DNA from: Escherichia coli
Lineage (GTDB): Bacteria > Pseudomonadota > Gammaproteobacteria > Enterobacterales > Enterobacteriaceae
Assembly: GCF_003334355.1 (NCBI RefSeq)
Contig: NZ_QOWP01000007.1
Direction: 5' to 3' (one strand)
Length of the DNA stretch: 64,000 bases
In this document: piece by piece, positions 1 to 64,000 of the stretch
Layout: each line of letters starts with the position of its first letter
Numbering within the stretch: the first letter of the stretch is position 1
Program-made: the position numbers and the translations under genes
The notes under the pieces: model-generated
Seen by the model: only the letters and a program-made list of their open reading frames with translations
The model's database searches: none
Told to the model about the DNA's origin: nothing

Positions 1-7583: not shown

Positions 7584-8879
7584 ATGAGAGAAGTTGAAAT
7601 GAAATATCCGACAGGCGTGGAAAACCATGGAGGGAAATTACGTATCTGGTTTGTTTATAAAGGCGTAAGAGTCAGGGAAAATCTGGGGGTTCCTGACACA
7701 GCAAAAAACAGGCGCGTTGCAGGTGAACTACGCGCCTCTGTTTGTTACGCAATAAAAACTGGTGTTTTCGACTATGCAAAACAGTTTCCCTCCTCACGCA
7801 ATCTGGAAAAATTTGGTGAGGCCCGACAAGATTTAACCATAAAAGAACTGGCTGAAAAATTTCTGGCACTGAAAGAAACTGAAGTCGCAAAAACATCACT
7901 CAACACATACCGTGCCGTCATCAAAAATATCCTGAGCATAATCGGTGAAAAAAATCTTGCCTCATCGATTAATAAAGAAAAATTACTGGAGGTTCGTAAA
8001 GAGCTACTGACTGGATACCAGATCCCCAAAAGTAACTATATTGTTACACAACCAGGGAGATCGGCTGTAACTGTAAATAATTACATGACAAATCTTAACG
8101 CCGTGTTCCAGTTTGGTGTTGATAACGGTTACTTGGCAGATAACCCGTTTAAGGGGATCTCGCCATTAAAGGAATCAAGAACCATTCCGGATCCTCTTTC
8201 GCGGGAGGAATTCATCCGTCTTATCGATGCGTGCAGAAATCAGCAAGCCAAAAATTTATGGTGTGTTTCTGTTTATACTGGCGTTCGCCCTGGTGAGCTG
8301 TGTGCACTTGGATGGGAGGACATAGATCTGAAAAATGGAACAATGATGATCAGGAGAAATTTAGCAAAAGACCGTTTCACGGTACCAAAAACACAGGCGA
8401 GAACCAATCGGGTCATTCATCTTATTAAGCCAGCAATCGACGCTCTCCGGAGTCAGATGACATTAACGAGACTGAGCAAAGAGCATATCATTGATGTTCA
8501 CCTCAGAGAGTATGGCAGAACAGAAAAACAAAAATGCACCTTTGTTTTTCAACCTGAAGTGTCAGCGAGAGTAAAAAATTATGGTGACCATTTTACCGTT
8601 GACTCAATAAGGCAGATGTGGGACGCAGCGATAAAACGTGCCGGACTCCGCCATCGAAAATCATATCAGTCGAGACATACTTATGCCTGCTGGTCGCTGA
8701 CAGCTGGTGCTAACCCGGCATTTATAGCAAACCAGATGGGCCATGCAGATGCGCAAATGGTATTTCAGGTATACGGAAAATGGATGTCTGAAAACAATAA
8801 TGCACAGGTAGCTTTGTTAAATACACAGTTAAGCGAGTTTGCCCCAACCATGCCCCATAACGACGCAATGAAAAATTAA
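7584..8879 (+). CDS. intQ: Prophage tyrosine integrase, intact
   Basis: 431-aa ORF; C-terminal catalytic region SRHTYACWSLTAGANPAFIANQMGHADAQMVFQVYGKW (H-x-x-R ... Y). Start may be the downstream MKYPTGV at 7599. Confidence 0.8.
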   Translation: MREVEMKYPTGVENHGGKLRIWFVYKGVRVRENLGVPDTAKNRRVAGELRASVCYAIKTGVFDYAKQFPSSRNLEKFGEARQDLTIKELAEKFLALKETEVAKTSLNTYRAVIKNILSIIGEKNLASSINKEKLLEVRKELLTGYQIPKSNYIVTQPGRSAVTVNNYMTNLNAVFQFGVDNGYLADNPFKGISPLKESRTIPDPLSREEFIRLIDACRNQQAKNLWCVSVYTGVRPGELCALGWEDIDLKNGTMMIRRNLAKDRFTVPKTQARTNRVIHLIKPAIDALRSQMTLTRLSKEHIIDVHLREYGRTEKQKCTFVFQPEVSARVKNYGDHFTVDSIRQMWDAAIKRAGLRHRKSYQSRHTYACWSLTAGANPAFIANQMGHADAQMVFQVYGKWMSENNNAQVALLNTQLSEFAPTMPHNDAMKN

Positions 8880-9066
8880 TTTAATATTTATCAAATAGTT
8901 AACACGTATGACTCTTGAAATCCATAAATTTAAGCGCAGTGCCCAGCCATCCCGATACTGCTGCTTTCACCAAATCCTTAGTGCTTCTTTCGTGTTTTTC
9001 TATTGTCATAATGGTTATCTCTAAAAAAGAGGTAAGATGCGTACTACTTACTCGCCGTTATTGGTA

Positions 9067-10086
9067 TTATTCAGAAAAAGTGAGTAAGACTTTGCAGCAA
9101 TGTTTTTGATCCTGTTCAAATAAACTAATGGCATCAGCAACATGCTGGAAATCAAACGTATGGGTAATTAATTTTTCTGGTTTAATTAACCCTTTACTTA
9201 ACCAGTCGATAACGATCGGGAATTTATTTGCATTTAAGCGTGAAGAGAAAATAGAGAGTTCTTTTCCGGTAATTCCTTGCTGAATCACTTCAGACGGTTC
9301 ACTGGAGAACCCCATCAATACAATACGTGCCGCTGGAGAAGCCAGCGTTACGGCCTCTTTCAGGATAGAAGGATGACAAGCCGCATCGATAATTAATGTC
9401 GGCTTGATGCCTTTTTCAGTGAAAATCTCGCCAAGCGGTGTCTGGCTGTTATTAATCGCCCAGTCAGCCCCGCTCTCTTTCGCTTTTTCCAGTCGTTCAT
9501 CAATGCGATCGGCAACAATCACATTTTTAACGTTATAGACGCCTTTTAATACCTGAACGATCGTCAGGCCGATTGGACCGGCACCATAAACCAGAACGGT
9601 ATCATTTTCAGTCGGTTGACCATGTCCGGTTACGTTAGCCGCAATGGTAAAAGGTTCGATCATTACCGCATATTGATCGGCCACTGCTTCAGGAATTTTC
9701 CACGCATTTTTTGCCGGAACCACGGCATATTCACTGAAACCACCGTCAGCGTGCACACCTAATACAGCCAGTGTCGTACAAACGTTCGGTTTACCTATAG
9801 AGCACGGATAGCAATGCCCACAGCTGACCACCGGATCGACAGCAACACGTTCACCGACTCTGGCGCTTTCCACGCCTTCACCCACTGCATCAATGACGCC
9901 AAAGAATTCATGACCAATGACGCGCGGATATTTCGCAAAAGGATTATGCCCACGATAAATATGGCTATCTGAACCACAAATTCCGGCAAGTTTCACTTTT
10001 ACTCGTACTTCACCCGCTGACGGGGTGGGTATTTCACGTTCGACAATCGCCAGTTGATTCGGTTTTTCAATTAATATGCTTTTCAT
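9067..10086 (-). CDS. rspB: Starvation-sensing protein RspB, Zn-dependent alcohol-dehydrogenase family
   Basis: MKSILIEKPNQLAIVEREIPTPSAGEVRVKV...; 339 aa from the internal Met. Confidence 0.9.
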   Translation of the reverse strand: MKSILIEKPNQLAIVEREIPTPSAGEVRVKVKLAGICGSDSHIYRGHNPFAKYPRVIGHEFFGVIDAVGEGVESARVGERVAVDPVVSCGHCYPCSIGKPNVCTTLAVLGVHADGGFSEYAVVPAKNAWKIPEAVADQYAVMIEPFTIAANVTGHGQPTENDTVLVYGAGPIGLTIVQVLKGVYNVKNVIVADRIDERLEKAKESGADWAINNSQTPLGEIFTEKGIKPTLIIDAACHPSILKEAVTLASPAARIVLMGFSSEPSEVIQQGITGKELSIFSSRLNANKFPIVIDWLSKGLIKPEKLITHTFDFQHVADAISLFEQDQKHCCKVLLTFSE

Positions 10087-10097
10087 TATCTTACTCC

Positions 10098-11312
10098 TTA
10101 CCAGTTCCACAGCGTGCCATCTTCCAGACGTGCGACTGGTAGATAAGCAGGTTCATAGGGATATTTCGCCGCCAGCTTTTCATCGAATTCGATACCAAGA
10201 CCCGGTTTGTCTCCCGGATGCATATAGCCGTTATCGAAAGTCCAGTTGTGCGGGAAGACTTCGAGCATTTGTTCGGAATAACCCATGTATTCCTGGACAC
10301 CGAAATTGGGGACCCACAGATCAAAGTGCAGCGCCGCAGCCATGCAGACTGGTGACAAATCGGAAGGACCGTGTGAGCCAGTACGTACCTGATACAGCGA
10401 AGCAAAATCGGCAATCCGGCGCATACCGGTAATTCCGCCTGCATGGGTCAGCGTGGTGCGGATATAATCGATGAGTTGCTCTTCAATCAGTTGTTTGCAG
10501 TCCCAGATGCTGTTGAAGACTTCACCCACTGCGATGGGTGTGACGGTATGTTGGCGAATGAGACGGAAGCATTCCTGGTTTTCCGCAGGCGTCGGGTCTT
10601 CCATCCAGAACATGCGATAATCTTCAATGCTTTTACCAAAGCGCGCCGCTTCAATAGGCGTTAAGCGATGGTGCATGTCATGCAGCAAATGTTCATTAAA
10701 ACCAAACTTGTTACGTACCGCGTCAAACAATTTCGGCATGAAATCGAGGTATTTCTCCGTCGACCACAGCTGCTCTTCCGGCCACTGTCCTTTGGTTGCG
10801 GGTTCATAAGCCAGACCTTTACCTTTCGACATGCCGTAGGTGGTTTTCATACCAGGGATTCCGCACTGCACGCGGATGGCTTTGAATCCAAGCTCTTGAT
10901 GACGGGCATAATCATCCAGAGCTTCATCAATACTGTGACCGGTGGTATGGCAATAAACCATCACCCCTTCACGAGACGCGCCGCCGAGTAACTGGTAAAG
11001 CGGCATGTTGGCAGCTTTGGCTTTAATATCCCACAGCGCCATATCAACCGCTGAAATGGCCGACATCGTAACCGGACCGCGACGCCAGTAAGCACCTTTA
11101 TAGAAAAACTGCCAGATATCTTCGATACGGTGCGCATCGCGACCAATAAGCTGCGGACAAAGGTGATCCTGCAAATAAGAGGCCACGGAAAGCTCACGTC
11201 CATTGAGGGTGGCATCCCCAAGGCCCGTAATACCGTCCTCAGTGGTGATTTTTAATGTGACGAAATTACGCCCCGGACAGGTAACAAAAACTTCAGCCTT
11301 TACGATCTTCAT
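10098..11312 (-). CDS. rspA: Starvation-sensing protein RspA, enolase-superfamily dehydratase
   Basis: [43 protein letters not shown]...; 404 aa. Confidence 0.9.
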
Positions 11313-11517
11313 GTTCGATTCCTTGCATCGCTTGTCGTGATGCATGAAATCTACGCAACTGAGCTACTACCATACAAGTATAAAGATCGAAAAAAGCCGG
11401 AGTGATCACAAAAAAAGGCGTATATTTGCGCTGTGAATGGTTGACAAAAGATGAAATAGAATACCTTTTGTCAGCTGACACTTCCTCTTATCTTATTGAT
11501 AAAATGGATTTATGTTC

Positions 11518-11844
11518 CTACGTGCGCCCCCAGCCCGCAACAATGATCAACATGCCGCAAAGCGCAATCAACGCACCCGTCCAGTCATAAAGAGTCAGTT
11601 TCACGCCATCCACAACGCGCAGCCACATCAACGCCGTGCAGACATAAACGCCACCATAAGCCGCGTAAACACGCCCACTCGCCGCTGGATGCAACGTTAA
11701 CAACCAGACAAACAGCGCCAGTGAAATCCCCGCCGGAAGCAACAGCCAGATACTGGCGTTTCGTTTTAACCACAACCAGGGCAGAAAGCATCCAATAATT
11801 TCACACAGCGCAGTAGCAAAAAATAGTAACGTTGTTTTAATCAT
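11518..11844 (-). CDS. ynfA: UPF0060 inner-membrane protein YnfA
   Basis: 108-aa hydrophobic [29 protein letters not shown]. Confidence 0.85.
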
Positions 11845-11979
11845 CTTTGTCTCTTATTGACATCATGTATAGTTATAGGGCGACATAATATCATCAATAT
11901 AAACACCCTCCTGGTACGTTTTGCGTCCGCAGTGGATGGTGTAGAATCCACCTTTAATCATTCATACAGGGAATGAATT

Positions 11980-12321
11980 ATGAAAATCACTCTCAGCAAA
12001 CGAATCGGCCTGCTCGCTATTCTGCTGCCTTGCGCACTGGCATTGAGCACAACTGTTCATGCCGAAACTAACAAACTGGTGATTGAGTCTGGCGACAGTG
12101 CACAAAGCCGCCAGCACGCCGCTATGGAAAAAGAGCAATGGAATGACACGCGCAATCTGCGCCAGAAAGTGAATAAACGCACTGAAAAAGAGTGGGATAA
12201 AGCCGACGCCGCTTTTGATAACCGCGATAAATGTGAGCAAAGCGCCAACATCAATGCCTACTGGGAGCCCAATACTTTGCGCTGCCTGGACCGTCGAACT
12301 GGCCGCGTTATTACCCCCTAA
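11980..12321 (+). CDS. ynfB: UPF0482 secreted protein YnfB
   Basis: 113 aa with signal peptide [28 protein letters not shown]. Confidence 0.85.
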
Positions 12322-12355
12322 CCTGTTATTGATTTAAGGAATGTAAGGACACGTT

Positions 12356-12916
12356 ATGCCAAGCGCCCACAGTGTTAAGCTACGCCCGCTGGAGCGTGAA
12401 GATTTACGCTATGTACATCAACTCGACAATAACGCCAGTGTGATGCGTTACTGGTTTGAGGAACCCTACGAAGCCTTTGTTGAACTCTCTGATCTGTATG
12501 ATAAGCATATTCACGATCAGAGCGAACGGCGCTTTGTGGTGGAATGTGACGGCGAAAAAGCCGGTCTGGTGGAGCTGGTGGAAATTAACCATGTTCATCG
12601 CCGCGCAGAATTTCAGATAATTATCTCCCCGGAGTATCAGGGGAAAGGTCTGGCAACCCGTGCCGCCAAATTAGCAATGGACTATGGCTTTACCGTTCTC
12701 AATCTCTATAAGCTGTATCTGATCGTTGATAAAGAGAATGAAAAAGCGATTCACATTTACCGCAAGCTTGGCTTTTCGGTTGAAGGTGAATTGATGCACG
12801 AGTTCTTTATTAATGGTCAATATCGTAATGCCATTCGCATGTGTATATTCCAGCATCAGTATCTGGCAGAGCACAAAACACCGGGTCAGACTCTCCTGAA
12901 GCCGACCGCACAATAG
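12356..12916 (+). CDS. speG: Spermidine N1-acetyltransferase
   Basis: 186 aa GNAT-fold [42 protein letters not shown]. Confidence 0.92.
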
Positions 12917-12918
12917 CA

Positions 12919-13629
12919 TTAATAATAATCGATCGTATTTTTGATGGTGTAAACCCGTTCGACGGCGGGTTTTACTCCTTCATCAACAATGATTAGCTGA
13001 CAGTCCACCGGATTAGCGTGACTGTCATATTCACAGCTCTGTTTTACATTACCAACCCGTTGATTATTCAGTAAAGTAACCGCTGTGTAATCTAATTTTT
13101 TGATCGGATCCGTTGATGGCGTGGCGCTGACAGATAATGTTTTGTCGTTACTTTTCGTGGTTTTACCCAGCGGATAACCCTGATCATCATAGCGATATTC
13201 CATCTGCATTTGTTTGCTGCTGGCTTTAATCACGAAGCCATTATCATCGGTTTCCCAACTCACCCCGGCAGAAGGTAATTCTGCTAGCTGGCATTTTCCC
13301 TGTAAACGTACTCTCTTCTCCAGCGTCTCGGCATCACGGTAATAATTGGCGTCCAGTACCAGAGCGACCACGGTATTATTTTCCAGATCCAGTAATTCGA
13401 GTGAATCAAAACAGCCTTCTTCCGACAAAGTCCCAGAAACACGTTTCGTCACTTCACCTTGCTCATCCATTAATGTCTGAGTGAAATCTTTTACCGGACC
13501 ACGCAGCGGATCAAAATCGAATTCATTAGAGAAACTGGCCATCTCAGGGGTAAATGAAAGTGTTACCTCTGTGCGGTCACATCCTGTGAGGAATATCGCG
13601 AGTAAGCATGGTAGTAATTTGTATTTCAC
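12919..13629 (-). CDS. ynfC: Lipoprotein YnfC (UPF0257)
   Basis: Lipobox LLAIFLTGC; GTG start giving 236 aa (the ATG-extended ORF in the track runs to 13665). Confidence 0.8.
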   Translation of the reverse strand: MKYKLLPCLLAIFLTGCDRTEVTLSFTPEMASFSNEFDFDPLRGPVKDFTQTLMDEQGEVTKRVSGTLSEEGCFDSLELLDLENNTVVALVLDANYYRDAETLEKRVRLQGKCQLAELPSAGVSWETDDNGFVIKASSKQMQMEYRYDDQGYPLGKTTKSNDKTLSVSATPSTDPIKKLDYTAVTLLNNQRVGNVKQSCEYDSHANPVDCQLIIVDEGVKPAVERVYTIKNTIDYY

Positions 13630-13736
13630 AACAGTCACCAGAGAGTAGAGATGATTCTCAATCATAGTAGCAAATACAGTACTTTACACGTTAAATGCTA
13701 TGCTTAAAGAAGTTATCTTCGCGTAAGGAGCTTATG

Positions 13737-14042
13737 ATGAAACTCTCAACCTGCTGTGCCGCGCTTCTGCTCGCCCTCGCCTCACCCGCGGTACTCGCCG
13801 CGCCGGGATCCTGTGAGCGCATACAGAGCGATATATCACAGCGCATTATCAATAATGGCGTACCCGAAAGCAGCTTCACGTTAAGTATTGTACCCAATGA
13901 CCAGGTTGATCAGCCTGATTCCCAGGTCGTCGGCCATTGCGCTAATGATACGCATAAAATTCTCTATACCCGCACCACCAGCGGTAACGTCTCTGCTCCC
14001 GCGCAGTCTAGCCAGGATGGCGCGCCTGCCGAACCGCAGTAA
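13737..14042 (+). CDS. ynfD: Secreted protein YnfD
   Basis: 101 aa MKLSTCCAALLLALASPAVLAAPGSCERIQ. Confidence 0.8.
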   Translation: MKLSTCCAALLLALASPAVLAAPGSCERIQSDISQRIINNGVPESSFTLSIVPNDQVDQPDSQVVGHCANDTHKILYTRTTSGNVSAPAQSSQDGAPAEPQ

Positions 14043-14058
14043 CACATTATCGACTGAA

Positions 14059-14085
14059 CGCCGGATATGACAAATCCGGCGATTT
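14059..14085 (+). terminator. Hairpin CGCCGGAT-N7-ATCCGGCG after ynfD
   Basis: Perfect 8-bp stem followed by ATTTG; weak U-tract. Confidence 0.45.
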
Positions 14086-14127
14086 GAACATACAACATAA
14101 TCCCACCTTATTACTCATACCCTTCTA

Positions 14128-14141
14128 TTGATATGGATTAA
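14128..14141. promoter_or_regulatory. Candidate FNR box (TTGAT-ATGG-ATTAA) upstream of ynfE
   Basis: 9 of 10 match to TTGAT-N4-ATCAA about 105 bp upstream of the ynfE ATG; the ynfEFGH operon is known to be anaerobically expressed. Confidence 0.35.
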
Positions 14142-14240
14142 TAATTCTTAACCCAAAATGGGTAGACTCCCTCTATTGTTAGCGCGCTAAATATTCAATA
14201 TATAAACTTTTATATAACGATAAAGAACAGGGAGTGAGTT

Positions 14241-16667
14241 ATGTCCAAAAATGAACGAATGGTGGGCATCAGCCGCAGAACACTCGTTAAATCTACCGCG
14301 ATAGGTTCTCTGGCGCTGGCTGCAGGCGGTTTTTCTTTGCCGTTTACCCTGCGCAATGCAGCAGCATCGGTACAACAGGCCCGCGAAAAAGTGGTCTGGG
14401 GTGCCTGTTCCGTCAACTGTGGTAGCCGCTGTGCACTTCGTCTACATGTTAAAGATAATGAAGTGACCTGGGTGGAAACTGACAATACCGGCAGCGATGA
14501 GTACGGCAACCATCAGGTACGCGCCTGTTTGCGCGGTCGCTCCATCCGCCGGCGTATTAATCATCCCGATCGCTTGAATTACCCAATGAAACGCGTGGGC
14601 AAACGCGGCGAAGGCAAATTCGAACGGATTAGCTGGGATGAAGCCCTGGATACTATCGCCAGTAGCCTGAAGAAAACCGTCGAACAATATGGCAATGAGG
14701 CTGTATATATTCAGTACTCTTCGGGGATCGTTGGCGGCAATATGACCCGCTCTTCGCCATCAGCCTCGGCGGTCAAACGCCTGATGAACTGCTACGGCGG
14801 TTCACTCAACCAGTATGGCTCCTACAGCACTGCGCAAATTTCCTGTGCCATGCCCTACACCTACGGCAGTAATGATGGCAACAGCACCACGGATATTGAA
14901 AACAGCAAGCTGGTCGTGATGTTTGGTAACAACCCGGCAGAAACCCGCATGAGCGGTGGTGGCATCACTTATCTTCTTGAAAAAGCGCGCGAGAAATCGA
15001 ACGCCAAAATGATTGTTATCGATCCGCGATATACCGATACGGCTGCCGGTCGTGAAGACGAATGGCTCCCTATTCGCCCGGGCACCGATGCCGCGCTGGT
15101 TGCGGGTATTGCCTGGGTATTGATTAACGAAAATCTCGTTGATCAACCTTTTCTCGATAAATACTGCGTCGGCTATGACGAAAAAACCTTACCCGCAGAT
15201 GCACCCAAAAATGGTCACTATAAAGCCTATATTCTTGGTGAAGGTGACGATAAAACAGCGAAAACGCCGCAGTGGGCTTCGCAAATTACCGGTATCCCGG
15301 AGGACCGTATCATCAAACTGGCGCGTGAAATTGGCACAGCAAAACCCGCTTATATCTGCCAGGGCTGGGGGCCACAACGCCAGGCAAACGGCGAACTGAC
15401 TGCACGCGCTATTGCTATGTTACCTATTTTGACGGGCAATGTCGGCATCAGCGGCGGAAATAGTGGCGCGCGTGAATCGACCTATACCATTACCATAGAA
15501 CGCCTGCCGGTGCTGGATAATCCGGTCAAAACGTCAATCTCCTGCTTCAGCTGGACAGATGCTATCGATCATGGTCCGCAAATGACGGCAATCCGCGACG
15601 GCGTCCGCGGCAAAGATAAACTGGATGTGCCCATTAAGTTCATCTGGAACTACGCGGGAAATACCCTCGTTAATCAGCATTCTGACATCAACAAAACGCA
15701 TGAAATTCTGCAGGACGAATCGAAATGCGAAATGATTGTGGTCATCGAAAACTTTATGACCTCATCGGCAAAATATGCCGACATTCTGCTGCCAGACCTG
15801 ATGACCGTTGAGCAGGAAGATATTATTCCTAACGACTACGCCGGTAACATGGGATATCTCATTTTCCTCCAGCCTGTCACCAGCGAAAAATTCGAACGCA
15901 AACCGATTTACTGGATCCTGAGTGAAGTCGCGAAACGTCTTGGACCTGACGTCTATCAAAAGTTCACAGAAGGTCGCACGCAGGAACAATGGTTACAACA
16001 TCTGTACGCCAAAATGCTTGCCAAAGATCCGGCGTTACCGTCTTACGACGAACTGAAAAAAATGGGTATCTATAAGCGTAAAGATCCCAATGGCCATTTT
16101 GTCGCCTACAAAGCATTTCGTGACGACCCCGAGGCAAATCCACTTAAAACGCCTTCCGGTAAGATTGAAATTTATTCCAGCAGGCTGGCGGAAATTGCCC
16201 GTACCTGGGAACTGGAAAAAGATGAAGTGATAAGCCCATTGCCAGTTTATGCCTCAACCTTTGAAGGCTGGAACTCCCCTGAACGTAGAACCTTCCCACT
16301 GCAACTGTTTGGTTTCCATTACAAATCCCGTACTCACTCGACCTACGGCAATATTGATCTCCTGAAGGCTGCCTGCCGTCAGGAGGTGTGGATCAACCCT
16401 ATAGATGCGCAGAAACGTGGGATTGCCAACGGCGATATGGTGCGGGTGTTTAACCATCGTGGCGAAGTTCGGCTACCAGCCAAAGTAACACCACGTATTC
16501 TCCCTGGAGTTAGCGCTATGGGCCAGGGAGCCTGGCACGAGGCCAATATGTCTGGCGATAAAATCGACCATGGCGGCTGTGTGAATACGCTAACCACTCT
16601 GCGCCCTTCACCACTGGCGAAGGGAAACCCGCAGCACACTAATCTGGTCGAGATCGAAAAAATATAA
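14241..16667 (+). CDS. ynfE: Tat-exported molybdoenzyme, DMSO-reductase family catalytic subunit (selenate reductase)
   Basis: 808 aa; twin-arginine signal SRRTLVKSTAIGSLALAAG; Cys cluster CSVNCGSRC. Confidence 0.92.
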   Translation: MSKNERMVGISRRTLVKSTAIGSLALAAGGFSLPFTLRNAAASVQQAREKVVWGACSVNCGSRCALRLHVKDNEVTWVETDNTGSDEYGNHQVRACLRGRSIRRRINHPDRLNYPMKRVGKRGEGKFERISWDEALDTIASSLKKTVEQYGNEAVYIQYSSGIVGGNMTRSSPSASAVKRLMNCYGGSLNQYGSYSTAQISCAMPYTYGSNDGNSTTDIENSKLVVMFGNNPAETRMSGGGITYLLEKAREKSNAKMIVIDPRYTDTAAGREDEWLPIRPGTDAALVAGIAWVLINENLVDQPFLDKYCVGYDEKTLPADAPKNGHYKAYILGEGDDKTAKTPQWASQITGIPEDRIIKLAREIGTAKPAYICQGWGPQRQANGELTARAIAMLPILTGNVGISGGNSGARESTYTITIERLPVLDNPVKTSISCFSWTDAIDHGPQMTAIRDGVRGKDKLDVPIKFIWNYAGNTLVNQHSDINKTHEILQDESKCEMIVVIENFMTSSAKYADILLPDLMTVEQEDIIPNDYAGNMGYLIFLQPVTSEKFERKPIYWILSEVAKRLGPDVYQKFTEGRTQEQWLQHLYAKMLAKDPALPSYDELKKMGIYKRKDPNGHFVAYKAFRDDPEANPLKTPSGKIEIYSSRLAEIARTWELEKDEVISPLPVYASTFEGWNSPERRTFPLQLFGFHYKSRTHSTYGNIDLLKAACRQEVWINPIDAQKRGIANGDMVRVFNHRGEVRLPAKVTPRILPGVSAMGQGAWHEANMSGDKIDHGGCVNTLTTLRPSPLAKGNPQHTNLVEIEKI

Positions 16668-16727
16668 CCCACGACAACCATAAATTCTGGCATGACATTT
16701 TGTTTGAAAAGCAATAAGTGAGTAATG

Positions 16728-19151
16728 ATGAAAATCCATACCACAGAGGCGCTCATGAAGGCTGAAATCAGCCGTAGAAGTCTGATGAAAACCTCCGCAC
16801 TTGGCAGTCTTGCGCTGGCAAGCAGTGCTTTCACTCTGCCATTTTCCCAAATGGTCCGGGCGGCAGAGGCTCCGGTAGAAGAGAAAGCGGTCTGGAGTTC
16901 CTGCACCGTTAACTGCGGGAGCCGCTGTCTGTTACGTTTGCATGTGAAAGATGACACCGTGTACTGGGTGGAGTCTGATACGACAGGTGACGACGTCTAC
17001 GGTAATCATCAGGTTCGAGCGTGTTTACGCGGGCGCTCTATCCGCCGACGGATGAATCATCCTGATAGGTTGAAATATCCCATGAAGCGCGTCGGCAAGC
17101 GCGGTGAAGGTAAATTTGAACGGATAAGTTGGGACGAAGCCCTGGATACCATCAGTGATAATCTTCGGCGGATCCTGAAAGATTACGGCAATGAGGCTGT
17201 ACATGTCCTGTACGGAACAGGCGTAGATGGCGGAAACATCACCAACTCAAACGTCCCGTACCGTCTGATGAACTCTTGCGGTGGTTTTCTCAGTCGCTAT
17301 GGCAGCTACAGTACCGCACAGATCAGTGCCGCAATGAGTTATATGTTCGGTGCCAATGATGGCAACAGCCCGGATGATATCGCCAATACGAAACTGGTCG
17401 TTATGTTCGGAAATAACCCGGCAGAAACGCGGATGAGCGGCGGTGGTGTCACTTACTACGTCGAGCAAGCCCGCGAACGTTCAAACGCACGCGTGATCGT
17501 CATCGATCCACGTTATAACGACACTGCTGCCGGGCGTGAAGATGAATGGCTGCCCATTCGCCCTGGCACCGATGGCGCACTGGCCTGTGCGATTGCCTGG
17601 GTACTGATTACTGAAAACATGGTCGATCAGCCATTTCTCGACAAATATTGTGTTGGTTACGATGAAAAAACGCTGCCCGCCAACGCACCACGTAACGCGC
17701 ATTATAAAGCCTATATTCTGGGCGAAGGGCCTGACGGCATAGCTAAAACGCCGGAATGGGCAGCAAAAATCACCAGCATCCCGGCAGAAAAAATTATCCA
17801 GTTGGCACGAGAGATCGGTTCAGCAAAACCTGCTTATATTTGTCAGGGTTGGGGGCCACAACGACATTCCAACGGCGAGCAAACATCCCGCGCTATTGCC
17901 ATGCTTTCCGTTCTCACCGGCAACGTCGGCATAAACGGCGGCAACTCAGGCGTACGCGAAGGTAGCTGGGATCTGGGGGTAGAATGGTTCCCGATGCTCG
18001 AGAATCCTGTTAAAACGCAGATTTCCGTCTTTACATGGACAGATGCCATCGACCATGGTACGGAAATGACCGCGACCCGTGATGGTGTTCGTGGAAAAGA
18101 AAAACTGGATGTCCCCATCAAGTTTTTATGGTGCTACGCCAGTAACACATTGATCAATCAACATGGCGACATCAATCACACCCATGAGGTGCTTCAGGAT
18201 GACAGCAAGTGCGAGATGATTGTTGGCATTGACCACTTCATGACGGCCTCGGCTAAGTATTGCGATATCCTGTTGCCCGACCTGATGCCAACAGAGCAAG
18301 AAGACCTTATCTCTCATGAATCTGCAGGGAATATGGGCTATGTGATCCTCGCCCAACCCGCAACCTCAGCAAAATTTGAACGCAAACCCATCTACTGGAT
18401 GCTGAGTGAAGTCGCCAAACGCTTAGGACCAGACGTTTATCAAACCTTTACTGAAGGTCGCAGTCAGCATGAATGGATCAAATATCTCCATGCGAAAACG
18501 AAGGAACGTAACCCTGAGATGCCCGACTACGAGGAGATGAAAACGACCGGGATCTTTAAGAAAAAATGCCCGGAAGAACACTACGTCGCTTTCCGCGCAT
18601 TCCGTGAAGATCCACAGGCAAACCCGTTGAAAACACCTTCGGGGAAAATCGAAATTTATTCTGAACGACTGGCGAAGATTGCAGATACCTGGGAATTGAA
18701 AAAAGATGAAATTATTCATCCCCTTCCTGCGTATACCCCAGGTTTTGATGGCTGGGACGATCCCCTGCGGAAAACCTATCCACTGCAGTTAACGGGCTTC
18801 CATTACAAAGCGCGTACCCACTCCAGCTACGGCAATATTGATGTGTTACAGCAGGCCTGCCCACAAGAGGTGTGGATCAACCCCATTGATGCTCAGGCAC
18901 GCGGTATCCGTCATGGCGATACCGTGCGGGTATTTAACAATAATGGAGAAATGCTGATTGCCGCAAAAGTGACTCCGCGTATTCTGCCTGGCGTTACCGC
19001 CATCGGGCAAGGTGCGTGGCTTAAAGCGGATATGTTTGGTGACCGGGTCGATCACGGCGGCAGTATCAATATTCTGACCTCTCACCGCCCTTCACCGCTG
19101 GCAAAGGGAAACCCGTCGCACAGCAATCTTGTCCAGATCGAAAAGGTTTAA
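16728..19151 (+). CDS. ynfF: Tat-exported molybdoenzyme, DmsA paralog
   Basis: 807 aa; SRRSLMKTSALGSLALA; tandem paralog of ynfE. Confidence 0.92.
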   Translation: MKIHTTEALMKAEISRRSLMKTSALGSLALASSAFTLPFSQMVRAAEAPVEEKAVWSSCTVNCGSRCLLRLHVKDDTVYWVESDTTGDDVYGNHQVRACLRGRSIRRRMNHPDRLKYPMKRVGKRGEGKFERISWDEALDTISDNLRRILKDYGNEAVHVLYGTGVDGGNITNSNVPYRLMNSCGGFLSRYGSYSTAQISAAMSYMFGANDGNSPDDIANTKLVVMFGNNPAETRMSGGGVTYYVEQARERSNARVIVIDPRYNDTAAGREDEWLPIRPGTDGALACAIAWVLITENMVDQPFLDKYCVGYDEKTLPANAPRNAHYKAYILGEGPDGIAKTPEWAAKITSIPAEKIIQLAREIGSAKPAYICQGWGPQRHSNGEQTSRAIAMLSVLTGNVGINGGNSGVREGSWDLGVEWFPMLENPVKTQISVFTWTDAIDHGTEMTATRDGVRGKEKLDVPIKFLWCYASNTLINQHGDINHTHEVLQDDSKCEMIVGIDHFMTASAKYCDILLPDLMPTEQEDLISHESAGNMGYVILAQPATSAKFERKPIYWMLSEVAKRLGPDVYQTFTEGRSQHEWIKYLHAKTKERNPEMPDYEEMKTTGIFKKKCPEEHYVAFRAFREDPQANPLKTPSGKIEIYSERLAKIADTWELKKDEIIHPLPAYTPGFDGWDDPLRKTYPLQLTGFHYKARTHSSYGNIDVLQQACPQEVWINPIDAQARGIRHGDTVRVFNNNGEMLIAAKVTPRILPGVTAIGQGAWLKADMFGDRVDHGGSINILTSHRPSPLAKGNPSHSNLVQIEKV

Positions 19152-19161
19152 GGAGTAGCCC

Positions 19162-19779
19162 ATGACCACACAATATGGATTTTTTATCGATTCCAGCCGC
19201 TGTACTGGCTGTAAAACCTGCGAACTGGCGTGCAAAGATTTTAAAGATCTTGGCCCGGAAGTCAGTTTCCGCCGTATTTATGAATACGCTGGCGGCGACT
19301 GGCAGGAAGATAATGGCGTCTGGCACCAGAACGTGTTCGCTTATTATCTCTCCATCTCCTGTAACCATTGCGATGACCCCGCATGTACAAAAGTCTGCCC
19401 CAGCGGCGCAATGCATAAGCGTGAAGATGGCTTTGTGGTGGTTGATGAAGATGTTTGTATCGGCTGCCGCTACTGCCACATGGCTTGTCCGTACGGCGCG
19501 CCACAGTACAATGCTGAAAAAGGGCACATGACGAAGTGCGATGGTTGTTATTCGCGCGTCGCCGAGGGGAAACAACCCATATGTGTCGAATCCTGCCCGC
19601 TGCGTGCACTTGAGTTCGGTCCAATTGAAGAGCTGCGCCAGAAGCACGGCACTCTTGCTGCCGTCGCGCCACTGCCGCGCGCGCATTTCACAAAACCCAA
19701 TATCGTTATCAAACCTAACGCCAACAGCCGCCCGACCGGCGATACCACTGGTTATCTGGCTAATCCGGAGGAAGTGTAA
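19162..19779 (+). CDS. ynfG: DMSO-reductase-type 4Fe-4S ferredoxin subunit
   Basis: 205 aa with four Cys clusters (CTGCKTCELACK, CNHCDDPACTKVCP, CIGCRYCHMACP, CDGC...). Confidence 0.92.
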   Translation: MTTQYGFFIDSSRCTGCKTCELACKDFKDLGPEVSFRRIYEYAGGDWQEDNGVWHQNVFAYYLSISCNHCDDPACTKVCPSGAMHKREDGFVVVDEDVCIGCRYCHMACPYGAPQYNAEKGHMTKCDGCYSRVAEGKQPICVESCPLRALEFGPIEELRQKHGTLAAVAPLPRAHFTKPNIVIKPNANSRPTGDTTGYLANPEEV

Positions 19780-19780
19780 A

Positions 19781-20635
19781 ATGGGAAATGGATGGCATGA
19801 GTGGCCACTGGTTATCTTTACCGTATTGGGTCAATGCGTAGTAGGCGCGCTGATTGTTAGCGGAATTGGCTGGTTCGCCGCCAAAAATGACGCAGACCGT
19901 CAGCGTATTGTCCGTGGCATGTTTTTCCTCTGGCTGTTGATGGGCGTCGGGTTTATTGCCTCTGTCATGCACCTGGGATCGCCACTGCGGGCGTTTAACT
20001 CGCTGAATCGAATCGGAGCTTCTGGTCTGAGTAACGAGATTGCTGCCGGTTCCATATTTTTTGCCGTTGGCGGATTATGGTGGCTGGTGGCAGTCATCGG
20101 TAAAATGCCGCAAGCGTTGGGGAAACTCTGGTTACTTTTCAGCATGGCGCTCGGCGTCATTTTCGTCTGGATGATGACCTGCGTGTATCAAATCGACACC
20201 GTGCCAACCTGGCATAACGGTTACACTACGCTGGCTTTCTTCCTGACGGTATTGTTGAGCGGTCCAATACTTGCTGCCGCAATTCTGCGGGCAGCTCGCG
20301 TTACATTTAATACCACACCATTTGCCATCATTAGCGTTCTGGCGCTGATCGCTTGTGCCGGGGTGATTGTGCTGCAAGGTTTGTCTCTGGCGTCTATTCA
20401 CTCATCCGTGCAACAAGCCAGCGCACTGGTACCAGATTACGCCTCCTTACAGGTCTGGCGTGTGGTATTGTTATGCGCAGGTCTTGGATGCTGGCTTTGC
20501 CCGCTCATTCGTCGCCGTGAACCTCACGTTGCCGGACTTATTCTGGGGCTAATCCTCATACTTGGCGGTGAGATGATCGGGCGTGTGCTCTTTTATGGCC
20601 TGCACATGACAGTAGGAATGGCTATTGCAGGTTAA
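19781..20635 (+). CDS. ynfH: DMSO-reductase-type membrane anchor subunit
   Basis: 284-aa polytopic ORF starting MGNGWHEWPLVIFTVLGQ 2 nt after ynfG stop. Confidence 0.9.
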   Translation: MGNGWHEWPLVIFTVLGQCVVGALIVSGIGWFAAKNDADRQRIVRGMFFLWLLMGVGFIASVMHLGSPLRAFNSLNRIGASGLSNEIAAGSIFFAVGGLWWLVAVIGKMPQALGKLWLLFSMALGVIFVWMMTCVYQIDTVPTWHNGYTTLAFFLTVLLSGPILAAAILRAARVTFNTTPFAIISVLALIACAGVIVLQGLSLASIHSSVQQASALVPDYASLQVWRVVLLCAGLGCWLCPLIRRREPHVAGLILGLILILGGEMIGRVLFYGLHMTVGMAIAG

Positions 20636-20677
20636 CAAATTGGTGCGGGGCAACCCGCACATTTCAGGATGTTAGGA

Positions 20678-21292
20678 ATGACCCATTTTTCACAGCAAGA
20701 TAATTTTTCTGTCGCGGCGCGCGTGTTGGGCGCGCTGTTTTATTACGCTCCAGAGAGTGCGGAAGCCGCACCTCTGGTTGCGGTACTCACCAGTGACGGC
20801 TGGGAAACTCAGTGGCCTCTACCAGAAGCGTCATTAGCGCCGCTGGTGACGGCTTTTCAGACACAGTGTGAAGAGACTCACGCCCAGGCCTGGCAGCGTT
20901 TGTTTGTCGGCCCGTGGGCACTGCCGTCTCCGCCGTGGGGGTCGGTCTGGCTGGATCGCGAATCTGTGCTGTTTGGCGATTCAACATTGGCACTTCGTCA
21001 GTGGATGCGCGAGAAAGGCATTCAGTTTGAAATGAAGCAAAACGAACCGGAAGATCATTTTGGTTCACTGCTGTTGATGGCTGCGTGGTTGGCGGAGAAT
21101 GGTCGCCAGACAGAATGCGAAGAATTGCTGGCATGGCACCTTTTTCCGTGGTCAACACGTTTTCTTGATGTTTTTATCGAAAAAGCAGAACACCCTTTCT
21201 ACCGTGCACTGGGTGAACTGGCTCGCTTAACGCTGGCGCAATGGCAATCACAACTGTTAATTCCTGTCGCGGTTAAACCGCTGTTTCGATAG
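20678..21292 (+). CDS. dmsD: Tat proofreading chaperone DmsD
   Basis: 204 aa MTHFSQQDNFSVAARVLGALFYYAPES. Confidence 0.9.
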   Translation: MTHFSQQDNFSVAARVLGALFYYAPESAEAAPLVAVLTSDGWETQWPLPEASLAPLVTAFQTQCEETHAQAWQRLFVGPWALPSPPWGSVWLDRESVLFGDSTLALRQWMREKGIQFEMKQNEPEDHFGSLLLMAAWLAENGRQTECEELLAWHLFPWSTRFLDVFIEKAEHPFYRALGELARLTLAQWQSQLLIPVAVKPLFR

Positions 21293-21486
21293 GATCACCG
21301 TAATATTGCCGGATGGTGACGATTACGCGCAATCCGGCAATAATAGGTTACAGTGTCACGTTTTTTTATCTCTTAAAGCACGCACTGCTTTTGCGGCTGG
21401 CCTCTTTTGCCGCAAAATAGTCGCCCGTGTTTCATTGCCCATTTCTGCTCATGCATCATCTACACATCTATCCGGATCTGCGCACT

Positions 21487-22743
21487 ATGTTCCGCCGTCT
21501 GCTTATCGCAACAGTCGTCGGTATTCTCGCGGCCTTTGCCGTTGCCGGGTTTCGTCATGCGATGCTGCTACTGGAGTGGTTGTTCCTCAATAATGACTCC
21601 GGCAGTCTGGTCAATGCAGCGACAAACCTTTCCCCCTGGCGACGGTTGCTAACTCCGGCGCTCGGCGGACTGGCGGCGGGTTTGTTGCTGATGGGCTGGC
21701 AGAAATTTACCCAACAACGCCCTCATGCGCCGACCGATTACATGGAAGCGTTGCAAACCGATGGACAGTTCGATTACGCAGCAAGCCTGGTTAAATCGCT
21801 TGCCTCTCTGCTGGTAGTAACCAGCGGCAGTGCAATTGGTCGCGAAGGTGCGATGATTCTTTTAGCTGCCCTTGCCGCCTCCTGTTTTGCCCAACGTTTT
21901 ACGCCACGCCAGGAGTGGAAATTATGGATCGCCTGTGGGGCCGCGGCGGGAATGGCTGCGGCCTATCGTGCCCCGCTTGCTGGCAGTTTATTTATAGCCG
22001 AAGTGCTGTTTGGCACTATGATGTTGGCCTCTCTCGGCCCGGTGATTATTTCCGCCGTCGTGGCATTGCTGGTTAGCAATCTGATTAATCATAGCGACGC
22101 GTTACTCTACAACGTACAACTCTCAGTGACGGTTCAGGCTCGTGACTATGCGCTGATTATCAGTACAGGTGTGCTGGCAGGTCTGTGCGGACCACTGTTG
22201 TTAACGTTAATGAACGCCTGTCATCGTGGATTTGTGAGTCTCAAACTTGCGCCGCCCTGGCAACTGGCACTAGGCGGGTTGATCGTGGGTCTGCTTTCCC
22301 TGTTCACACCTGCAGTGTGGGGCAACGGCTATAGCACCGTACAATCCTTTTTAACCGCCCCACCACTGTTAATGATCATTGCCGGGATCTTCCTTTGTAA
22401 ACTGTGTGCCGTGCTGGCGAGTAGCGGTTCCGGCGCACCCGGTGGGGTCTTTACACCGACGCTATTTATCGGTCTTGCCATTGGCATGTTGTATGGTCGT
22501 AGCCTGGGATTATGGTTCCCTGATGGCGAAGAAATTACACTTTTACTCGGATTGACCGGGATGGCGACACTGTTGGCGGCGACCACGCACGCGCCGATTA
22601 TGTCGACGTTGATGATATGTGAAATGACCGGGGAGTATCAGCTACTCCCCGGTTTATTGATTGCCTGCGTAATTGCGTCGGTAATTTCGCGGACGTTACA
22701 CCGTGACTCTATCTACCGCCAGCACACTGCGCAGCATAGCTAA
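21487..22743 (+). CDS. clcB: Voltage-gated ClC-type chloride channel ClcB
   Basis: 418 aa from [17 protein letters not shown]; motifs GSAIGREG and GAPGGVFTP. Confidence 0.88.
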
Positions 22744-23391
22744 GCGGATGTATTGCCCCAGTTCACGCTGTTCGGCGCGCGGCAGATAAGGCAGTTCACC
22801 AATGAGCGGTGCCGGAAGTTTTTTACCCAGCACATCAATGATTTCCGCATAATGCGCCAGTCCTGGGTTGATTCGGTTAGCCACCCAGCCAATGAGCGGC
22901 AGCCCGTCGTTGGCGATCGCCTGAGCTGTTAGCAGTGCATGGTTAATGCAACCTTCCTGAATACCGACAACCATCAACACCGGCAGTTGTTCCTGCACTA
23001 CCCATTCAGAGAGTGGACGCAAATCATTCATCAGACTGCGCCAGCCGCCAGTCCCTTCTACCACGACATGATCGACTTTTTCGGTCAGGTTTGCCAGGCC
23101 GTTTGAAATGAGGGTGTAATTGATTGGGCAACTGTGCGCCACGCTACTTTCTTCTTCGCTTAACGCGATAGGATTAACTGCTTCATAAGGCAGTTCGATG
23201 GTTGAAACACTCTGCAACACCAGGGCATCTTTATTACGCAGCCCTTCGGGTGTCTCTTTGCTCCCCTTCGCTACGGGTTTATATCCCGCAACCGTTTTTC
23301 CCTGGGAGGCTAACGCTTGTAGCAATGCGCGGGAAACCACCGTTTTCCCTACAGAAGTGTCTGTACCGGTAATAAAGAAACGCTTCAGCAT
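22696..23391 (-). CDS. ynfK: Dethiobiotin-synthetase paralog BioD2 (YnfK)
   Basis: 231 aa [27 protein letters not shown] (P-loop); 3' end overlaps clcB 3' end by 48 nt. Confidence 0.88.
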
Positions 23392-23515
23392 CACTAACTC
23401 CACCGTTATGCTTCACAAATATAAACCAGGAAAATAATTAACCTTGAAAGTCTAAGTTATGCTTTCCTGGCCCAAATTGAGATAGCGCAAATTTTGGTAG
23501 AACAGTTAAAAAATG

Positions 23516-24736
23516 TTAACCCTGCAACAGACGAATCAACAAAGAACCGTTATACATCGCGTCTTTTACCAGTGCAGCGCCTGCCATCGTGCCCTGGTTA
23601 GAAAACTGAGTACTCTCAACGCTGATGTGCTGACTATACGCAGGAAGGGCCTGCTGAAGGATGCTGTCTGAGATGACCGGGAAGAGGATATCTGCCGCTT
23701 TACTTAACGGTGAGCCAATCAGTATTTTTTGTGGGTTAAATAAATTCACCATGATGGCAAGAATGCGCCCGACATGCGCGCCCACCCCGGTAATGATGTC
23801 TTTTGCCAGTAGATCGCCGCGCAATGCCGCCTGACACAATGAGTCCACGGTTAACGGTTGTCCATGTAACATCGAGCTCATGGATTGATTAAGACGCAGC
23901 TGTGCCAGCTCAAGAATACTGTCCACGCTGGCGATGGTTTCGAGGCAGCCGTGATTCCCGCAATAACAGCGTTTCCCATACGGGTCGACCTGTGTGTGGC
24001 CTATTTCCACGAGACTACTGCTGCCTGCGTGTAGCAGATGACCATCGGTAATGACGCCCGCCCCCACGTTGTGATCGATAACCACCTGAATCACATCGCG
24101 CGCCCCGCGTGAGGCACCAAACAAGGCCTCTGCCATCGTCCATGCGCTGATATCATGCTGAATATAAACCGGAACGCCGGTATGCTGCTCCAGCGCCTCG
24201 CCGAGCGGCATCTCTTTTACATCCTCGTAGAACGGCATGCGATGTACAATACCATTTTCCGTATCAATAATTCCCGGCAAGGTTATGGCAATCGAAGTTA
24301 GACGCTCAAGTTTTTTCTGGTGGCGGATAAAAAACTGATCGATATGGGAAATAATACGATCCAGCAATGGCAAGTCATCTTTTAACGCCAGTTCCTGCGA
24401 CTCTTCCACCACCAGTTTGCTGCTCAGATCGCGCAGAGCAAGGAAAATCTCCCCGCGACTAATGCGCAGAGAAAGATAGTGCCAGGCTTCAGTTTCAACC
24501 ACCAGCCCCACCGCCGGACGGCCACGGTTCCCCGCTTCTTTGATTTCCAGCTCTTGCACCAGGTGTGCTTCGAGCATCTCACGGACAATTTTAGTGATAC
24601 TGGCAGGAGCCAGTTGCGCCAGACGGGAAAGATCGATACGCGAGACTGGACCAAGCTGATCAATCAGGCGATAAACCGCGCCCGCGTTGGTCTGCTTTAT
24701 TTGATCAATGTGCCCAGGCTGGTTTTCAGCAACCAC
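23516..24736 (-). CDS. mlc: ROK-family global regulator Mlc (DgsA)
   Basis: 406 aa MVAENQPGHIDQIKQTNAGAVYRLIDQLGPVSRIDL; GTG start. Confidence 0.92.
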   Translation of the reverse strand: MVAENQPGHIDQIKQTNAGAVYRLIDQLGPVSRIDLSRLAQLAPASITKIVREMLEAHLVQELEIKEAGNRGRPAVGLVVETEAWHYLSLRISRGEIFLALRDLSSKLVVEESQELALKDDLPLLDRIISHIDQFFIRHQKKLERLTSIAITLPGIIDTENGIVHRMPFYEDVKEMPLGEALEQHTGVPVYIQHDISAWTMAEALFGASRGARDVIQVVIDHNVGAGVITDGHLLHAGSSSLVEIGHTQVDPYGKRCYCGNHGCLETIASVDSILELAQLRLNQSMSSMLHGQPLTVDSLCQAALRGDLLAKDIITGVGAHVGRILAIMVNLFNPQKILIGSPLSKAADILFPVISDSILQQALPAYSQHISVESTQFSNQGTMAGAALVKDAMYNGSLLIRLLQG

Positions 24737-24747
24737 CGCATACTCCC

Positions 24748-24770
24748 TATATTTTCGCGCTCCGAAATAA
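24748..24770. promoter_or_regulatory. Candidate Mlc operator (TATATTTTCGCGCTCCGAAATAA) just upstream of mlc
   Basis: AT-rich arms TATTTTCG / CGAAATAA form an inverted repeat around a CG-rich centre, resembling Mlc/NagC-type sites; mlc is autoregulated. Confidence 0.4.
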
Positions 24771-24870
24771 TCTGTAGGCTATGGTGAAGCACTTCAATAC
24801 GTGTCGTCAAATTTTTACTTAGGCATGTGATTAACAGCACATTTTTCGGGCTTTTTCGCTGAAATTTCCC

Positions 24871-25764
24871 TCACCTGAGAGCATTCAGCAGATGAATACG
24901 AAAGTTACGCGCAGCCGGACTTTGTTCATGATGTTTCGGCCAGACCAACCACATTTCAGAAACCGCATCCTCTTCAGCAATCGGCACCCAGCGCATTTCG
25001 TTGAGCTGAACACGTTTAAATGACGCAGGCAAAATTGAAACACCCAGACCGGCGGAAACCAGACCGATGATGGTCATTGCCTCGCCCACCTCCTGAGTGA
25101 TGACGGGCGTCAAATGGTAACGTCGCATCAGCCCGAGAATATCGTCATACAGCCCTGTCCCGACGTGCGGATCAAAAAAGACAAAGGGTTCTTTCGCCAG
25201 TTCAGCCAGCGTTACATTCGGGTTATTTGCCAGGGGATGATCGTGCGGGATCATCGCCATAAGCGGTTCATGGACGATGACTGCGTGTTCAAGCGACTCC
25301 GGTAACGCTGTGTTACGCAGCAATCCCATATCCAGCGTTCCTTCAATGAGCGGAGCGATTTGCTCGCGAGTGTTCATTTCGCGGGTTTGTAAATGGACAT
25401 CAGGATAATCACGGCGAAACAGCGATAACGTATCGGACACCGCCCGAATAAAAGGAGCCGACGAAGTAAAACCAATGCGCAACTCCCCCGCTTCACCCTG
25501 ATGCAGCCTTTCAGCGCGAGCGGCAGCGTCATCCACCATAGACAGGATTTGCCGACTATCTGCAAGAAACTGTTTTCCTGCTGCCGTCAGCAATACACTG
25601 CGATTGGTTCGTGCCAGCAGTCGGGCACCAATTTGTTGCTCCAGCGCCTGAATCTGCTGACTTAGCGGCGGTTGCGAAATATTCAGGCGGGCAGCGGCGC
25701 GCCCGAAATGCAGCTCTTCCGCAACAGCAACAAAGTAACGCAGATGACGAAGTTCAATATTCAT
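24871..25764 (-). CDS. ynfL: LysR-family transcriptional regulator YnfL
   Basis: 297 aa; N-terminal HTH MNIELRHLRYFVAVAEELHFGRAAARLNISQPPLSQQI. Confidence 0.88.
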   Translation of the reverse strand: MNIELRHLRYFVAVAEELHFGRAAARLNISQPPLSQQIQALEQQIGARLLARTNRSVLLTAAGKQFLADSRQILSMVDDAAARAERLHQGEAGELRIGFTSSAPFIRAVSDTLSLFRRDYPDVHLQTREMNTREQIAPLIEGTLDMGLLRNTALPESLEHAVIVHEPLMAMIPHDHPLANNPNVTLAELAKEPFVFFDPHVGTGLYDDILGLMRRYHLTPVITQEVGEAMTIIGLVSAGLGVSILPASFKRVQLNEMRWVPIAEEDAVSEMWLVWPKHHEQSPAARNFRIHLLNALR

Positions 25765-25870
25765 ATTTAAAACATCTTATTTGAGATTATTAATATATTA
25801 GACAGAACAATTCGATTTTCCTACCCTATGTATAAGCCTGATCTACAGGCATATTTAGCAAGGATTTCAA

Positions 25871-27124
25871 GTGAGCCGTACTACAACTGTTGATGGCGCT
25901 CCGGCAAGCGACACTGACAAGCAAAGCATTTCTCAGCCAAATCAATTTATTAAACGCGGTACGCCGCAATTTATGCGCGTCACCCTGGCGCTGTTCTCTG
26001 CCGGACTGGCAACATTTGCACTTCTCTATTGTGTGCAGCCTATCCTTCCGGTGCTTTCGCAGGAGTTTGGCTTAACCCCCGCGAACAGTAGTATTTCACT
26101 GTCCATTTCCACGGCGATGTTGGCTATTGGTTTGCTGTTTACTGGCCCGCTATCCGATGCCATTGGTCGCAAACCAGTGATGGTCACGGCGCTACTGTTG
26201 GCCTCCATTTGTACGTTACTTTCGACAATGATGACCAGCTGGCACGGCATTTTGATTATGCGCGCCTTGATTGGGCTTTCGTTAAGTGGCGTGGCAGCTG
26301 TTGGCATGACTTATCTTAGCGAGGAAATCCATCCCAGTTTCGTGGCCTTTTCAATGGGGTTGTATATCAGCGGCAACTCAATTGGCGGCATGAGCGGACG
26401 CTTAATTAGCGGTGTCTTCACGGACTTTTTCAACTGGCGAATTGCTCTGGCGGCAATCGGTTGTTTCGCGCTGGCCTCGGCGTTGATGTTCTGGAAAATC
26501 CTCCCTGAATCACGCCATTTTCGCCCGACTTCGCTGCGCCCTAAGACGTTGTTTATCAACTTTCGTCTGCACTGGCGTGACCGGGGATTACCGTTATTGT
26601 TCGCAGAAGGCTTTTTGCTGATGGGGTCGTTCGTCACGCTGTTTAATTACATCGGCTATCGGTTGATGCTCTCCCCCTGGCATGTCAGTCAGGCCGTGGT
26701 TGGCTTATTATCGCTGGCTTATTTGACCGGTACATGGAGCTCACCCAAAGCCGGAACCATGACCACCCGCTATGGGCGTGGTCCAGTGATGTTGTTTTCG
26801 ACGGGGGTTATGCTGTTTGGTTTACTGATGACCTTATTCAGCTCGCTGTGGCTGATCTTTGCCGGAATGTTACTCTTCTCAGCAGGATTCTTCGCAGCCC
26901 ACTCAGTAGCCAGCAGCTGGATCGGCCCCCGCGCAAAACGCGCTAAAGGCCAGGCCTCCTCGCTGTATCTGTTCAGTTACTATCTGGGGTCGAGTATTGC
27001 CGGGACGCTGGGTGGTGTTTTCTGGCATAACTATGGCTGGAACGGCGTCGGCGCATTTATTGCTCTGATGCTGGTCATTGCTCTGCTGGTCGGGACGCGT
27101 TTGCATCGTCGTCTGCACGCCTGA
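25871..27124 (+). CDS. ynfM: MFS transporter YnfM
   Basis: 417 aa polytopic membrane ORF divergent from ynfL. Confidence 0.88.
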   Translation: MSRTTTVDGAPASDTDKQSISQPNQFIKRGTPQFMRVTLALFSAGLATFALLYCVQPILPVLSQEFGLTPANSSISLSISTAMLAIGLLFTGPLSDAIGRKPVMVTALLLASICTLLSTMMTSWHGILIMRALIGLSLSGVAAVGMTYLSEEIHPSFVAFSMGLYISGNSIGGMSGRLISGVFTDFFNWRIALAAIGCFALASALMFWKILPESRHFRPTSLRPKTLFINFRLHWRDRGLPLLFAEGFLLMGSFVTLFNYIGYRLMLSPWHVSQAVVGLLSLAYLTGTWSSPKAGTMTTRYGRGPVMLFSTGVMLFGLLMTLFSSLWLIFAGMLLFSAGFFAAHSVASSWIGPRAKRAKGQASSLYLFSYYLGSSIAGTLGGVFWHNYGWNGVGAFIALMLVIALLVGTRLHRRLHA

Positions 27125-27126
27125 AA

Positions 27127-27166
27127 AATAAGTCCGGACTGCGGTAAATACCCGTCCGGACTTATT
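27127..27166 (+). terminator. Hairpin AATAAGTCCGGAC-N14-GTCCGGACTTATT after ynfM
   Basis: 13-bp perfect stem 3 nt after ynfM stop; no U-tract. Confidence 0.4.
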
Positions 27167-27430
27167 GCCAGCTCAAACCAACGTTAATAGCCATCCTAAA
27201 ATAGACGAAGCGCCAGCCAATTCCCGCAGCGCGTCTAGCGTCATCAGGATTATAAGTACCCAAATAAACGGATTCATTTTGCTGTGTGTCATTTATTACT
27301 GATGCGCAGTTATTCTACTGCTTTGTAAGTAGTAAAATAGTTAACCCGATCAAGACTACTATTATTGGTAGCTAAATTTCCCTTAAGTCACAATACGTTA
27401 TTATCAACGCTGTAATTTATTCAGCGTTTG

Positions 27431-27444
27431 TACATATCGTTACA
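27431..27444. promoter_or_regulatory. RstA box TACATATCGTTACA in the asr promoter
   Basis: Exact match to the RstA consensus TACATNTNGTTACA about 105 bp upstream of the asr start; asr is a known RstA/PhoB-dependent acid-shock gene. Confidence 0.6.
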
Positions 27445-27547
27445 CGCTGAAACCAACCACTCACGGAAGTCTGCCATTCCCAGGGATATAGTTATTTCAA
27501 CGGCCCCGCAGTGGGGTTAAATGAAAAAACAAATTGAGGGTATGACA

Positions 27548-27856
27548 ATGAAAAAAGTATTAGCTCTGGTTGTTGCCGCTGCTATGGGTCTGTCTTCTGC
27601 CGCCTTTGCTGCAGAGACTACGACCACACCTGCTCCGACTGCGACGACCACCAAAGCAGCGCCGGCGAAAACTACACATCATAAAAAACAGCATAAAGCA
27701 GCACCTGCCCAGAAAGCGCAGGCGGCTAAAAAGCATCATAAAAATACGAAAGCTGAACAGAAAGCCCCTGAACAAAAAGCGCAGGCAGCGAAGAAACACG
27801 CCAAGAAACACAGCCATCAGCAACCGGCAAAACCTGCTGCACAACCCGCAGCGTAA
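27548..27856 (+). CDS. asr: Acid shock protein Asr (periplasmic, Lys/His/Ala-rich)
   Basis: 102 aa from [21 protein letters not shown]; low-complexity [10 protein letters not shown] repeats. Confidence 0.88.
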
Positions 27857-27948
27857 GTTTTCAACAGTAATGCTGGCGCGCCCCCTCGCGCCTGAAAATT
27901 ACGGTGCTAAGCGGGTAACGTTTAGCACCGCCTTTAGCGGAGGGTAGT

Positions 27949-28032
27949 ATGGTGGGCCGTTATCGCTTTGAGTTCATTCTGATCATCCTTATTTTATGCG
28001 CACTGATTGCCGCCCGTTTTTATCTTTCCTGA
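27949..28032 (+). CDS. ydgU: Small membrane protein YdgU (27 aa)
   Basis: MVGRYRFEFILIILILCALIAARFYLS; not in the ORF track because of its size. Confidence 0.6.
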   Translation: MVGRYRFEFILIILILCALIAARFYLS

Positions 28033-28131
28033 TTGTAGTTATCTGATTTTACTCCCACTTTCATCCCGTCCCGTCTATAGTATTTATGAGGGTTTGCTTT
28101 TAATAATCATAATTACCCACCAGAGTGTGAT

Positions 28132-28953
28132 ATGCGTACAACCATTGCTGTAGTGTTGGGTGCAATTAGTTTGACGTCTGCTTTTGTGTTTGCAGATAAA
28201 CCAGACGTTGCCAGATCGGCAAACGATGAGGTCAGCACCCTGTTTTTTGGTCATGATGATCGTGTGCCAGTGAATGACACGACCCAATCACCGTGGGATG
28301 CGGTTGGGCAACTGGAAACGGCCAGCGGCAATTTATGTACGGCGACGCTGATTGCACCCAATCTGGCATTAACGGCAGGACACTGTTTATTGACACCTCC
28401 AAAGGGTAAAGCCGATAAAGCAGTGGCGCTGCGTTTTGTGTCAAATAAAGGTCTTTGGCGCTATGAGATCCACGACATAGAAGGCCGCGTTGATCCGACA
28501 CTGGGAAAGCGGTTAAAAGCAGATGGGGATGGTTGGATTGTACCTCCCGCAGCCGCGCCGTGGGACTTCGGATTGATTGTGCTACGTAATCCCCCTTCTG
28601 GCATTACGCCGTTGCCGTTATTTGAGGGAGATAAAGCCGCGCTTACCGCCGCATTAAAAGCGGCAGGTCGTAAAGTGACTCAGGCAGGCTACCCTGAAGA
28701 TCATCTCGATACGTTGTACAGTCATCAAAACTGTGAAGTGACTGGCTGGGCGCAAACGTCGGTGATGTCACATCAGTGCGATACCTTGCCGGGTGACAGC
28801 GGTTCGCCTCTGATGTTGCATACCGATGACGGCTGGCAATTAATTGGGGTGCAAAGTTCGGCTCCTGCCGCGAAAGATCGCTGGCGTGCCGATAACCGGG
28901 CCATTTCTGTTACCGGTTTTCGCGACAAGCTGGATCAACTGTCGCAAAAATAA
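28132..28953 (+). CDS. ydgD: Secreted trypsin-like serine peptidase YdgD
   Basis: 273 aa with signal peptide; TAGHC (His) and GDSGSPL (Ser) motifs. Confidence 0.88.
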
Positions 28954-28965
28954 TGTTCAAACGCT

Positions 28966-28987
28966 GCCCGACAGCGCGGGCAGCGTC
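28966..28987. terminator. Hairpin CGCTGCCCG-ACAG-CGGGCAGCG between convergent ydgD and mdtI
   Basis: Perfect 9-bp stem; T-rich on the minus-strand side. Confidence 0.5.
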
Positions 28988-28991
28988 TTCA

Positions 28992-29321
28992 TCAGGCAAG
29001 TTTCACCATGATCATTCCAGCCAACAGCAAGACCAGGCCAATCCAGCCTTTACGATTTAACCGTTGACCAAACAAGATCCAACCTGCGGCTAACGTGGCG
29101 GCAATACCAAACCCGCCCCACAATGCATAAGCGACAGACAAGTCGATCCCTTTAACGGCTTGAGAAAGCGCACTAAAGGCAGCCAGCACCGCCGCCAGGG
29201 AGAGCAAGCCAAATATTTTGCGACGAAAGCCGTCAGAAAATTTCAAAAAGACGTTAGCAACGATTTCCAGCACGATTGCCAATGCCAGCCAGGCGGCGTG
29301 AACCCATTCAAACTGCGCCAT
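28992..29321 (-). CDS. mdtI: SMR-family spermidine exporter subunit MdtI
   Basis: 109 aa [32 protein letters not shown]. Confidence 0.9.
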
Positions 29322-29673
29322 GGTTCACCTCCAGTTCAGGTTTACGCGCTTTACGGGTACCTGATTTTATCAACACAATCCCGGCGACCAGGGTGGTTAA
29401 CCCGGCAATTTTCATCAGCGATAAACTTTCGTCGAATAACAAAACGCTAAACAAGGTAATAAATAAAATACCGATACCTTCCCACAGCGCATAAGCTACG
29501 CCTAAGGCGATTTTTTTAACGGCGAAAGAGAGAAATATATACGACAGAGAAATCATCACCAGCATTAAAATAAAGCCGCCATTTCCCTCACTGACGCTCG
29601 CCCATTTCATTGACAGCGTACCGGTAATTTCTGTAGCAATAGCCAGACCTAATAAAATCCAATAAATATACAT
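29308..29673 (-). CDS. mdtJ: SMR-family spermidine exporter subunit MdtJ
   Basis: 121 aa [27 protein letters not shown]; overlaps mdtI start. Confidence 0.9.
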
Positions 29674-30084
29674 TGTCCTTCTCCTGCAAGAGAATTATTT
29701 TAATTTTCGCTTAATTCAGCGAAACCAAAGTAAAGTGGTCAAGCCCCGCGCATAGCGCAAGCTTTGGCAGAAGAAAGGACTAAAGCGCGTTGCGCCAGTG
29801 CTGCTCACCTACGAGCAAGATAGTGGATGAGGTACGAAGATGGGTAAATGTAGAAAATAACGTCCTGAACAAATTGTCCATAATATTACAATTATCCGCA
29901 GTGTTGCTTCTCGTCATCGCGGATGATAATTGTCCTCGGTAGTTGAACACGCCTGATTTGTATCATAGCTTAAGAATTAACTCAAAATATTTTCACTTCT
30001 TTACCTGAGCGGTTTGATTTTCGTTATGATGACGGAGCGAAAAAGACATTATTATTAGCAAAGGAAGAAAAAACGGGGACAAGC

Positions 30085-31119
30085 ATGGCAAAGCCGATCA
30101 TCACGCTCAATGGCCTAAAAATCGTCATTATGTTGGGAATGCTGGTCATTATTCTCTGCGGTATCCGTTTTGCCGCCGAGATCATAGTGCCGTTTATTCT
30201 CGCATTATTTATTGCTGTTATTCTTAACCCGCTGGTGCAACACATGGTCCGCTGGCGTGTGCCGCGTGTACTGGCGGTGTCGATTTTGATGACCATCATC
30301 GTGATGGCGATGGTGTTGCTATTAGCTTATCTGGGTTCCGCGCTCAACGAGTTGACGCGGACGTTACCGCAATATCGCAACTCTATTATGACGCCGCTGC
30401 AAGCGCTTGAACCGTTGTTGCAACGTGTAGGGATTGACGTCTCAGTTGACCAGCTGGCGCATTATATTGATCCGAACGCGGCGATGACGTTGCTCACCAA
30501 CTTATTGACGCAGTTATCTAATGCCATGTCATCAATATTTTTATTGCTGCTGACGGTGCTGTTTATGCTGCTCGAAGTGCCACAATTGCCCGGAAAATTT
30601 CAGCAAATGATGGCGCGTCCGGTTGAAGGGATGGCGGCGATTCAACGTGCGATTGACAGTGTTTCTCATTATCTGGTGCTGAAAACAGCCATCAGCATCA
30701 TCACCGGCCTGGTCGCCTGGGCGATGCTCGCCGCACTCGATGTTCGCTTCGCTTTTGTCTGGGGATTGCTGGCCTTTGCGCTTAATTACATCCCGAATAT
30801 TGGTTCAGTCCTCGCGGCAATCCCCCCTATCGCTCAGGTACTGGTGTTTAATGGCTTCTACGAAGCGTTGCTGGTGCTGGCGGGATATCTGCTGATTAAT
30901 CTGGTCTTCGGCAATATTCTGGAGCCGCGTATCATGGGGCGTGGGCTGGGGCTTTCCACATTGGTGGTATTTTTGTCGTTGATTTTTTGGGGATGGTTGT
31001 TAGGACCGGTGGGTATGCTGCTTTCCGTGCCGTTGACAATTATTGTCAAAATTGCGCTTGAACAAACAGCGGGAGGTCAAAGCATCGCCGTTCTGTTAAG
31101 CGATCTCAATAAAGAGTGA
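30085..31119 (+). CDS. tqsA: AI-2 transport protein TqsA (YdgG)
   Basis: 344-aa polytopic membrane ORF, AI-2E family. Confidence 0.88.
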
Positions 31120-31120
31120 C

Positions 31121-31138
31121 GGCCTCAGCAGAGGCCGT
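31121..31138. terminator. Hairpin CGGCCTC-AGCA-GAGGCCG between convergent tqsA and pntB
   Basis: Perfect 7-bp stem directly after both stop codons. Confidence 0.45.
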
Positions 31139-31143
31139 CAGGG

Positions 31144-32535
<1,392 letters not shown>

Positions 32536-32542
32536 TTACCCC

Positions 32543-34138
<1,596 letters not shown>

Positions 34139-34598
34139 TCATGTACGAGCTAAATGTTACTCCGTTAAAATAAATTAGTAACAAACGCCCTATAACGTAC
34201 TGAAAATTATGCCTGTGATCTAGCGCCAAAAATCAGTATTTCGGCGTGAACTCGCAAAATATTAACGATTCAGCCGTGATAGTGGGATAAACACCTTAGA
34301 ACGCCGGATAAAGACTGATAATTGTCTTCGACGGTCGGGTAAAACGAGACATCGCCCCGGCACGAATCACTACTTAACATTAAATTAACTTATACAATTC
34401 AGTTGCTTCAGTAGTAATGATGCTGATACGGCTGTTTTTTAAGCATAGACGGTCATTTGAGCAGGATTAAAATTGGCTTAAGGAATGTGATATGAAAAAT
34501 GACGCAGACAGTTACACCGTTTAAATGCAATAATCAGCCACGTTTCTCGTTAATAACAATACCAGTACCTGGTTTGCGCAAGGCGAAGGATTATTTTT

Positions 34599-35543
34599 AT
34601 GAAGCTTAAGAACACCCTCCTGGCGTCGGCACTGCTTTCTGCTACGGCATTCTCCGTTAACGCAGCAACAGAACTGACACCGGAGCAAGCGGCAGCGGTT
34701 AAACCTTTTGACCGTGTAGTGGTTACCGGTCGTTTTAATGCTATTGGCGAAGCGGTGAAAGCCGTTTCTCGTCGCGCAGATAAAGAAGGTGCCGCCTCTT
34801 TTTATGTTGTCGACACTTCTGATTTTGGTAACAGCGGTAACTGGCGTGTGGTCGCTGACCTCTATAAAGCCGATGCTGAAAAAGCAGAAGAAACAAGTAA
34901 TCGCGTAATTAACGGTGTTGTCGAACTGCCGAAAGATCAGGCTGTTCTGATTGAACCGTTTGACACGGTCACCGTCCAGGGCTTCTATCGTAGCCAGCCA
35001 GAAGTCAATGATGCCATCACCAAAGCGGCAAAAGCGAAAGGTGCCTACTCTTTCTACATCGTTCGTCAAATCGATGCCAACCAGGGCGGCAACCAGCGTA
35101 TTACTGCATTCATCTATAAAAAAGATGCTAAGAAACGTATCGTCCAGAGCCCGGATGTGATCCCGGCAGATTCCGAAGCAGGACGTGCAGCTCTGGCTGC
35201 CGGTGGCGAAGCCGCGAAGAAAGTTGAGATCCCGGGTGTTGCGACTACCGCATCACCAAGTTCTGAAGTCGGTCGCTTCTTTGAAACCCAGTCATCAAAA
35301 GGCGGGCGTTACACCGTCACGCTCCCGGATGGCACTAAAGTCGAAGAACTGAACAAAGCGACCGCAGCGATGATGGTCCCGTTCGACAGCATCAAATTCT
35401 CTGGCAACTACGGCAACATGACCGAAGTCTCCTATCAGGTTGCGAAACGTGCCGCGAAGAAAGGTGCTAAGTATTACCACATCACCCGCCAGTGGCAGGA
35501 ACGTGGTAATAACCTGACCGTCAGCGCAGATCTGTATAAATAA
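34599..35543 (+). CDS. ydgH: Periplasmic protein YdgH (three YdgH/BhsA/McbA-like DUF1471 repeats)
   Basis: 314 aa with signal peptide MKLKNTLLASALLSATAFSVNA. Confidence 0.88.
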   Translation: MKLKNTLLASALLSATAFSVNAATELTPEQAAAVKPFDRVVVTGRFNAIGEAVKAVSRRADKEGAASFYVVDTSDFGNSGNWRVVADLYKADAEKAEETSNRVINGVVELPKDQAVLIEPFDTVTVQGFYRSQPEVNDAITKAAKAKGAYSFYIVRQIDANQGGNQRITAFIYKKDAKKRIVQSPDVIPADSEAGRAALAAGGEAAKKVEIPGVATTASPSSEVGRFFETQSSKGGRYTVTLPDGTKVEELNKATAAMMVPFDSIKFSGNYGNMTEVSYQVAKRAAKKGAKYYHITRQWQERGNNLTVSADLYK

Positions 35544-35563
35544 CTATTCAGTTACTCCTATAA

Positions 35564-35592
35564 GGCGGCTTGATGCCGCCTTTCGCATTTTT
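35564..35592 (+). terminator. Rho-independent terminator after ydgH
   Basis: GGCGGC-TTGAT-GCCGCC stem followed by TTTCGCATTTTT. Confidence 0.7.
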
Positions 35593-35728
35593 AGTCACAA
35601 ATTTCCCCGCGACCATTGCATGCAGACACATCTCTTCGTAAAATCCCGCGCTTCAGTGGCAAACTCCATTTTTATGCGTTTTGCCCTAATATTTATTCTT
35701 CTTATCACGTTTTAATCACTGGATATCG

Positions 35729-37111
35729 ATGGAAAAGAAACTGGGACTGAGCGCACTCACCGCGCTGGTATTAAGCTCAATGCTGGGCGCGGGTGTTTTC
35801 AGTCTGCCGCAAAATATGGCGGCAGTTGCCAGCCCGGCAGCACTGCTCATCGGCTGGGGTATTACTGGCGCTGGCATTTTATTGCTGGCCTTTGCCATGC
35901 TGATCCTCACGCGCATTCGTCCCGAACTTGACGGCGGTATCTTTACCTATGCCCGCGAAGGGTTTGGCGAGCTAATCGGCTTTTGTTCCGCATGGGGATA
36001 CTGGCTGTGCGCAGTCATCGCCAACGTCTCCTATCTGGTGATCGTTTTTTCCGCGTTAAGCTTTTTTACGGACACGCCGGAATTGCGCCTGTTTGGCGAT
36101 GGTAATACCTGGCAATCGATAGTCGGTGCATCGGCTTTATTGTGGATTGTTCACTTTTTGATCCTGCGCGGGGTGCAAACCGCTGCCAGCATTAACCTGG
36201 TGGCGACACTGGCAAAATTGTTGCCGCTGGGTCTGTTTGTTGTGCTGGCGATGATGATGTTCAAACTGGATACCTTCAAGCTCGACTTCACCGGACTTGC
36301 ACTTGGCGTACCCGTTTGGGAACAGGTGAAAAACACCATGCTGATCACCCTGTGGGTTTTCATTGGTGTGGAAGGTGCCGTGGTTGTTTCTGCGCGTGCG
36401 CGTAATAAACGTGATGTTGGCAAAGCGACACTGCTGGCGGTTCTCTCCGCTCTGGGCGTTTACTTGCTGGTAACGCTGCTTTCGCTGGGTGTGGTGGCAC
36501 GTCCTGAACTGGCTGAAATTCGTAACCCGTCAATGGCCGGTCTGATGGTGGAAATGATGGGACCATGGGGCGAAATCATCATCGCTGCCGGTTTGATCGT
36601 TTCCGTTTGCGGCGCGTACTTAAGCTGGACCATCATGGCAGCAGAAGTACCGTTCCTGGCCGCCACTCATAAAGCATTCCCGCGCATTTTTGCGCGCCAG
36701 AACGCACAAGCTGCGCCATCCGCCTCACTGTGGTTGACCAACATCTGCGTGCAAATTTGTCTGGTACTCATCTGGCTGACCGGTTCCGATTACAACACGT
36801 TGCTGACCATCGCCTCAGAAATGATTCTGGTGCCCTATTTCCTGGTCGGCGCGTTCTTGCTGAAAATCGCAACCCGTCCACTGCATAAAGCGGTAGGTGT
36901 CGGTGCCTGCATTTATGGCTTATGGTTATTGTACGCCTCTGGTCCAATGCACTTGCTGTTATCCGTTGTTCTGTATGCACCGGGGCTGCTGGTTTTCCTG
37001 TACGCGCGCAAAACGCATACCCATGATAATGTACTGAACCGTCAGGAAATGGTGCTGATTGGCATGCTGTTAATTGCCTCAGTTCCGGCGACCTGGATGC
37101 TGGTGGGATAA
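35729..37111 (+). CDS. ydgI: APC-family amino-acid antiporter (putative arginine:ornithine antiporter)
   Basis: 460-aa polytopic ORF MEKKLGLSALTALVLSSMLGAGVFSLPQNMA. Confidence 0.88.
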   Translation: MEKKLGLSALTALVLSSMLGAGVFSLPQNMAAVASPAALLIGWGITGAGILLLAFAMLILTRIRPELDGGIFTYAREGFGELIGFCSAWGYWLCAVIANVSYLVIVFSALSFFTDTPELRLFGDGNTWQSIVGASALLWIVHFLILRGVQTAASINLVATLAKLLPLGLFVVLAMMMFKLDTFKLDFTGLALGVPVWEQVKNTMLITLWVFIGVEGAVVVSARARNKRDVGKATLLAVLSALGVYLLVTLLSLGVVARPELAEIRNPSMAGLMVEMMGPWGEIIIAAGLIVSVCGAYLSWTIMAAEVPFLAATHKAFPRIFARQNAQAAPSASLWLTNICVQICLVLIWLTGSDYNTLLTIASEMILVPYFLVGAFLLKIATRPLHKAVGVGACIYGLWLLYASGPMHLLLSVVLYAPGLLVFLYARKTHTHDNVLNRQEMVLIGMLLIASVPATWMLVG

Positions 37112-37147
37112 CGTTCATCCCATCGTTGGATAGCAAAGGAGATAACG

Positions 37148-37870
37148 ATGGGTAAAACCCAGCCCTTGCCAATATTAATTACTGGCGGAGGTCGTCGCAT
37201 CGGCCTCGCCCTCGCATGGCATTTCATTAATCAAAAGCAACCGGTGATTGTCAGCTATCGGACACACTATCCAGCCATTGATGGACTGATTAATGCAGGT
37301 GCGCAGTGTATTCAGGCTGATTTTTCGACCAACGACGGTGTGATGGCGTTTGCCGATGAAGTACTAAAAAGCACCCATGGTCTGCGTGCTATTTTGCATA
37401 ACGCCAGTGCGTGGATGGCGGAAAAACCGGGTGCGCCACTGGCCGACGTACTGGCTTGCATGATGCAGATCCACGTTAATACCCCATACCTGCTCAACCA
37501 TGCGCTGGAAAGATTACTGCGTGGGCACGGACACGCCGCCAGCGATATCATTCACTTTACCGATTATGTGGTGGAGCGCGGTAGCGACAAACATATTGCG
37601 TATGCTGCAAGCAAAGCGGCACTGGATAATATGACCCGCTCGTTTGCCCGCAAGCTGGCACCGGAAGTGAAAGTGAATTCTATTGCGCCATCGCTGATCC
37701 TGTTTAATGAACATGATGATGCCGAATATCGACAACAGGCGCTGAATAAATCACTGATGAAAACCGCGCCTGGCGAGAAAGAAGTGATCGACCTGGTCGA
37801 TTACTTACTTACCAGTTGCTTTGTCACCGGACGCAGTTTCCCACTTGATGGCGGTCGTCATCTGCGTTAA
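37148..37870 (+). CDS. folM: Dihydromonapterin / dihydrofolate reductase FolM (SDR family)
   Basis: 240 aa; ILITGGGRRIGLALA glycine-rich motif. Confidence 0.9.
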   Translation: MGKTQPLPILITGGGRRIGLALAWHFINQKQPVIVSYRTHYPAIDGLINAGAQCIQADFSTNDGVMAFADEVLKSTHGLRAILHNASAWMAEKPGAPLADVLACMMQIHVNTPYLLNHALERLLRGHGHAASDIIHFTDYVVERGSDKHIAYAASKAALDNMTRSFARKLAPEVKVNSIAPSLILFNEHDDAEYRQQALNKSLMKTAPGEKEVIDLVDYLLTSCFVTGRSFPLDGGRHLR

Positions 37871-38202
37871 TGCAGCTTTATCCAGCATATAATCAACACC
37901 CATGCGCTTATCCCCCAACACGCAACAGAACCAACAAAAGCGGCGGGCAAGCGCATCATTCCGGTGAAATACCACAGCGACACCAGGTAAACAAAATAGG
38001 GAATAATCGACCACATACTAAAAATGATGGTTGCGCGTAAGGCTTCAATGCCGCGTTCGCTGGCAACAATATAATGCGCGATAAGCGCAAAGGTCGGGAA
38101 AAGTGGAATCAGCCCGGCGATATAATAATTTTTCGTTTTTGCTAAAACACCAATCAACAGCACTACCAGCGCACCGAGCGCGGCTTTGATTACCAGCCCC
38201 AT
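37867..38202 (-). CDS. ydgC: GlpM-family inner-membrane protein YdgC
   Basis: 111-aa hydrophobic ORF convergent with folM (4-nt overlap). Confidence 0.85.
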   Translation of the reverse strand: MGLVIKAALGALVVLLIGVLAKTKNYYIAGLIPLFPTFALIAHYIVASERGIEALRATIIFSMWSIIPYFVYLVSLWYFTGMMRLPAAFVGSVACWGISAWVLIICWIKLH

Positions 38203-38257
38203 CTTTTTACCTTAACACTTCCATAACAAGTCATCAGTAGAATACCTGATGAAAACT

Positions 38258-38274
38258 TGTTTAGAAACGATTGA
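38258..38274. promoter_or_regulatory. Candidate PhoP box (TGTTTA-N5-GATTGA) upstream of rstA
   Basis: One strong and one weak half-site of (T/G)GTTTA-N5-(T/G)GTTTA; rstA is a known PhoPQ-activated gene. Confidence 0.3.
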
Positions 38275-38330
38275 TAGTAAGTAAAAACAGCGCGGTGTAT
38301 TGTGACGTTTTTATATCTACCGTGAATGTT

Positions 38331-39050
38331 ATGAACACTATCGTATTTGTGGAAGATGATGCGGAAGTCGGTTCACTGATTGCCGCGTACCTGGCAAAAC
38401 ATGATATGCAGGTTACCGTAGAGCCGCGCGGCGACCAGGCCGAAGAAACCATTTTGCGAGAAAATCCGGATTTGGTGTTACTCGACATCATGCTACCAGG
38501 CAAGGACGGCATGACCATTTGTCGTGATTTACGCGCAAAGTGGTCTGGACCGATTGTTCTTCTAACCTCTCTCGATAGCGATATGAACCACATCCTGGCA
38601 CTGGAAATGGGTGCCTGCGACTATATTCTCAAAACGACGCCCCCTGCTGTTTTGCTAGCGCGTTTACGTTTGCATTTGCGTCAGAATGAGCAAGCCACAC
38701 TGACCAAAGGTCTTCAGGAAACGTCTCTGACTCCCTACAAAGCCCTGCATTTCGGCACGTTGACCATCGATCCCATCAACCGCGTAGTCACCCTGGCTAA
38801 CACTGAAATCTCGCTCTCGACAGCTGATTTCGAATTATTGTGGGAATTAGCTACCCATGCCGGGCAAATCATGGACCGCGATGCATTGCTGAAAAATTTA
38901 CGCGGCGTCAGTTATGACGGACTGGATCGTAGCGTGGACGTGGCTATTTCGCGGTTAAGAAAAAAACTACTCGATAACGCCGCAGAACCTTATCGCATTA
39001 AAACCGTGCGTAACAAAGGCTATCTTTTTGCGCCTCATGCATGGGAATAA
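38331..39050 (+). CDS. rstA: OmpR-family response regulator RstA
   Basis: 239 aa from MNTIVFVEDDAEVGSLIAAYLAKHDMQV; the track ORF is extended upstream to 38271. Confidence 0.9.
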   Translation: MNTIVFVEDDAEVGSLIAAYLAKHDMQVTVEPRGDQAEETILRENPDLVLLDIMLPGKDGMTICRDLRAKWSGPIVLLTSLDSDMNHILALEMGACDYILKTTPPAVLLARLRLHLRQNEQATLTKGLQETSLTPYKALHFGTLTIDPINRVVTLANTEISLSTADFELLWELATHAGQIMDRDALLKNLRGVSYDGLDRSVDVAISRLRKKLLDNAAEPYRIKTVRNKGYLFAPHAWE

Positions 39051-39053
39051 GCG

Positions 39054-40355
39054 ATGAAAAAATTGTTTATCCAGTTTTACCTGTTATTGTTTGTCTGCTT
39101 CCTTGTGATGTCTCTGCTGGTTGGGCTGGTGTACAAATTTACCGCCGAACGCGCGGGCAAACAGTCGCTGGATGATTTGATGAACAGTTCGCTGTATCTG
39201 ATGCGCAGCGAATTGCGTGAGATCCCCCCACACGACTGGGGTAAGACGCTGAAAGAGATGGATTTAAATCTCTCTTTCGATCTGCGTGTCGAGCCACTGA
39301 GTAAATACCATCTTGATGATATTTCCATGCACCGACTGCGTGGCGGCGAAATTGTCGCCCTGGACGATCAGTACACGTTTTTGCAGCGTATCCCGCGCAG
39401 CCACTACGTGCTGGCAGTTGGTCCTGTTCCTTATCTTTATTACCTCCATCAAATGCGATTGCTGGATATCGCCCTGATCGCTTTTATTGCTATTTCCCTC
39501 GCCTTTCCGGTGTTTATCTGGATGCGTCCGCACTGGCAGGATATGTTAAAACTGGAAGCAGCGGCGCAACGATTTGGCGATGGGCATCTCAATGAACGTA
39601 TCCACTTTGATGAGGGTTCGAGCTTTGAACGACTTGGCGTCGCATTTAACCAGATGGCGGACAATATCAACGCCTTAATTGCCAGCAAAAAACAGCTTAT
39701 TGACGGTATCGCTCACGAACTGCGAACACCGTTAGTGCGCCTGCGTTATCGACTGGAGATGAGCGATAACCTGAGCGCCGCCGAATCCCAGGCGTTGAAT
39801 CGTGATATCAGTCAACTTGAAGCTTTAATTGAAGAGCTGCTGACTTATGCCCGACTCGATCGCCCACAAAACGAGCTTCATCTTAGCGAACCAGACCTGC
39901 CGTTGTGGCTGTCAACGCATCTGGCAGATATTCAGGCAGTAACGCCCGATAAAACGGTACGGATAAAAACGCTCATGCAAGGCCATTATGCGGCGTTGGA
40001 TATGCGCTTAATGGAGCGCGTGCTGGATAATTTGCTCAATAACGCCCTGCGCTACTGCCATTCAACGGTTGAAACCAGCCTGCTACTGTCGGGGAATAAA
40101 GCGACATTAATTGTTGAGGATGATGGCTCAGGGATTGCCCCAGAAAACCGCGAACATATCTTTGAACCTTTTGTTCGCCTCGATCCCAGCCGGGGTCGCT
40201 CAACCGGCGGCTGCGGGCTGGGACTGGCAATTGTCCACTCTATAGCACTGGCAATGGGCGGTACGGTTAATTGTGGCACCAGCGAACTGGGTGGTGCCCG
40301 CTTCTCGTTTAGCTGGCCGTTATGGCATAACATCCCGCAATTTACCTCTGCTTGA
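39054..40355 (+). CDS. rstB: Sensor histidine kinase RstB
   Basis: 433 aa; H-box GIAHELRTPL and ATP-binding G-boxes. Confidence 0.9.
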   Translation: MKKLFIQFYLLLFVCFLVMSLLVGLVYKFTAERAGKQSLDDLMNSSLYLMRSELREIPPHDWGKTLKEMDLNLSFDLRVEPLSKYHLDDISMHRLRGGEIVALDDQYTFLQRIPRSHYVLAVGPVPYLYYLHQMRLLDIALIAFIAISLAFPVFIWMRPHWQDMLKLEAAAQRFGDGHLNERIHFDEGSSFERLGVAFNQMADNINALIASKKQLIDGIAHELRTPLVRLRYRLEMSDNLSAAESQALNRDISQLEALIEELLTYARLDRPQNELHLSEPDLPLWLSTHLADIQAVTPDKTVRIKTLMQGHYAALDMRLMERVLDNLLNNALRYCHSTVETSLLLSGNKATLIVEDDGSGIAPENREHIFEPFVRLDPSRGRSTGGCGLGLAIVHSIALAMGGTVNCGTSELGGARFSFSWPLWHNIPQFTSA

Positions 40356-40397
40356 CACTACGCGCACGGTGGTCAAGTCACCACCACTGTGCTATAA

Positions 40398-42760
<2,363 letters not shown>

Positions 42761-42869
42761 GACCTGCTCCTCACCTGATTAATTTTTTCTTTCTGTTTTG
42801 CTTTCGTTAAGCAACTTTTAGCTCACTTATTATTTACCATTTGATAACAAATGTTTGGTCTTTCGTGCC

Positions 42870-42899
42870 ATGTAAAAAAACCGCCCCGAAGGGCGGCTC
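42870..42899 (-). terminator. Rho-independent terminator after fumA
   Basis: Minus-strand GCCGCCC-TTCG-GGGCGG followed by TTTTTTT. Confidence 0.75.
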
Positions 42900-42902
42900 T
42901 GT

Positions 42903-44549
42903 TTATTTCACACAGCGGGTGCATTGTGTGAGTTGTATCTGCTGGAAGAAGTCATTTCCTTTATCATCCACAAGGATAAACGCCGGGAAATCTTCCACTT
43001 CAATTTTCCAGATGGCTTCCATTCCCAGTTCCGGATATTCAACACATTCCAGGCTCTTAATACTTCCCTGCGCCAATACAGCGGCCGGACCACCGATACT
43101 GCCAAGGTAGAAGCCGCCGTGTTTTTTACAGGCATCCGTCACCTGCTGGCTGCGGTTGCCTTTCGCCAGCATGATCATACTTCCGCCCTGCGCTTGCAGT
43201 TGATCGACATAAGAATCCATCCGTCCGGCGGTCGTTGGGCCAAGAGAACCGGAGGCATAACCTTCCGGCGTTTTGGCCGGACCCGCGTAGTAAATCGGAT
43301 GATCTTTGATGTACTGCGGCAGCCCTTCACCGTTATCCATCCGCTCTTTCAGTTTGGCGTGAGCAATATCACGACCGACGATAATCGTGCCGTTAAGCGA
43401 TAAGCGTGTAGAAACGGGATACTGCGACAACTGTGCGAGGATCTCTTTCATCGGACGGTTAAGGTCAACGCGCACCGCTTCGCCTTCTCCCGCTTTGCGC
43501 AGCTCTTCCGGGATATATTTGCCTGGATTATGTTCCAGTTTTTCGATCCAGATCCCCTGACGGTTGATCTTCGCTTTGATATTACGGTCAGCAGAGCAGG
43601 AGACGCCCATACCGACCGGGCAGGATGCGCCGTGACGTGGCAGGCGAATCACGCGGATGTCGTGAGCGAAGTATTTACCACCAAACTGCGCACCCAGACC
43701 AAGATTTTGCGCTTCGATCAGCAATTCTTTTTCCAGTTCCACATCGCGGAACGCCTGACCGTGCTCATTCCCTTCCGTTGGCAGTTCATCATAGTATTTC
43801 GCGGAAGCCAGTTTCACCGTTTTAAGGTTCATTTCTGCAGAAGTTCCACCAATAACGAACGCAATATGATACGGAGGACAGGCCGCCGTACCCAGCGTGC
43901 GCATCTTCTCAACCAGGTAATTTTTCAGTTTCCCCGGCGTCAGTAACGCTTTGGTTTCCTGATAGAGATACGTCTTGTTTGCCGAACCACCACCTTTGGC
44001 GATACAGAGGAATTTGTATTCGTCGCCATCAACGGCATAAAGATCGATCTGCGCTGGCAGATTGGTGCCGGTATTCACTTCTTTATACATATCCAGCGGC
44101 GCGTTTTGCGAGTAGCGCAGATTATCTTCGATATAAGTGTTATAGACACCGCGCGCCAGCGCCGCTTCATCACCACCACCGGTCCATACACGCTGCCCTT
44201 TTTTACCAACAATAATCGCGGTGCCGGTATCCTGACAGGTTGGCAGAACGCCTTTCGCCGCGATGTCGGAGTTACGCAGGAATTGCAGCGCCACATATTT
44301 ATCATTTTCGCTGGCCTCCGGGTCACGCAGAATGTCGGCCACCTGTTGTTGGTGCGCCGGACGCAGCATGAACGACGCATCATGAAACGCCTGGCGCGCC
44401 AACAGAGTTAACGCTTCGGGTGCGACTTTCAAAATCTCCTGCCCTTCAAATTCAGATACGCTAACGTGTTCGCTGGTTAGCAGGTAATACTCAGTATCAT
44501 CTTTTTTGAGTGGAAAAGGAGCCTGATAATGAAAGGGTTTGTTTGACAT
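42903..44549 (-). CDS. fumA: Class I (Fe-S) fumarate hydratase
   Basis: 548 aa [42 protein letters not shown]. Confidence 0.93.
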
Positions 44550-44747
44550 TGTTCTCTCACTTACTGCCTGGTTTGGTTATGCTCTGGGCGGGTGTTCCGT
44601 TGCCCTGTTAAAAGCGAGTAACAATATCCTACACACTTTTTTAACAAAAACTGAGACTAGTACGACTTTTTGCGGCTCCAGGTTACTTCCCGTAGGATTC
44701 TTGCTTTAATAGTGGGATTAATTTCCACATTAAAACAGGGATTGATC

Positions 44748-45923
44748 ATGCAAAAACTCATTAACTCAGTGCAAAACTATGCCTGGGGCAGCAAAACGGC
44801 GTTGACTGAACTTTATGGTATGGAAAATCCGTCCAGCCAGCCGATGGCCGAGCTGTGGATGGGCGCACATCCGAAAAGCAGTTCACGAGTGCAGAATGCC
44901 GCCGGAGATATCGTTTCACTGCGTGATGTGATTGAGAGTGATAAATCGACTCTGCTCGGAGAGGCCGTTGCCAAACGCTTTGGCGAACTGCCTTTCCTGT
45001 TCAAAGTATTATGCGCAGCACAGCCACTCTCCATTCAGGTTCATCCAAACAAACACAATTCTGAAATCGGTTTTGCCAAAGAAAATGCCGCAGGTATCCC
45101 GATGGATGCCGCCGAGCGTAACTATAAAGATCCTAACCACAAGCCGGAGCTGGTTTTTGCGCTGACGCCTTTCCTTGCGATGAACGCGTTTCGTGAATTT
45201 TCCGAGATTGTCTCCCTACTCCAGCCGGTCGCAGGTGCACATCCGGCGATTGCTCACTTTTTACAACAGCCTGATGCCGAACGTTTAAGCGAACTGTTCG
45301 CCAGCCTGTTGAATATGCAGGGTGAAGAAAAATCCCGCGCGCTGGCGATTTTAAAATCGGCCCTCGATAGCCAGCAGGGTGAACCGTGGCAAACGATTCG
45401 TTTAATTTCTGAATTTTACCCGGAAGACAGCGGTCTGTTCTCCCCGCTATTGCTGAATGTGGTGAAATTGAACCCTGGCGAAGCGATGTTCCTGTTCGCT
45501 GAAACACCGCACGCTTACCTGCAAGGCGTGGCGCTGGAAGTGATGGCAAACTCCGATAACGTGCTGCGTGCGGGTCTGACGCCTAAATACATTGATATTC
45601 CGGAACTGGTTGCCAATGTGAAATTCGAAGCCAAACCGGCTAACCAGTTGTTGACCCAGCCGGTGAAACAAGGTGCAGAACTGGACTTCCCGATTCCAGT
45701 GGATGATTTTGCCTTCTCGCTGCATGACCTTAGTGATAAAGAAACCACCATTAGCCAGCAGAGTGCCGCCATTTTGTTCTGCGTCGAAGGCGATGCAACG
45801 TTGTGGAAAGGTTCTCAGCAGTTACAGCTTAAACCGGGTGAATCAGCGTTTATTGCCGCCAACGAATCACCGGTGACTGTCAAAGGCCACGGCCGTTTAG
45901 CGCGTGTTTACAACAAGCTGTAA
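44748..45923 (+). CDS. manA: Mannose-6-phosphate isomerase
   Basis: 391 aa MQKLINSVQNYAWGSKTALTELYGMENPS. Confidence 0.93.
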   Translation: MQKLINSVQNYAWGSKTALTELYGMENPSSQPMAELWMGAHPKSSSRVQNAAGDIVSLRDVIESDKSTLLGEAVAKRFGELPFLFKVLCAAQPLSIQVHPNKHNSEIGFAKENAAGIPMDAAERNYKDPNHKPELVFALTPFLAMNAFREFSEIVSLLQPVAGAHPAIAHFLQQPDAERLSELFASLLNMQGEEKSRALAILKSALDSQQGEPWQTIRLISEFYPEDSGLFSPLLLNVVKLNPGEAMFLFAETPHAYLQGVALEVMANSDNVLRAGLTPKYIDIPELVANVKFEAKPANQLLTQPVKQGAELDFPIPVDDFAFSLHDLSDKETTISQQSAAILFCVEGDATLWKGSQQLQLKPGESAFIAANESPVTVKGHGRLARVYNKL

Positions 45924-45981
45924 GAGCTTACTGAAAAAATTAACATCTCTTGCTAAGCTTATTAAAGGCTTATAACACCTT

Positions 45982-46010
45982 CAGGCGGCCAGTCCGCCTG
46001 ATTTCATTTT
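45982..46010 (+). terminator. Rho-independent terminator after manA
   Basis: CAGGCGG-CCAGT-CCGCCTG followed by ATTTCATTTT. Confidence 0.65.
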
Positions 46011-46023
46011 ATGGATAATCATT

Positions 46024-47532
46024 ATGAATAAATCGCTGGTAGCGGTAGGCGTCATTGTTGCGCTAGGCGTAGTCTGGACAGGCGGCGCATGGTATACAGG
46101 CAAGAAGATTGAAACCCATCTCGAAGACATGGTCGCGCAGGCGAACGCGCAACTCAAACTGACAGCTCCTGAATCCAACCTGGAAGTGAGTTATCAAAAC
46201 TATCATCGCGGCGTATTCAGCAGCCAGTTGCAACTGTTGGTGAAACCCATTGCCGGGAAAGAAAATCCGTGGATTAAAAGCGGTCAGAGCGTCATCTTCA
46301 ACGAATCGGTTGATCATGGTCCCTTCCCGCTTGCCCAGCTTAAAAAACTGAACCTGATCCCGTCGATGGCATCAATTCAAACCACGCTGGTTAATAACGA
46401 AGTAAGCAAACCACTGTTTGATATGGCAAAAGGTGAAACGCCTTTTGAGATTAACTCGCGCATTGGTTACAGCGGTGATTCCAGTTCCGATATTTCGCTC
46501 AAGCCACTGAATTACGAGCAAAAGGATGAAAAAGTCGCCTTTAGCGGCGGCGAGTTCCAGTTAAATGCTGACAGAGACGGCAAAGCCATCTCCCTTTCCG
46601 GGGAGGCGCAAAGTGGTCGGATAGACGCAGTTAACGAATACAACCAGAAAGTGCAGTTGACCTTTAATAATCTGAAAACCGACGGTTCCAGCACGCTGGC
46701 AAGTTTTGGTGAGCGTGTAGGAAATCAAAAACTGTCACTGGAAAAAATGACCATTTCAGTGGAAGGCAAAGAACTGGCACTGCTGGAAGGCATGGAGATC
46801 AGCGGTAAATCGGATCTGGTCAATGACGGTAAAACGATCAATAGCCAACTGGATTACTCGCTAAACAGCCTGAAGGTACAGAATCAGGATCTGGGCAGCG
46901 GCAAGCTGACTTTAAAAGTCGGCCAGATTGATGGTGAAGCCTGGCATCAGTTTAGCCAGCAATATAACGCGCAAACTCAGGCGCTGCTGGCACAGCCAGA
47001 AATTGCCAACAACCCCGAACTTTATCAGGAGAAAGTGACGGAAGCCTTCTTTAGCGCCCTGCCGCTGATGCTGAAAGGCGATCCGGTGATTACTATCGCG
47101 CCGCTAAGCTGGAAAAACAGTCAGGGTGAAAGTGCCCTGAATCTGTCGCTGTTCCTGAAAGATCCGGCAACGACTAAAGAAGCGCCGCAAACGCTGGCGC
47201 AGGAAGTAGATCGTTCGGTTAAATCTCTGGATGCGAAACTGACCATTCCGGTGGATATGGCAACTGAGTTTATGACTCAGGTAGCGAAGCTGGAAGGTTA
47301 TCAGGAAGATCAAGCGAAAAAACTGGCGAAACAGCAAGTTGAAGGTGCATCAGCAATGGGGCAGATGTTCCGTCTGACCACCTTGCAGGACAATACCATC
47401 ACCACCAGCCTGCAATATGCTAACGGTCAGATAACGTTAAATGGGCAGAAAATGTCGTTAGAAGATTTTGTTGGCATGTTTGCGATGCCAGCTCTTAACG
47501 TTCCGGCTGTACCGGCAATTCCGCAGCAGTAA
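46024..47532 (+). CDS. ydgA: Periplasmic/membrane-anchored protein YdgA (DUF945)
   Basis: 502 aa MNKSLVAVGVIVALGVVWTGGAWYTGKKIE. Confidence 0.88.
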   Translation: MNKSLVAVGVIVALGVVWTGGAWYTGKKIETHLEDMVAQANAQLKLTAPESNLEVSYQNYHRGVFSSQLQLLVKPIAGKENPWIKSGQSVIFNESVDHGPFPLAQLKKLNLIPSMASIQTTLVNNEVSKPLFDMAKGETPFEINSRIGYSGDSSSDISLKPLNYEQKDEKVAFSGGEFQLNADRDGKAISLSGEAQSGRIDAVNEYNQKVQLTFNNLKTDGSSTLASFGERVGNQKLSLEKMTISVEGKELALLEGMEISGKSDLVNDGKTINSQLDYSLNSLKVQNQDLGSGKLTLKVGQIDGEAWHQFSQQYNAQTQALLAQPEIANNPELYQEKVTEAFFSALPLMLKGDPVITIAPLSWKNSQGESALNLSLFLKDPATTKEAPQTLAQEVDRSVKSLDAKLTIPVDMATEFMTQVAKLEGYQEDQAKKLAKQQVEGASAMGQMFRLTTLQDNTITTSLQYANGQITLNGQKMSLEDFVGMFAMPALNVPAVPAIPQQ

Positions 47533-47541
47533 TTCACGGCC

Positions 47542-47578
47542 AAAACGCCGGAGAATTTTCACTCCGGCGTTTTCATCT
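47542..47578 (+). terminator. Rho-independent terminator after ydgA
   Basis: AAACGCCGGAG-N8-CTCCGGCGTTTT followed by CATCT. Confidence 0.7.
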
Positions 47579-47596
47579 GAAAACAAACCAGAGATT

Positions 47597-47694
47597 GCCT
47601 GATGCGCTACGCTTATCAGGCCTACCTTTTCCTGCAACACTTTGAATTTATGAGTTTTTGTAGGCTGGATAAGGCGTTTACGCCGCATCCGGCA
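47597..47694. repeat. BIME: two REP elements in inverted orientation
   Basis: GCCTGATGCGCTACGCTTATCAGGCCTAC (47597..47625) and GTAGGCTGGATAAGGCGTTTACGCCGCATCCGGCA (47660..47694). Confidence 0.85.
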
Positions 47695-47724
47695 TAAAAA
47701 ACGCGCACTTTGTCAACAATCTGA

Positions 47725-47752
47725 AACGCCGGAGGTTTTTCTCTCCGGCGTT
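47725..47752 (-). terminator. Hairpin AACGCCGGAG-N8-CTCCGGCGTT immediately after uidC stop
   Basis: Same stem sequence as the ydgA terminator; weak T-tract. Confidence 0.45.
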
Positions 47753-47757
47753 ATTTC

Positions 47758-49023
47758 TTACTTCAGCATAAAGTCATATTGAATACTCATTTTCACATCC
47801 CAGTAATTCAGGCGATCGCCCAGCGCACTGCCATCGCGCTTTTCCCGCCCTTTATCGGCAGCAAGAAAGAAATTCATCCCTTGTAACGGCCCTTCGCTGA
47901 CCCGATAGTTCATACCACCTAAGATACCCGCGCCTTCAATCCGCACATCTCGTTTACTGGATTCATAGCCGCGAGTCACAATCGGTGCAAATGTCAGTGT
48001 AAATTGCGGCGTTAAACGATAGTTGACGCCCAATTGCCAGGACTGCATTCCTTCACGGTTACGATCAAGACTTAATGAAAAGGGATAGCCAATGTCGGTA
48101 TCCACCACGGCACCATTCATTGCATGGCGCAAATAACCACCACTGCCAAATACGCTTCCCCACGGCGCATTCCAGGTCAATTGTCCACTAACCAACGCCG
48201 TTTCATTGGGCTGGCTGGTATTACGACTTAAACCTTCGAGCTGCGCGTAAAAGCCGAGCAACTCCCCTTTCAACGTATAATTCGGGTCGAGCGGTATGCT
48301 TTTCTCGAGAATACTTTGTATCTGATTGGAAACATCTTTCTGTACCGATCCCCCCAGAGAATAGCGACTGGTATCATCATGCCAACTGGCGGCTAAAAAA
48401 GAACGTGCGCGATGTTTATCGTATTTTCCCGTCTGGCTGTTATACACCCCTTCATCACGAATACCGGTTGTTGAATCAGTCCATAAAAATACTCGTGAAC
48501 GCCACATTCCCCACAGATCAATATTTGGTGTTAAAGCCCAATAACCTAATGCTCCTTCAGAAACTGTCGGTAATGTACGTTGCGAACTGCCAGCCATTAA
48601 CGGAATACGATAAGGTAAGCTACCATAACTATAATACGTCCCGAAGCGACCTAATTTAAGCAGGCTATTTTCACTGGGTTTTATTTTTACTGCCCCCAGG
48701 GCAAAGCCAAAACTTTTATCACCATCAAGATACCACCGGGTACTCATATCAGCACGAGCACCTAATTTATAAACATAATACGCCCCGCCTTCAACGCCAA
48801 TAATATTGGAATAATAACCACTATTGAAATCGAGCAATCCTCCCTGTACCCATGCGTAAATATCTCTTCCCGCGCCAGCACTGGGCTTATCCGCCCTGCG
48901 CAATTCGTTTTTCAGTCTGATGCGTAGTCCCGCTTCATCGTCAGCCAGTTGCGCCGCATAAGCAGAGGTAAGGCCAGAGGCAGCTGTCAGGCAAATAACG
49001 GCCATGGCCACTATTTTTCTCAT
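47758..49023 (-). CDS. uidC: Outer-membrane glucuronide porin UidC
   Basis: 421 aa with signal peptide MRKIVAMAVICLTAASGLTSAYA. Confidence 0.9.
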   Translation of the reverse strand: MRKIVAMAVICLTAASGLTSAYAAQLADDEAGLRIRLKNELRRADKPSAGAGRDIYAWVQGGLLDFNSGYYSNIIGVEGGAYYVYKLGARADMSTRWYLDGDKSFGFALGAVKIKPSENSLLKLGRFGTYYSYGSLPYRIPLMAGSSQRTLPTVSEGALGYWALTPNIDLWGMWRSRVFLWTDSTTGIRDEGVYNSQTGKYDKHRARSFLAASWHDDTSRYSLGGSVQKDVSNQIQSILEKSIPLDPNYTLKGELLGFYAQLEGLSRNTSQPNETALVSGQLTWNAPWGSVFGSGGYLRHAMNGAVVDTDIGYPFSLSLDRNREGMQSWQLGVNYRLTPQFTLTFAPIVTRGYESSKRDVRIEGAGILGGMNYRVSEGPLQGMNFFLAADKGREKRDGSALGDRLNYWDVKMSIQYDFMLK

Positions 49024-49061
49024 AGTTGCACCTTTGATGTTCTGATTATTTTTATTGAATA

Positions 49062-52294
<3,233 letters not shown>

Positions 52295-52633
52295 TTAACC
52301 AATTCTGTGTTGCACACAGTTATCTGTGAGAAACCCATGGAAGAGAAATGGAAATAAAAAGAACTGACACCGCGATCAAAAAACCAAAAACTGCAATACC
52401 CACAGCGTGATATAGATCGCATTAATCTTTAAAACAGCGTTGACAGAAGCCATAAAATAAGCAACCGAACGTTCGTTCGAGCGTATTGGGAACGATAAAC
52501 TCTCATGACATATGGCTACAGTGAATATTTTGGGGGGAATTCTCCGAAGCCGGGAAGGATAATTTTTGCACAGAGAAATTACGATATGAAACGCGGGCAC
52601 AGTTATCACCAGCCCGCCGAAAAAGAGAGAGAA

Positions 52634-53224
52634 TCAGGATGCGGTTAAGATACCGCCAATCATCGCGCGTAATCCCTGAGCAAACGACGCTTCACGCGCC
52701 AGGTCTTCCGCTTCGATATCGGCCAGTACACCGTAGGTCAGATCCAGCAGTAAACGTGAAGTCATTGCCGTGTTGATGTCTGGGCTTATCTCGCCTTTTT
52801 GCTGGGCATCACGCATCCGCTGGGCAACAAATTCCGTGATCGTCATATGCTTATTTTTAAGCATGGCGGCGACCTGTGGGTTACGCATCCCTTCCGCCAT
52901 AATTTCAACCACCAGCGCCCGTTGTCCAAAGGCTTCATGGGTGAGAGAGACAATGGACTCGACCATATAGTCAACGAAATGAATCCCTTCAATCGGTTCC
53001 CGGAAACGGGCCAGCGCCCTCTCCTGGTCCTGTAAGATAATCGCCTGAATCAAGGCTTCTTTGGAGATGAAATGGTGATAGAGCGTCCCGGGACTAATGG
53101 CGCAAGATTTACAGATGGCTTTCATCGAGGCACTGTGAAATCCATTTTCTGAAAAAATCTCTCTGGCAGCATTGAGGATCCGGGTCCGTGTCGGTTGTGC
53201 TTCAGTCTGCATGTTATCCATCAT
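52634..53224 (-). CDS. uidR: TetR-family repressor of the uid operon
   Basis: 196 aa; N-terminal TetR HTH ILNAAREIFSENGFHSASMKAICKSCAISPGTLYHHF. Confidence 0.9.
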   Translation of the reverse strand: MMDNMQTEAQPTRTRILNAAREIFSENGFHSASMKAICKSCAISPGTLYHHFISKEALIQAIILQDQERALARFREPIEGIHFVDYMVESIVSLTHEAFGQRALVVEIMAEGMRNPQVAAMLKNKHMTITEFVAQRMRDAQQKGEISPDINTAMTSRLLLDLTYGVLADIEAEDLAREASFAQGLRAMIGGILTAS

Positions 53225-53337
53225 TAAACCATTATAGTTAGCGTGAATAACTAGTTTACCGCGTTGTCAGGTGAGCGCCTATCATTGCTGTTGAATAGTG
53301 CGAAGGCACACTCTATTCGTATACTTTTCACTCTGAA

Positions 53338-53351
53338 ATTGGTTAACCAAT
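53338..53351. promoter_or_regulatory. Perfect 14-bp palindrome ATTGGTTAACCAAT upstream of uidR (candidate UidR autoregulatory operator)
   Basis: Exact self-complementary 14-mer about 115 bp upstream of the uidR start. Confidence 0.45.
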
Positions 53352-53400
53352 AGCCGTGATTTGGCTGCCAGTTATTTAGCAGAGACGTTGATGAGTTTAT

Positions 53401-53431
53401 CCCGGTAAACAACACGCACGGTTGTTTACCG
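53401..53431 (-). terminator. Hairpin CCGGTAAACAAC-N7-GTTGTTTACCGG after hdhA
   Basis: Perfect 12-bp stem 14 nt after the hdhA stop; no clear U-tract. Confidence 0.4.
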
Positions 53432-53444
53432 GTCCGTTAGTGTA

Positions 53445-54212
53445 TTAATTGAGCTCCTGTACCCCACCACCGGAGACGGTGAGAATTTGTCCGCTTACCC
53501 AGCTCGCAGCAGGCGAGCAAAGGAACAGCGCTGCGTTAGCAATATCTTGCGGTTGGCCCAGACGTCTGATCGGCGTGTGCTGTAACATTTTTTGTTCAAT
53601 TTCTGGTGTAATAACGGATTTCAGGGCATCGGTTAATATTGCCCCCGGCGCAATGCCATTTACCCGAATATTTTTTTCACCCAGGTCAAACGCCATATTT
53701 CTGACCAGATGACTGGCCGCAGCTTTAGATGATGCATAGGAAGTCATGTTTATATTTTTATTTTCTGCCGCCATAGAAGTGATGGTCAGAATAACGCCAC
53801 CGCCATTTTTTTCCATTTCTGGCGCAACAAGTTGTGACAGATGGAAAAAAGAAAACACATTCAGTTCATAAGCACGGCGAAAATCCGCCATTGGCATATC
53901 AAACGGTTTAGGTCCACCGCCACCGGCGTTGTTAACCAGAATATCAACTTTACCCAGCTTACTGATAGCAAAGTCTGCCAGTGCAGAGAGTTCCTGTTCG
54001 GAAGTAATATCACAACGGCAGGCAAATGCCTGACCACCCAGTTGTTGAATTTCGTCTACAACATGGTTAGCTGCGTCGGCGTTAATATCACTGACCACCA
54101 CAGATGCGCCAGCTGTCGCGAATGTAATGGCGATTTCTTTACCAATACCTGCACCCGCACCTGTGATGATGGCGCATTTTCCGTCGAGTCTCAGGTTGTC
54201 AGAATTAAACAC
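53445..54212 (-). CDS. hdhA: 7-alpha-hydroxysteroid dehydrogenase (SDR family)
   Basis: 255 aa; TGAGAGIG cofactor motif. Confidence 0.92.
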   Translation of the reverse strand: MFNSDNLRLDGKCAIITGAGAGIGKEIAITFATAGASVVVSDINADAANHVVDEIQQLGGQAFACRCDITSEQELSALADFAISKLGKVDILVNNAGGGGPKPFDMPMADFRRAYELNVFSFFHLSQLVAPEMEKNGGGVILTITSMAAENKNINMTSYASSKAAASHLVRNMAFDLGEKNIRVNGIAPGAILTDALKSVITPEIEQKMLQHTPIRRLGQPQDIANAALFLCSPAASWVSGQILTVSGGGVQELN

Positions 54213-54323
54213 ATAAACCTCCTGTGAACTTCAGTAAAAATAAAAGGCACCGCCTGTGTGCCACATTTTTTATCATTAACCTTGAGGAAAGGACACTACC
54301 AGGTATAGCAGATAAAGAGAGGA

Positions 54324-55445
<1,122 letters not shown>

Positions 55446-55446
55446 A

Positions 55447-57119
<1,673 letters not shown>

Positions 57120-57128
57120 GGATAAGAT

Positions 57129-58301
57129 ATGTTCGATTTTTCAAAGGTCGTGGATCGTCATGGCACATGGTGTACACAGTGGGATTATGTCGCTGACCGT
57201 TTCGGCACTGCTGACCTGTTACCGTTCACGATTTCAGACATGGATTTTGCCACTGCCCCCTGCATTATCGAGGCGCTGAATCAGCGCCTGATGCACGGCG
57301 TATTTGGCTACAGCCGCTGGAAAAACGATGAGTTTCTCGCGGCTATTGCCCACTGGTTTTCCACCCAGCATTACACCGCCATCGATTCTCAGACGGTGGT
57401 GTATGGCCCTTCTGTCATCTATATGGTTTCAGAACTGATTCGTCAGTGGTCTGAAACAGGTGAAGGCGTGGTGATCCACACACCCGCCTATGACGCATTT
57501 TACAAGGCCATTGAAGGTAACCAGCGCACAGTAATGCCCGTTGCTTTAGAGAAGCAGGCTGATGGTTGGTTTTGCGATATGGGCAAGTTGGAAGCCGTGT
57601 TGGCGAAACCAGAATGTAAAATTATGCTCCTGTGTAGCCCACAGAATCCTACCGGGAAAGTGTGGACGTGCGATGAGCTGGAGATCATGGCTGACCTGTG
57701 CGAGCGTCATGGTGTGCGGGTTATTTCCGATGAAATCCATATGGATATGGTTTGGGGCGAGCAGCCGCATATTCCCTGGAGTAATGTGGCTCGCGGAGAC
57801 TGGGCGTTGCTAACGTCGGGCTCGAAAAGTTTCAATATTCCCGCCCTGACCGGTGCTTACGGGATTATAGAAAATAGCAGTAGCCGCGATGCCTATTTAT
57901 CGGCACTGAAAGGCCGTGATGGGCTTTCTTCCCCTTCGGTACTGGCGTTAACTGCCCATATCGCCGCCTATCAGCAAGGCGCGCCGTGGCTGGATGCCTT
58001 ACGCATCTATCTGAAAGATAACCTGACGTATATCGCAGATAAAATGAACGCCGCGTTTCCTGAACTCAACTGGCAGATCCCACAATCCACTTATCTGGCA
58101 TGGCTTGATTTACGTCCGTTGAATATTGACGACAACGCGTTGCAAAAAGCACTTATCGAACAAGAAAAAGTCGCGATCATGCCGGGGTATACCTACGGTG
58201 AAGAAGGTCGTGGTTTTGTCCGTCTCAATGCCGGCTGCCCACGTTCGAAACTGGAAAAAGGTGTGGCTGGATTAATTAACGCCATCCGCGCTGTTCGTTA
58301 A
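57129..58301 (+). CDS. malY: PLP-dependent cystathionine beta-lyase / MalT-activity modulator MalY
   Basis: 390 aa MFDFSKVVDRHGTWCTQWDYVADRFG. Confidence 0.92.
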   Translation: MFDFSKVVDRHGTWCTQWDYVADRFGTADLLPFTISDMDFATAPCIIEALNQRLMHGVFGYSRWKNDEFLAAIAHWFSTQHYTAIDSQTVVYGPSVIYMVSELIRQWSETGEGVVIHTPAYDAFYKAIEGNQRTVMPVALEKQADGWFCDMGKLEAVLAKPECKIMLLCSPQNPTGKVWTCDELEIMADLCERHGVRVISDEIHMDMVWGEQPHIPWSNVARGDWALLTSGSKSFNIPALTGAYGIIENSSSRDAYLSALKGRDGLSSPSVLALTAHIAAYQQGAPWLDALRIYLKDNLTYIADKMNAAFPELNWQIPQSTYLAWLDLRPLNIDDNALQKALIEQEKVAIMPGYTYGEEGRGFVRLNAGCPRSKLEKGVAGLINAIRAVR

Positions 58302-58307
58302 CCCCAA

Positions 58308-58346
58308 TTGCGCAACGTAAAAAATCGTTGCGCAATCGTGGATTTT
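58308..58346 (+). terminator. Terminator hairpin after malY
   Basis: TTGCGCAACG-N8-CGTTGCGCAA followed by TCGTGGATTTTT. Confidence 0.55.
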
Positions 58347-58404
58347 TACCCTGCTTTGTTTTTATAATGGTGCGCACTTTTATATCCAGAAAAAGAGTGC
58401 GACC

Positions 58405-59406
58405 ATGATTGATACCACCCTGCCATTAACTGATATCCATCGCCACCTTGATGGCAACATTCGTCCCCAGACCATTCTTGAACTTGGCCGCCAGTATAAT
58501 ATCTCGCTTCCTGCACAATCCCTGGAAACACTGATTCCCCACGTTCAGGTCATTGCCAACGAACCCGATCTGGTGAGCTTTCTGACCAAACTTGACTGGG
58601 GCGTTAAAGTTCTCGCCTCTCTTGATGCCTGTCGCCGCGTGGCATTTGAAAACATTGAAGATGCAGCCCGTCACGGCCTGCACTATGTCGAGCTGCGTTT
58701 TTCACCAGGCTACATGGCAATGGCACATCAGCTGCCTGTAGCGGGTGTTGTCGAAGCGGTGATCGATGGCGTACGTGAAGGTTGCCGCACCTTTGGTGTG
58801 CAGGCGAAGCTTATCGGCATTATGAGCCGGACCTTCGGCGAAGCCGCCTGTCAGCAAGAGCTGGAGGCCTTTTTAGCCCACCGTGACCAGATTACCGCAC
58901 TTGATTTAGCCGGTGATGAACTTGGTTTCCCGGGAAGTCTGTTCCTTTCTCACTTCAACCGCGCGCGTGATGCGGGCTGGCATATTACCGTCCATGCAGG
59001 CGAAGCTGCCGGGCCGGAAAGCATCTGGCAGGCGATTCGTGAACTGGGTGCGGAGCGTATTGGACATGGCGTAAAAGCCATTGAAGATCGGGCGCTGATG
59101 GATTTTCTCGCCGAGCAACAAATTGGTATTGAATCCTGTCTGACCTCCAATATTCAGACCAGCACCGTAGCAGAGCTGGCTGCACATCCGCTGAAAACGT
59201 TCCTTGAGCATGGCATTCGTGCCAGCATTAACACTGACGATCCCGGCGTACAGGGAGTGGATATCATTCACGAATATACCGTTGCCGCGCCAGCTGCTGG
59301 GTTATCCCGCGAGCAAATCCGCCAGGCACAGATTAATGGTCTGGAAATGGCTTTCCTCAGCGCTGAGGAAAAACGCGCACTGCGAGAAAAAGTCGCCGCG
59401 AAGTAA
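58405..59406 (+). CDS. add: Adenosine deaminase
   Basis: 333 aa [33 protein letters not shown]; SINTDDP signature. Confidence 0.95.
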
Positions 59407-59407
59407 C

Positions 59408-59441
59408 AAAATGGATGGTGCAAATGCACCATCCATTTTTC
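59408..59441. terminator. Bidirectional Rho-independent terminator between add and ydgJ
   Basis: AAATGGATGGTGCA-A-TGCACCATCCATTT with T-tracts on both strands. Confidence 0.75.

Positions 59442-64000: not shown

What the first reader, a model, noticed from the sequence alone, without database searches (positions are those of the whole stretch)
14241..19151. ynfE and ynfF are tandem paralogous molybdoenzyme genes
The two adjacent 807/808-aa ORFs are collinear and share long identical stretches (for example NHQVRACLRGRSIRRR, KLVVMFGNNPAETRMSGGG, AKPAYICQGWGPQR), each with its own Tat signal. They are followed by a single set of Fe-S, anchor and chaperone genes (ynfG, ynfH, dmsD). Such tandem duplicates are recombination-prone and could differ in substrate.
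Basis: seen in the sequence. Interest (0 to 1): 0.25.

Follow-up and report, generated by a model that had tools for sequence, protein, structure and literature searches.

The report
E. coli ynfE–ynfF paralogue pair
These are the well-known E. coli genes ynfE and ynfF, two old sister genes for the catalytic subunit of a selenate/tellurate reductase that share one set of helper genes; the pair is ordinary and already described, although public genomes show it occasionally collapses into a single hybrid gene.

Summary
Window 14241-16667 is ynfE (808 aa) and 16728-19151 is ynfF (807 aa; 808 from an ATG at 16725). The proteins are 71% identical and collinear. Each has a twin-arginine signal, and one set of ynfG, ynfH and dmsD follows. 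This is the textbook E. coli ynfEFGH-dmsD operon, a paralogue of dmsABC, so the finding is already known.

What the tools add:
- The two genes are old paralogues, not a recent duplicate. DNA identity is 69.8%, third codon positions are saturated (47.6%), and the longest shared DNA run is 17 nt. YnfE-type and YnfF-type genes form separate clades. Several genera have only the E type, and others carry the F type in its own operon.
- "Recombination-prone" is still partly right. Public genomes hold at least six E. coli and at least four Salmonella in-register YnfE(N)::YnfF(C) hybrids. Where I checked the DNA, each is a single gene that has lost one 2,484-bp unit. Three of four mapped crossovers lie on 9-14-nt shared runs. 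They are rare: 10 of 5,426 complete genomes.
- ynfF decays often; 546 of 5,426 genomes, including ST131 strain EC958, share one deletion allele.
- A difference in substrate remains untested. YnfF differs at an active-site-adjacent Arg/Asn position and the loop after it.

The parts
14128..14141 (+). FNR-like palindrome TTGATATGGATTAA (1 mismatch to TTGAT-N4-ATCAA), about 100 bp upstream of the ynfE start, in the ynfD-ynfE spacer
   Evidence: This is a consensus match only: 53 such matches in the window against 39 expected by chance. That the operon is anaerobically induced is predicted in the literature (PMC5203670).
14241..16667 (+). ynfE, 808 aa: Tat-exported Mo-bisMGD/[4Fe-4S] catalytic subunit. 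Features: Tat motif S11-R12-R13; FS0 cysteines C56, C60, C64, C96; predicted Mo-ligand S196 in YSTAQ; R170 at the position of DmsA R149 (old numbering).
   Evidence: NF041885 YnfE scores 1795 bits (cut-off 1675). RefSeq annotation. Invariant residues in the alignment with DmsA. Ser aligned to DorA S147 through the YnfF-DorA alignment.
16668..16727 (+). 60-nt ynfE-ynfF spacer carrying the ynfF translation-initiation region. A -60..+24 ynfF-lacZ fusion is repressed by the sRNA RyhB. This spacer is lost in every E::F hybrid.
   Evidence: Coordinates. RyhB result from PMC4666370. No promoter-like or terminator-like site was found in the spacer.
16728..19151 (+). ynfF, 807 aa (808 from the ATG at 16725): second catalytic subunit, 71% identical to YnfE. 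Has the same Cys and Ser ligands. Has N173 instead of Arg, and a loop 4 residues shorter than in YnfE (5 shorter than in DmsA) directly after it.
   Evidence: NF041884 YnfF scores 1772 bits (cut-off 1650)..
19162..19779 (+). ynfG, 205 aa: four-cluster Fe-S electron-transfer subunit shared by YnfE and YnfF. 94% identical to DmsB.
   Evidence: TIGR02951, 264.8 bits; RefSeq annotation.
19781..20635 (+). ynfH, 284 aa: DmsC-type membrane anchor / quinol oxidase subunit. It is of the E-type lineage: 67-68% identical to the anchors of single-ynfE operons, against 51-56% to the anchors of F-type operons.
   Evidence: RefSeq annotation; PF04976 in orthologous loci.
20678..21292 (+). dmsD (ynfI), 204 aa: Tat proofreading chaperone that binds the signal peptides of DmsA, YnfE and YnfF.
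   Evidence: NF008632, 347 bits; RefSeq annotation; PMC5203670 and PMC10609526.
14931..14944 (+). AACCCGGCAGAAAC, a 14-nt run shared with ynfF 17415-17428. Crossover site of the in-register hybrid in complete genomes JCC-EE 7 and CP137696 (YnfE aa ~230).
15618..15628 (+). AAACTGGATGT, an 11-nt run shared with ynfF 18102-18112. Crossover site of hybrids P0062/70/75/84 (YnfE aa 459-463).
15795..15803 (+). GACCTGATG, a 9-nt run shared with ynfF 18279-18287. Crossover site of hybrid P0022 (YnfE aa 518-522).
17442..18021 (+). 580-bp segment of ynfF deleted, together with 18796-19069 (274 bp), in a widespread pseudogene allele. The exact junction is present in 546 of 5,426 complete genomes, including ST131 strain EC958.

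Best explanation
Window 14241-21292 is the E. coli ynfEFGH-dmsD operon, a paralogue of dmsABC.

How it works: ynfE and ynfF encode two alternative catalytic subunits of the DMSO-reductase family (Mo-bisMGD plus one [4Fe-4S] cluster). Each is made with its own twin-arginine signal peptide. DmsD proofreads them, and they are exported folded by Tat, probably together with the Fe-S subunit YnfG. At the periplasmic face they dock on the quinol-oxidising anchor YnfH. Electrons flow from menaquinol through YnfH and YnfG to the Mo centre, which reduces selenate or tellurate. Both proteins are described as selenate/tellurate reductase isoenzymes. YnfE is the main contributor in Salmonella.

What is shown here: gene identities, gene order, ligand residues and signal motifs.

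What comes from the literature: subunit roles, DmsD dependence, selenate/tellurate reduction, and RyhB repression of ynfF translation.

What is inferred here:
- The two genes are ancient paralogues of distinct E and F lineages. An F-type gene sits inside an E-type operon.
- The pair is kept by selection in most E. coli.
- The genes differ mainly in the funnel loop next to the Mo ligand and in post-transcriptional control.
- The pair is occasionally collapsed, by recombination between diverged copies at short shared runs, into one in-register E(N)::F(C) hybrid gene.
For: Identity.

Conserved ligands: four Cys, Tyr-Ser in YSTAQ aligned to DorA Y146-S147, and Tyr aligned to DorA Y114.

Ancient split:
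- DNA identity 69.8%, third-position identity 47.6%, uniform along the gene, no shared run above 17 nt.
- NJ tree with a YnfE clade at bootstrap 100 that includes the single-copy genes of Klebsiella, Enterobacter, Buttiauxella and others. YnfF falls in a different clade (bootstrap 72) with Providencia, Actinobacillus and Aeromonas proteins.
- Single-E operons and stand-alone F-type A-B-C(-D) operons.
- YnfH groups with the E-type anchors.

Maintenance: about 4,760 of 5,426 genomes keep the tested internal ynfF segment (17442-18021). YnfF is 92% conserved between E. coli and Salmonella, against 88% for YnfE.

Collapse:
- Clean single-breakpoint E-to-F mosaics.
- Native context ynfD-[one 808-aa gene]-ynfG in drafts and complete genomes.
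- Junctions on shared runs of 14, 11 and 9 nt, and one on an 8+1+1-nt near-match.
- No F-to-E mosaics, as expected for deletion between direct repeats.
Against: - Nothing contradicts the identity of the genes.
- The deep tree nodes have only moderate support (72%), from a distance method on 24 sequences. So 'F inserted into an E operon' cannot be separated from 'old in-situ duplication followed by loss in other genera'.
- No direct enzymology of separate YnfE and YnfF was available to read. Guymer 2009, Lubitz & Weiner 2003 and Fujita 2021 are not in the held library.
- ynfF is dispensable in a very successful clone (ST131), which weakens the claim that it has a function of its own.
- Hybrids known only from protein sequences (P0125-127 and all the Salmonella ones) were not checked at DNA level.
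Confidence: 0.9

Rival explanations
1. The pair is a recent tandem duplication whose copies are functionally redundant and are kept similar by ongoing gene conversion.
For: The genes are adjacent, in the same orientation, of the same length, and share long identical peptide runs. Both are called selenate reductase isoenzymes.
Against: Third-codon-position identity is 47.6%. Codon identity at conserved residues is about 0.4-0.5 in most 60-codon windows, with two overlapping windows at about 0.65, so there is no clear conversion tract. The longest shared DNA run is 17 nt. E and F are separate clades, and E orthologues in other genera are closer to E (85-88%) than F is (71%).
Confidence: 0.03
2. 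ynfF is a redundant copy on its way to being lost, and only ynfE matters.
For: 546 of 5,426 complete genomes, including ST131 EC958, carry the same frameshifting double deletion in ynfF with ynfE intact. Salmonella YnfF 'does not contribute greatly' to selenate reduction (PMC5203670). ynfE and ynfF are among the most often pseudogenised metabolic genes in E. coli (PMC13322260).
Against: The tested internal ynfF segment (17442-18021) is present in about 88% of complete genomes. YnfF is more conserved between E. coli and Salmonella (92%) than YnfE is (88%). It has its own RyhB control. ynfE is also disrupted in some strains: an integrase-bearing element inserted in it, IS1-associated loss, and partial deletions. 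Every in-register hybrid keeps the F-type C-terminal part.
Confidence: 0.2
3. ynfF did not arise by duplication at this locus. An F-type catalytic gene from a separate DmsABC-like operon was inserted between ynfE and ynfG, or two adjacent operons merged with loss of one B-C pair.
For: Klebsiella and Buttiauxella have the same flanking genes (ynfC, ynfD ... clcB, bioD, mlc) with only ynfE-ynfG-ynfH-dmsD. F-clade genes head complete operons in Pluralibacter, directly after dmsABC, and in Providencia. YnfH is of the E type.
Against: An old in-situ duplication followed by loss of ynfF in several genera gives the same present-day picture. No composition anomaly marks ynfF: GC is 0.49-0.53 across both genes. 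Deep tree support is moderate.
Confidence: 0.4

Closest known systems
E. coli K-12 / Salmonella ynfEFGH-dmsD (ynfEFGHI) selenate/tellurate reductase operon (Lubitz & Weiner 2003; Guymer et al. 2009; Fujita et al. 2021, as cited in PMC12096835, PMC5203670 and PMC10609526)
   Same: It is this operon. The DNA is 100.0% identical over window 13500-22800 to several E. coli genomes annotated with these gene names. The gene order and lengths are the same, and each protein passes its NCBIfam model. The 71% YnfE/YnfF identity equals the published Salmonella figure.
   Different: Nothing differs in the window itself. What I add is population variation seen in other genomes: hybrids, fusions and the ST131 ynfF pseudogene.
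E. coli DmsABC dimethyl sulfoxide reductase
   Same: Same three-subunit architecture and the same chaperone, DmsD. DmsA is 67-68% identical to YnfE and YnfF, with the same Cys group and the same Y-S-x-A-Q Mo-ligand motif. DmsB is 94% identical to YnfG.
   Different: The locus is separate (serS-dmsABC) and has one catalytic gene. DmsC is only 57% identical to YnfH. YnfE and YnfF score below the DmsA exception-model cut-off (1343 and 1318 bits against 1600).
Rhodobacter DorA / E. coli TorA soluble S-/N-oxide reductases (PDB 1eu1, 7l5i)
   Same: These are the closest solved structures (E about 1e-73 to 1e-76). The Ser ligand (DorA S147) and Tyr114 align with conserved residues of YnfE and YnfF.
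   Different: They have no FS0 [4Fe-4S] domain and no B/C partners. DorA Trp116 is Ser in YnfE and Thr in YnfF and DmsA.
Hybrid genes formed by unequal crossover between diverged tandem paralogues (for example human CYP11B1/CYP11B2; PMC8750845 surfaced)
   Same: The outcome is the same: the 5' part of the upstream gene is joined in register to the 3' part of the downstream gene, with loss of one repeat unit.
   Different: Here the parents are only about 70% identical at DNA level and the crossovers sit on runs of 14 nt or less. That is well below the roughly 25-nt tracts usually considered necessary for efficient RecA recombination (the figure is from my own knowledge, not tested here).

Membership tests
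YnfE (NCBIfam NF041885, selenate/tellurate reductase subunit YnfE) | Whole-protein score above the curated cut-off of 1675 bits | tested here: met
   1795 bits for window 14241-16664. The YnfF protein scores 1479.8 bits against this model and fails.
YnfF (NCBIfam NF041884, selenate/tellurate reductase subunit YnfF) | Whole-protein score above the curated cut-off of 1650 bits | tested here: met
   1772 bits for window 16725-19148. The YnfE protein scores 1474.5 bits against this model and fails.
DmsA/YnfE/YnfF subfamily (TIGR02166) of the DMSO reductase family | Twin-arginine signal peptide at the N-terminus | tested here: met
   S-R-R-T-L-V-K in YnfE and S-R-R-S-L-M-K in YnfF; S, R, R, L and K are invariant with DmsA.
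DmsA/YnfE/YnfF subfamily (TIGR02166) of the DMSO reductase family | N-terminal Cys group for the FS0 [4Fe-4S] cluster (C-x3-C-x3-C ... C) | tested here: met
   YnfE C56, C60, C64 and C96 are invariant across YnfE, YnfF and DmsA. PF04879 is present in the precomputed domains.
DmsA/YnfE/YnfF subfamily (TIGR02166) of the DMSO reductase family | Serine ligand to molybdenum | tested here: met
   YnfE S196 in YGSYSTAQIS is conserved in YnfF and DmsA. In the YnfF-DorA alignment the equivalent YnfF Ser aligns to DorA S147 in D-Y-S-T-A. That DorA S147 and DmsA S176 are the Mo ligands is from my own knowledge.
DmsA/YnfE/YnfF subfamily (TIGR02166) of the DMSO reductase family | Binds Mo-bisMGD and reduces selenate/tellurate (or S-/N-oxides) | not testable with these tools
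   Literature only: a delta-ynfEF E. coli strain cannot reduce selenate (PMC12724226).
ynfEFGH-dmsD operon | Gene order A-A'-B-C-D on one strand with short spacers | tested here: met
   Spacers are 60, 10, 1 and 42 nt. NCBIfam identifies YnfG and DmsD. No terminator-like site lies between ynfE and ynfG on the + strand outside coding sequence.
Recent tandem duplicate (homogeneous direct repeat) | High DNA identity, or long identical DNA tracts between the copies | tested here: not met
   69.8% nucleotide identity, third positions 47.6%, longest exact run 17 nt. Direct-repeat families are only 68-77% identical.

The most novel reading that the evidence does not exclude
The most novel reading not excluded is this. 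Recombination between ynfE and ynfF, which are only about 70% identical at DNA level, is a recurrent natural process in both Escherichia and Salmonella. The resulting in-register YnfE(N)::YnfF(C) hybrids would be working enzymes, not dead genes. Their breakpoints span aa ~230-522; all keep the E-type signal peptide, FS0 and Mo-ligand region, and all lose the RyhB-controlled ynfF leader. If so, they form a ready-made natural domain-swap series for mapping which part of the protein sets substrate preference and regulation in DmsA-type molybdoenzymes. I found no paper describing these hybrids, but my literature searches for them were weak.
Probability: 0.35. Interest if true: 0.35.

Novelty: already known. 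Interest (0 to 1): 0.15.

Why it matters
As submitted, the finding restates a textbook operon and matters little.

The added observations have modest practical value:
- Annotation pipelines label in-register hybrids either as a generic 'DmsA/YnfE/YnfF family' protein or simply as ynfF. Gene-content tables therefore mis-score them.
- In the ST131 reference strain EC958, ynfF is a frameshifted pseudogene. Expression data for 'ynfF' in that strain (PMC12096835) therefore come from a dead gene.
- The pair gives a clear bacterial example of paralogue collapse by crossover at 9-14-nt shared runs between copies only about 70% identical.

Tried and rejected
1. **Gene conversion between ynfE and ynfF in the window.** Rejected. 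Codon identity at conserved residues is about 0.4-0.5 in most 60-codon windows. There is a weak bump (0.65) at codons 661-750 that I did not test formally and do not consider meaningful across 26 windows.
2. **The common ynfF deletion allele as a product of E/F recombination.** Rejected. ynfE is intact, both deletions are internal to ynfF, and the junctions have no microhomology.
3. **Junction probes for the two commonest out-of-register fusions.** These were P0017 (2,070-bp deletion) and P0007 (1,470-bp deletion). Neither junction is in any of the 5,426 complete RefSeq genomes. They exist in draft or other assemblies.
4. **Coverage as a discriminator for hybrids using a whole-hybrid probe.** This failed because megablast extended through the divergent half. 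I used identity bands and the row listing instead.
5. **Gene conversion between ynfG and dmsB.** The 94% protein identity exceeds the identity to YnfG orthologues, which suggested it. Rejected: 80.9% DNA identity with third positions at 50.5%.
6. **A solved structure of DmsA, YnfE or YnfF to map the active site.** None exists in the PDB copy; the best match is DorA 1eu1. I did not run structure prediction because the tool returns no coordinates to measure distances.
7. **Reading the primary functional papers.** Guymer 2009, Lubitz & Weiner 2003 and Fujita 2021 are not held.
8. **Two literature searches were badly designed and uninformative**. The statement that DmsA T148, R149, A178 and Q179 affect substrate specificity rests on my memory of Simala-Grant & Weiner 1998 and is unverified.
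9. **Rfam scan.** Nothing in the ynf region; only DicF at 4073-4124.
Full report
**1. Observation**

The window has two adjacent + strand ORFs, 14241-16667 and 16725-19151, each 808 codons from the first ATG. RefSeq starts the second at 16728, giving 807 aa. BLASTP aligns them end to end: 566/801 identical (71%), 85% positives, 9 gap positions, E = 0.

The longest identical run is 26 aa. Both N-termini carry S-R-R-x-L-x-K twin-arginine motifs. A single ynfG (19162-19779), ynfH (19781-20635) and dmsD (20678-21292) follow.

**2. Identity**

Window 13500-22800 matches 5,421 of 5,426 complete E. coli genomes. Several match at 100.0% identity, and there the genes are annotated ynfE, ynfF, ynfG, ynfH, dmsD and clcB.

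Each catalytic protein passes its own NCBIfam exception model and fails its sister's and DmsA's:
- YnfE scores 1795 bits against a cut-off of 1675.
- YnfF scores 1772 bits against a cut-off of 1650.

The literature describes the operon as a dmsABC paralogue encoding a Tat-exported, DmsD-dependent selenate/tellurate reductase, with YnfE and YnfF as paralogous isoenzymes. It gives the same 71% identity for Salmonella (PMC5203670, PMC12724226, PMC12096835, PMC10609526). The finding is therefore already known.

**3. Anatomy and likely mechanism**

A three-way alignment with K-12 DmsA (67-68% identity) shows several invariant features:
- the four FS0 cysteines (YnfE C56, C60, C64, C96);
- the Y-S-x-A-Q motif;
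- the Tat motif.

In HMMER's alignment of YnfF to Rhodobacter DorA (1eu1), the motif's Ser aligns to DorA S147 and a conserved Tyr aligns to DorA Y114.

An FNR-like palindrome lies about 100 bp upstream of ynfE at 14128-14141. It is a consensus match only. No terminator or promoter consensus lies in the 60-nt ynfE-ynfF spacer. RyhB represses translation of ynfF through its -60..+24 region, and also represses dmsA. ynfE was not reported as a RyhB target (PMC4666370).

The model has three parts:
- Two alternative catalytic subunits share YnfG, YnfH and DmsD.
- Electrons pass from quinol through YnfH and YnfG to the Mo centre.
- The paralogues differ in post-transcriptional control and possibly in substrate.

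**4. Are they 'tandem duplicates'?**

At DNA level the copies are 69.8% identical. Third-position identity is 47.6% and roughly uniform along the gene. The longest exact shared run is 17 nt. The repeat finder sees only 68-77% direct repeats, spaced 2,484 or 2,496 bp apart. There is no sign of recent duplication or conversion.

Context in other genera:
- Salmonella has the same E-F-G-H-D arrangement.
- A Klebsiella sp. and Buttiauxella have, in the same neighbourhood, only one ynfE-type gene followed by ynfG-ynfH-dmsD.
- Enterobacter roggenkampii has ynfE followed directly by dmsD.
- YnfF-clade genes head complete operons of their own in Pluralibacter (directly after dmsABC) and in Providencia.

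A neighbour-joining tree (794 ungapped columns, 100 bootstraps) gives three groups:
- a YnfE clade (bootstrap 100) containing all the single-copy genes;
- a YnfF-containing clade (bootstrap 72) that reaches Providencia, Actinobacillus and Aeromonas;
- a DmsA branch.

E. coli YnfH is 67-68% identical to the anchors of E-type operons and 51-56% to F-type anchors.

So the E/F split predates the Enterobacteriaceae genera sampled. Today an F-type gene sits in an E-type operon. Whether that came from insertion or merger, or from an old duplication with later losses, is not resolved.

**5. Divergent residues**

Forty positions are fixed in ten YnfE-clade proteins, fixed in four strict YnfF proteins, and differ between the two sets.
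- The one closest to the Mo ligand is YnfE R170 / YnfF N173 / DmsA R178. DmsA R178 is R149 in the old DmsA numbering, 27 residues before the ligand Ser.
- It is followed by a loop 4 residues shorter in YnfF than in YnfE, and 5 shorter than in DmsA.
- The stretch around YnfE aa 151-210 is the least conserved part of the mature protein, at 55% identity.
- A second cluster of nine diagnostic positions lies at aa 501-542.
- At the DorA W116 position YnfE has Ser, while YnfF and DmsA have Thr.

These differences are compatible with different substrate preferences but prove nothing. That DmsA R149 and T148 influence specificity is from my memory of the mutagenesis literature and could not be verified.

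**6. Is the pair recombination-prone?**

The DNA alone suggests not. Public genomes say otherwise.

*In-register hybrids.* Protein searches with YnfE and YnfF returned 808-aa E. coli proteins about 86% identical to both parents. At the 233-234 positions where YnfE and YnfF differ, these are clean single-breakpoint mosaics: E-type at the N-terminus and F-type at the C-terminus.
- E. coli has six distinct breakpoint intervals: YnfE aa ~230, 344-347, 366-381, 382-386, 459-463 and 518-522.
- Salmonella, judged against Salmonella parents, has five intervals (269-280, 280-288, 311-319, 329-340, 340-350). I count these as at least four.
- No F-to-E mosaic was found. That is what deletion between direct repeats predicts.

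*DNA context.* Where I fetched DNA, the locus reads ynfD-[one hybrid gene]-ynfG-ynfH-dmsD. This holds for draft contigs L006, L007 and L008 and for the complete genomes ECONIH4 and JCC-EE 7.

*Junctions.* The crossovers lie on shared runs of 14 nt (AACCCGGCAGAAAC), 11 nt (AAACTGGATGT) and 9 nt (GACCTGATG), and on one 8+1+1-nt near-match.

*Frequency.* Among the 5,426 complete genomes, 10 carry an intact in-register hybrid, in two breakpoint classes. Four more (O145 ×3, O111:H8) carry ynfE 5'-IS3-ynfF 3' joined at homologous positions.

*Out-of-register variants.* In-frame fusions also exist:
- P0017, a 2,070-bp deletion, seen on 95 contigs.
- P0007, a 1,470-bp deletion, seen on 33 contigs.
- Seven other fusion lengths.
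- A 1,236-bp tandem duplication inside ynfE (P0001).

The three mapped at DNA level (P0017, P0007 and the duplication) have no junction microhomology. The two commonest junctions are absent from all complete RefSeq genomes.

*Conclusion.* An exactly in-register join is one of roughly 800 possible codon offsets. Yet in-register classes are about as numerous as out-of-register ones, so the in-register events must be guided by homology.

**7. Decay of the pair**

- 103 of 5,426 genomes have no ynfEF DNA.
- About 664 lack the ynfF segment 17442-18021.
- 546 share the exact junction of a 580-bp deletion, accompanied in the two loci I examined (AGR6128 and EC958, both with a 1,570-bp remnant) by a 274-bp deletion at 18796-19069. 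ynfE is intact in these.
- Carriers include strains labelled O25b:H4-ST131. The ST131 reference strain EC958 has the same 1,570-bp frameshifted remnant.
- A 2026 pangenome study independently lists ynfE and ynfF among the most often pseudogenised metabolic genes in E. coli (PMC13322260).
- Against simple redundancy, YnfF is more conserved between E. coli and Salmonella (92%) than YnfE is (88%).

**8. Verdict**

The feature is already known and of low interest. The tools add three things:
- The paralogues are ancient and not homogenised.
- They nonetheless recombine in register now and then, in two genera.
- ynfF is dead in a major pandemic clone.

Functional divergence remains an open experimental question.

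Noticed in passing
window 17442-18021 and 18796-19069 (ynfF); L002, L026: A frameshifting double deletion in ynfF (580 bp plus 274 bp, no junction microhomology) with ynfE intact. The 580-bp junction is in 546 of 5,426 complete E. coli genomes, including O25b:H4-ST131 strains and the reference strain EC958. The 2025 J Bacteriol study (PMC12096835) reported 'ynfF' expression in EC958, so it was measuring a pseudogene transcript.
   Followed up: yes
window ~15637 (inside ynfE); L003 (strain W60), also hit H71 (GPEC1405): In two apparently unrelated strains (human urine, China; chicken) the match to ynfEF starts at the same position, query base 1397. In W60 a site-specific integrase and phage-like genes (KilA-N) lie immediately upstream. 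An integrative element may use a site inside ynfE as its attachment site.
   Followed up: partly
L017 (O145 RM9154-C1), equivalent to window 15727 / 18206; also hits H155, H164, H165: Here the ynfE 5' part, an IS3-family element and the ynfF 3' part are joined at homologous positions of the two genes. The flanking triplets differ: E-type ATG on the left and F-type GTG on the right. This looks like recombination between two IS copies that had inserted at the equivalent site in each paralogue. The alternative is an IS landing exactly on a crossover point.
   Followed up: partly
L009 (P0017), L011 (P0007), L014 (P0001); window 15219-17288, ~16054-17523, 15071-16306: Out-of-register but in-frame structural variants: a 2,070-bp deletion (946-aa fusion, 95 contigs), a 1,470-bp deletion (1,146-aa fusion, 33 contigs, including the 5.0-Mb record CP024694.1) and a 1,236-bp tandem duplication inside ynfE. 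None has junction microhomology. Neither of the two deletion junctions is in the 5,426 complete RefSeq genomes; the duplication junction was not probed.
   Followed up: yes
L020 (Enterobacter roggenkampii CP174074.1): A YnfE orthologue (86% identical) is followed directly by dmsD, with no ynfG or ynfH. The catalytic subunit must borrow Fe-S and anchor subunits from elsewhere, or work differently. This may relate to the SrnA selenate reductase described for E. cloacae (PMC12724226).
   Followed up: no
window 19162-19779 (ynfG) versus L005 dmsB and L018 Salmonella ynfG: E. coli YnfG is 94% identical in protein to DmsB, more than to YnfG orthologues. Synonymous sites are saturated, so this is constraint and not conversion. 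Oddly, Salmonella ynfG is closer to E. coli dmsB (87.2% nt, third positions 64.6%) than to E. coli ynfG (81.9%, 52.4%). That could reflect dmsB-ynfG conversion in Salmonella.
   Followed up: partly
window 4073-4124 (+) and roughly 1-8900: A DicF sRNA (Rfam RF00039, 76.7 bits) and, by comparison with ATCC 8739, a Qin-like prophage end (dicA/dicC/dicB, ydfA-D, exonuclease, excisionase, integrase) abutting rspB. This part is only 98.8-99.2% identical to ATCC 8739, and the stretch 2451-2949 has no match there.
   Followed up: partly
window 16668-16751: The ynfE-ynfF spacer plus the first ynfF codons is the region shown to confer RyhB repression on ynfF (PMC4666370). Every E::F hybrid deletes it, so hybrids should escape this iron-sparing control.
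   Followed up: no
hits: One or two plasmid-borne matches to ynfEF sequence, and some genomes with 2-4 matching places. These could include extra copies or the reciprocal triplication product. I did not examine them.
   Followed up: no
P0166 (Salmonella, 818 aa, 64 contigs): A Salmonella protein about equally similar to YnfE (77%), YnfF (74%) and DmsA (76%) that groups with DmsA in the tree. It is probably an additional Salmonella DmsA-type paralogue and not a hybrid.
   Followed up: no

Follow-up and report, generated by a model that had tools for sequence, protein, structure and literature searches.

The 48-nt convergent overlap of clcB and ynfK in Escherichia coli and a conserved stem-loop within clcB that probably forms the 3′ end of the ynfK mRNA

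The window analyzed here is a 64,000-nucleotide stretch of K-12-like Escherichia coli DNA (NCBI RefSeq assembly GCF_003334355.1, contig NZ_QOWP01000007.1) in which two convergent genes, clcB and ynfK, meet tail to tail. The clcB gene is located on the + strand at 21487..22743, encodes 418 amino acids in the K-12 annotation, and is identified by the open reading frame list, RefSeq, and homology to ClcA structures. The ynfK gene, currently named bidA in K-12 and "bioD" by PGAP, is located on the − strand at 22696..23391 and encodes a 231-residue paralogue of dethiobiotin synthetase, as judged from the open reading frame list, RefSeq, and BioD structures; both proteins of the pair thus have homologues of solved structure. 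The clcB TAA stop codon is found at 22741-22743, and the TAA stop codon of ynfK is the reverse complement of TTA at 22696-22698. Each gene therefore ends inside the open reading frame of the other on the opposite strand, and the overlap extends over exactly the 48 nt (22696..22743) given for it in the preliminary description. It contains ClcB residues 404-418 plus stop and YnfK residues 217-231 plus stop. The triplet boundaries of the two genes coincide, placing the overlap in the same codon register: the ynfK stop corresponds to clcB codon 404 (TTA, Leu404) and the clcB stop (TAA) to ynfK codon 217 (TTA, Leu217). RefSeq carries the same overlap in a K-12 derivative, where clcB ends at 4444 and bioD at 4397, and it is likewise annotated in MG1655, with clcB at 1665315..1666571 and bidA at 1666524..1667219 (window coordinates equal MG1655 coordinates minus 1643828).

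The clcB start codon differs between annotations, being ATG 21487 (418 amino acids) in K-12 and ATG 21451 (430 amino acids) in PGAP, within a reading frame that is open from GTG 21427. The longer PGAP form corresponds to a ClcB N-terminus, MH/QRL(H/N)x(Y/F)P, found in Klebsiella, Raoultella, Kluyvera, Salmonella, and Dryocola. Because this N-terminus is matched in five genera, the K-12 clcB start may be 12 codons too short.

To follow the overlap across genomes, an 801-nt query around it was used within E. coli, clcB relatives were sought in one genome per species, and further loci were fetched through YnfK homologues. Of 5426 complete E. coli genomes searched, 5421 carry this locus at an identity of ≥95%. 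The one-per-species scan recovered clcB relatives in Escherichia, Citrobacter, Salmonella, Cedecea and related strains, and Entomohabitans, with an overlap of 45 or 48 nt wherever both genes occur. Among the loci retrieved through YnfK homologues, those of Klebsiella, Raoultella, Kluyvera, Scandinavium, Buttiauxella, and Dryocola overlap by 48 nt and that of Salmonella enterica by 45 nt. An overlap of 45-48 nt is retained in at least 12 genera of the Enterobacteriaceae, and in each case the stop codon of one gene is a Leu or Ser codon in its partner. YnfK is far better conserved than ClcB, with 84-95% identity to the E. coli protein versus 55-80% for ClcB.

The YnfK protein is 231 amino acids long in 28 of 28 genomes, including three, from Kosakonia, Pseudescherichia, and Trabulsiella, that lack clcB and nevertheless retain the (V/A)DR motif. 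Its alignment with BioD structures covers residues 1-220, where BioD stops, and residues 221-231 therefore form an 11-residue extension. The conserved tail, ..L-x-(V/A/I)-(D/E)-R-x-x-(A/V/M), ends the protein. ClcB is homologous to ClcA structures over residues 5-402, and the overlapped residues 404-418 constitute a cytoplasmic tail after helix R with a conserved S-(I/V)-Y-R-Q core. These alignments show both C-terminal tails to be genuine and conserved. Misannotation as the cause of the overlap was considered and ruled out, since the tails are conserved and stop codons are independent of start-codon calls; together with the presence of the locus in 5421 E. coli genomes, the cross-genus overlap, and the constant YnfK length, this argues against chance as well as artefact. 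Judged by comparative evidence, the overlap is an old, doubly constrained arrangement of a convergent pair of overlapping coding sequences.

Individual genomes depart from this arrangement. In E. coli E69, Gln412 of the ClcB tail is replaced by a stop codon (CAG to TAG, locus L009 2761-2763, equivalent to window 22720-22722), a change that is synonymous in ynfK (CTG to CTA, Leu) and that leaves ClcB 7 residues shorter, with an overlap of 27 nt. Citrobacter sp. Awk 4 and NCU1 share a deletion of ~1.1 kb relative to Citrobacter R56 (loci L020 ~3959-4249 and L021 ~3996-4312), which has removed the clcB promoter and the first ~920 nt of the gene, leaving a 335-nt 3′ remnant. In NCU1 (L021) the remnant has acquired stops in the ClcB frame and a deletion of ~15 nt between the hairpin described below and the ynfK stop, and ynfK is intact. 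As read from these sequences, the E69 and Citrobacter relaxations fit a doubly constrained overlap.

Conserved convergent overlapping genes have been described in prokaryotes by Rogozin et al. 2002 and by Johnson & Chisholm 2004 (both cited in PMC2478687). The clcB-ynfK pair resembles the convergent overlaps treated there in that the 3′ ends of conserved genes overlap, a C-terminus is extended into the neighbor, and both frames are under purifying selection. It differs from the "long overlap" class of the same source (60-bp) by its smaller size of 48 nt, and from the long convergent overlaps of Pallejà et al. (PMC2478687), which are found mostly in close relatives only, by spanning many genera. 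The overlap is thus an ordinary, annotated, catalogued, and conserved convergent overlap, unusual only in the breadth of its conservation.

Since each mRNA must include its own stop codon for normal translation, the two transcripts are necessarily antisense to one another over the overlap. This requirement, noted in the preliminary description, holds on logical grounds and agrees both with the listing of the pair as an excludon (PMC12288877) and with a Rho termination peak situated beyond the overlap (PMC7815308). The excludon listing comes from ExcludonFinder (2025), in which clcB-bidA is one of 165 convergent excludons detected in at least 50% of 58 MG1655 transcriptomes (PMC12288877). The pair is like other convergent excludons of that study in that neighboring convergent mRNAs overlap. 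It is unlike classical excludons, which are defined by a long-UTR overlap and mutually exclusive expression: the clcB-ynfK overlap is forced by the coding sequences and is known as a transcript overlap.

As there is no intergenic DNA, any terminator must sit in a coding region. In a terminator and promoter scan, a single stem-loop (22626-22654) stood out and is the only strong hairpin nearby; the total number of matches in the scan was not in excess over shuffles (6 vs 4.4). The GC-rich stem-loop at 22627..22653, assigned to the − strand as a proposal, was defined by the scan, by folding, and by conservation. Its arms are at 22627-22637 and 22643-22653 and its loop at 22638-22642. The stem of 11-12 bp occupies clcB codons 381-389 (T-G-E-Y-Q-L-L-P-G), 43 nt downstream of the ynfK stop on the − strand and 90 nt before the clcB stop, with a predicted ΔG in E. 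coli of −21.5 kcal/mol on the − strand and −21.7 kcal/mol on the + strand. No family was matched in an Rfam scan of 19000-27000 at E ≤ 1. A promoter-like site on the − strand (22641-22612) was dismissed, as its 9/12 match is not significant. The overlap itself was known, and the hairpin is the new detail, with no earlier description of it found in our literature search.

We aligned clcB codons from 16 genomes to examine synonymous conservation. The alignment contains 175 columns with a conserved amino acid and at least four-fold degeneracy, only three of which have an invariant codon, and all three are in the hairpin arms: ACC at 22627, CTC at 22645, and CCC at 22648. The longest invariant nucleotide run of clcB in the same 16 genomes, 22621-22631, abuts the hairpin. 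When the comparison was extended to 23 genomes, only ACC and CCC were still invariant, and the other highly uniform columns consisted of preferred codons. CCC is the rarest Pro codon in E. coli, and CTC is also rare. CTC is changed to CTG in exactly the four genera that have a Gln codon (CAA/CAG) in place of the paired Glu codon GAG, a G-C to C-G covariation that may have arisen once, within one clade. Rare-codon pausing is unlikely to account for the invariant CTC and CCC, because the replacement of CTC by the common CTG coincides exactly with the change in its pairing partner. Only one pair has undergone a double change, and the main weight is therefore placed on the invariant rare codons.

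When synonymous codons of the 11-residue hairpin peptide were resampled, the mean ΔG was −6.4 kcal/mol versus the observed −21.5, and only ~1e-4 of samples were as stable. The invariant synonymous sites, the covariation, and a stability beyond what the peptide requires argue for selection at the nucleotide level, and on these comparative grounds they show the hairpin to be a selected nucleic-acid structure rather than a by-product of the protein motif. The same data bear on the possibility that nothing at this locus functions beyond coding, with the overlap fixed by accident as stop codons drifted and the palindrome a product of the CLC motif and codon preference, or else a DNA-level feature such as a protein-binding palindrome. 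In same-register antisense, stop codons are rare, and read-through tails arise easily, which counts for such a reading, as does the lack of any Rfam match. Long convergent overlaps are also tolerated according to the literature (PMC2478687). However, the YnfK tail is kept in genomes without clcB, the hairpin is far more stable than the peptide demands, the invariant CCC and CTC codons are rare rather than preferred, a compensatory change exists, and transitions are tolerated asymmetrically between the strands, as detailed below, which points to RNA rather than DNA. We consider this reading highly improbable.

The palindrome folds on both strands, and folding energies alone are not decisive as to strand, the mean ΔG over 17 genomes being −16.8 for the + strand and −17.7 for the − strand. 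The − strand fold is the more stable in 12 of 18 non-Escherichia genomes, and five or six lineages, including Buttiauxella and Entomohabitans, prefer the + strand. The proportion of cells in which the outer nine pairs form is 96% for the − strand and 87.5% for the + strand; for all eleven pairs it is 89.4% and 86.7%, respectively. The variable wobble sites (GGG to GGA, GAG to GAA, GGT/GGC) give a G·U pair in the − strand RNA and an A·C mismatch on the + strand. There are three C wobbles at which a C-to-T change would be tolerable only on the + strand; at these, ACC and CCC never vary, CTC to CTT is limited to Buttiauxella and Escherichia sp. MOD1, and the only other CTC change is the covarying CTG. 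A rough count of independent events gives p ~0.03 in favor of the − strand, a figure confounded by the codon preference for GAA over GAG. The hairpin persists in the 335-nt clcB remnants of the two Citrobacter species. Assignment of the hairpin to the − strand, i.e., to the ynfK transcript, is thus moderately supported by these comparisons.

An alternative is that the hairpin acts on the + strand in the clcB mRNA, either as a pause or stability element or as a translation-suppressed intrinsic terminator that guards ynfK from untranslated transcripts. The scan calls a terminator on this strand, with a 12-bp stem followed by TATTGATTGC, and the + strand fold is the slightly more stable of the two in E. 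coli. The tract after the stem reads UUUAUUGAUU in E. coli and, owing to Leu codons TTA and TTG, is rich in U in Escherichia as well as in roughly half of the remaining lineages; in consequence, the hairpin looks like an intrinsic terminator placed 80-90 nt ahead of the clcB stop. Furthermore, pairing is kept only on this strand in Buttiauxella, Escherichia sp. MOD1 (CTT), and Entomohabitans. In about half of the genera, however, the tract reads CUGCUG.., and it is missing as a U tract in Salmonella, the Cedecea group, Dryocola, and Citrobacter R56. Of 24 sequences, 14 have internal A·C mismatches on the + strand (pairs 27-43 and 30-40), the hairpin is kept in clcB pseudogene remnants, and termination 80-90 nt before the stop would generate non-stop mRNAs. 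For these reasons we regard a role in the clcB mRNA as distinctly unlikely. Separately, Escherichia shares with several other genera the sequence TTA TTG ATT for the Leu-Leu-Ile codons at 22654-22665 on the + strand, and both TTA and TTG are rare Leu codons.

On the − strand, the stem is followed by the tail CAUUUCAC, in which the U tract is only UUU, although invariant. Directly 3′ of the hairpin a composition scan identified a C-rich, G-poor, rut-like tract at 22596..22625 (− strand; 8 C and 2 G in 30 nt), which is the most C-skewed stretch in the region. It contains CAUUUC in 23 of 24 genomes, and GAA is fixed there in 23 of 23 intact clcB genes. This arrangement, in which the stem-loop lacks a U-rich tail and a C>G tract comes next, falls within a published Rho-dependent termination region on the − strand, for which Adams et al. 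2021 (PMC7815308 supplementary file 2) reported a bicyclomycin-sensitive peak at MG1655 1666514, equivalent to window 22686. The peak is 10 nt beyond the ynfK stop and thus past the overlap, its position being approximate to ~800 nt because the method uses 800-nt windows. The region is classed as "primary" for ynfK and "antisense" to clcB, with upstream/downstream reads of 85/11 in untreated cells and 292/159 with bicyclomycin, a Rho score of 4.2, and p = 1.5e-6 (PMC7815308). Termination downstream of ynfK is therefore bicyclomycin-sensitive at this resolution of ~800 nt. The curated Term-seq tables of Adams et al. contain no 3′ end for ynfK or clcB, and apart from the Rho entry there is no record in MG1655 1666300-1667999 (PMC7815308). 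Both genes are weakly expressed in the expression datasets examined.

Dar & Sorek 2018 (PMC6061677) found that the 3′ ends that Rho-dependent transcripts have at steady state lie just past stable stem-loops without U tracts. Such stem-loops also occur inside downstream coding regions and are followed by a C>G tract (PMC6061677). The ynfK hairpin is like this class in having no real U tract, in belonging to a bicyclomycin-sensitive region, in the C>G stretch that comes next, and in its position within the coding sequence of a neighbor. It is unlike that class, for which 3′ ends were mapped, in that the ynfK hairpin is assigned from sequence, and also in being embedded in the conserved ion-pathway motif of clcB. 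Owing to the latter, it is maintained purely through synonymous sites and one compensated amino acid change. By analogy, the hairpin best fits the known class of stem-loops that set and shield the ends of mRNAs terminated by Rho, of which it would be a modest new member, and it is probably a 3′-end-forming and protective element of the ynfK mRNA.

A comparable element for clcB was sought within ynfK. When 22720-22900 was folded as + strand RNA, its stability did not exceed that of shuffled sequences (z = +1.2). Nor does ynfK have a comparable cluster of invariant synonymous sites, past the clcB stop or elsewhere, apart from the GTA codon 226, which is forced by ClcB Tyr410. As no conserved clcB terminator was found in ynfK, clcB transcript ends are probably diffuse.

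The explanation that we favor, somewhat on the better side of even, combines an ancient overlap of 45-48 nt with a clcB-embedded stem-loop that ends the ynfK transcript. Transcription of ynfK, and of mlc-ynfK if the two are co-transcribed, would pass the ynfK stop into clcB antisense, where Rho would end the transcript. Exonucleases acting 3′ to 5′ would then trim the ynfK RNA back to the hairpin, following the model of Dar and Sorek 2018, and the hairpin would shield the ynfK mRNA and define its 3′ end. This suggests that the ynfK mRNA is antisense to ~117 nt of clcB, its last ~117 nt, and not just 48. A complete clcB mRNA would be antisense to the final 48 nt of ynfK or more, and clcB transcripts would probably end diffusely, through Rho or polymerase collision. 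The default expectation is that the antisense overlap has little or no regulatory effect on either gene.

It is also possible that the pair is a regulatory excludon, in line with the coupling of expression suggested in the preliminary description, in which clcB and ynfK antagonize each other by way of colliding polymerases and/or RNase III cutting the mRNA duplex. The presence of clcB-bidA in the MG1655 convergent list (PMC12288877) and the conservation of the arrangement in many genera would be in keeping with this. According to FNR ChIP and expression data, ynfK and the ynfEFGH-dmsD operon, which lies upstream of clcB, are both direct targets of activation by FNR, and both sides may thus be transcribed anaerobically. 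However, the listing is derived from coverage overlap alone, which is automatic when coding sequences overlap, and in untreated cells Rho confines antisense read-through into clcB to ~13% of the coverage of ynfK. Dual coding constraint explains the conservation without regulation, and three genera have lost clcB with ynfK unchanged. No functional or expression-perturbation study of the clcB-ynfK pair was found in our literature search. Mutual antagonism appears unlikely to us on this balance.

With respect to the regulators of ynfK, the FNR data assign no transcription start site to the gene. The mlc-ynfK intergenic region (23392-23515) contains no FNR consensus at ≤2 mismatches, and the best candidate there is TTGCGCTATCTCAA at ~23475-23488 on the − strand, with 3 mismatches. 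Genomic SELEX of the neighboring LysR regulator YnfL (HusR) produced a weak peak (intensity 72) within ynfK, between clcB and dgsA/mlc (PMC12844172 Table 1).

A further possibility is that the palindrome serves as a coding-embedded two-way insulator, ending and stabilizing the ynfK mRNA on the − strand and terminating only untranslated clcB transcripts on the + strand. We think this very unlikely. If it were true, the pair would be insulated or reciprocally tuned in anaerobiosis, with FNR driving both flanking units, and it would constitute a regulatory excludon built wholly from synonymous sites of a transporter ion-pathway motif.

Bidirectional intrinsic terminators between convergent genes were reportedly described by Ju and colleagues in 2019. 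They are also the subject of Wang et al. 2022 (bioRxiv 10.1101/2022.10.23.513370). The clcB hairpin is like them in that one palindrome is present for a convergent pair, one flank of which is A-rich and the other U-rich in E. coli. It is unlike them in that it lies in an open reading frame rather than in intergenic DNA, its flanking tracts are weak, and the + strand tract is not conserved. Kosakonia, which lacks clcB, instead has a canonical bidirectional terminator directly past ynfK.

In the three genera that lack clcB, the ynfK stop is followed at a distance of 0-15 nt by a stable stem-loop, which also counts toward the − strand assignment of the clcB hairpin; it lies at L023 3697-3727 in Kosakonia, L025 3706-3730 in Pseudescherichia, and L029 3209-3232 in Trabulsiella. 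That of Kosakonia is the canonical bidirectional intrinsic terminator, with the sequence AAAAAGCCCCTCATCGGAGGGGCTTTT. The Trabulsiella stem, CCGGGCAG..CTGCCCGG followed by UCAUUCAC, is like the arm of the Klebsiella-type clcB hairpin and its CAUUUCAC tail, and may be a relic of the clcB hairpin.

The hairpin that we assign to the ynfK transcript would represent a natural case in which the RNA 3′-end element of one gene is written in the synonymous sites of the opposing gene, with a compensated amino acid change in a conserved CLC motif. It would call for caution in codon optimization or recoding of clcB and in dN/dS analyses of the region. The pair may also serve as a test case for how convergent genes without intergenic DNA obtain defined mRNA ends.

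Follow-up and report, generated by a model that had tools for sequence, protein, structure and literature searches.

Introduction

Operators of the ROK-family repressor Mlc are 23-bp quasi-palindromes of imperfect dyad symmetry, in which only TT at -6/-5 and AA at +5/+6 are fully conserved and the stretches from ±7 to ±11 are rich in A and T (PMC1874608, PMC4288165). The outermost of these positions is informative about which repressor is involved, as Mlc-type sites have A/T at ±11, which the RGRP motif in the linker of Mlc recognizes, whereas C/G at ±11 is NagC-type and is found in the higher-affinity NagC sites (PMC4288165). Mlc is in turn controlled by protein sequestration, with unphosphorylated EIICB(Glc) capturing the repressor and displacing it from its DNA sites (PMC1874608). 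According to the literature, Mlc also represses "mlc itself" and the gene has a binding site for its own product; mlc is transcribed from two promoters that are regulated by CRP-cAMP, with P2 also being read by sigma-32, and its -10 element is far from consensus and the promoter is weak.

We analysed a 64-kb stretch of E. coli DNA (hereafter the window), in which an earlier note, made from the letters alone, had pointed out a palindromic, AT-rich element just upstream of mlc. Whereas the literature supplies autoregulation, the pair of promoters, a self-binding site, and EIICB(Glc) sequestration, our own analysis addresses the sequence of the element, how well it obeys the operator rules, where it lies, and how far it is conserved. 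From these together, we consider it very probable that the element is the single operator by which Mlc represses transcription of its own gene. Such an operator is already a known feature of E. coli K-12, and it was reportedly described by Decker et al. in 1998 (Mol Microbiol 27:381), Plumbridge in 2001 (NAR 29:506), and Shin et al. in 2001 (JBC 276:25871). In locus, gene, and autorepression role, we found no difference between the element and the operator reported for the E. coli mlc (dgsA) promoter. The finding is therefore correct but ordinary and carries little weight as a discovery, because papers from 1998-2001 onward already report that Mlc regulates itself via a site in the mlc promoter; the element is of value as a positive control, in which a sequence-only reader placed a known operator to within one base. 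A full-text search of the literature for the operator core sequence, on either strand, returned no match.

The element and its genomic setting

The element and the features immediately surrounding it are as follows.

24749-24771, minus strand: 23-bp probable Mlc operator, ATTATTTCGGAGCGCGAAAATAT on the mlc-sense strand, dyad centre at 24760
24753-24767, no strand: perfectly self-complementary part, TTTCG-N5-CGAAA, the single match to this pattern in the window
24743-24747, minus strand: GGGAG, resembling a Shine-Dalgarno sequence, 6 nt before the GTG and directly downstream of the operator
23516-24736, minus strand: mlc (dgsA) coding sequence, 406 aa, GTG start, encoding a ROK-family repressor with an RGRP linker

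Read directly from the sequence, positions 24748-24770 are TATATTTTCGCGCTCCGAAATAA, and the near edge lies 12 bp from the G of the mlc GTG (24736, minus strand), with 11 nt in between. The sequence and the open reading frame (ORF) coordinates thus both bear out the location originally proposed. The exact boundaries were right to within one base, as the canonical 23-bp register is shifted one base to the right, to 24749-24771, which is the sole register that puts TT and AA at the invariant ±5,6 positions. The inverted arms that had been described, TATTTTCG and CGAAATAA, are indeed complementary at 6/8 positions, but the symmetry is imperfect and its perfect part is confined to TTTCG (24753-24757) and CGAAA (24763-24767), an inverted repeat of 5 paired bp around a 5-nt spacer. 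Over the whole operator register, 14/23 positions are self-complementary. With perfect arms of just 5 nt, the element escaped an inverted-repeat finder that used 6-nt seeds.

The site conforms closely to the rules for Mlc operators. TT occupies 24754-24755 and AA occupies 24765-24766, all ten arm positions from ±7 to ±11 are A or T, and the outermost pair is A at -11 and T at +11. Together with the imperfect dyad, these features support the resemblance to Mlc/NagC-type operators that the earlier note had claimed.

The mlc ORF is the only long ORF adjoining the element and is annotated in RefSeq as "sugar metabolism global transcriptional regulator Mlc" (K-12 b1594, "DNA-binding transcriptional repressor Mlc"). 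The locus arrangement mlc-ynfL is found in 5,422 of 5,426 complete E. coli genomes, and 5,420 of the 5,426 contain, at ≥99% identity, the 501 bp surrounding the element, with mlc on one side and the LysR-type gene ynfL on the other. Compared with K-12 MG1655 (offset +1,643,828), the window differs at 1 of 2,801 bp; no base differs between the two in the mlc-ynfL intergenic region, and the K-12 counterpart of the operator is NC_000913.3 1668577-1668599. The sole difference from MG1655 lies at window position 23658 (A for C on the plus strand), where it replaces Arg (CGx) by Leu (CTx) at codon 360 of Mlc. It should also be noted that ynfL, whose stop is at 24871, shares the minus strand with mlc and that no terminator-like hairpin was predicted within 24737-24870, ahead of the mlc promoter; transcription may therefore read through from ynfL into mlc.

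Conservation among Enterobacteriaceae

Species-representative genomes were scanned with the Mlc protein, which yielded 80 loci with 85-99% protein identity from genera including Escherichia, Citrobacter, Salmonella, Enterobacter, Kosakonia, Phytobacter, Leclercia, Lelliottia, Raoultella, Klebsiella, and others. A match to the strict Mlc-type pattern (WWWWWTT-N9-AAWWWWW) was present 34-36 nt before the GTG in 80/80 of these orthologous mlc loci, and the operator accordingly constitutes a phylogenetic footprint that is kept at the orthologous position throughout. We also aligned 81 distinct mlc upstream regions with MAFFT and calculated the mean column entropy of each region, with the following results.

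Operator: 0.22 bit, the lowest of the intergenic region
Flanks of the operator: 0.45-0.53 bit
Leader, 24737-24748: 0.51 bit
Next 29 bp: 0.53 bit
Distal intergenic region: 1.40 bit
First 60 nt of the mlc coding sequence: 0.29 bit

Within the operator, TTATTTCG and AAAAT are invariant in all 81 aligned regions, while the core varies (CGGAGCGCG, CGAAGCGCG, CGAAGCTCG, CGAGCTCAA, and others), and the TACAGA immediately upstream of the operator is poorly conserved. Invariant AT-rich arms around a drifting core are what is expected of an operator for a dimeric helix-turn-helix protein. As a control, we examined a second strict Mlc-type match (TATTTTTTGTGGGTTAAATAAAT, 23723-23745), which falls in the coding sequence of mlc, in its 3' part and ~1 kb away from the operator. 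This match was retained in only 19/80 orthologues and is therefore probably due to chance.

Promoter region and leader RNA

Two further features upstream of the operator are relevant to its function.

24776-24810, minus strand: mlc core promoter region, with conserved TTGACG (24810-24805) and TTGAAGTGCTTCACCATAGCC (24796-24776)
24826-24841, no strand: CRP-like box TGTGATTAACAGCACA, one mismatch to TGTGA-N6-TCACA, ~73 bp upstream of the operator centre

In the alignment of 81 sequences, the spacer between the conserved TTGACG and TTGAAGTGCTTCACCATAGCC blocks is not conserved, and the operator sits between these promoter-like blocks and the GGGAG, which is likewise conserved and presumably serves as the Shine-Dalgarno sequence. 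TTGACG (-35) and a weak -10, CACCAT (24786-24781), are likely the P1 elements, and TTGAAG-N13-CTACAGAT is a possible sigma-32-type P2. A scan of 24650-24950 for consensus sigma-70 promoters and terminators found nothing, which agrees with the literature on a weak, non-consensus mlc promoter. The TGTG and TCACA halves of the CRP-like box are invariant in the 81 aligned upstream regions, and the box presumably corresponds to the CRP site already known for these promoters. The mlc promoter is not mentioned in the CRP SELEX paper, and no mlc/b1594 start site was present among the supplement rows listed for Kim et al. 2012.

If the operator centre is taken as 24760, P1 transcription would start near 24775, downstream of CACCAT, and P2 transcription would start near 24763, inside the operator and downstream of TTGAAG-N13-CTACAGAT, which would put the centre of the CRP box near -71 of P2. 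These placements use positions from Shin et al. (2001), who reportedly mapped P2 initiation to +13 and the Mlc site to +16, both counted from P1, and we take their site near +16 to fit a centre of 24760 together with the conserved weak -10 CACCAT at 24786-24781.

Given this arrangement, the conserved block could matter mainly as promoter or leader, either as the P2 start region or as a hairpin in the mRNA, close to the Shine-Dalgarno sequence, with an effect on translation or stability, and the palindrome would then be incidental. The site does overlap the putative P2 start, falls within the P1 transcript, and ends 1 nt from GGGAG, and the minimum-free-energy fold of the leader contains a 5-bp hairpin. 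However, the 51-nt leader folds with only -6.2 kcal/mol compared to a shuffle mean of -8.15 (z = +0.92), 164/200 shuffles fold at least as well, and the centroid structure is almost unstructured. The RNA hairpin reading was rejected on the grounds that the leader folds no better than shuffled sequence. Likewise, the conservation is two-armed, symmetric, and obeys the TT/AA rule in 80/80 loci, the remainder of the leader (24737-24748) shows weaker conservation, with 0.51 bit, and an overlapping promoter alone cannot account for an invariant downstream arm that lies between the start site and the Shine-Dalgarno sequence. We therefore regard this explanation as very unlikely, even though the overlapping P2 promoter and leader could account for part of the conservation. 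A search of the region against Rfam found no family match.

Distinction from NagC operators

NagC operators, such as those of nagE-nagB and galP, are bound by a paralogous ROK repressor and resemble the mlc site in their overall layout and in the invariant TT/AA positions. Thus, the site might be a NagC operator or one shared by NagC and Mlc, in which case mlc would respond to N-acetylglucosamine instead of, or besides, its own product. In favor of this, the NagC and Mlc logos are "essentially indistinguishable" and overexpression of either protein results in heterologous repression, but there is no cross-regulation at physiological protein levels (PMC4288165). Position ±11 is also at odds with NagC, since it is C/G in NagC sites, notably the stronger ones, and A/T at the mlc site as well as in 80/80 orthologous loci; neither the mlc site nor any of its 80 orthologues has C or G there. 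Moreover, the Mlc protein encoded in the window contains the RGRP linker motif (..AGNRGRPAVG..). Based upon the A/T pairs at ±11 and this linker, the site can be classified by its sequence as Mlc-type rather than generically "Mlc/NagC", and regulation by NagC appears highly improbable.

Comparison with other E. coli Mlc operators

To place the mlc operator among its relatives, we compared it with the K-12 ptsG, manX, malT, and ptsH upstream regions, in which Mlc sites were located by pattern. This identified TT-N9-AA sites with AT arms at ptsG (2), manX (2), malT (1), and ptsH (1), and these six are presumably the Mlc sites listed by Plumbridge in 2001. The ptsG, manX, malT, and ptsH P0 operators are all 23-bp quasi-palindromes with TT-N9-AA and arms that are AT-only or nearly so, and they likewise have A/T at ±11. 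The principal difference resides in the core. The mlc operator has C-4 G-3 and C+3 G+4, giving TTCG..CGAA in both halves, while most of the other half-sites have A-4 C-3 and G+3 T+4, giving TTAC..GTAA, although CGAAAT-type half-sites occur in ptsH and manX too. In addition, the mlc operator is single, whereas ptsG and manX have two sites each. Thus, the comparison with the ptsG and manX operators that the earlier note had suggested confirms a common TT-N9-AA framework and AT arms, but not a common core.

The consequences of the unusual core were evident from a palindromised 23-column matrix built from only the six pattern-located sites, with the mlc site left out. With the full matrix, the mlc site scored 7.8-10 bits and ranked 21-30 of 63,978 window positions, three adjacent registers scored about alike, and the score was below the best obtained in shuffled windows (mean 12.7). 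The poor rank is explained by a penalty that falls entirely in the core, due to TTCG..CGAA in place of the usual TTAC..GTAA. With an arms-only matrix, whose columns were picked after seeing the full-matrix result, the mlc site ranked first of the 63,978 positions. A strong phylogenetic footprint would therefore have been missed by a small matrix derived from other Mlc sites, and the sole mildly non-textbook aspect of the locus is the core behind this difficulty, which is atypical and yet conserved.

From its sequence, the mlc operator is an atypical and probably weaker Mlc site, which would fit the modest autoregulation reported. A more far-reaching suggestion is that it represents a distinct, deliberately weak class of Mlc site, with a TTCG-N5-CGAA core that does not change across Enterobacteriaceae and on which the start of the sigma-32-dependent P2 would lie. 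Such a core might be jointly constrained by the tuning of Mlc affinity (only ~2-fold autoregulation) and by heat-shock promoter function, or it might be read by a second factor. This proposal is speculative and we consider it rather unlikely.

Chance expectation in the window

TTTCG-N5-CGAAA has 1 match in the 64-kb window versus 0.15 expected, and at least 1 match occurred in 15/100 shuffles. The Mlc-type pattern has 3 matches versus 0.69 expected, with at least 3 occurring in 5/100 shuffles. By themselves, these raw sequence statistics are weak and not significant in 64 kb, and therefore the case beyond chance rests upon location and conservation. In the 134-bp intergenic region upstream of mlc, only ~0.0014 matches would be expected, a value (0.69 x 134/64000) that ignores the 59% A+T of the region. 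A functionless AT-rich palindrome produced by chance would be in keeping with the nonsignificant pattern counts and with a full-matrix score under the maximum reached in shuffles, but it can be dismissed as barely credible, since position and strict pattern are both kept in 80/80 orthologous loci while the neighboring bases drift, the same-pattern match in the coding sequence decays to 19/80 orthologues, and a self-binding site of Mlc is reported in the literature. Thus, the element is beyond chance, as shown by where it lies and how it is conserved rather than by pattern statistics.

Proposed mechanism of mlc autoregulation

The proposal that the element is placed where it would autoregulate mlc is well supported by its fixed distance from the start codon in 80/80 loci, its standing as the most conserved block of the intergenic region, and the literature on self-repression. 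Direct binding of Mlc at exactly these bases is probable from secondary citations. For autorepression by Mlc, we envision that the dimer-of-helix-turn-helix unit would recognize both AT-rich arms along with the invariant TT at -6/-5 and AA at +5/+6, and that the RGRP linker would read the A/T pairs at ±11. The operator would then occupy the initially transcribed region, following closely on P1, a weak sigma-70 promoter, and covering the start site of P2, which sigma-70 and sigma-32 both read, such that bound Mlc may hinder open-complex formation or promoter escape, blocking initiation at P2 and escape from P1. Steric blockage would be the mode of repression if the putative start sites are right. 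During glucose uptake, dephosphorylated EIICB(Glc) would hold Mlc at the membrane, the operator would be vacated, and mlc would become modestly derepressed, while the conserved CRP box ~73 bp upstream could supply a cAMP input. We also searched 24737-24900 for a second operator that might support looping and found none; the 134-bp intergenic region has no other TT-N9-AA site with AT arms, and the mlc operator is therefore without a partner for looping.

Other features of the window

Several additional features were observed outside of the mlc upstream region. The best full-matrix Mlc-like match in the window is located at 61920-61942 (TTTTATTTCAGGCCGAAAAATGA), with a score of 15.7 bits that is within the shuffle range; it fails the strict pattern and overlaps the start of a 193-aa ORF on the plus strand (61939-62520). 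The second-best full-matrix match is an AT-rich quasi-palindrome at 25776-25798 (CTTATTTGAGATTATTAATATAT) in the divergent ynfL-ynfM intergenic region. At the homologous position, 24/80 orthologous loci contain the strict Mlc-type pattern, and this element, instead of being an Mlc site, may be a box for YnfL (LysR-type). A full-length match to the small RNA DicF (Rfam RF00039, 76.7 bits) is present at 4073-4124 on the plus strand, which points to a Qin-type cryptic prophage region at the left of the window.

Follow-up and report, generated by a model that had tools for sequence, protein, structure and literature searches.

The 14-bp RstA box TACATATCGTTACA at 27431-27444 (+ strand) of the window, the 64,000-nucleotide stretch of Escherichia coli DNA that was analysed, is almost certainly the operator used by phosphorylated RstA to activate the E. 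coli asr-samT operon, and no finding contradicts this reading. The RstA site in the asr promoter is real, functional and already known, and the relay in which it takes part is textbook material. The basis of this explanation is published and covers binding of RstA, dependence of binding on the box, activation in vitro, rstA dependence in vivo, control by PhoP and feedback by SamT; the present analysis contributes the sequence, the geometry of the promoter, the deep conservation of the box and the orthology of the PhoP box. The value of the case is that of a positive control, in that a validated operator and its regulator were recovered from raw sequence in one window. The comparative additions are that conservation of the box reaches well outside Escherichia, TACAWWNNGTTACA being its only constrained part, that the PhoP box is restricted, and that the stretch from -54 to -30 of the asr promoter is conserved as well.

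The locus and the binding of RstA at asr

The window corresponds to the E. coli chromosome from ynfL-ynfM-asr-samT through rstAB-tus. Of 5426 complete E. coli genomes, 5423 match a query of 801 bp around the RstA box, often with 100% identity, and the matching genomes annotate the region as ynfM, a small KPN_01571-family ORF and asr. When the annotated neighbourhood is compared with that of a K-12 derivative, the gene order is equal: ynfL, ynfM, asr, ydgU/samT, ydgD, mdtIJ, tqsA, pntBA and ydgH, followed by ydgI, folM, ydgC, rstA, rstB, tus and fumC. The target gene asr (27548-27856, + strand; ORF and annotation) codes for a periplasmic acid-shock protein of 102 aa, annotated in the matching genomes as 'acid resistance repetitive basic protein Asr'. 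It is followed by samT (ydgU; 27949-28032, + strand), which begins 92 nt past the asr stop codon with its own Shine-Dalgarno sequence GGAGGG and was recognized from its sequence and as an annotated small CDS. Its product is the 27-aa membrane peptide MVGRYRFEFILIILILCALIAARFYLS, annotated as 'stationary phase-induced protein' in the K-12 derivative. Recently, samT was reported to be co-transcribed with asr and its product to inhibit RstB, a negative feedback at acid pH (PMC13425233, 2026). The regulator genes are rstA (38331-39050, + strand; ORF, annotation and tblastn), coding for an OmpR/PhoB-family response regulator of 239 aa, and rstB (39054-40355, + strand; ORF and annotation), coding for a sensor histidine kinase. 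They are located 10.9 kb downstream of the RstA box on the same strand, which agrees with the distance of about 11 kb given in a sequence-only reading of the window. A small ORF on the other side of the box (27173-27292, - strand), annotated as 'KPN_01571 family protein' or 'hypothetical protein' in E. coli, is divergent from asr; its start is 255 bp from the asr ATG, so that the intergenic region is common to both.

The RstA box is a direct repeat of two TACA half-sites whose starts are 10 bp apart, and 104 bp separate it from the asr start codon downstream. The definition of RstA boxes goes back to genomic SELEX and to footprints at asr and csgD (Ogasawara et al. 2007, cited after PMC4117788 and PMC6824119), and by the account of these later papers the E. 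coli asr box of the original work (J Bacteriol 189:4791) is the very same site, in sequence, gene and organism, with no difference. Its place in the promoter can be read from a secondary source (PMC9026648), from which the footprint limits and the +1 were taken and mapped onto the window. In the coordinates quoted there, the RstA box extends from -77 to -55 and the PhoB box from -39 to -22, and a 9-bp spacer precedes the -10, with A at -17 and -13 in the wild type. Back-calculation from these coordinates puts the probable asr-samT transcription start (+1) at 27499 (+ strand), because this is the sole fit of the published spacer to the window. On the same scale and strand, the 23-bp RstA region of the literature, CAGCGTTTGTACATATCGTTACA, would occupy 27422-27444 (-77 to -55), the published PhoB (Pho) box CTCACGGAAGTCTGCCAT would occupy 27460-27477 (-39 to -22), overlapping the -35 position, and the spacer TCCCAGGGA would occupy 27478-27486. 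The -10 hexamer, TATAGT at 27487-27492 (+ strand), deduced from the same source together with the sequence, is a good one and is conserved across orthologs. With these published coordinates, the 14-bp box falls at -68 to -55 of the sigma-70 promoter with its centre at -61.5, and its assignment to the asr promoter in the sequence-only reading is thereby borne out.

At 17 bp upstream of the -10, the hexamer CGGAAG is a poor -35, which leaves the promoter without a usable one, so that asr needs an activator. A generic sigma-70 promoter scan over 27250-28150 found no promoter; because there is no -35, this is expected of an activator-dependent promoter and is not evidence against one.

Binding of RstA to this promoter has been observed with several methods. 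In EMSA, the asr promoter is shifted by RstA, and no binding is left once the box has been deleted or scrambled (PMC11135836). In EHEC, Pasr is also shifted by RstA in EMSA, and asr is down in an rstA mutant (PMC6824119). DRaCALA showed binding of the purified regulator to Pasr, and activation of asr transcription has been reported in a purified in vitro system with sigma-70 RNA polymerase holoenzyme (PMC13425233). Moreover, Pasr reporters at pH 5 are dependent on rstAB and require Asp52 of RstA (PMC13425233). The RstA EMSA and mutant reporter assays that the sequence-only reading put forward as tests are therefore already in the literature, with positive outcomes. Expression of asr is still high in rstB mutants at pH 5 (PMC13425233), which indicates that RstB is not the sole phosphodonor, and PhoBR has been reported as a second input to asr beside RstBA (PMC9026648, among others). 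With an extra phosphodonor and a PhoBR input, the linear cascade is a simplification.

At the structural scale, the DNA-binding domain of Klebsiella pneumoniae RstA has been solved on asr RstA-box DNA (PDB 4NHJ; PMC4117788), with tandem head-to-tail winged-helix domains on TACA-type half-sites. The DNA-binding domain of the RstA encoded in the window is close to that of K. pneumoniae, and the stretch DRSVDVAISRLRKKL is identical. The K. pneumoniae asr box is an imperfect TACA/TACT repeat (PMC4117788), whereas the E. coli box has two perfect TACA half-sites. In E. coli, two RstA DNA-binding domains very probably bind head to tail on TACA half-sites 10 bp apart, at a promoter that would be silent without an activator because it has a good -10 but no usable -35. 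RstA centred at -61.5 would then recruit RNA polymerase from upstream, and the position of the box suggests that it may do so via the alpha C-terminal domain. In the same family of regulators, OmpR (at ompF and ompC) and PhoB (at Pho boxes) use direct repeats with a periodicity of about 10 bp, upstream of promoters that lack a -35. The asr promoter resembles this tandem 10-bp repeat type of activation, but the mapped RstA site ends at -55 and does not abut the -35.

The closest relative of the asr site is the RstA box of csgD, TACATTTAGTTACA in MG1655, which has the 14-bp architecture and the regulator in common with it. The original RstA report is said to have described csgD as repressed. Up-regulation of csgD is found in other work (PMC4117788; PMC11135836), so that the direction of control is disputed there, whereas RstA is a plain activator at asr. 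The csgD site is shared with OmpR (PMC13425233), and it could be proposed that the GTTACA-type repeat of asr is also read by OmpR, the site then integrating EnvZ-OmpR and RstBA. This would fit with the csgD and asr sites differing at only 2 of 14 positions, but asr was the RstA-specific control in the study in which OmpR was the activator of omrB (PMC13425233), and no report of OmpR control of asr was found in the literature consulted; a double reading of the site is very improbable.

Before RstA was considered, PhoB acting through the Pho box that overlaps the -35 was the model for asr; as a rival, it would make PhoB the main driver, with the TACA repeat secondary or irrelevant. Dual control by PhoBR and RstBA is indeed described in the literature, including the secondary source that places the PhoB box at -39 to -22 (PMC9026648), and 27460-27477 (CTCACGGAAGTCTGCCAT) is roughly like the Pho-box consensus, the second half being better in E. 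albertii (CTGTCAT). However, Pasr reporters need rstAB at pH 5, and RstA binds Pasr with activation reported in vitro (PMC13425233); binding of RstA is lost when its box is deleted or scrambled (PMC11135836). Outside Escherichia, the Pho box also keeps just its first half, whereas the RstA box is found in 51 of 51 other asr loci. PhoB as the main driver is thus very hard to sustain, and it is best seen as an additional low-phosphate input, possibly a lineage-specific one, at a promoter that is activated by RstA.

Motif statistics and conservation of the box

The sequence-only reading had presented 27431-27444 as an exact RstA box. Its sequence and coordinates are correct, and its exactness holds by construction: the published consensus TACATNTNGTTACA is the intersection of the asr and csgD sites, which makes an exact match at asr circular. 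The two sites have 12 of 14 bases in common and are unlike at just the two N positions of the consensus. Within the 64-kb window, 27431-27444 is the sole match to TACATNTNGTTACA with zero mismatches (0.02 expected from shuffles), and matches with at most two mismatches are at chance frequency (5 vs 4.1 expected). The csgD site alone, used as an independent probe with at most two mismatches, hits the window once (0.29 expected), a result that 24 of 100 shuffles equal. Weaker RstA-box matches (at most two mismatches) at 52507, 56864, 59402 and 63000 were set aside as occurring at chance frequency, as were relaxed TACA-N6-TACA matches at 13675 and 32502, which are likewise at chance frequency in the window. 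Neither the RstA box nor the PhoP box upstream of rstA is statistically remarkable as a plain consensus match. Since motif statistics are insufficient, the functional case for both boxes rests on conservation and on published experiments.

Conservation was assessed in 51 asr loci from other Enterobacterales, obtained by scanning for the Asr protein with one genome per species. These loci come from Escherichia, Citrobacter, Salmonella, Klebsiella, Raoultella, Enterobacter, Leclercia, Cedecea, Pluralibacter, Siccibacter, Shimwellia, Buttiauxella, Serratia, Rahnella, Rouxiella, Hafnia and others. A box of the TACA-N6-TACA type is present in all 51, located 112-122 bp upstream of the ATG; 49 follow TAC[AT]-N6-TAC[AT], and the remaining two carry one-base variants (TACATTCGGTTACC and TACGTCCCGTTACA). 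When conservation is projected on the window, there is none upstream of about 27429, and its onset at the RstA box is abrupt. The consensus derived from the orthologs is TACAWWNNGTTACA, which means that position 7, a T in the published consensus, is unconserved. Within E. coli, 5289 of the 5423 matching records have a 121-bp promoter segment with an identity of at least 99%, and the segment of the window is 100% identical to that of many E. coli genomes, the K-12 derivative included. Altogether, the comparison argues that the RstA box is under selection in orthologous asr promoters. That the match is a chance AT-rich short motif, intergenic and functionless, as the circular consensus and the csgD probe (one match vs 0.29 expected, equalled in 24% of shuffles) would allow, is next to inconceivable, given that the box is kept at a fixed distance in 51 of 51 orthologous promoters next to an unconserved upstream flank, and it is refuted by the published deletion and scrambling of the box (PMC11135836); further binding data also speak against it (PMC6824119; PMC13425233).

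On either side of the RstA box, at 27420-27427 and 27444-27451, are the arms of a perfect 8-bp inverted repeat, TTCAGCGT / ACGCTGAA, with a third copy, AACGCTG, at 27406-27412. It was considered as a separate operator and rejected because the upstream arms are unconserved outside E. coli.

Downstream of the start site, a predicted stem-loop GGCCCCGCAGUGGGGUU (27502-27518, + strand; predicted fold -9 kcal/mol) corresponds to +4 to +20 of the asr mRNA. Most of the 51 other asr loci have it almost unchanged, and it may be a 5'-end stabiliser of the asr mRNA. An Rfam scan of 27200-28200 (E up to 1) matched no family, and the fold of the 62-nt asr leader is no better than that of shuffles (z = -0.22).

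Some variation at the locus was also observed. Two asr paralogs, located on separate contigs, occur in Raoultella terrigena and in two Enterobacter strains, each copy with an RstA-type box (L012/L013, L037/L038 and L041/L042); the second half-site is ATTACA, not GTTACA, in one copy of each Enterobacter pair, and GTTACC in one Raoultella copy. In four complete E. coli genomes, an IS1 is found between ynfM and asr. In strain 26561, the one in which the junctions were examined, the 768-bp IS1 (L054, 531-1299) lies directly upstream of the RstA box, and its 9-bp target duplication CAGCGTTTG (window 27422-27430) keeps both the -77 to -55 region and the box intact.

The conserved block between the box and the -35 position

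Conservation continues beyond the box. In the comparison of 52 sequences (the window and the 51 loci), a promoter-proximal block of 25 bp, CGCTGAAACCAACCACTCACGGAAG at 27445-27469 (+ strand; -54 to -30), is as conserved as the RstA box itself. The block continues the 10-bp phase of the box, which can be written as TGTACAtacc / GTTACAcgcc / GAtACCaatc / ACTCACggaa, the last two units being marked by GAwACC and ACTCAC. The published PhoB box overlaps just the last 10 bp of the block. The 14-bp RstA box alone does not explain 27445-27469, and no assignment of the block to a factor was found. A conserved region from -70 to -30 in enterobacterial asr promoters was reportedly described by Seputiene et al. 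in 2004; in that case, the block has probably been noticed before.

It is conceivable, though rather unlikely, that the RstA operator at asr is longer than the published 14-bp box. The block may be a second, low-affinity site for an RstA dimer, placing the activator beside RNA polymerase, or it may be the site of a partner factor that gives strict acid specificity. If true, either reading would explain why asr is the sole promoter that is strongly and directly activated by RstA, and also why other 'RstA boxes', for example that of omrB, fail in vitro.

PhoP control of rstAB

The second regulatory site in the window is the PhoP box of the rstAB promoter, TGTTTAGAAACGATTGA (TGTTTA-GAAAC-GATTGA; 38258-38274, + strand). 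It had been proposed as a candidate from the sequence, and it proves to be the ortholog of the PhoP box footprinted with DNase at Salmonella rstA. Compared with (T/G)GTTTA-N5-(T/G)GTTTA, its first half-site is perfect and its second (GATTGA) agrees at 4 of 6 positions, and PhoP-box matches with at most two mismatches are at chance level in the window (21 vs 16.6 expected). In Salmonella, PhoP-P footprints a single box in direct orientation, tCGTTTAGAAAAGATTTAt, with 23 nt between it and the downstream -10 (TATGTT) of rstA, and activation needs the alpha C-terminal domain and the correct orientation of the box (PMC3335776). The productive distances between PhoP box and -10 in Salmonella promoters are 12 or 23 nt. 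The footprinted sequence is present as TCGTTTAGAAAAGATTTAT at the aligned position of the S. enterica locus compared here (L023), and the window aligns to this Salmonella promoter with tTGTTTAGAAACGATTGAt; the predicted rstAB -10, TATTGT at 38298-38303 (+ strand), which was placed by the Salmonella alignment, is again 23 nt downstream of the box.

The rstAB promoter of the window therefore matches the 'architecture III' promoter of Salmonella rstA (PMC3335776), with orthologous boxes (CGTTTAGAAAAGATTTA in Salmonella vs TGTTTAGAAACGATTGA in the window) and 23 nt to the -10 in both. The Salmonella box reads CGTTTA-GAAAA-GATTTA, and E. coli has the weaker second half-site of the two (GATTGA vs GATTTA). 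A third half-site-like hexamer, TGATGA at 38247-38252, lies 11 bp upstream of the first half in E. coli but not in Salmonella. An alternative PhoP register with two mismatches, 38247-38263, was rejected as it is without a Salmonella counterpart, and the alignment thus points to 38258-38274 as the right register. A literature search found no publication that gives the rstA PhoP box of E. coli or Shigella letter by letter, so orthology to the Salmonella footprint was used. Other data from these species support the same control: phospho-PhoP shifts the rstAB promoter of Shigella in EMSA, rstA is at 0.07 of wild type in a Shigella phoPQ mutant (a 14-fold drop), and transcription of E. coli rstAB is PhoP-dependent.

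In the published relay, low Mg2+ or acid acting on PhoQ leads to more RstA and RstB, PhoP switching on rstAB via 38258-38274; in Salmonella, the 23-nt arrangement requires the alpha C-terminal domain. Acid pH then brings about phosphorylation of RstA and expression of asr-samT, after which SamT damps RstB. The sequence-only reading had outlined such a cascade from PhoPQ through RstBA to asr and had described it as contained within the window. Its order matches the published relay, but its containment does not hold, as phoPQ is absent. A tblastn search with RstA against the window returned rstA itself only and no other OmpR-family regulator, which means that phoP is absent and that the relay is represented in the window by its last two tiers alone.

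Among the promoters sampled, the rstA PhoP box is confined to Escherichia and Salmonella. It was not seen in the rstA promoters of Serratia, Hafnia and Rouxiella that lie near asr, in line with the rewiring of rstA that has been reported between Salmonella and Yersinia. The linkage of the two genes has a different spread: rstA is at most 10 kb from asr in E. coli and in S. enterica arizonae (downstream), and also in Serratia, Hafnia and Rouxiella (4-6 kb upstream), the linked loci being L008, L023, L027, L039, L048 and L051. Linkage of this regulator to its main target is maintained across Enterobacterales.

Follow-up and report, generated by a model that had tools for sequence, protein, structure and literature searches.

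The two very small hydrophobic open reading frames (ORFs) singled out in an earlier note on this DNA, ydgU and blr, are both real and already known E. coli genes, a reading to which we assign a probability of approximately 0.96; the identification was right, but ordinary. The window, i.e., the whole 64,000-nucleotide stretch of DNA analysed here, carries on its + strand a 27-codon frame opening with ATG and a 41-codon frame, encoding the peptides given in Table 1. Each peptide contains one hydrophobic stretch of 15–19 residues, in keeping with the single transmembrane (TM) helix claimed for both; the 15-residue Kyte-Doolittle maximum is 3.06 in YdgU (residues 7–21) and 2.71 in Blr, where the hydrophobic stretch covers residues 7–23. 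It was also correctly anticipated that an ORF track would miss or merge these genes, as ydgU falls below the default 60-aa ORF cut-off and blr is absorbed by the longest-ORF rule into a 66-aa frame with a TTG start (60648–60848).

Annotation, curated families and published functions already exist for both genes, and nothing in their identification is new. The result serves as a positive control, indicating that a sequence-only reader can recover genuine membrane proteins of fewer than 50 aa. Of the picture drawn from established knowledge, the identities stand, while three points need updating: ydgU, labelled ‘hypothetical protein’ in most E. coli RefSeq genomes, was renamed samT in a 2026 paper and now has a defined function and mechanism (PMC13425233), its allele in the window has Ala21 in place of the Thr21 of K-12, and the 41-aa length of Blr is a database convention. 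The additions made here are thus the SamT name and role for YdgU and a likely four-codon N-terminal extension of Blr.

Table 1. Features of the ydgU (samT) and blr loci, with coordinates in the window.
Feature	Coordinates	Strand	Description and basis
RstA-box match	27431..27444	+	TACATATCGTTACA; perfect match, ~100 nt upstream of asr
asr	27548..27856	+	First gene of the asr-ydgU (asr-samT) operon; RefSeq; NCBIfam acid_shock_Asr, 102 bits vs cut-off 50
Spacer hairpin 1	27875-27892	+	GGCGCG-CCCCCT-CGCGCC; read from the sequence; no T-run
Spacer hairpin 2	27903-27929	+	GGTGCTAA...TTAGCACC; read from the sequence; no T-run
ydgU Shine-Dalgarno	27939..27944	+	GGAGGG; 4 nt before ATG; anti-SD −10.0 kcal/mol
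ydgU (samT) coding sequence	27949..28032	+	ATG start; 27 aa, MVGRYRFEFILIILILCALIAARFYLS; single TM helix; Ala21 allele
rstA	38331..39050	+	Response regulator driving asr-ydgU transcription; NCBIfam RstA equivalog, 485 bits vs cut-off 330; K-12 map
rstB	39054..40355	+	Sensor kinase; NCBIfam RstB equivalog, 827 bits vs cut-off 478
Promoter-like element upstream of blr	60648..60676	+	TTGCTG-17 nt-TAACAT; putative function
Four in-frame codons upstream of the annotated blr start	60711..60722	+	ATG TGG GCT GTA; would give a 45-aa product, MWAVMNRL...
blr coding sequence as annotated	60723..60848	+	41 aa, MNRLIELTGWIVLVVSVILLGVASHIDNYQPPEQSASVQHK; NCBIfam, Pfam, RefSeq
Terminator-like hairpin and T-run downstream of blr	60874..60887	+	

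The DNA of the window is E. coli chromosome: stretches of 1.0–1.2 kb around ydgU and blr match 5,423 and 5,425, respectively, of 5,426 complete E. coli genomes. Comparison with small-protein annotations, the check that had been proposed, showed that RefSeq records 100% identical over both stretches carry the two genes at exactly the coordinates in Table 1, with the products named ‘small membrane protein YdgU’ (WP_000233090.1) and ‘division septum protein Blr’ (WP_001300888.1). The K-12 MG1655 counterparts, both at the corresponding positions, are b4601 and b4409. Curated NCBIfam equivalog cut-offs agree with these names. The full-length YdgU peptide scores 70.3 bits against small_YdgU (NF052476, cut-off 24) and 74.5 bits against PRK14758 (NF011341, cut-off 66), where residues 1–27 align with model positions 1–27, and its Pfam family is PF28593. 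Blr scores 91.8 bits against small_Blr (NF033231, cut-off 40) and 88.2 bits against Pfam Blr_divisome (PF24673) across model positions 1–41 of 41. No evidence contradicting the YdgU or Blr identity was found. As a separate observation, the 201-nt ydgU region matches at two separate places, without an annotated feature, in strain ESBL_DR28 (NZ_CP067250.1), which suggests that the locus has been disrupted there by an insertion.

The 600 bases around ydgU are overlapped by 16 ORFs of at least 20 aa, and the presence of a short ORF alone therefore means nothing here. The comparison set comprised the 573 ATG-started ORFs of 20–50 aa across the window, scored jointly for a 15-residue Kyte-Doolittle mean of at least 2.5 and an anti-Shine-Dalgarno (anti-SD) duplex of −4.4 kcal/mol or better. 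Only ydgU combined the two, lying in the top 0.2% of the set for hydrophobicity and the top 0.3% for its anti-SD duplex; this combination of SD strength and hydrophobicity is not due to chance. Among the same ORFs, blr lies in the top 0.7% for hydrophobicity and has an unremarkable SD. The canonical SD of samT is also remarked upon in the SamT paper (PMC13425233).

Homologues of YdgU were sought with a tandem-duplicated query (the peptide has 27 aa, the protein database a minimum of 40 aa). The database searched appears to be poor in peptides shorter than about 29 aa. Most matches were variants from E. coli or ORFs with a wrong start; two homologues were informative, one from Enterobacter asburiae (L007) and one from Raoultella ornithinolytica (L008). 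Both preserve the 27-codon frame, the position of the stop and a GGAGGG SD 3–5 nt before the ATG. Differences from E. coli ydgU at codon positions 1/2/3 number 5/2/8 in Enterobacter and 7/2/12 in Raoultella, and the resulting replacements (V>L, F>L, I>L, A>S/T, Y>F, R>H and G>R) are either conservative or affect polar or charged residues on either side of the hydrophobic core. This third-position bias points to substitution of the coding type. The adjacent GTG at 27952 was ruled out as an alternative start, since codon 2 is CTG in both other genera, leaving the ATG as the start of ydgU. In Enterobacter, ydgU follows an unnamed 137-residue gene, which has no Pfam match and is Asr-like by position only, and directly precedes a trypsin-like peptidase gene, the position of ydgD in E. 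coli. In Raoultella, two other genes stand between ydgU and the peptidase gene, and the upstream sequence ends at the contig end. Just past the ydgU stop, the non-coding CTGATTTTACTCCCACTTT at 28043–28061 is identical in the Enterobacter locus, a degree of conservation equal to that of the coding sequence, and might serve in the regulation of ydgD.

The abundance of chance ORFs, the strong predicted fold of the asr-ydgU spacer (−48.6 kcal/mol for 27850–27960, z = −3.06) and the terminator-like hairpins found directly upstream of the SD in other genera could be taken to mean that ydgU is a chance frame in the structured 3′ region or terminator of asr, and that the conserved feature is an RNA rather than a peptide. 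We regard this as extremely improbable. Apart from the conserved frame, stop and SD and the third-position-biased, conservative substitutions, ydgU ranks near the top of the translated ORFs induced at pH 4.4, its ribosome footprints rising by log2 9.2 (PMC10746267), so that the absence of a translation signal, named beforehand as the outcome that would count against the ORF, is the opposite of what the literature reports. Tagged protein has likewise been detected, GFP-YdgU being found in the membrane at the cell periphery (PMC11429745), samT alone complements (PMC13425233), and curated HMM families for the peptide exist.

Upstream of asr lies a match to the RstA box, TACATNTNGTTACA, a motif reportedly described by Ogasawara and colleagues in 2007; it has a single zero-mismatch match in the 64 kb. 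The location of this box is consistent with RstA control of the asr-ydgU operon. RstA-dependence of asr-samT transcription has been reported (PMC13425233), and both rstA and rstB are intact in the window, about 10–11 kb downstream of ydgU. A sigma-70 consensus scan called no promoter near asr or ydgU, a null result that is uninformative at this site because the asr promoter depends on an activator. Between ynfM and asr there is a further small hydrophobic ORF (27173–27277, − strand), the annotation of which varies from a 34-aa ‘KPN_01571 family protein’ in one genome to a 23-aa ‘hypothetical protein’ in another to nothing in K-12.

The asr stop and the ydgU start are separated by 92 nt on the same strand, and the asr-samT operon has been demonstrated experimentally (PMC13425233, PMC11429745). 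As neither of the two hairpins in the spacer is followed by a T-run, they would permit read-through from asr into ydgU, and co-transcription from the asr promoter fits this arrangement. In the predicted minimum-energy fold, the C-rich loop of hairpin 1 (CCCCCUC, 27881–27887) is paired with the ydgU SD; pairing of this kind might mask the SD and govern the Asr:YdgU ratio. A GC-rich hairpin with a run of 6–8 T, resembling a terminator, stands directly before the ydgU SD in the Enterobacter (L007, ~3010–3057) and Raoultella (L008, ~255–293) loci. Given the two hairpins without a T-run in E. coli, the junction between ydgU and its upstream gene varies by genus.

Published work on ydgU shows that low Mg2+ induces the gene in a PhoQP-dependent manner, via the promoter upstream of asr and not via its own upstream region, and that neither deletion nor overexpression of ydgU gives a growth phenotype under low Mg2+ (PMC11429745). 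At pH 5, samT alone is enough to bring back negative feedback on a Pasr reporter; this feedback is lost in rstA D52A and D52E as well as in rstB kinase-dead or null mutants, and persists when the rstAB promoter is replaced (PMC13425233). In two-hybrid assays, the SamT-RstB signal is strong and comparable to that of MgrB-PhoQ, while the signals of SamT with PhoQ and EnvZ are weaker (PMC13425233). The SamT-RstB contact and the contacts of Blr with the divisome rest mainly on bacterial two-hybrid assays, which over-call the interactions of small membrane proteins and yield many false positives (PMC7648144).

Taken together with the layout of the window, these reports suggest the following feedback loop. 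Acid or low Mg2+ signals through PhoQ-PhoP to RstB-RstA, and RstA turns on the asr promoter. Transcription would then read through the two hairpins lacking a T-run into ydgU, which is translated from its strong GGAGGG SD. The 27-aa SamT is placed in the inner membrane, its N-terminal arginines lying, by prediction, on the cytoplasmic side; there it would bind the sensor kinase RstB and lower the flow of phosphate to RstA, resulting in negative feedback on its own operon analogous to that of MgrB on PhoQ. Binding of RstB and limitation of RstA phosphorylation by a membrane peptide is the best-supported mechanism for SamT. The two proteins probably make contact through their TM helices; SamT may either inhibit the kinase activity of RstB or stimulate its phosphatase activity.

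Homologues annotated as ‘division septum protein Blr’ are found in Escherichia, Shigella, Salmonella, Citrobacter, Enterobacter, Lelliottia, Leclercia and Intestinirhabdus, and conservation extends to at least 15 genera. A 19-sequence alignment from the protein search shows an invariant H-I-D-N-Y-Q-x-P motif in the periplasmic tail and a conserved TM segment. The gene order add-ydgJ-blr-hha family (cnu/ydgT)-ydgK-rsxA is kept at every locus examined (E. coli, Enterobacter, Lelliottia, Citrobacter and Salmonella). The CTTGC and GTAACAT blocks upstream of blr are conserved across genera, with the promoter-like element taking the form TTGCyG; a sigma-70 scan did not call this element because only 7 of 12 consensus positions match. 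Enterobacteriaceae-type blr or ydgU is also carried by records labelled Chryseobacterium, ‘Proteobacteria MAG’, Raoultella MAG and Pseudomonas aeruginosa (L071, L090, L026, L051; P0082, P0104). The P. aeruginosa-labelled records are contigs of 240–408 nt, and the Blr of L071 and L090 is identical; these records look like contamination or mislabelling.

The start codon of blr is where the comparative evidence departs from the annotation. In the protein alignment, several genera have Ile or Phe at the position of the E. coli Met1, while a Met is kept four residues upstream. The DNA of six genera agrees: Enterobacter, Lelliottia and Citrobacter farmeri have ATT or ATC at the annotated start, and the ATG equivalent to window position 60711 is invariant. 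When a collection of species-representative genomes was scanned for the HIDNYQPP core, at least 80 loci were obtained, 79 of which could be scored; the counts that follow refer to these 79 loci among the matches listed. At the annotated start the codon is ATG in 28, ATT in 21, ATC in 12, ATA in 1, TTC in 7, TTT in 7 and TTG in 3. Four codons upstream (−4) it is ATG in 78 loci, and AAG in the remaining one (L070), which does have an ATG at the annotated position, suggesting that either start can stand in for the other. Some species have in-frame stops at −5 to −8, and none has one from −4 on. Residue −1 is I, V or L in 79/79 loci, encoded by 8 different codons, and S, T, A or G predominate at −2 and −3. 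An anti-SD match of −4.4 kcal/mol or better precedes the −4 ATG in 24 loci and the annotated position in none.

On this comparison of sequences, the balance tips slightly towards the ATG at 60711 being the conserved Blr initiation codon throughout the Enterobacteriaceae, with a native peptide of 45 aa, an N-terminus of the form M-x-[S/T/A/G]-[I/V] and a truncated 41-aa definition. That Blr is mainly made as the 45-aa form, with the 41-aa form being a mis-set start or a minor second product, we would put at even odds. The near-universal −4 ATG, the placement of the stops, the constrained residue −1, the distribution of SD-like matches and the exceptional L070 locus all favour it. Against it, E. 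coli, Salmonella and most Citrobacter retain the two ATGs and may thus produce the 41-aa form as well; of the weak anti-SD matches in E. coli, the best one, AAGAGAG, is better positioned for 60723 than for 60711; and the original studies and all databases take 41 aa. The literature search found no published mention of a 45-aa Blr, and the Pfam and NCBIfam models start at the annotated Met or at Asn2. A start still further upstream, at the ATG at 60693, would give the 51-aa protein found in many Salmonella and Citrobacter records. Many database entries are indeed 51–53 aa long, and this ATG lies in the blr frame in E. coli, Salmonella and some Enterobacter and Lelliottia. Nevertheless, the codon is AAG in Citrobacter farmeri and one Enterobacter (2/6 genera compared), 40 of the 79 loci among the matches listed lack any in-frame ATG upstream of −4, and in several Escherichia the codon immediately before the −4 ATG is a stop. 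In E. coli this start has no SD (−0.5 kcal/mol), and the TGGAT sequence there lines up with the SD-like GGGAG of Kosakonia, Phytobacter and Pseudescherichia, and so looks like a decayed SD and not a start. With its AAG codons, missing upstream ATGs and intervening stops, the 51-aa start was rejected as very improbable.

If Blr is indeed 45 aa long, the 41-aa definition in RefSeq, UniProt, PF24673 and NF033231 is truncated and has led the annotation pipeline to ATT and ATC ‘start codons’ in Enterobacter and Citrobacter, and the published N-terminal T18/T25, GFP and HA-MBP fusions of Blr lack four native residues. The start comparison thus suggests a simple correction to the gene model and the family HMMs, one that is relevant to anyone tagging the protein, synthesising the peptide or studying its cytoplasmic end. 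In Citrobacter farmeri and Enterobacter records (L009 and L010, both at 1501–1503), a 41-aa Blr is annotated from ATC or ATT with an ordinary ATG 12 nt upstream; it looks as though these starts were imposed to satisfy the 41-aa family model.

[quoted passage not shown] Karimova and colleagues in 2012 are said to have found interactions of Blr with 7 of the 12 division proteins tested and a stabilising effect on the divisome under stress. Blr also counts among the class I substrates of the intramembrane protease RseP, in vitro as well as in vivo (PMC10470546). Its septal localisation, divisome interactions and effect on beta-lactam susceptibility are taken from the literature only (PMC10470546, PMC7648144, reviews). 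The protein consists of a short cytoplasmic N-terminus, one TM helix and a periplasmic tail bearing the invariant HIDNYQPP motif. Published accounts place it with late divisome proteins and credit it with stabilising division under envelope or low-osmolarity stress, and RseP degrades it.

Several other features of the window were recorded. The mdtU upstream ORF (33 aa) of mdtJI lies at 29780–29881 on the − strand and is identical to K-12; at this spot, one RefSeq genome is annotated with a longer ‘protein YdgV’ frame. The sole Rfam match in the window, far from ydgU and blr, is the DicF small RNA (RF00039, 76.7 bits) at 4073–4124 on the + strand, from which the left part of the window can be assigned to the Qin cryptic prophage. 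DicF is ~1.5 kb off the K-12 map, pointing to an indel relative to K-12 in that region. Between rstB and tus, GTTGTAACTAAAG at 40407–40419 (+ strand) is the core of a Ter replication-terminus site, TerB in K-12.

The closest known systems are the K-12 genes themselves. In K-12, ydgU/samT likewise lies 92 nt after asr and before ydgD, with the same SD and rstAB nearby, and the peptide has the same 27-aa length and 26 of 27 residues in common with that of the window. The one difference is Thr21 in K-12 vs Ala21 here (base 28009). Residue 21 is also Ala in the Enterobacter and Raoultella homologues, so the K-12 Thr21 allele used in the published experiments may be the derived one. We would expect the Ala21 allele of the window to behave like the K-12 allele, with which the published SamT experiments were made. 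For blr, the DNA is identical to K-12 (b4409) across the gene, from 120 nt before it to 60 nt after it, the neighbours ydgJ and cnu/ydgT are the same and there is no sequence difference. Beyond K-12, the parallel drawn by the SamT authors is with MgrB, also a small single-pass membrane peptide that is encoded by a target of a two-component system and binds and damps that system's own sensor kinase. However, MgrB belongs to another family and its kinase is PhoQ rather than RstB, making the likeness a functional analogy only. MgrB has a functional periplasmic domain, whereas the 27-aa SamT is without one. Blr resembles YmgF and DrpB, likewise small proteins of the inner membrane that two-hybrid and localisation data tie to the septal ring and that are dispensable in rich medium (PMC7648144), but their sequences are unrelated and the HIDNYQPP periplasmic motif is Blr’s own.

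Follow-up and report, generated by a model that had tools for sequence, protein, structure and literature searches.

Why does the short spacer between the convergent Escherichia coli genes ydgA and uidC carry the same hairpin twice, once on either side of an inverted pair of REP elements? We address this question for a stretch of 64,000 nucleotides of E. coli DNA (contig NZ_QOWP01000007.1; "the window" in the following), in which the gene order at the locus is manA, ydgA (+ strand), convergent uidC (- strand) and uidB, and in which the ydgA-uidC spacer comprises 225 bp. A sequence-only reading of the window had noticed this arrangement and had suggested a local duplication or a composite repeat, not two independent terminators. 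Within the 64 kb there are exactly two matches to the pattern AACGCCGGAG-N8-CTCCGGCGTT, located at 47544-47571 and 47725-47752, and none is expected by chance (100 shuffles of the window). The stem is thus indeed found on both sides of the REP pair; the coordinates given by the earlier reading hold for the second copy (47725..47752), and the end of the first, placed at 47572, is off by one and lies at 47571. The direct-repeat unit has 29 nt (47543-47571 and 47724-47752) and is identical at 26 of 29 positions. The stems of the two copies do not differ at all, i.e. all three mismatches are located within the 8-nt loop, which reads AATTTTCA on the left and GTTTTTCT on the right. The features of the locus are compiled in Table 1.

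Table 1. Features of the ydgA-uidC locus; positions are those of the window
Feature	Position	Strand	Basis or remark
ydgA (DUF945 protein), upstream convergent gene	46024..47532	+	ORF; name from matching E. coli records
Diverged ydgA 3' tract, tied to the filled allele	47442..47518	+	15-18 differences from empty-site alleles
Left hairpin copy, loop AATTTTCA, then TTTTCAT; putative ydgA terminator	47543..47571	+	pattern match, fold
BIME-1 left flank motif TTCATCTGAAAACAAACCAGAGATT; family consensus GAGACTGATGACAAACGCAAAACT	47572..47596	+	paralogs (45 loci) align from 47577
Z1-type REP, 29 nt, ends CTAC, i.e. inverted "iREP" orientation	47597..47625	+	invariant in 5 aligned copies
L linker, 34 nt	47626..47659		TGCAA-N-TTGAATT core conserved in paralogs
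IHF-consensus-like site ATTCAAAGTGTTG within the L linker	47635-47647	-	1 mismatch to WATCAANNNNTTR
Y-type REP, 35 nt, starts GTAG	47660..47694	+	sequence, paralog alignment
BIME-1 right flank motif TAAAAAACGCGCACTTTGTCAACAATCTG	47695..47723	+	kept in paralogs up to ...CAACAATCTG(A)
Right hairpin copy, loop GTTTTTCT (+ strand); putative uidC terminator	47724..47752	-	pattern match, fold
uidC (glucuronide porin), downstream convergent gene	47758..49023	-	ORF and annotation

Each hairpin copy has a perfect stem of 10-12 bp and is located next to a stop codon. The left copy starts 10 nt after the ydgA stop codon (47530-47532), and its + strand is predicted to fold into an RNA hairpin with -22.2 kcal/mol (z -6.1). 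The right copy ends 5 nt short of the uidC stop codon (47758-47760, - strand), and for its - strand a fold with -18.4 kcal/mol (z -4.5) is predicted. The U-runs are short, i.e. UUUUCAU 3' of the left copy and, on the - strand, UUUCAGAUU 3' of the right copy, which is followed by TTTCAGATT on this strand; a terminator scan picked out the right copy alone, and this only when read on the + strand. Judged from their sequence, the two strong stems, well placed after the stop codons and accompanied by short U-runs, are putative intrinsic terminators.

The element between the hairpins is an ordinary BIME-1, consisting of a single Z1-L-Y REP doublet, in agreement with the architecture given for BIME-1 in PMC3333891 and PMC8266576. 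One Z1 REP and one Y REP (for the lengths of y, z1 and z2 REPs see PMC8266576) are inverted relative to each other and separated by a 34-nt linker, with no tandem reiteration, and the element lies between the stop codons of two convergent genes and is present or absent as a whole among isolates (1,751 vs 3,667 genomes, see below). The L linker of BIME-1 has been described as carrying an IHF site (PMC3333891), and the linker in the window has a candidate IHF site. The BIME-1 core pattern has one match in the 64 kb, which aligns with four paralogs. Rfam yields only a sub-threshold match to the REP-derived naRNA4 (47663-47704; 37 bits vs a gathering score of 59.5). In the empty-site genomes the best paralog of the insert covers window positions 47577-47724 with ~84% identity, and paralog matches stop exactly at the hairpins. 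As the paralogs span 47577-47724, the repeated unit is the REP pair together with its flank motifs (~24 nt on the left side, ~29 nt on the right), without the hairpin. The ends of the family consensus are GAGACTGATGACAAACGCAAAACT... and ...GCGCACTTTGTCAACAATCTG(A), and most of the complete copies have sharp ends, GAGACTGATGAC... and ...CAACAATCTG(A). The element thus comprises 152 bp (47572-47723), bounded by imperfect terminal inverted repeats (GAGACTGATGACAA / TTGTCAACAATCTG), and the insert is composed of this element and the second 29-bp hairpin copy. Folded as single-stranded DNA, the 152 nt form two separate REP hairpins (z -2.8) and no single long REPIN hairpin. The dinucleotide of the C/T cleavage site of TnpA_REP is found in GAGAC/TGA and AATC/TGA (slashes mark the cleavage site), but the conserved sequence runs past both, which speaks neither for nor against such a site defining the element ends.

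The origin of the second hairpin becomes apparent when alleles are compared. In a megablast search with the spacer among 5,426 complete E. coli genomes the full spacer, i.e. the filled allele, is found in 1,751 genomes, and in the other genomes the match begins exactly at the right hairpin. With the single-hairpin allele as query, 3,667 of the 5,426 genomes exhibit a contiguous empty allele, in which a single hairpin resides in a 44-bp spacer, as checked directly in three empty-site genomes. Both alleles together account for 5,418 of the 5,426 genomes, so the locus is essentially biallelic. According to the alignment the filled allele is longer than the empty one by 181 bp, i.e. the 152-bp element and the second hairpin copy, and the loop of the right hairpin is the same as that of the single hairpin in the empty allele of strain SCU-102. 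The second hairpin copy is found only alongside the BIME, and no E. coli genome has more than two hairpin units, all of them located at ydgA-uidC. Since the empty allele has one hairpin, the paired hairpins constitute a long repeat resembling a target-site duplication. The local duplication suggested by the sequence-only reading is thereby borne out, about two thirds of the E. coli genomes having a single hairpin; its other suggestion, a composite repeat, fails, as the unit is confined to this locus. The filled allele is present in K-12, B/BL21, HB101 and other small genomes, the empty allele in O157:H7, O111, Nissle 1917 and uropathogenic strains. In the O157:H7 strain OK1 uidC is annotated as frameshifted, and E. 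coli EM10-18-28 (L003:1535-1869) has lost most of the uid operon, with partial pseudogene fragments between the single hairpin and uidR.

The same relation between alleles is found at other loci. Empty-site junctions were predicted for artJ-rlmC and uspB-pitA, at both of which K-12 is filled, and then searched in E. coli genomes. The predicted single-hairpin junction is present in up to 1,914 genomes for artJ-rlmC (of six sampled high-coverage rows five are contiguous and one is a filled allele joined from two pieces) and in 840 genomes for uspB-pitA, whose BIME-1 paralog lies between two copies of a hairpin quite unlike that of ydgA-uidC. At both loci the filled allele exceeds the empty one by the element and one additional hairpin copy. 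A direct repeat that is single in the empty site is hence demonstrated at the three loci having both alleles, and in each case the element is located at the feet of a hairpin that is duplicated in direct orientation. The cueO-gcd locus belongs to a "left-only" type: the element adjoins the 3' foot of a hairpin, which is not duplicated, and 5 nt are replaced at the junction. Among four E. coli strains (L256-L259) the cueO-gcd spacer exists in four allelic forms, i.e. empty, with the K-12 BIME-1, with a remnant in Nissle, and with three REPs. The Nissle remnant fits a deletion between GGCATGAA repeats, one of which is formed by the 3' arm of the target hairpin and the element start, the other by the end of the Y REP.

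How general this architecture is was assessed by a metagenome scan with the BIME-1 core, which yielded 120 loci; 115 copies with at least 160 nt of flank represent 45 distinct loci. The left flank of each locus was aligned to its own right flank, with 1,980 mismatched left/right pairs serving as null. Thirteen of the 45 loci score above the 99th percentile of this null (0.45 expected), and ten lie above every null pair. The direct scores are higher than the inverted ones in nearly all cases, and the loops are in direct orientation, which rules out an inverted fold-back origin of the flanking repeats. The repeats are specific for their locus, 18-37 nt long and nearly all stem-loops, located 0-2 nt from the element on both sides, and in 10 of 15 loci there is a single T-run, which lies past the copy on the side of the Y REP. 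The flanking hairpins differ from one BIME-1 copy to another, and the repeat is present at 11-15 of the 45 loci only. Inspection by eye of the 27 copies with intact flank motifs revealed hairpins on both sides in 11, on the left only in five, on the right only in four and on neither side in seven cases; four further repeat-positive loci have truncated flank motifs. Thus, about one third of the BIME-1 loci share an H-BIME-H architecture, each with a hairpin of its own, and the genome-wide association with REP elements that the earlier reading had proposed to look for holds for a direct hairpin repeat bracketing BIME-1 but not for the AACGCCGGAG...CTCCGGCGTT motif itself, which is restricted to one locus.

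Several individual loci illustrate the range of junctions. The mog-satP paralog is bracketed by a diverged hairpin pair. Cluster 37, from a species other than E. coli, has a perfect 23/23 repeat with a stem similar to that of the window (AACGCCGGA/TCCGGCGTT), and its predicted empty site was not found in E. coli. In cluster 14 (L225) the repeat of 35-37 nt is made up of the hairpin, the T-run and CGCCAAAAGCAA, which resembles the inner left flank motif; it continues for 19 nt past the hairpin, the left flank motif is truncated, and the junction looks as if it had been made by microhomology. In clusters 36, 34 and 33 (L170, L145, L144) the hairpin copies differ by paired changes that keep the stem, e.g. 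GGT...ACC vs GGC...GCC, suggesting that both copies are under selection to fold.

Based on these observations we consider it probable that terminator hairpins serve as integration sites of BIME-1, with the element entering at the foot of the hairpin, which is often duplicated in the manner of a long target-site duplication, an event whose enzymology we can only infer. The structure of the DNA would direct integration: the target would be opened at both feet of an extruded hairpin, which are adjacent in the hairpin or cruciform although they are 18-37 nt apart in the linear sequence, the element would be joined between the two breaks, and repair synthesis would copy the hairpin on each side. 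The flanking repeat and the palindromic insert would in turn favor precise loss by slippage, resulting in presence/absence polymorphism. We further speculate that the breaks may be made by the REP-associated Y1 transposase (TnpA_REP/RAYT), acting on single-stranded hairpins. The mechanism of REP/BIME dissemination has been called unknown, and TnpA_REP cleaves and joins single-stranded DNA beside REP hairpins (both PMC3333891, PMC8266576), and RAYT/TnpA_REP is the obvious candidate enzyme. Arguing against integration at hairpin feet, the enzymology closest to that of RAYT, i.e. that of the Y1 enzymes of the IS200/IS605 type, makes no target duplication (PMC3333891), and the repeat is limited to the minority of loci given above and missing at cueO-gcd. 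In a broader and more tentative form, which we regard as possible, BIME-1/REPIN integration in enterobacteria would be directed to the feet of terminator hairpins with duplication of the whole hairpin, either by staggered opening or by re-copying at the fork.

The history of the allele in the window is more complex than that of a simple insertion. An orthologous hairpin is located 3' of ydgA in E. albertii and E. fergusonii, both of which have no uidC there; the hairpin is old, being the putative ancestral ydgA terminator. Divergence between filled and empty alleles amounts to 1-3% along ydgA and uidC, but to ~20% in the last ~77-90 nt of ydgA. In the tract 47442-47518, 12-13 differences are at third codon positions and only 2-3 amino acids are changed. 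These mostly synonymous changes (12-13 of 18 at third positions) point to an old divergence under purifying selection and rule out a mutational burst. Among 5,424 E. coli genomes the tract is at least 99% identical to the window in 1,750, 80-90% identical in 3,668 and in between in six, and this split is in complete linkage with the BIME. The distance to E. albertii is 14% for the filled and 19% for the empty haplotype. No divergence spike beside the insertion is found at uspB-pitA (176 nt of flank), and at artJ-rlmC divergence is uniform on both sides (~6-7%), i.e. the spike is specific to ydgA. Thus, the filled allele is either old or imported, and as in addition the hairpin copies differ at 2-3 of 29 positions, the ydgA-uidC insertion is not recent and its origin not directly readable. 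We infer that the insertion at the ydgA terminator is old within Escherichia and that phylogroup-A-like E. coli obtained or kept the allele via recombination, the crossover on the right side having fallen within or at the right hairpin. ydgA-uidC is hence a poor witness of the insertion event, but the general pattern is unaffected.

Two further observations concern ydgA in other genomes. In E. albertii (L253:3036-3060) GGCTGATGACAA is located 5 nt past the hairpin and matches the consensus of the BIME-1 left flank at 11 of 12 positions; it is followed by unrelated sequence, the contig stops 210 nt past ydgA, and the motif may be what is left of an old BIME-1 that occupied this site. The ydgA gene of GCA_022716275.1 (L254:321-1829) is a mosaic, its first ~600 nt being 24-40% diverged from E. 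coli; the remainder of ydgA, the empty-site spacer and uidC are E. coli-like, with 0-4 differences per 100 nt.

Other explanations of the paired hairpins have to be weighed against integration at hairpin feet. It is hardly credible that two terminators, one per gene, evolved independently and converged on one stem: although each lies a few nt after a stop codon and has a stable fold, and although unrelated phyla have this stem by chance as well, the copies are identical at 26 of 29 positions, including five of eight loop bases, and have the same orientation, 3,667 genomes have one hairpin serving both genes, and the second copy exists only together with the BIME. The recurrence of the stem became apparent when 100,044 species genomes were scanned for the hairpin motif, with only unrelated taxa among the matches listed. 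Outside Escherichia the stem is a generic GC-rich palindrome, and a species-wide scan is consequently uninformative on outgroups. Roseibium sp. (L055:353-1021) has two AACGCCGGAG...CTCCGGCGTT copies on one contig, 640 nt apart, the sole such locus among the matches listed. Very improbable, too, is a dispersed composite family, in which hairpin and REP would have been copied round the genome as one unit. Beyond the local look of the window, only the similar stem of cluster 37 speaks for it; with at most two units per E. coli genome, at ydgA-uidC only, with paralogous BIME-1 matches ending at the hairpins and with other copies having hairpins that are all different, the hairpin is not part of what is dispersed.

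Recombination could also have brought in the whole arrangement, as the BIME may have been imported, together with the left hairpin and the diverged 3' end of ydgA, from a distant Escherichia lineage into phylogroup-A-like E. coli. The hairpins would then be the orthologous terminators of donor and recipient, joined by homology-facilitated illegitimate recombination, and not the product of duplication upon insertion. The ~20%, mostly synonymous spike, which is confined to 47442-47518 and fully linked to the element, agrees with this, as do the uniformity of the filled haplotype (at least 99% in 1,750 genomes), the left loop AATTTTCA, which resembles the loops of E. fergusonii and E. albertii, and the 11/12 match to the left flank motif 5 nt past the hairpin of E. 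albertii. However, the right end of the element adjoins the resident hairpin exactly, as at about a dozen unrelated loci; this would follow from a donor that already contained H-BIME-H and a right-hand crossover inside the hairpin, but would be a coincidence under an illegitimate join. In addition, uspB-pitA has the same architecture without divergence in 176 nt of flank. Import accounts for the arrival of this allele, not for hairpin repeats around BIME-1 in general, and we regard it as quite unlikely to be the source of the pair. Copy-choice during replication is unlikely as well, if to a lesser degree. Here, a nascent strand that has passed the hairpin would dissociate as both strands fold, acquire or copy a BIME, and resume synthesis from the template hairpin's proximal foot; the hairpin would thus be copied twice with no staggered double-strand cleavage. 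The variable repeat lengths (18-37 nt), the variable left junctions with truncated flank motifs and the repeat of cluster 14, which reaches into flank-motif-like sequence and thus suggests microhomology, are in line with such a process, and in vitro TnpA_REP joins a free 3'-OH to a cleaved REP strand (PMC8266576). Nevertheless, no consistent microhomology between element ends and target flanks is discernible by eye across the loci, and the element ends are sharp in most complete copies. The variable junctions themselves, i.e. truncated flanks and cluster 14, fit copy-choice as well as staggered cleavage.

In its composition the element is no different from the BIME-1/RIP/RIB elements of Gilson, Bachellier and Hofnung, of Oppenheim, and of Boccard and Prentki, having the same inverted Y and Z1 units, the ~34-nt L linker and an IHF-like site, occurring as a single copy at the 3' ends of transcription units, and being present or absent among isolates; the latter is stated in PMC1187871, citing Bachellier 1997. 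What the accessible descriptions do not contain is the abutment to a hairpin or its repetition on both sides at about one third of the loci. We found no mention of hairpin duplication or hairpin-foot targeting in the accessible REP/BIME literature, which covers Ton-Hoang 2012, Corneloup 2021, Nunvar 2010, Bertels and Rainey 2011, Park 2021, Delihas 2011, Darling 2010 and Nielsen 2024; the primary BIME papers of the 1990s (Bachellier 1997, Boccard and Prentki 1993, Gilson 1991) may contain an earlier description of flanking repeats.

Like BIME-1, the REPINs moved by RAYT/TnpA_REP (Bertels and Rainey; Nunvar; Ton-Hoang and Chandler) are mobile, extragenic, slowly transposing REP doublets, and the enzyme proposed for them targets single-stranded hairpins, beside which it cleaves. 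Their proposed mechanism is IS200/IS605-like and proceeds without target duplication (PMC3333891), whereas here duplications of 18-37 bp of a structured target are frequent, being found at ydgA-uidC and about one third of the loci. MITEs and insertion sequences likewise comprise short non-coding elements with imperfect terminal inverted repeats, flanked by direct repeats that are single in empty sites, as is the case here at three loci and suggested by the 13 of 45 loci above the 99% null. Their duplications, however, are typically 2-14 bp and of fixed length, whereas those around BIME-1 are variable and correspond to a whole stem-loop, the inverted repeats are imperfect and some junctions truncated, and no cognate IS was recognised for the terminal inverted repeats of BIME-1. 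The IS1634 family is the only one reported to have comparably long and variable duplications. Structure-directed targeting of palindromic extragenic sites is shared with group IIC introns, IS1397/ISKpn1 and the IS110-family elements ISPpu9/10 (PMC2817692, PMC12288879), all of which differ in that they insert after or inside the hairpin, duplicate no or only a few bp and encode their own enzyme. Finally, in the deletion of palindromic inserts between direct repeats by slipped mispairing, as in precise transposon excision, alleles also differ by the insert and one repeat; this process accounts for loss only; no repeat arises from it.

As an element, the BIME-1 of this locus is of a known kind, and it is the recurrent hairpin-duplication footprint that is worth following. 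REP and BIME sequences are among the most abundant repeats of enterobacteria, and a reproducible insertion footprint is a clue to their spread. The footprint predicts that the structure of the target matters, that the break points are located at the feet of the stem and that precise loss, to which a palindromic insert between direct repeats should be prone, restores a single hairpin. If true, it would be the first sequence footprint of the long-sought transposition step of REP/BIME, and the mechanism would be unlike that of IS200/IS605, involving either a hairpin or cruciform that is extruded and opened in a staggered manner or a hairpin that mediates re-copying at the fork. For annotation, paired identical terminators round a REP doublet are to be read as one terminator plus an insertion. 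In the H-BIME-H arrangement each convergent gene keeps a hairpin beside its own stop codon. If hairpin-foot duplication holds true, each flanking gene would thus keep a terminator, so that new insertions would be harmless by design. Taken together, a footprint that abuts and duplicates hairpins would explain not only why BIME-1 resides at gene ends without disturbing termination, but also why BIME-1 elements behave as clean presence/absence markers.
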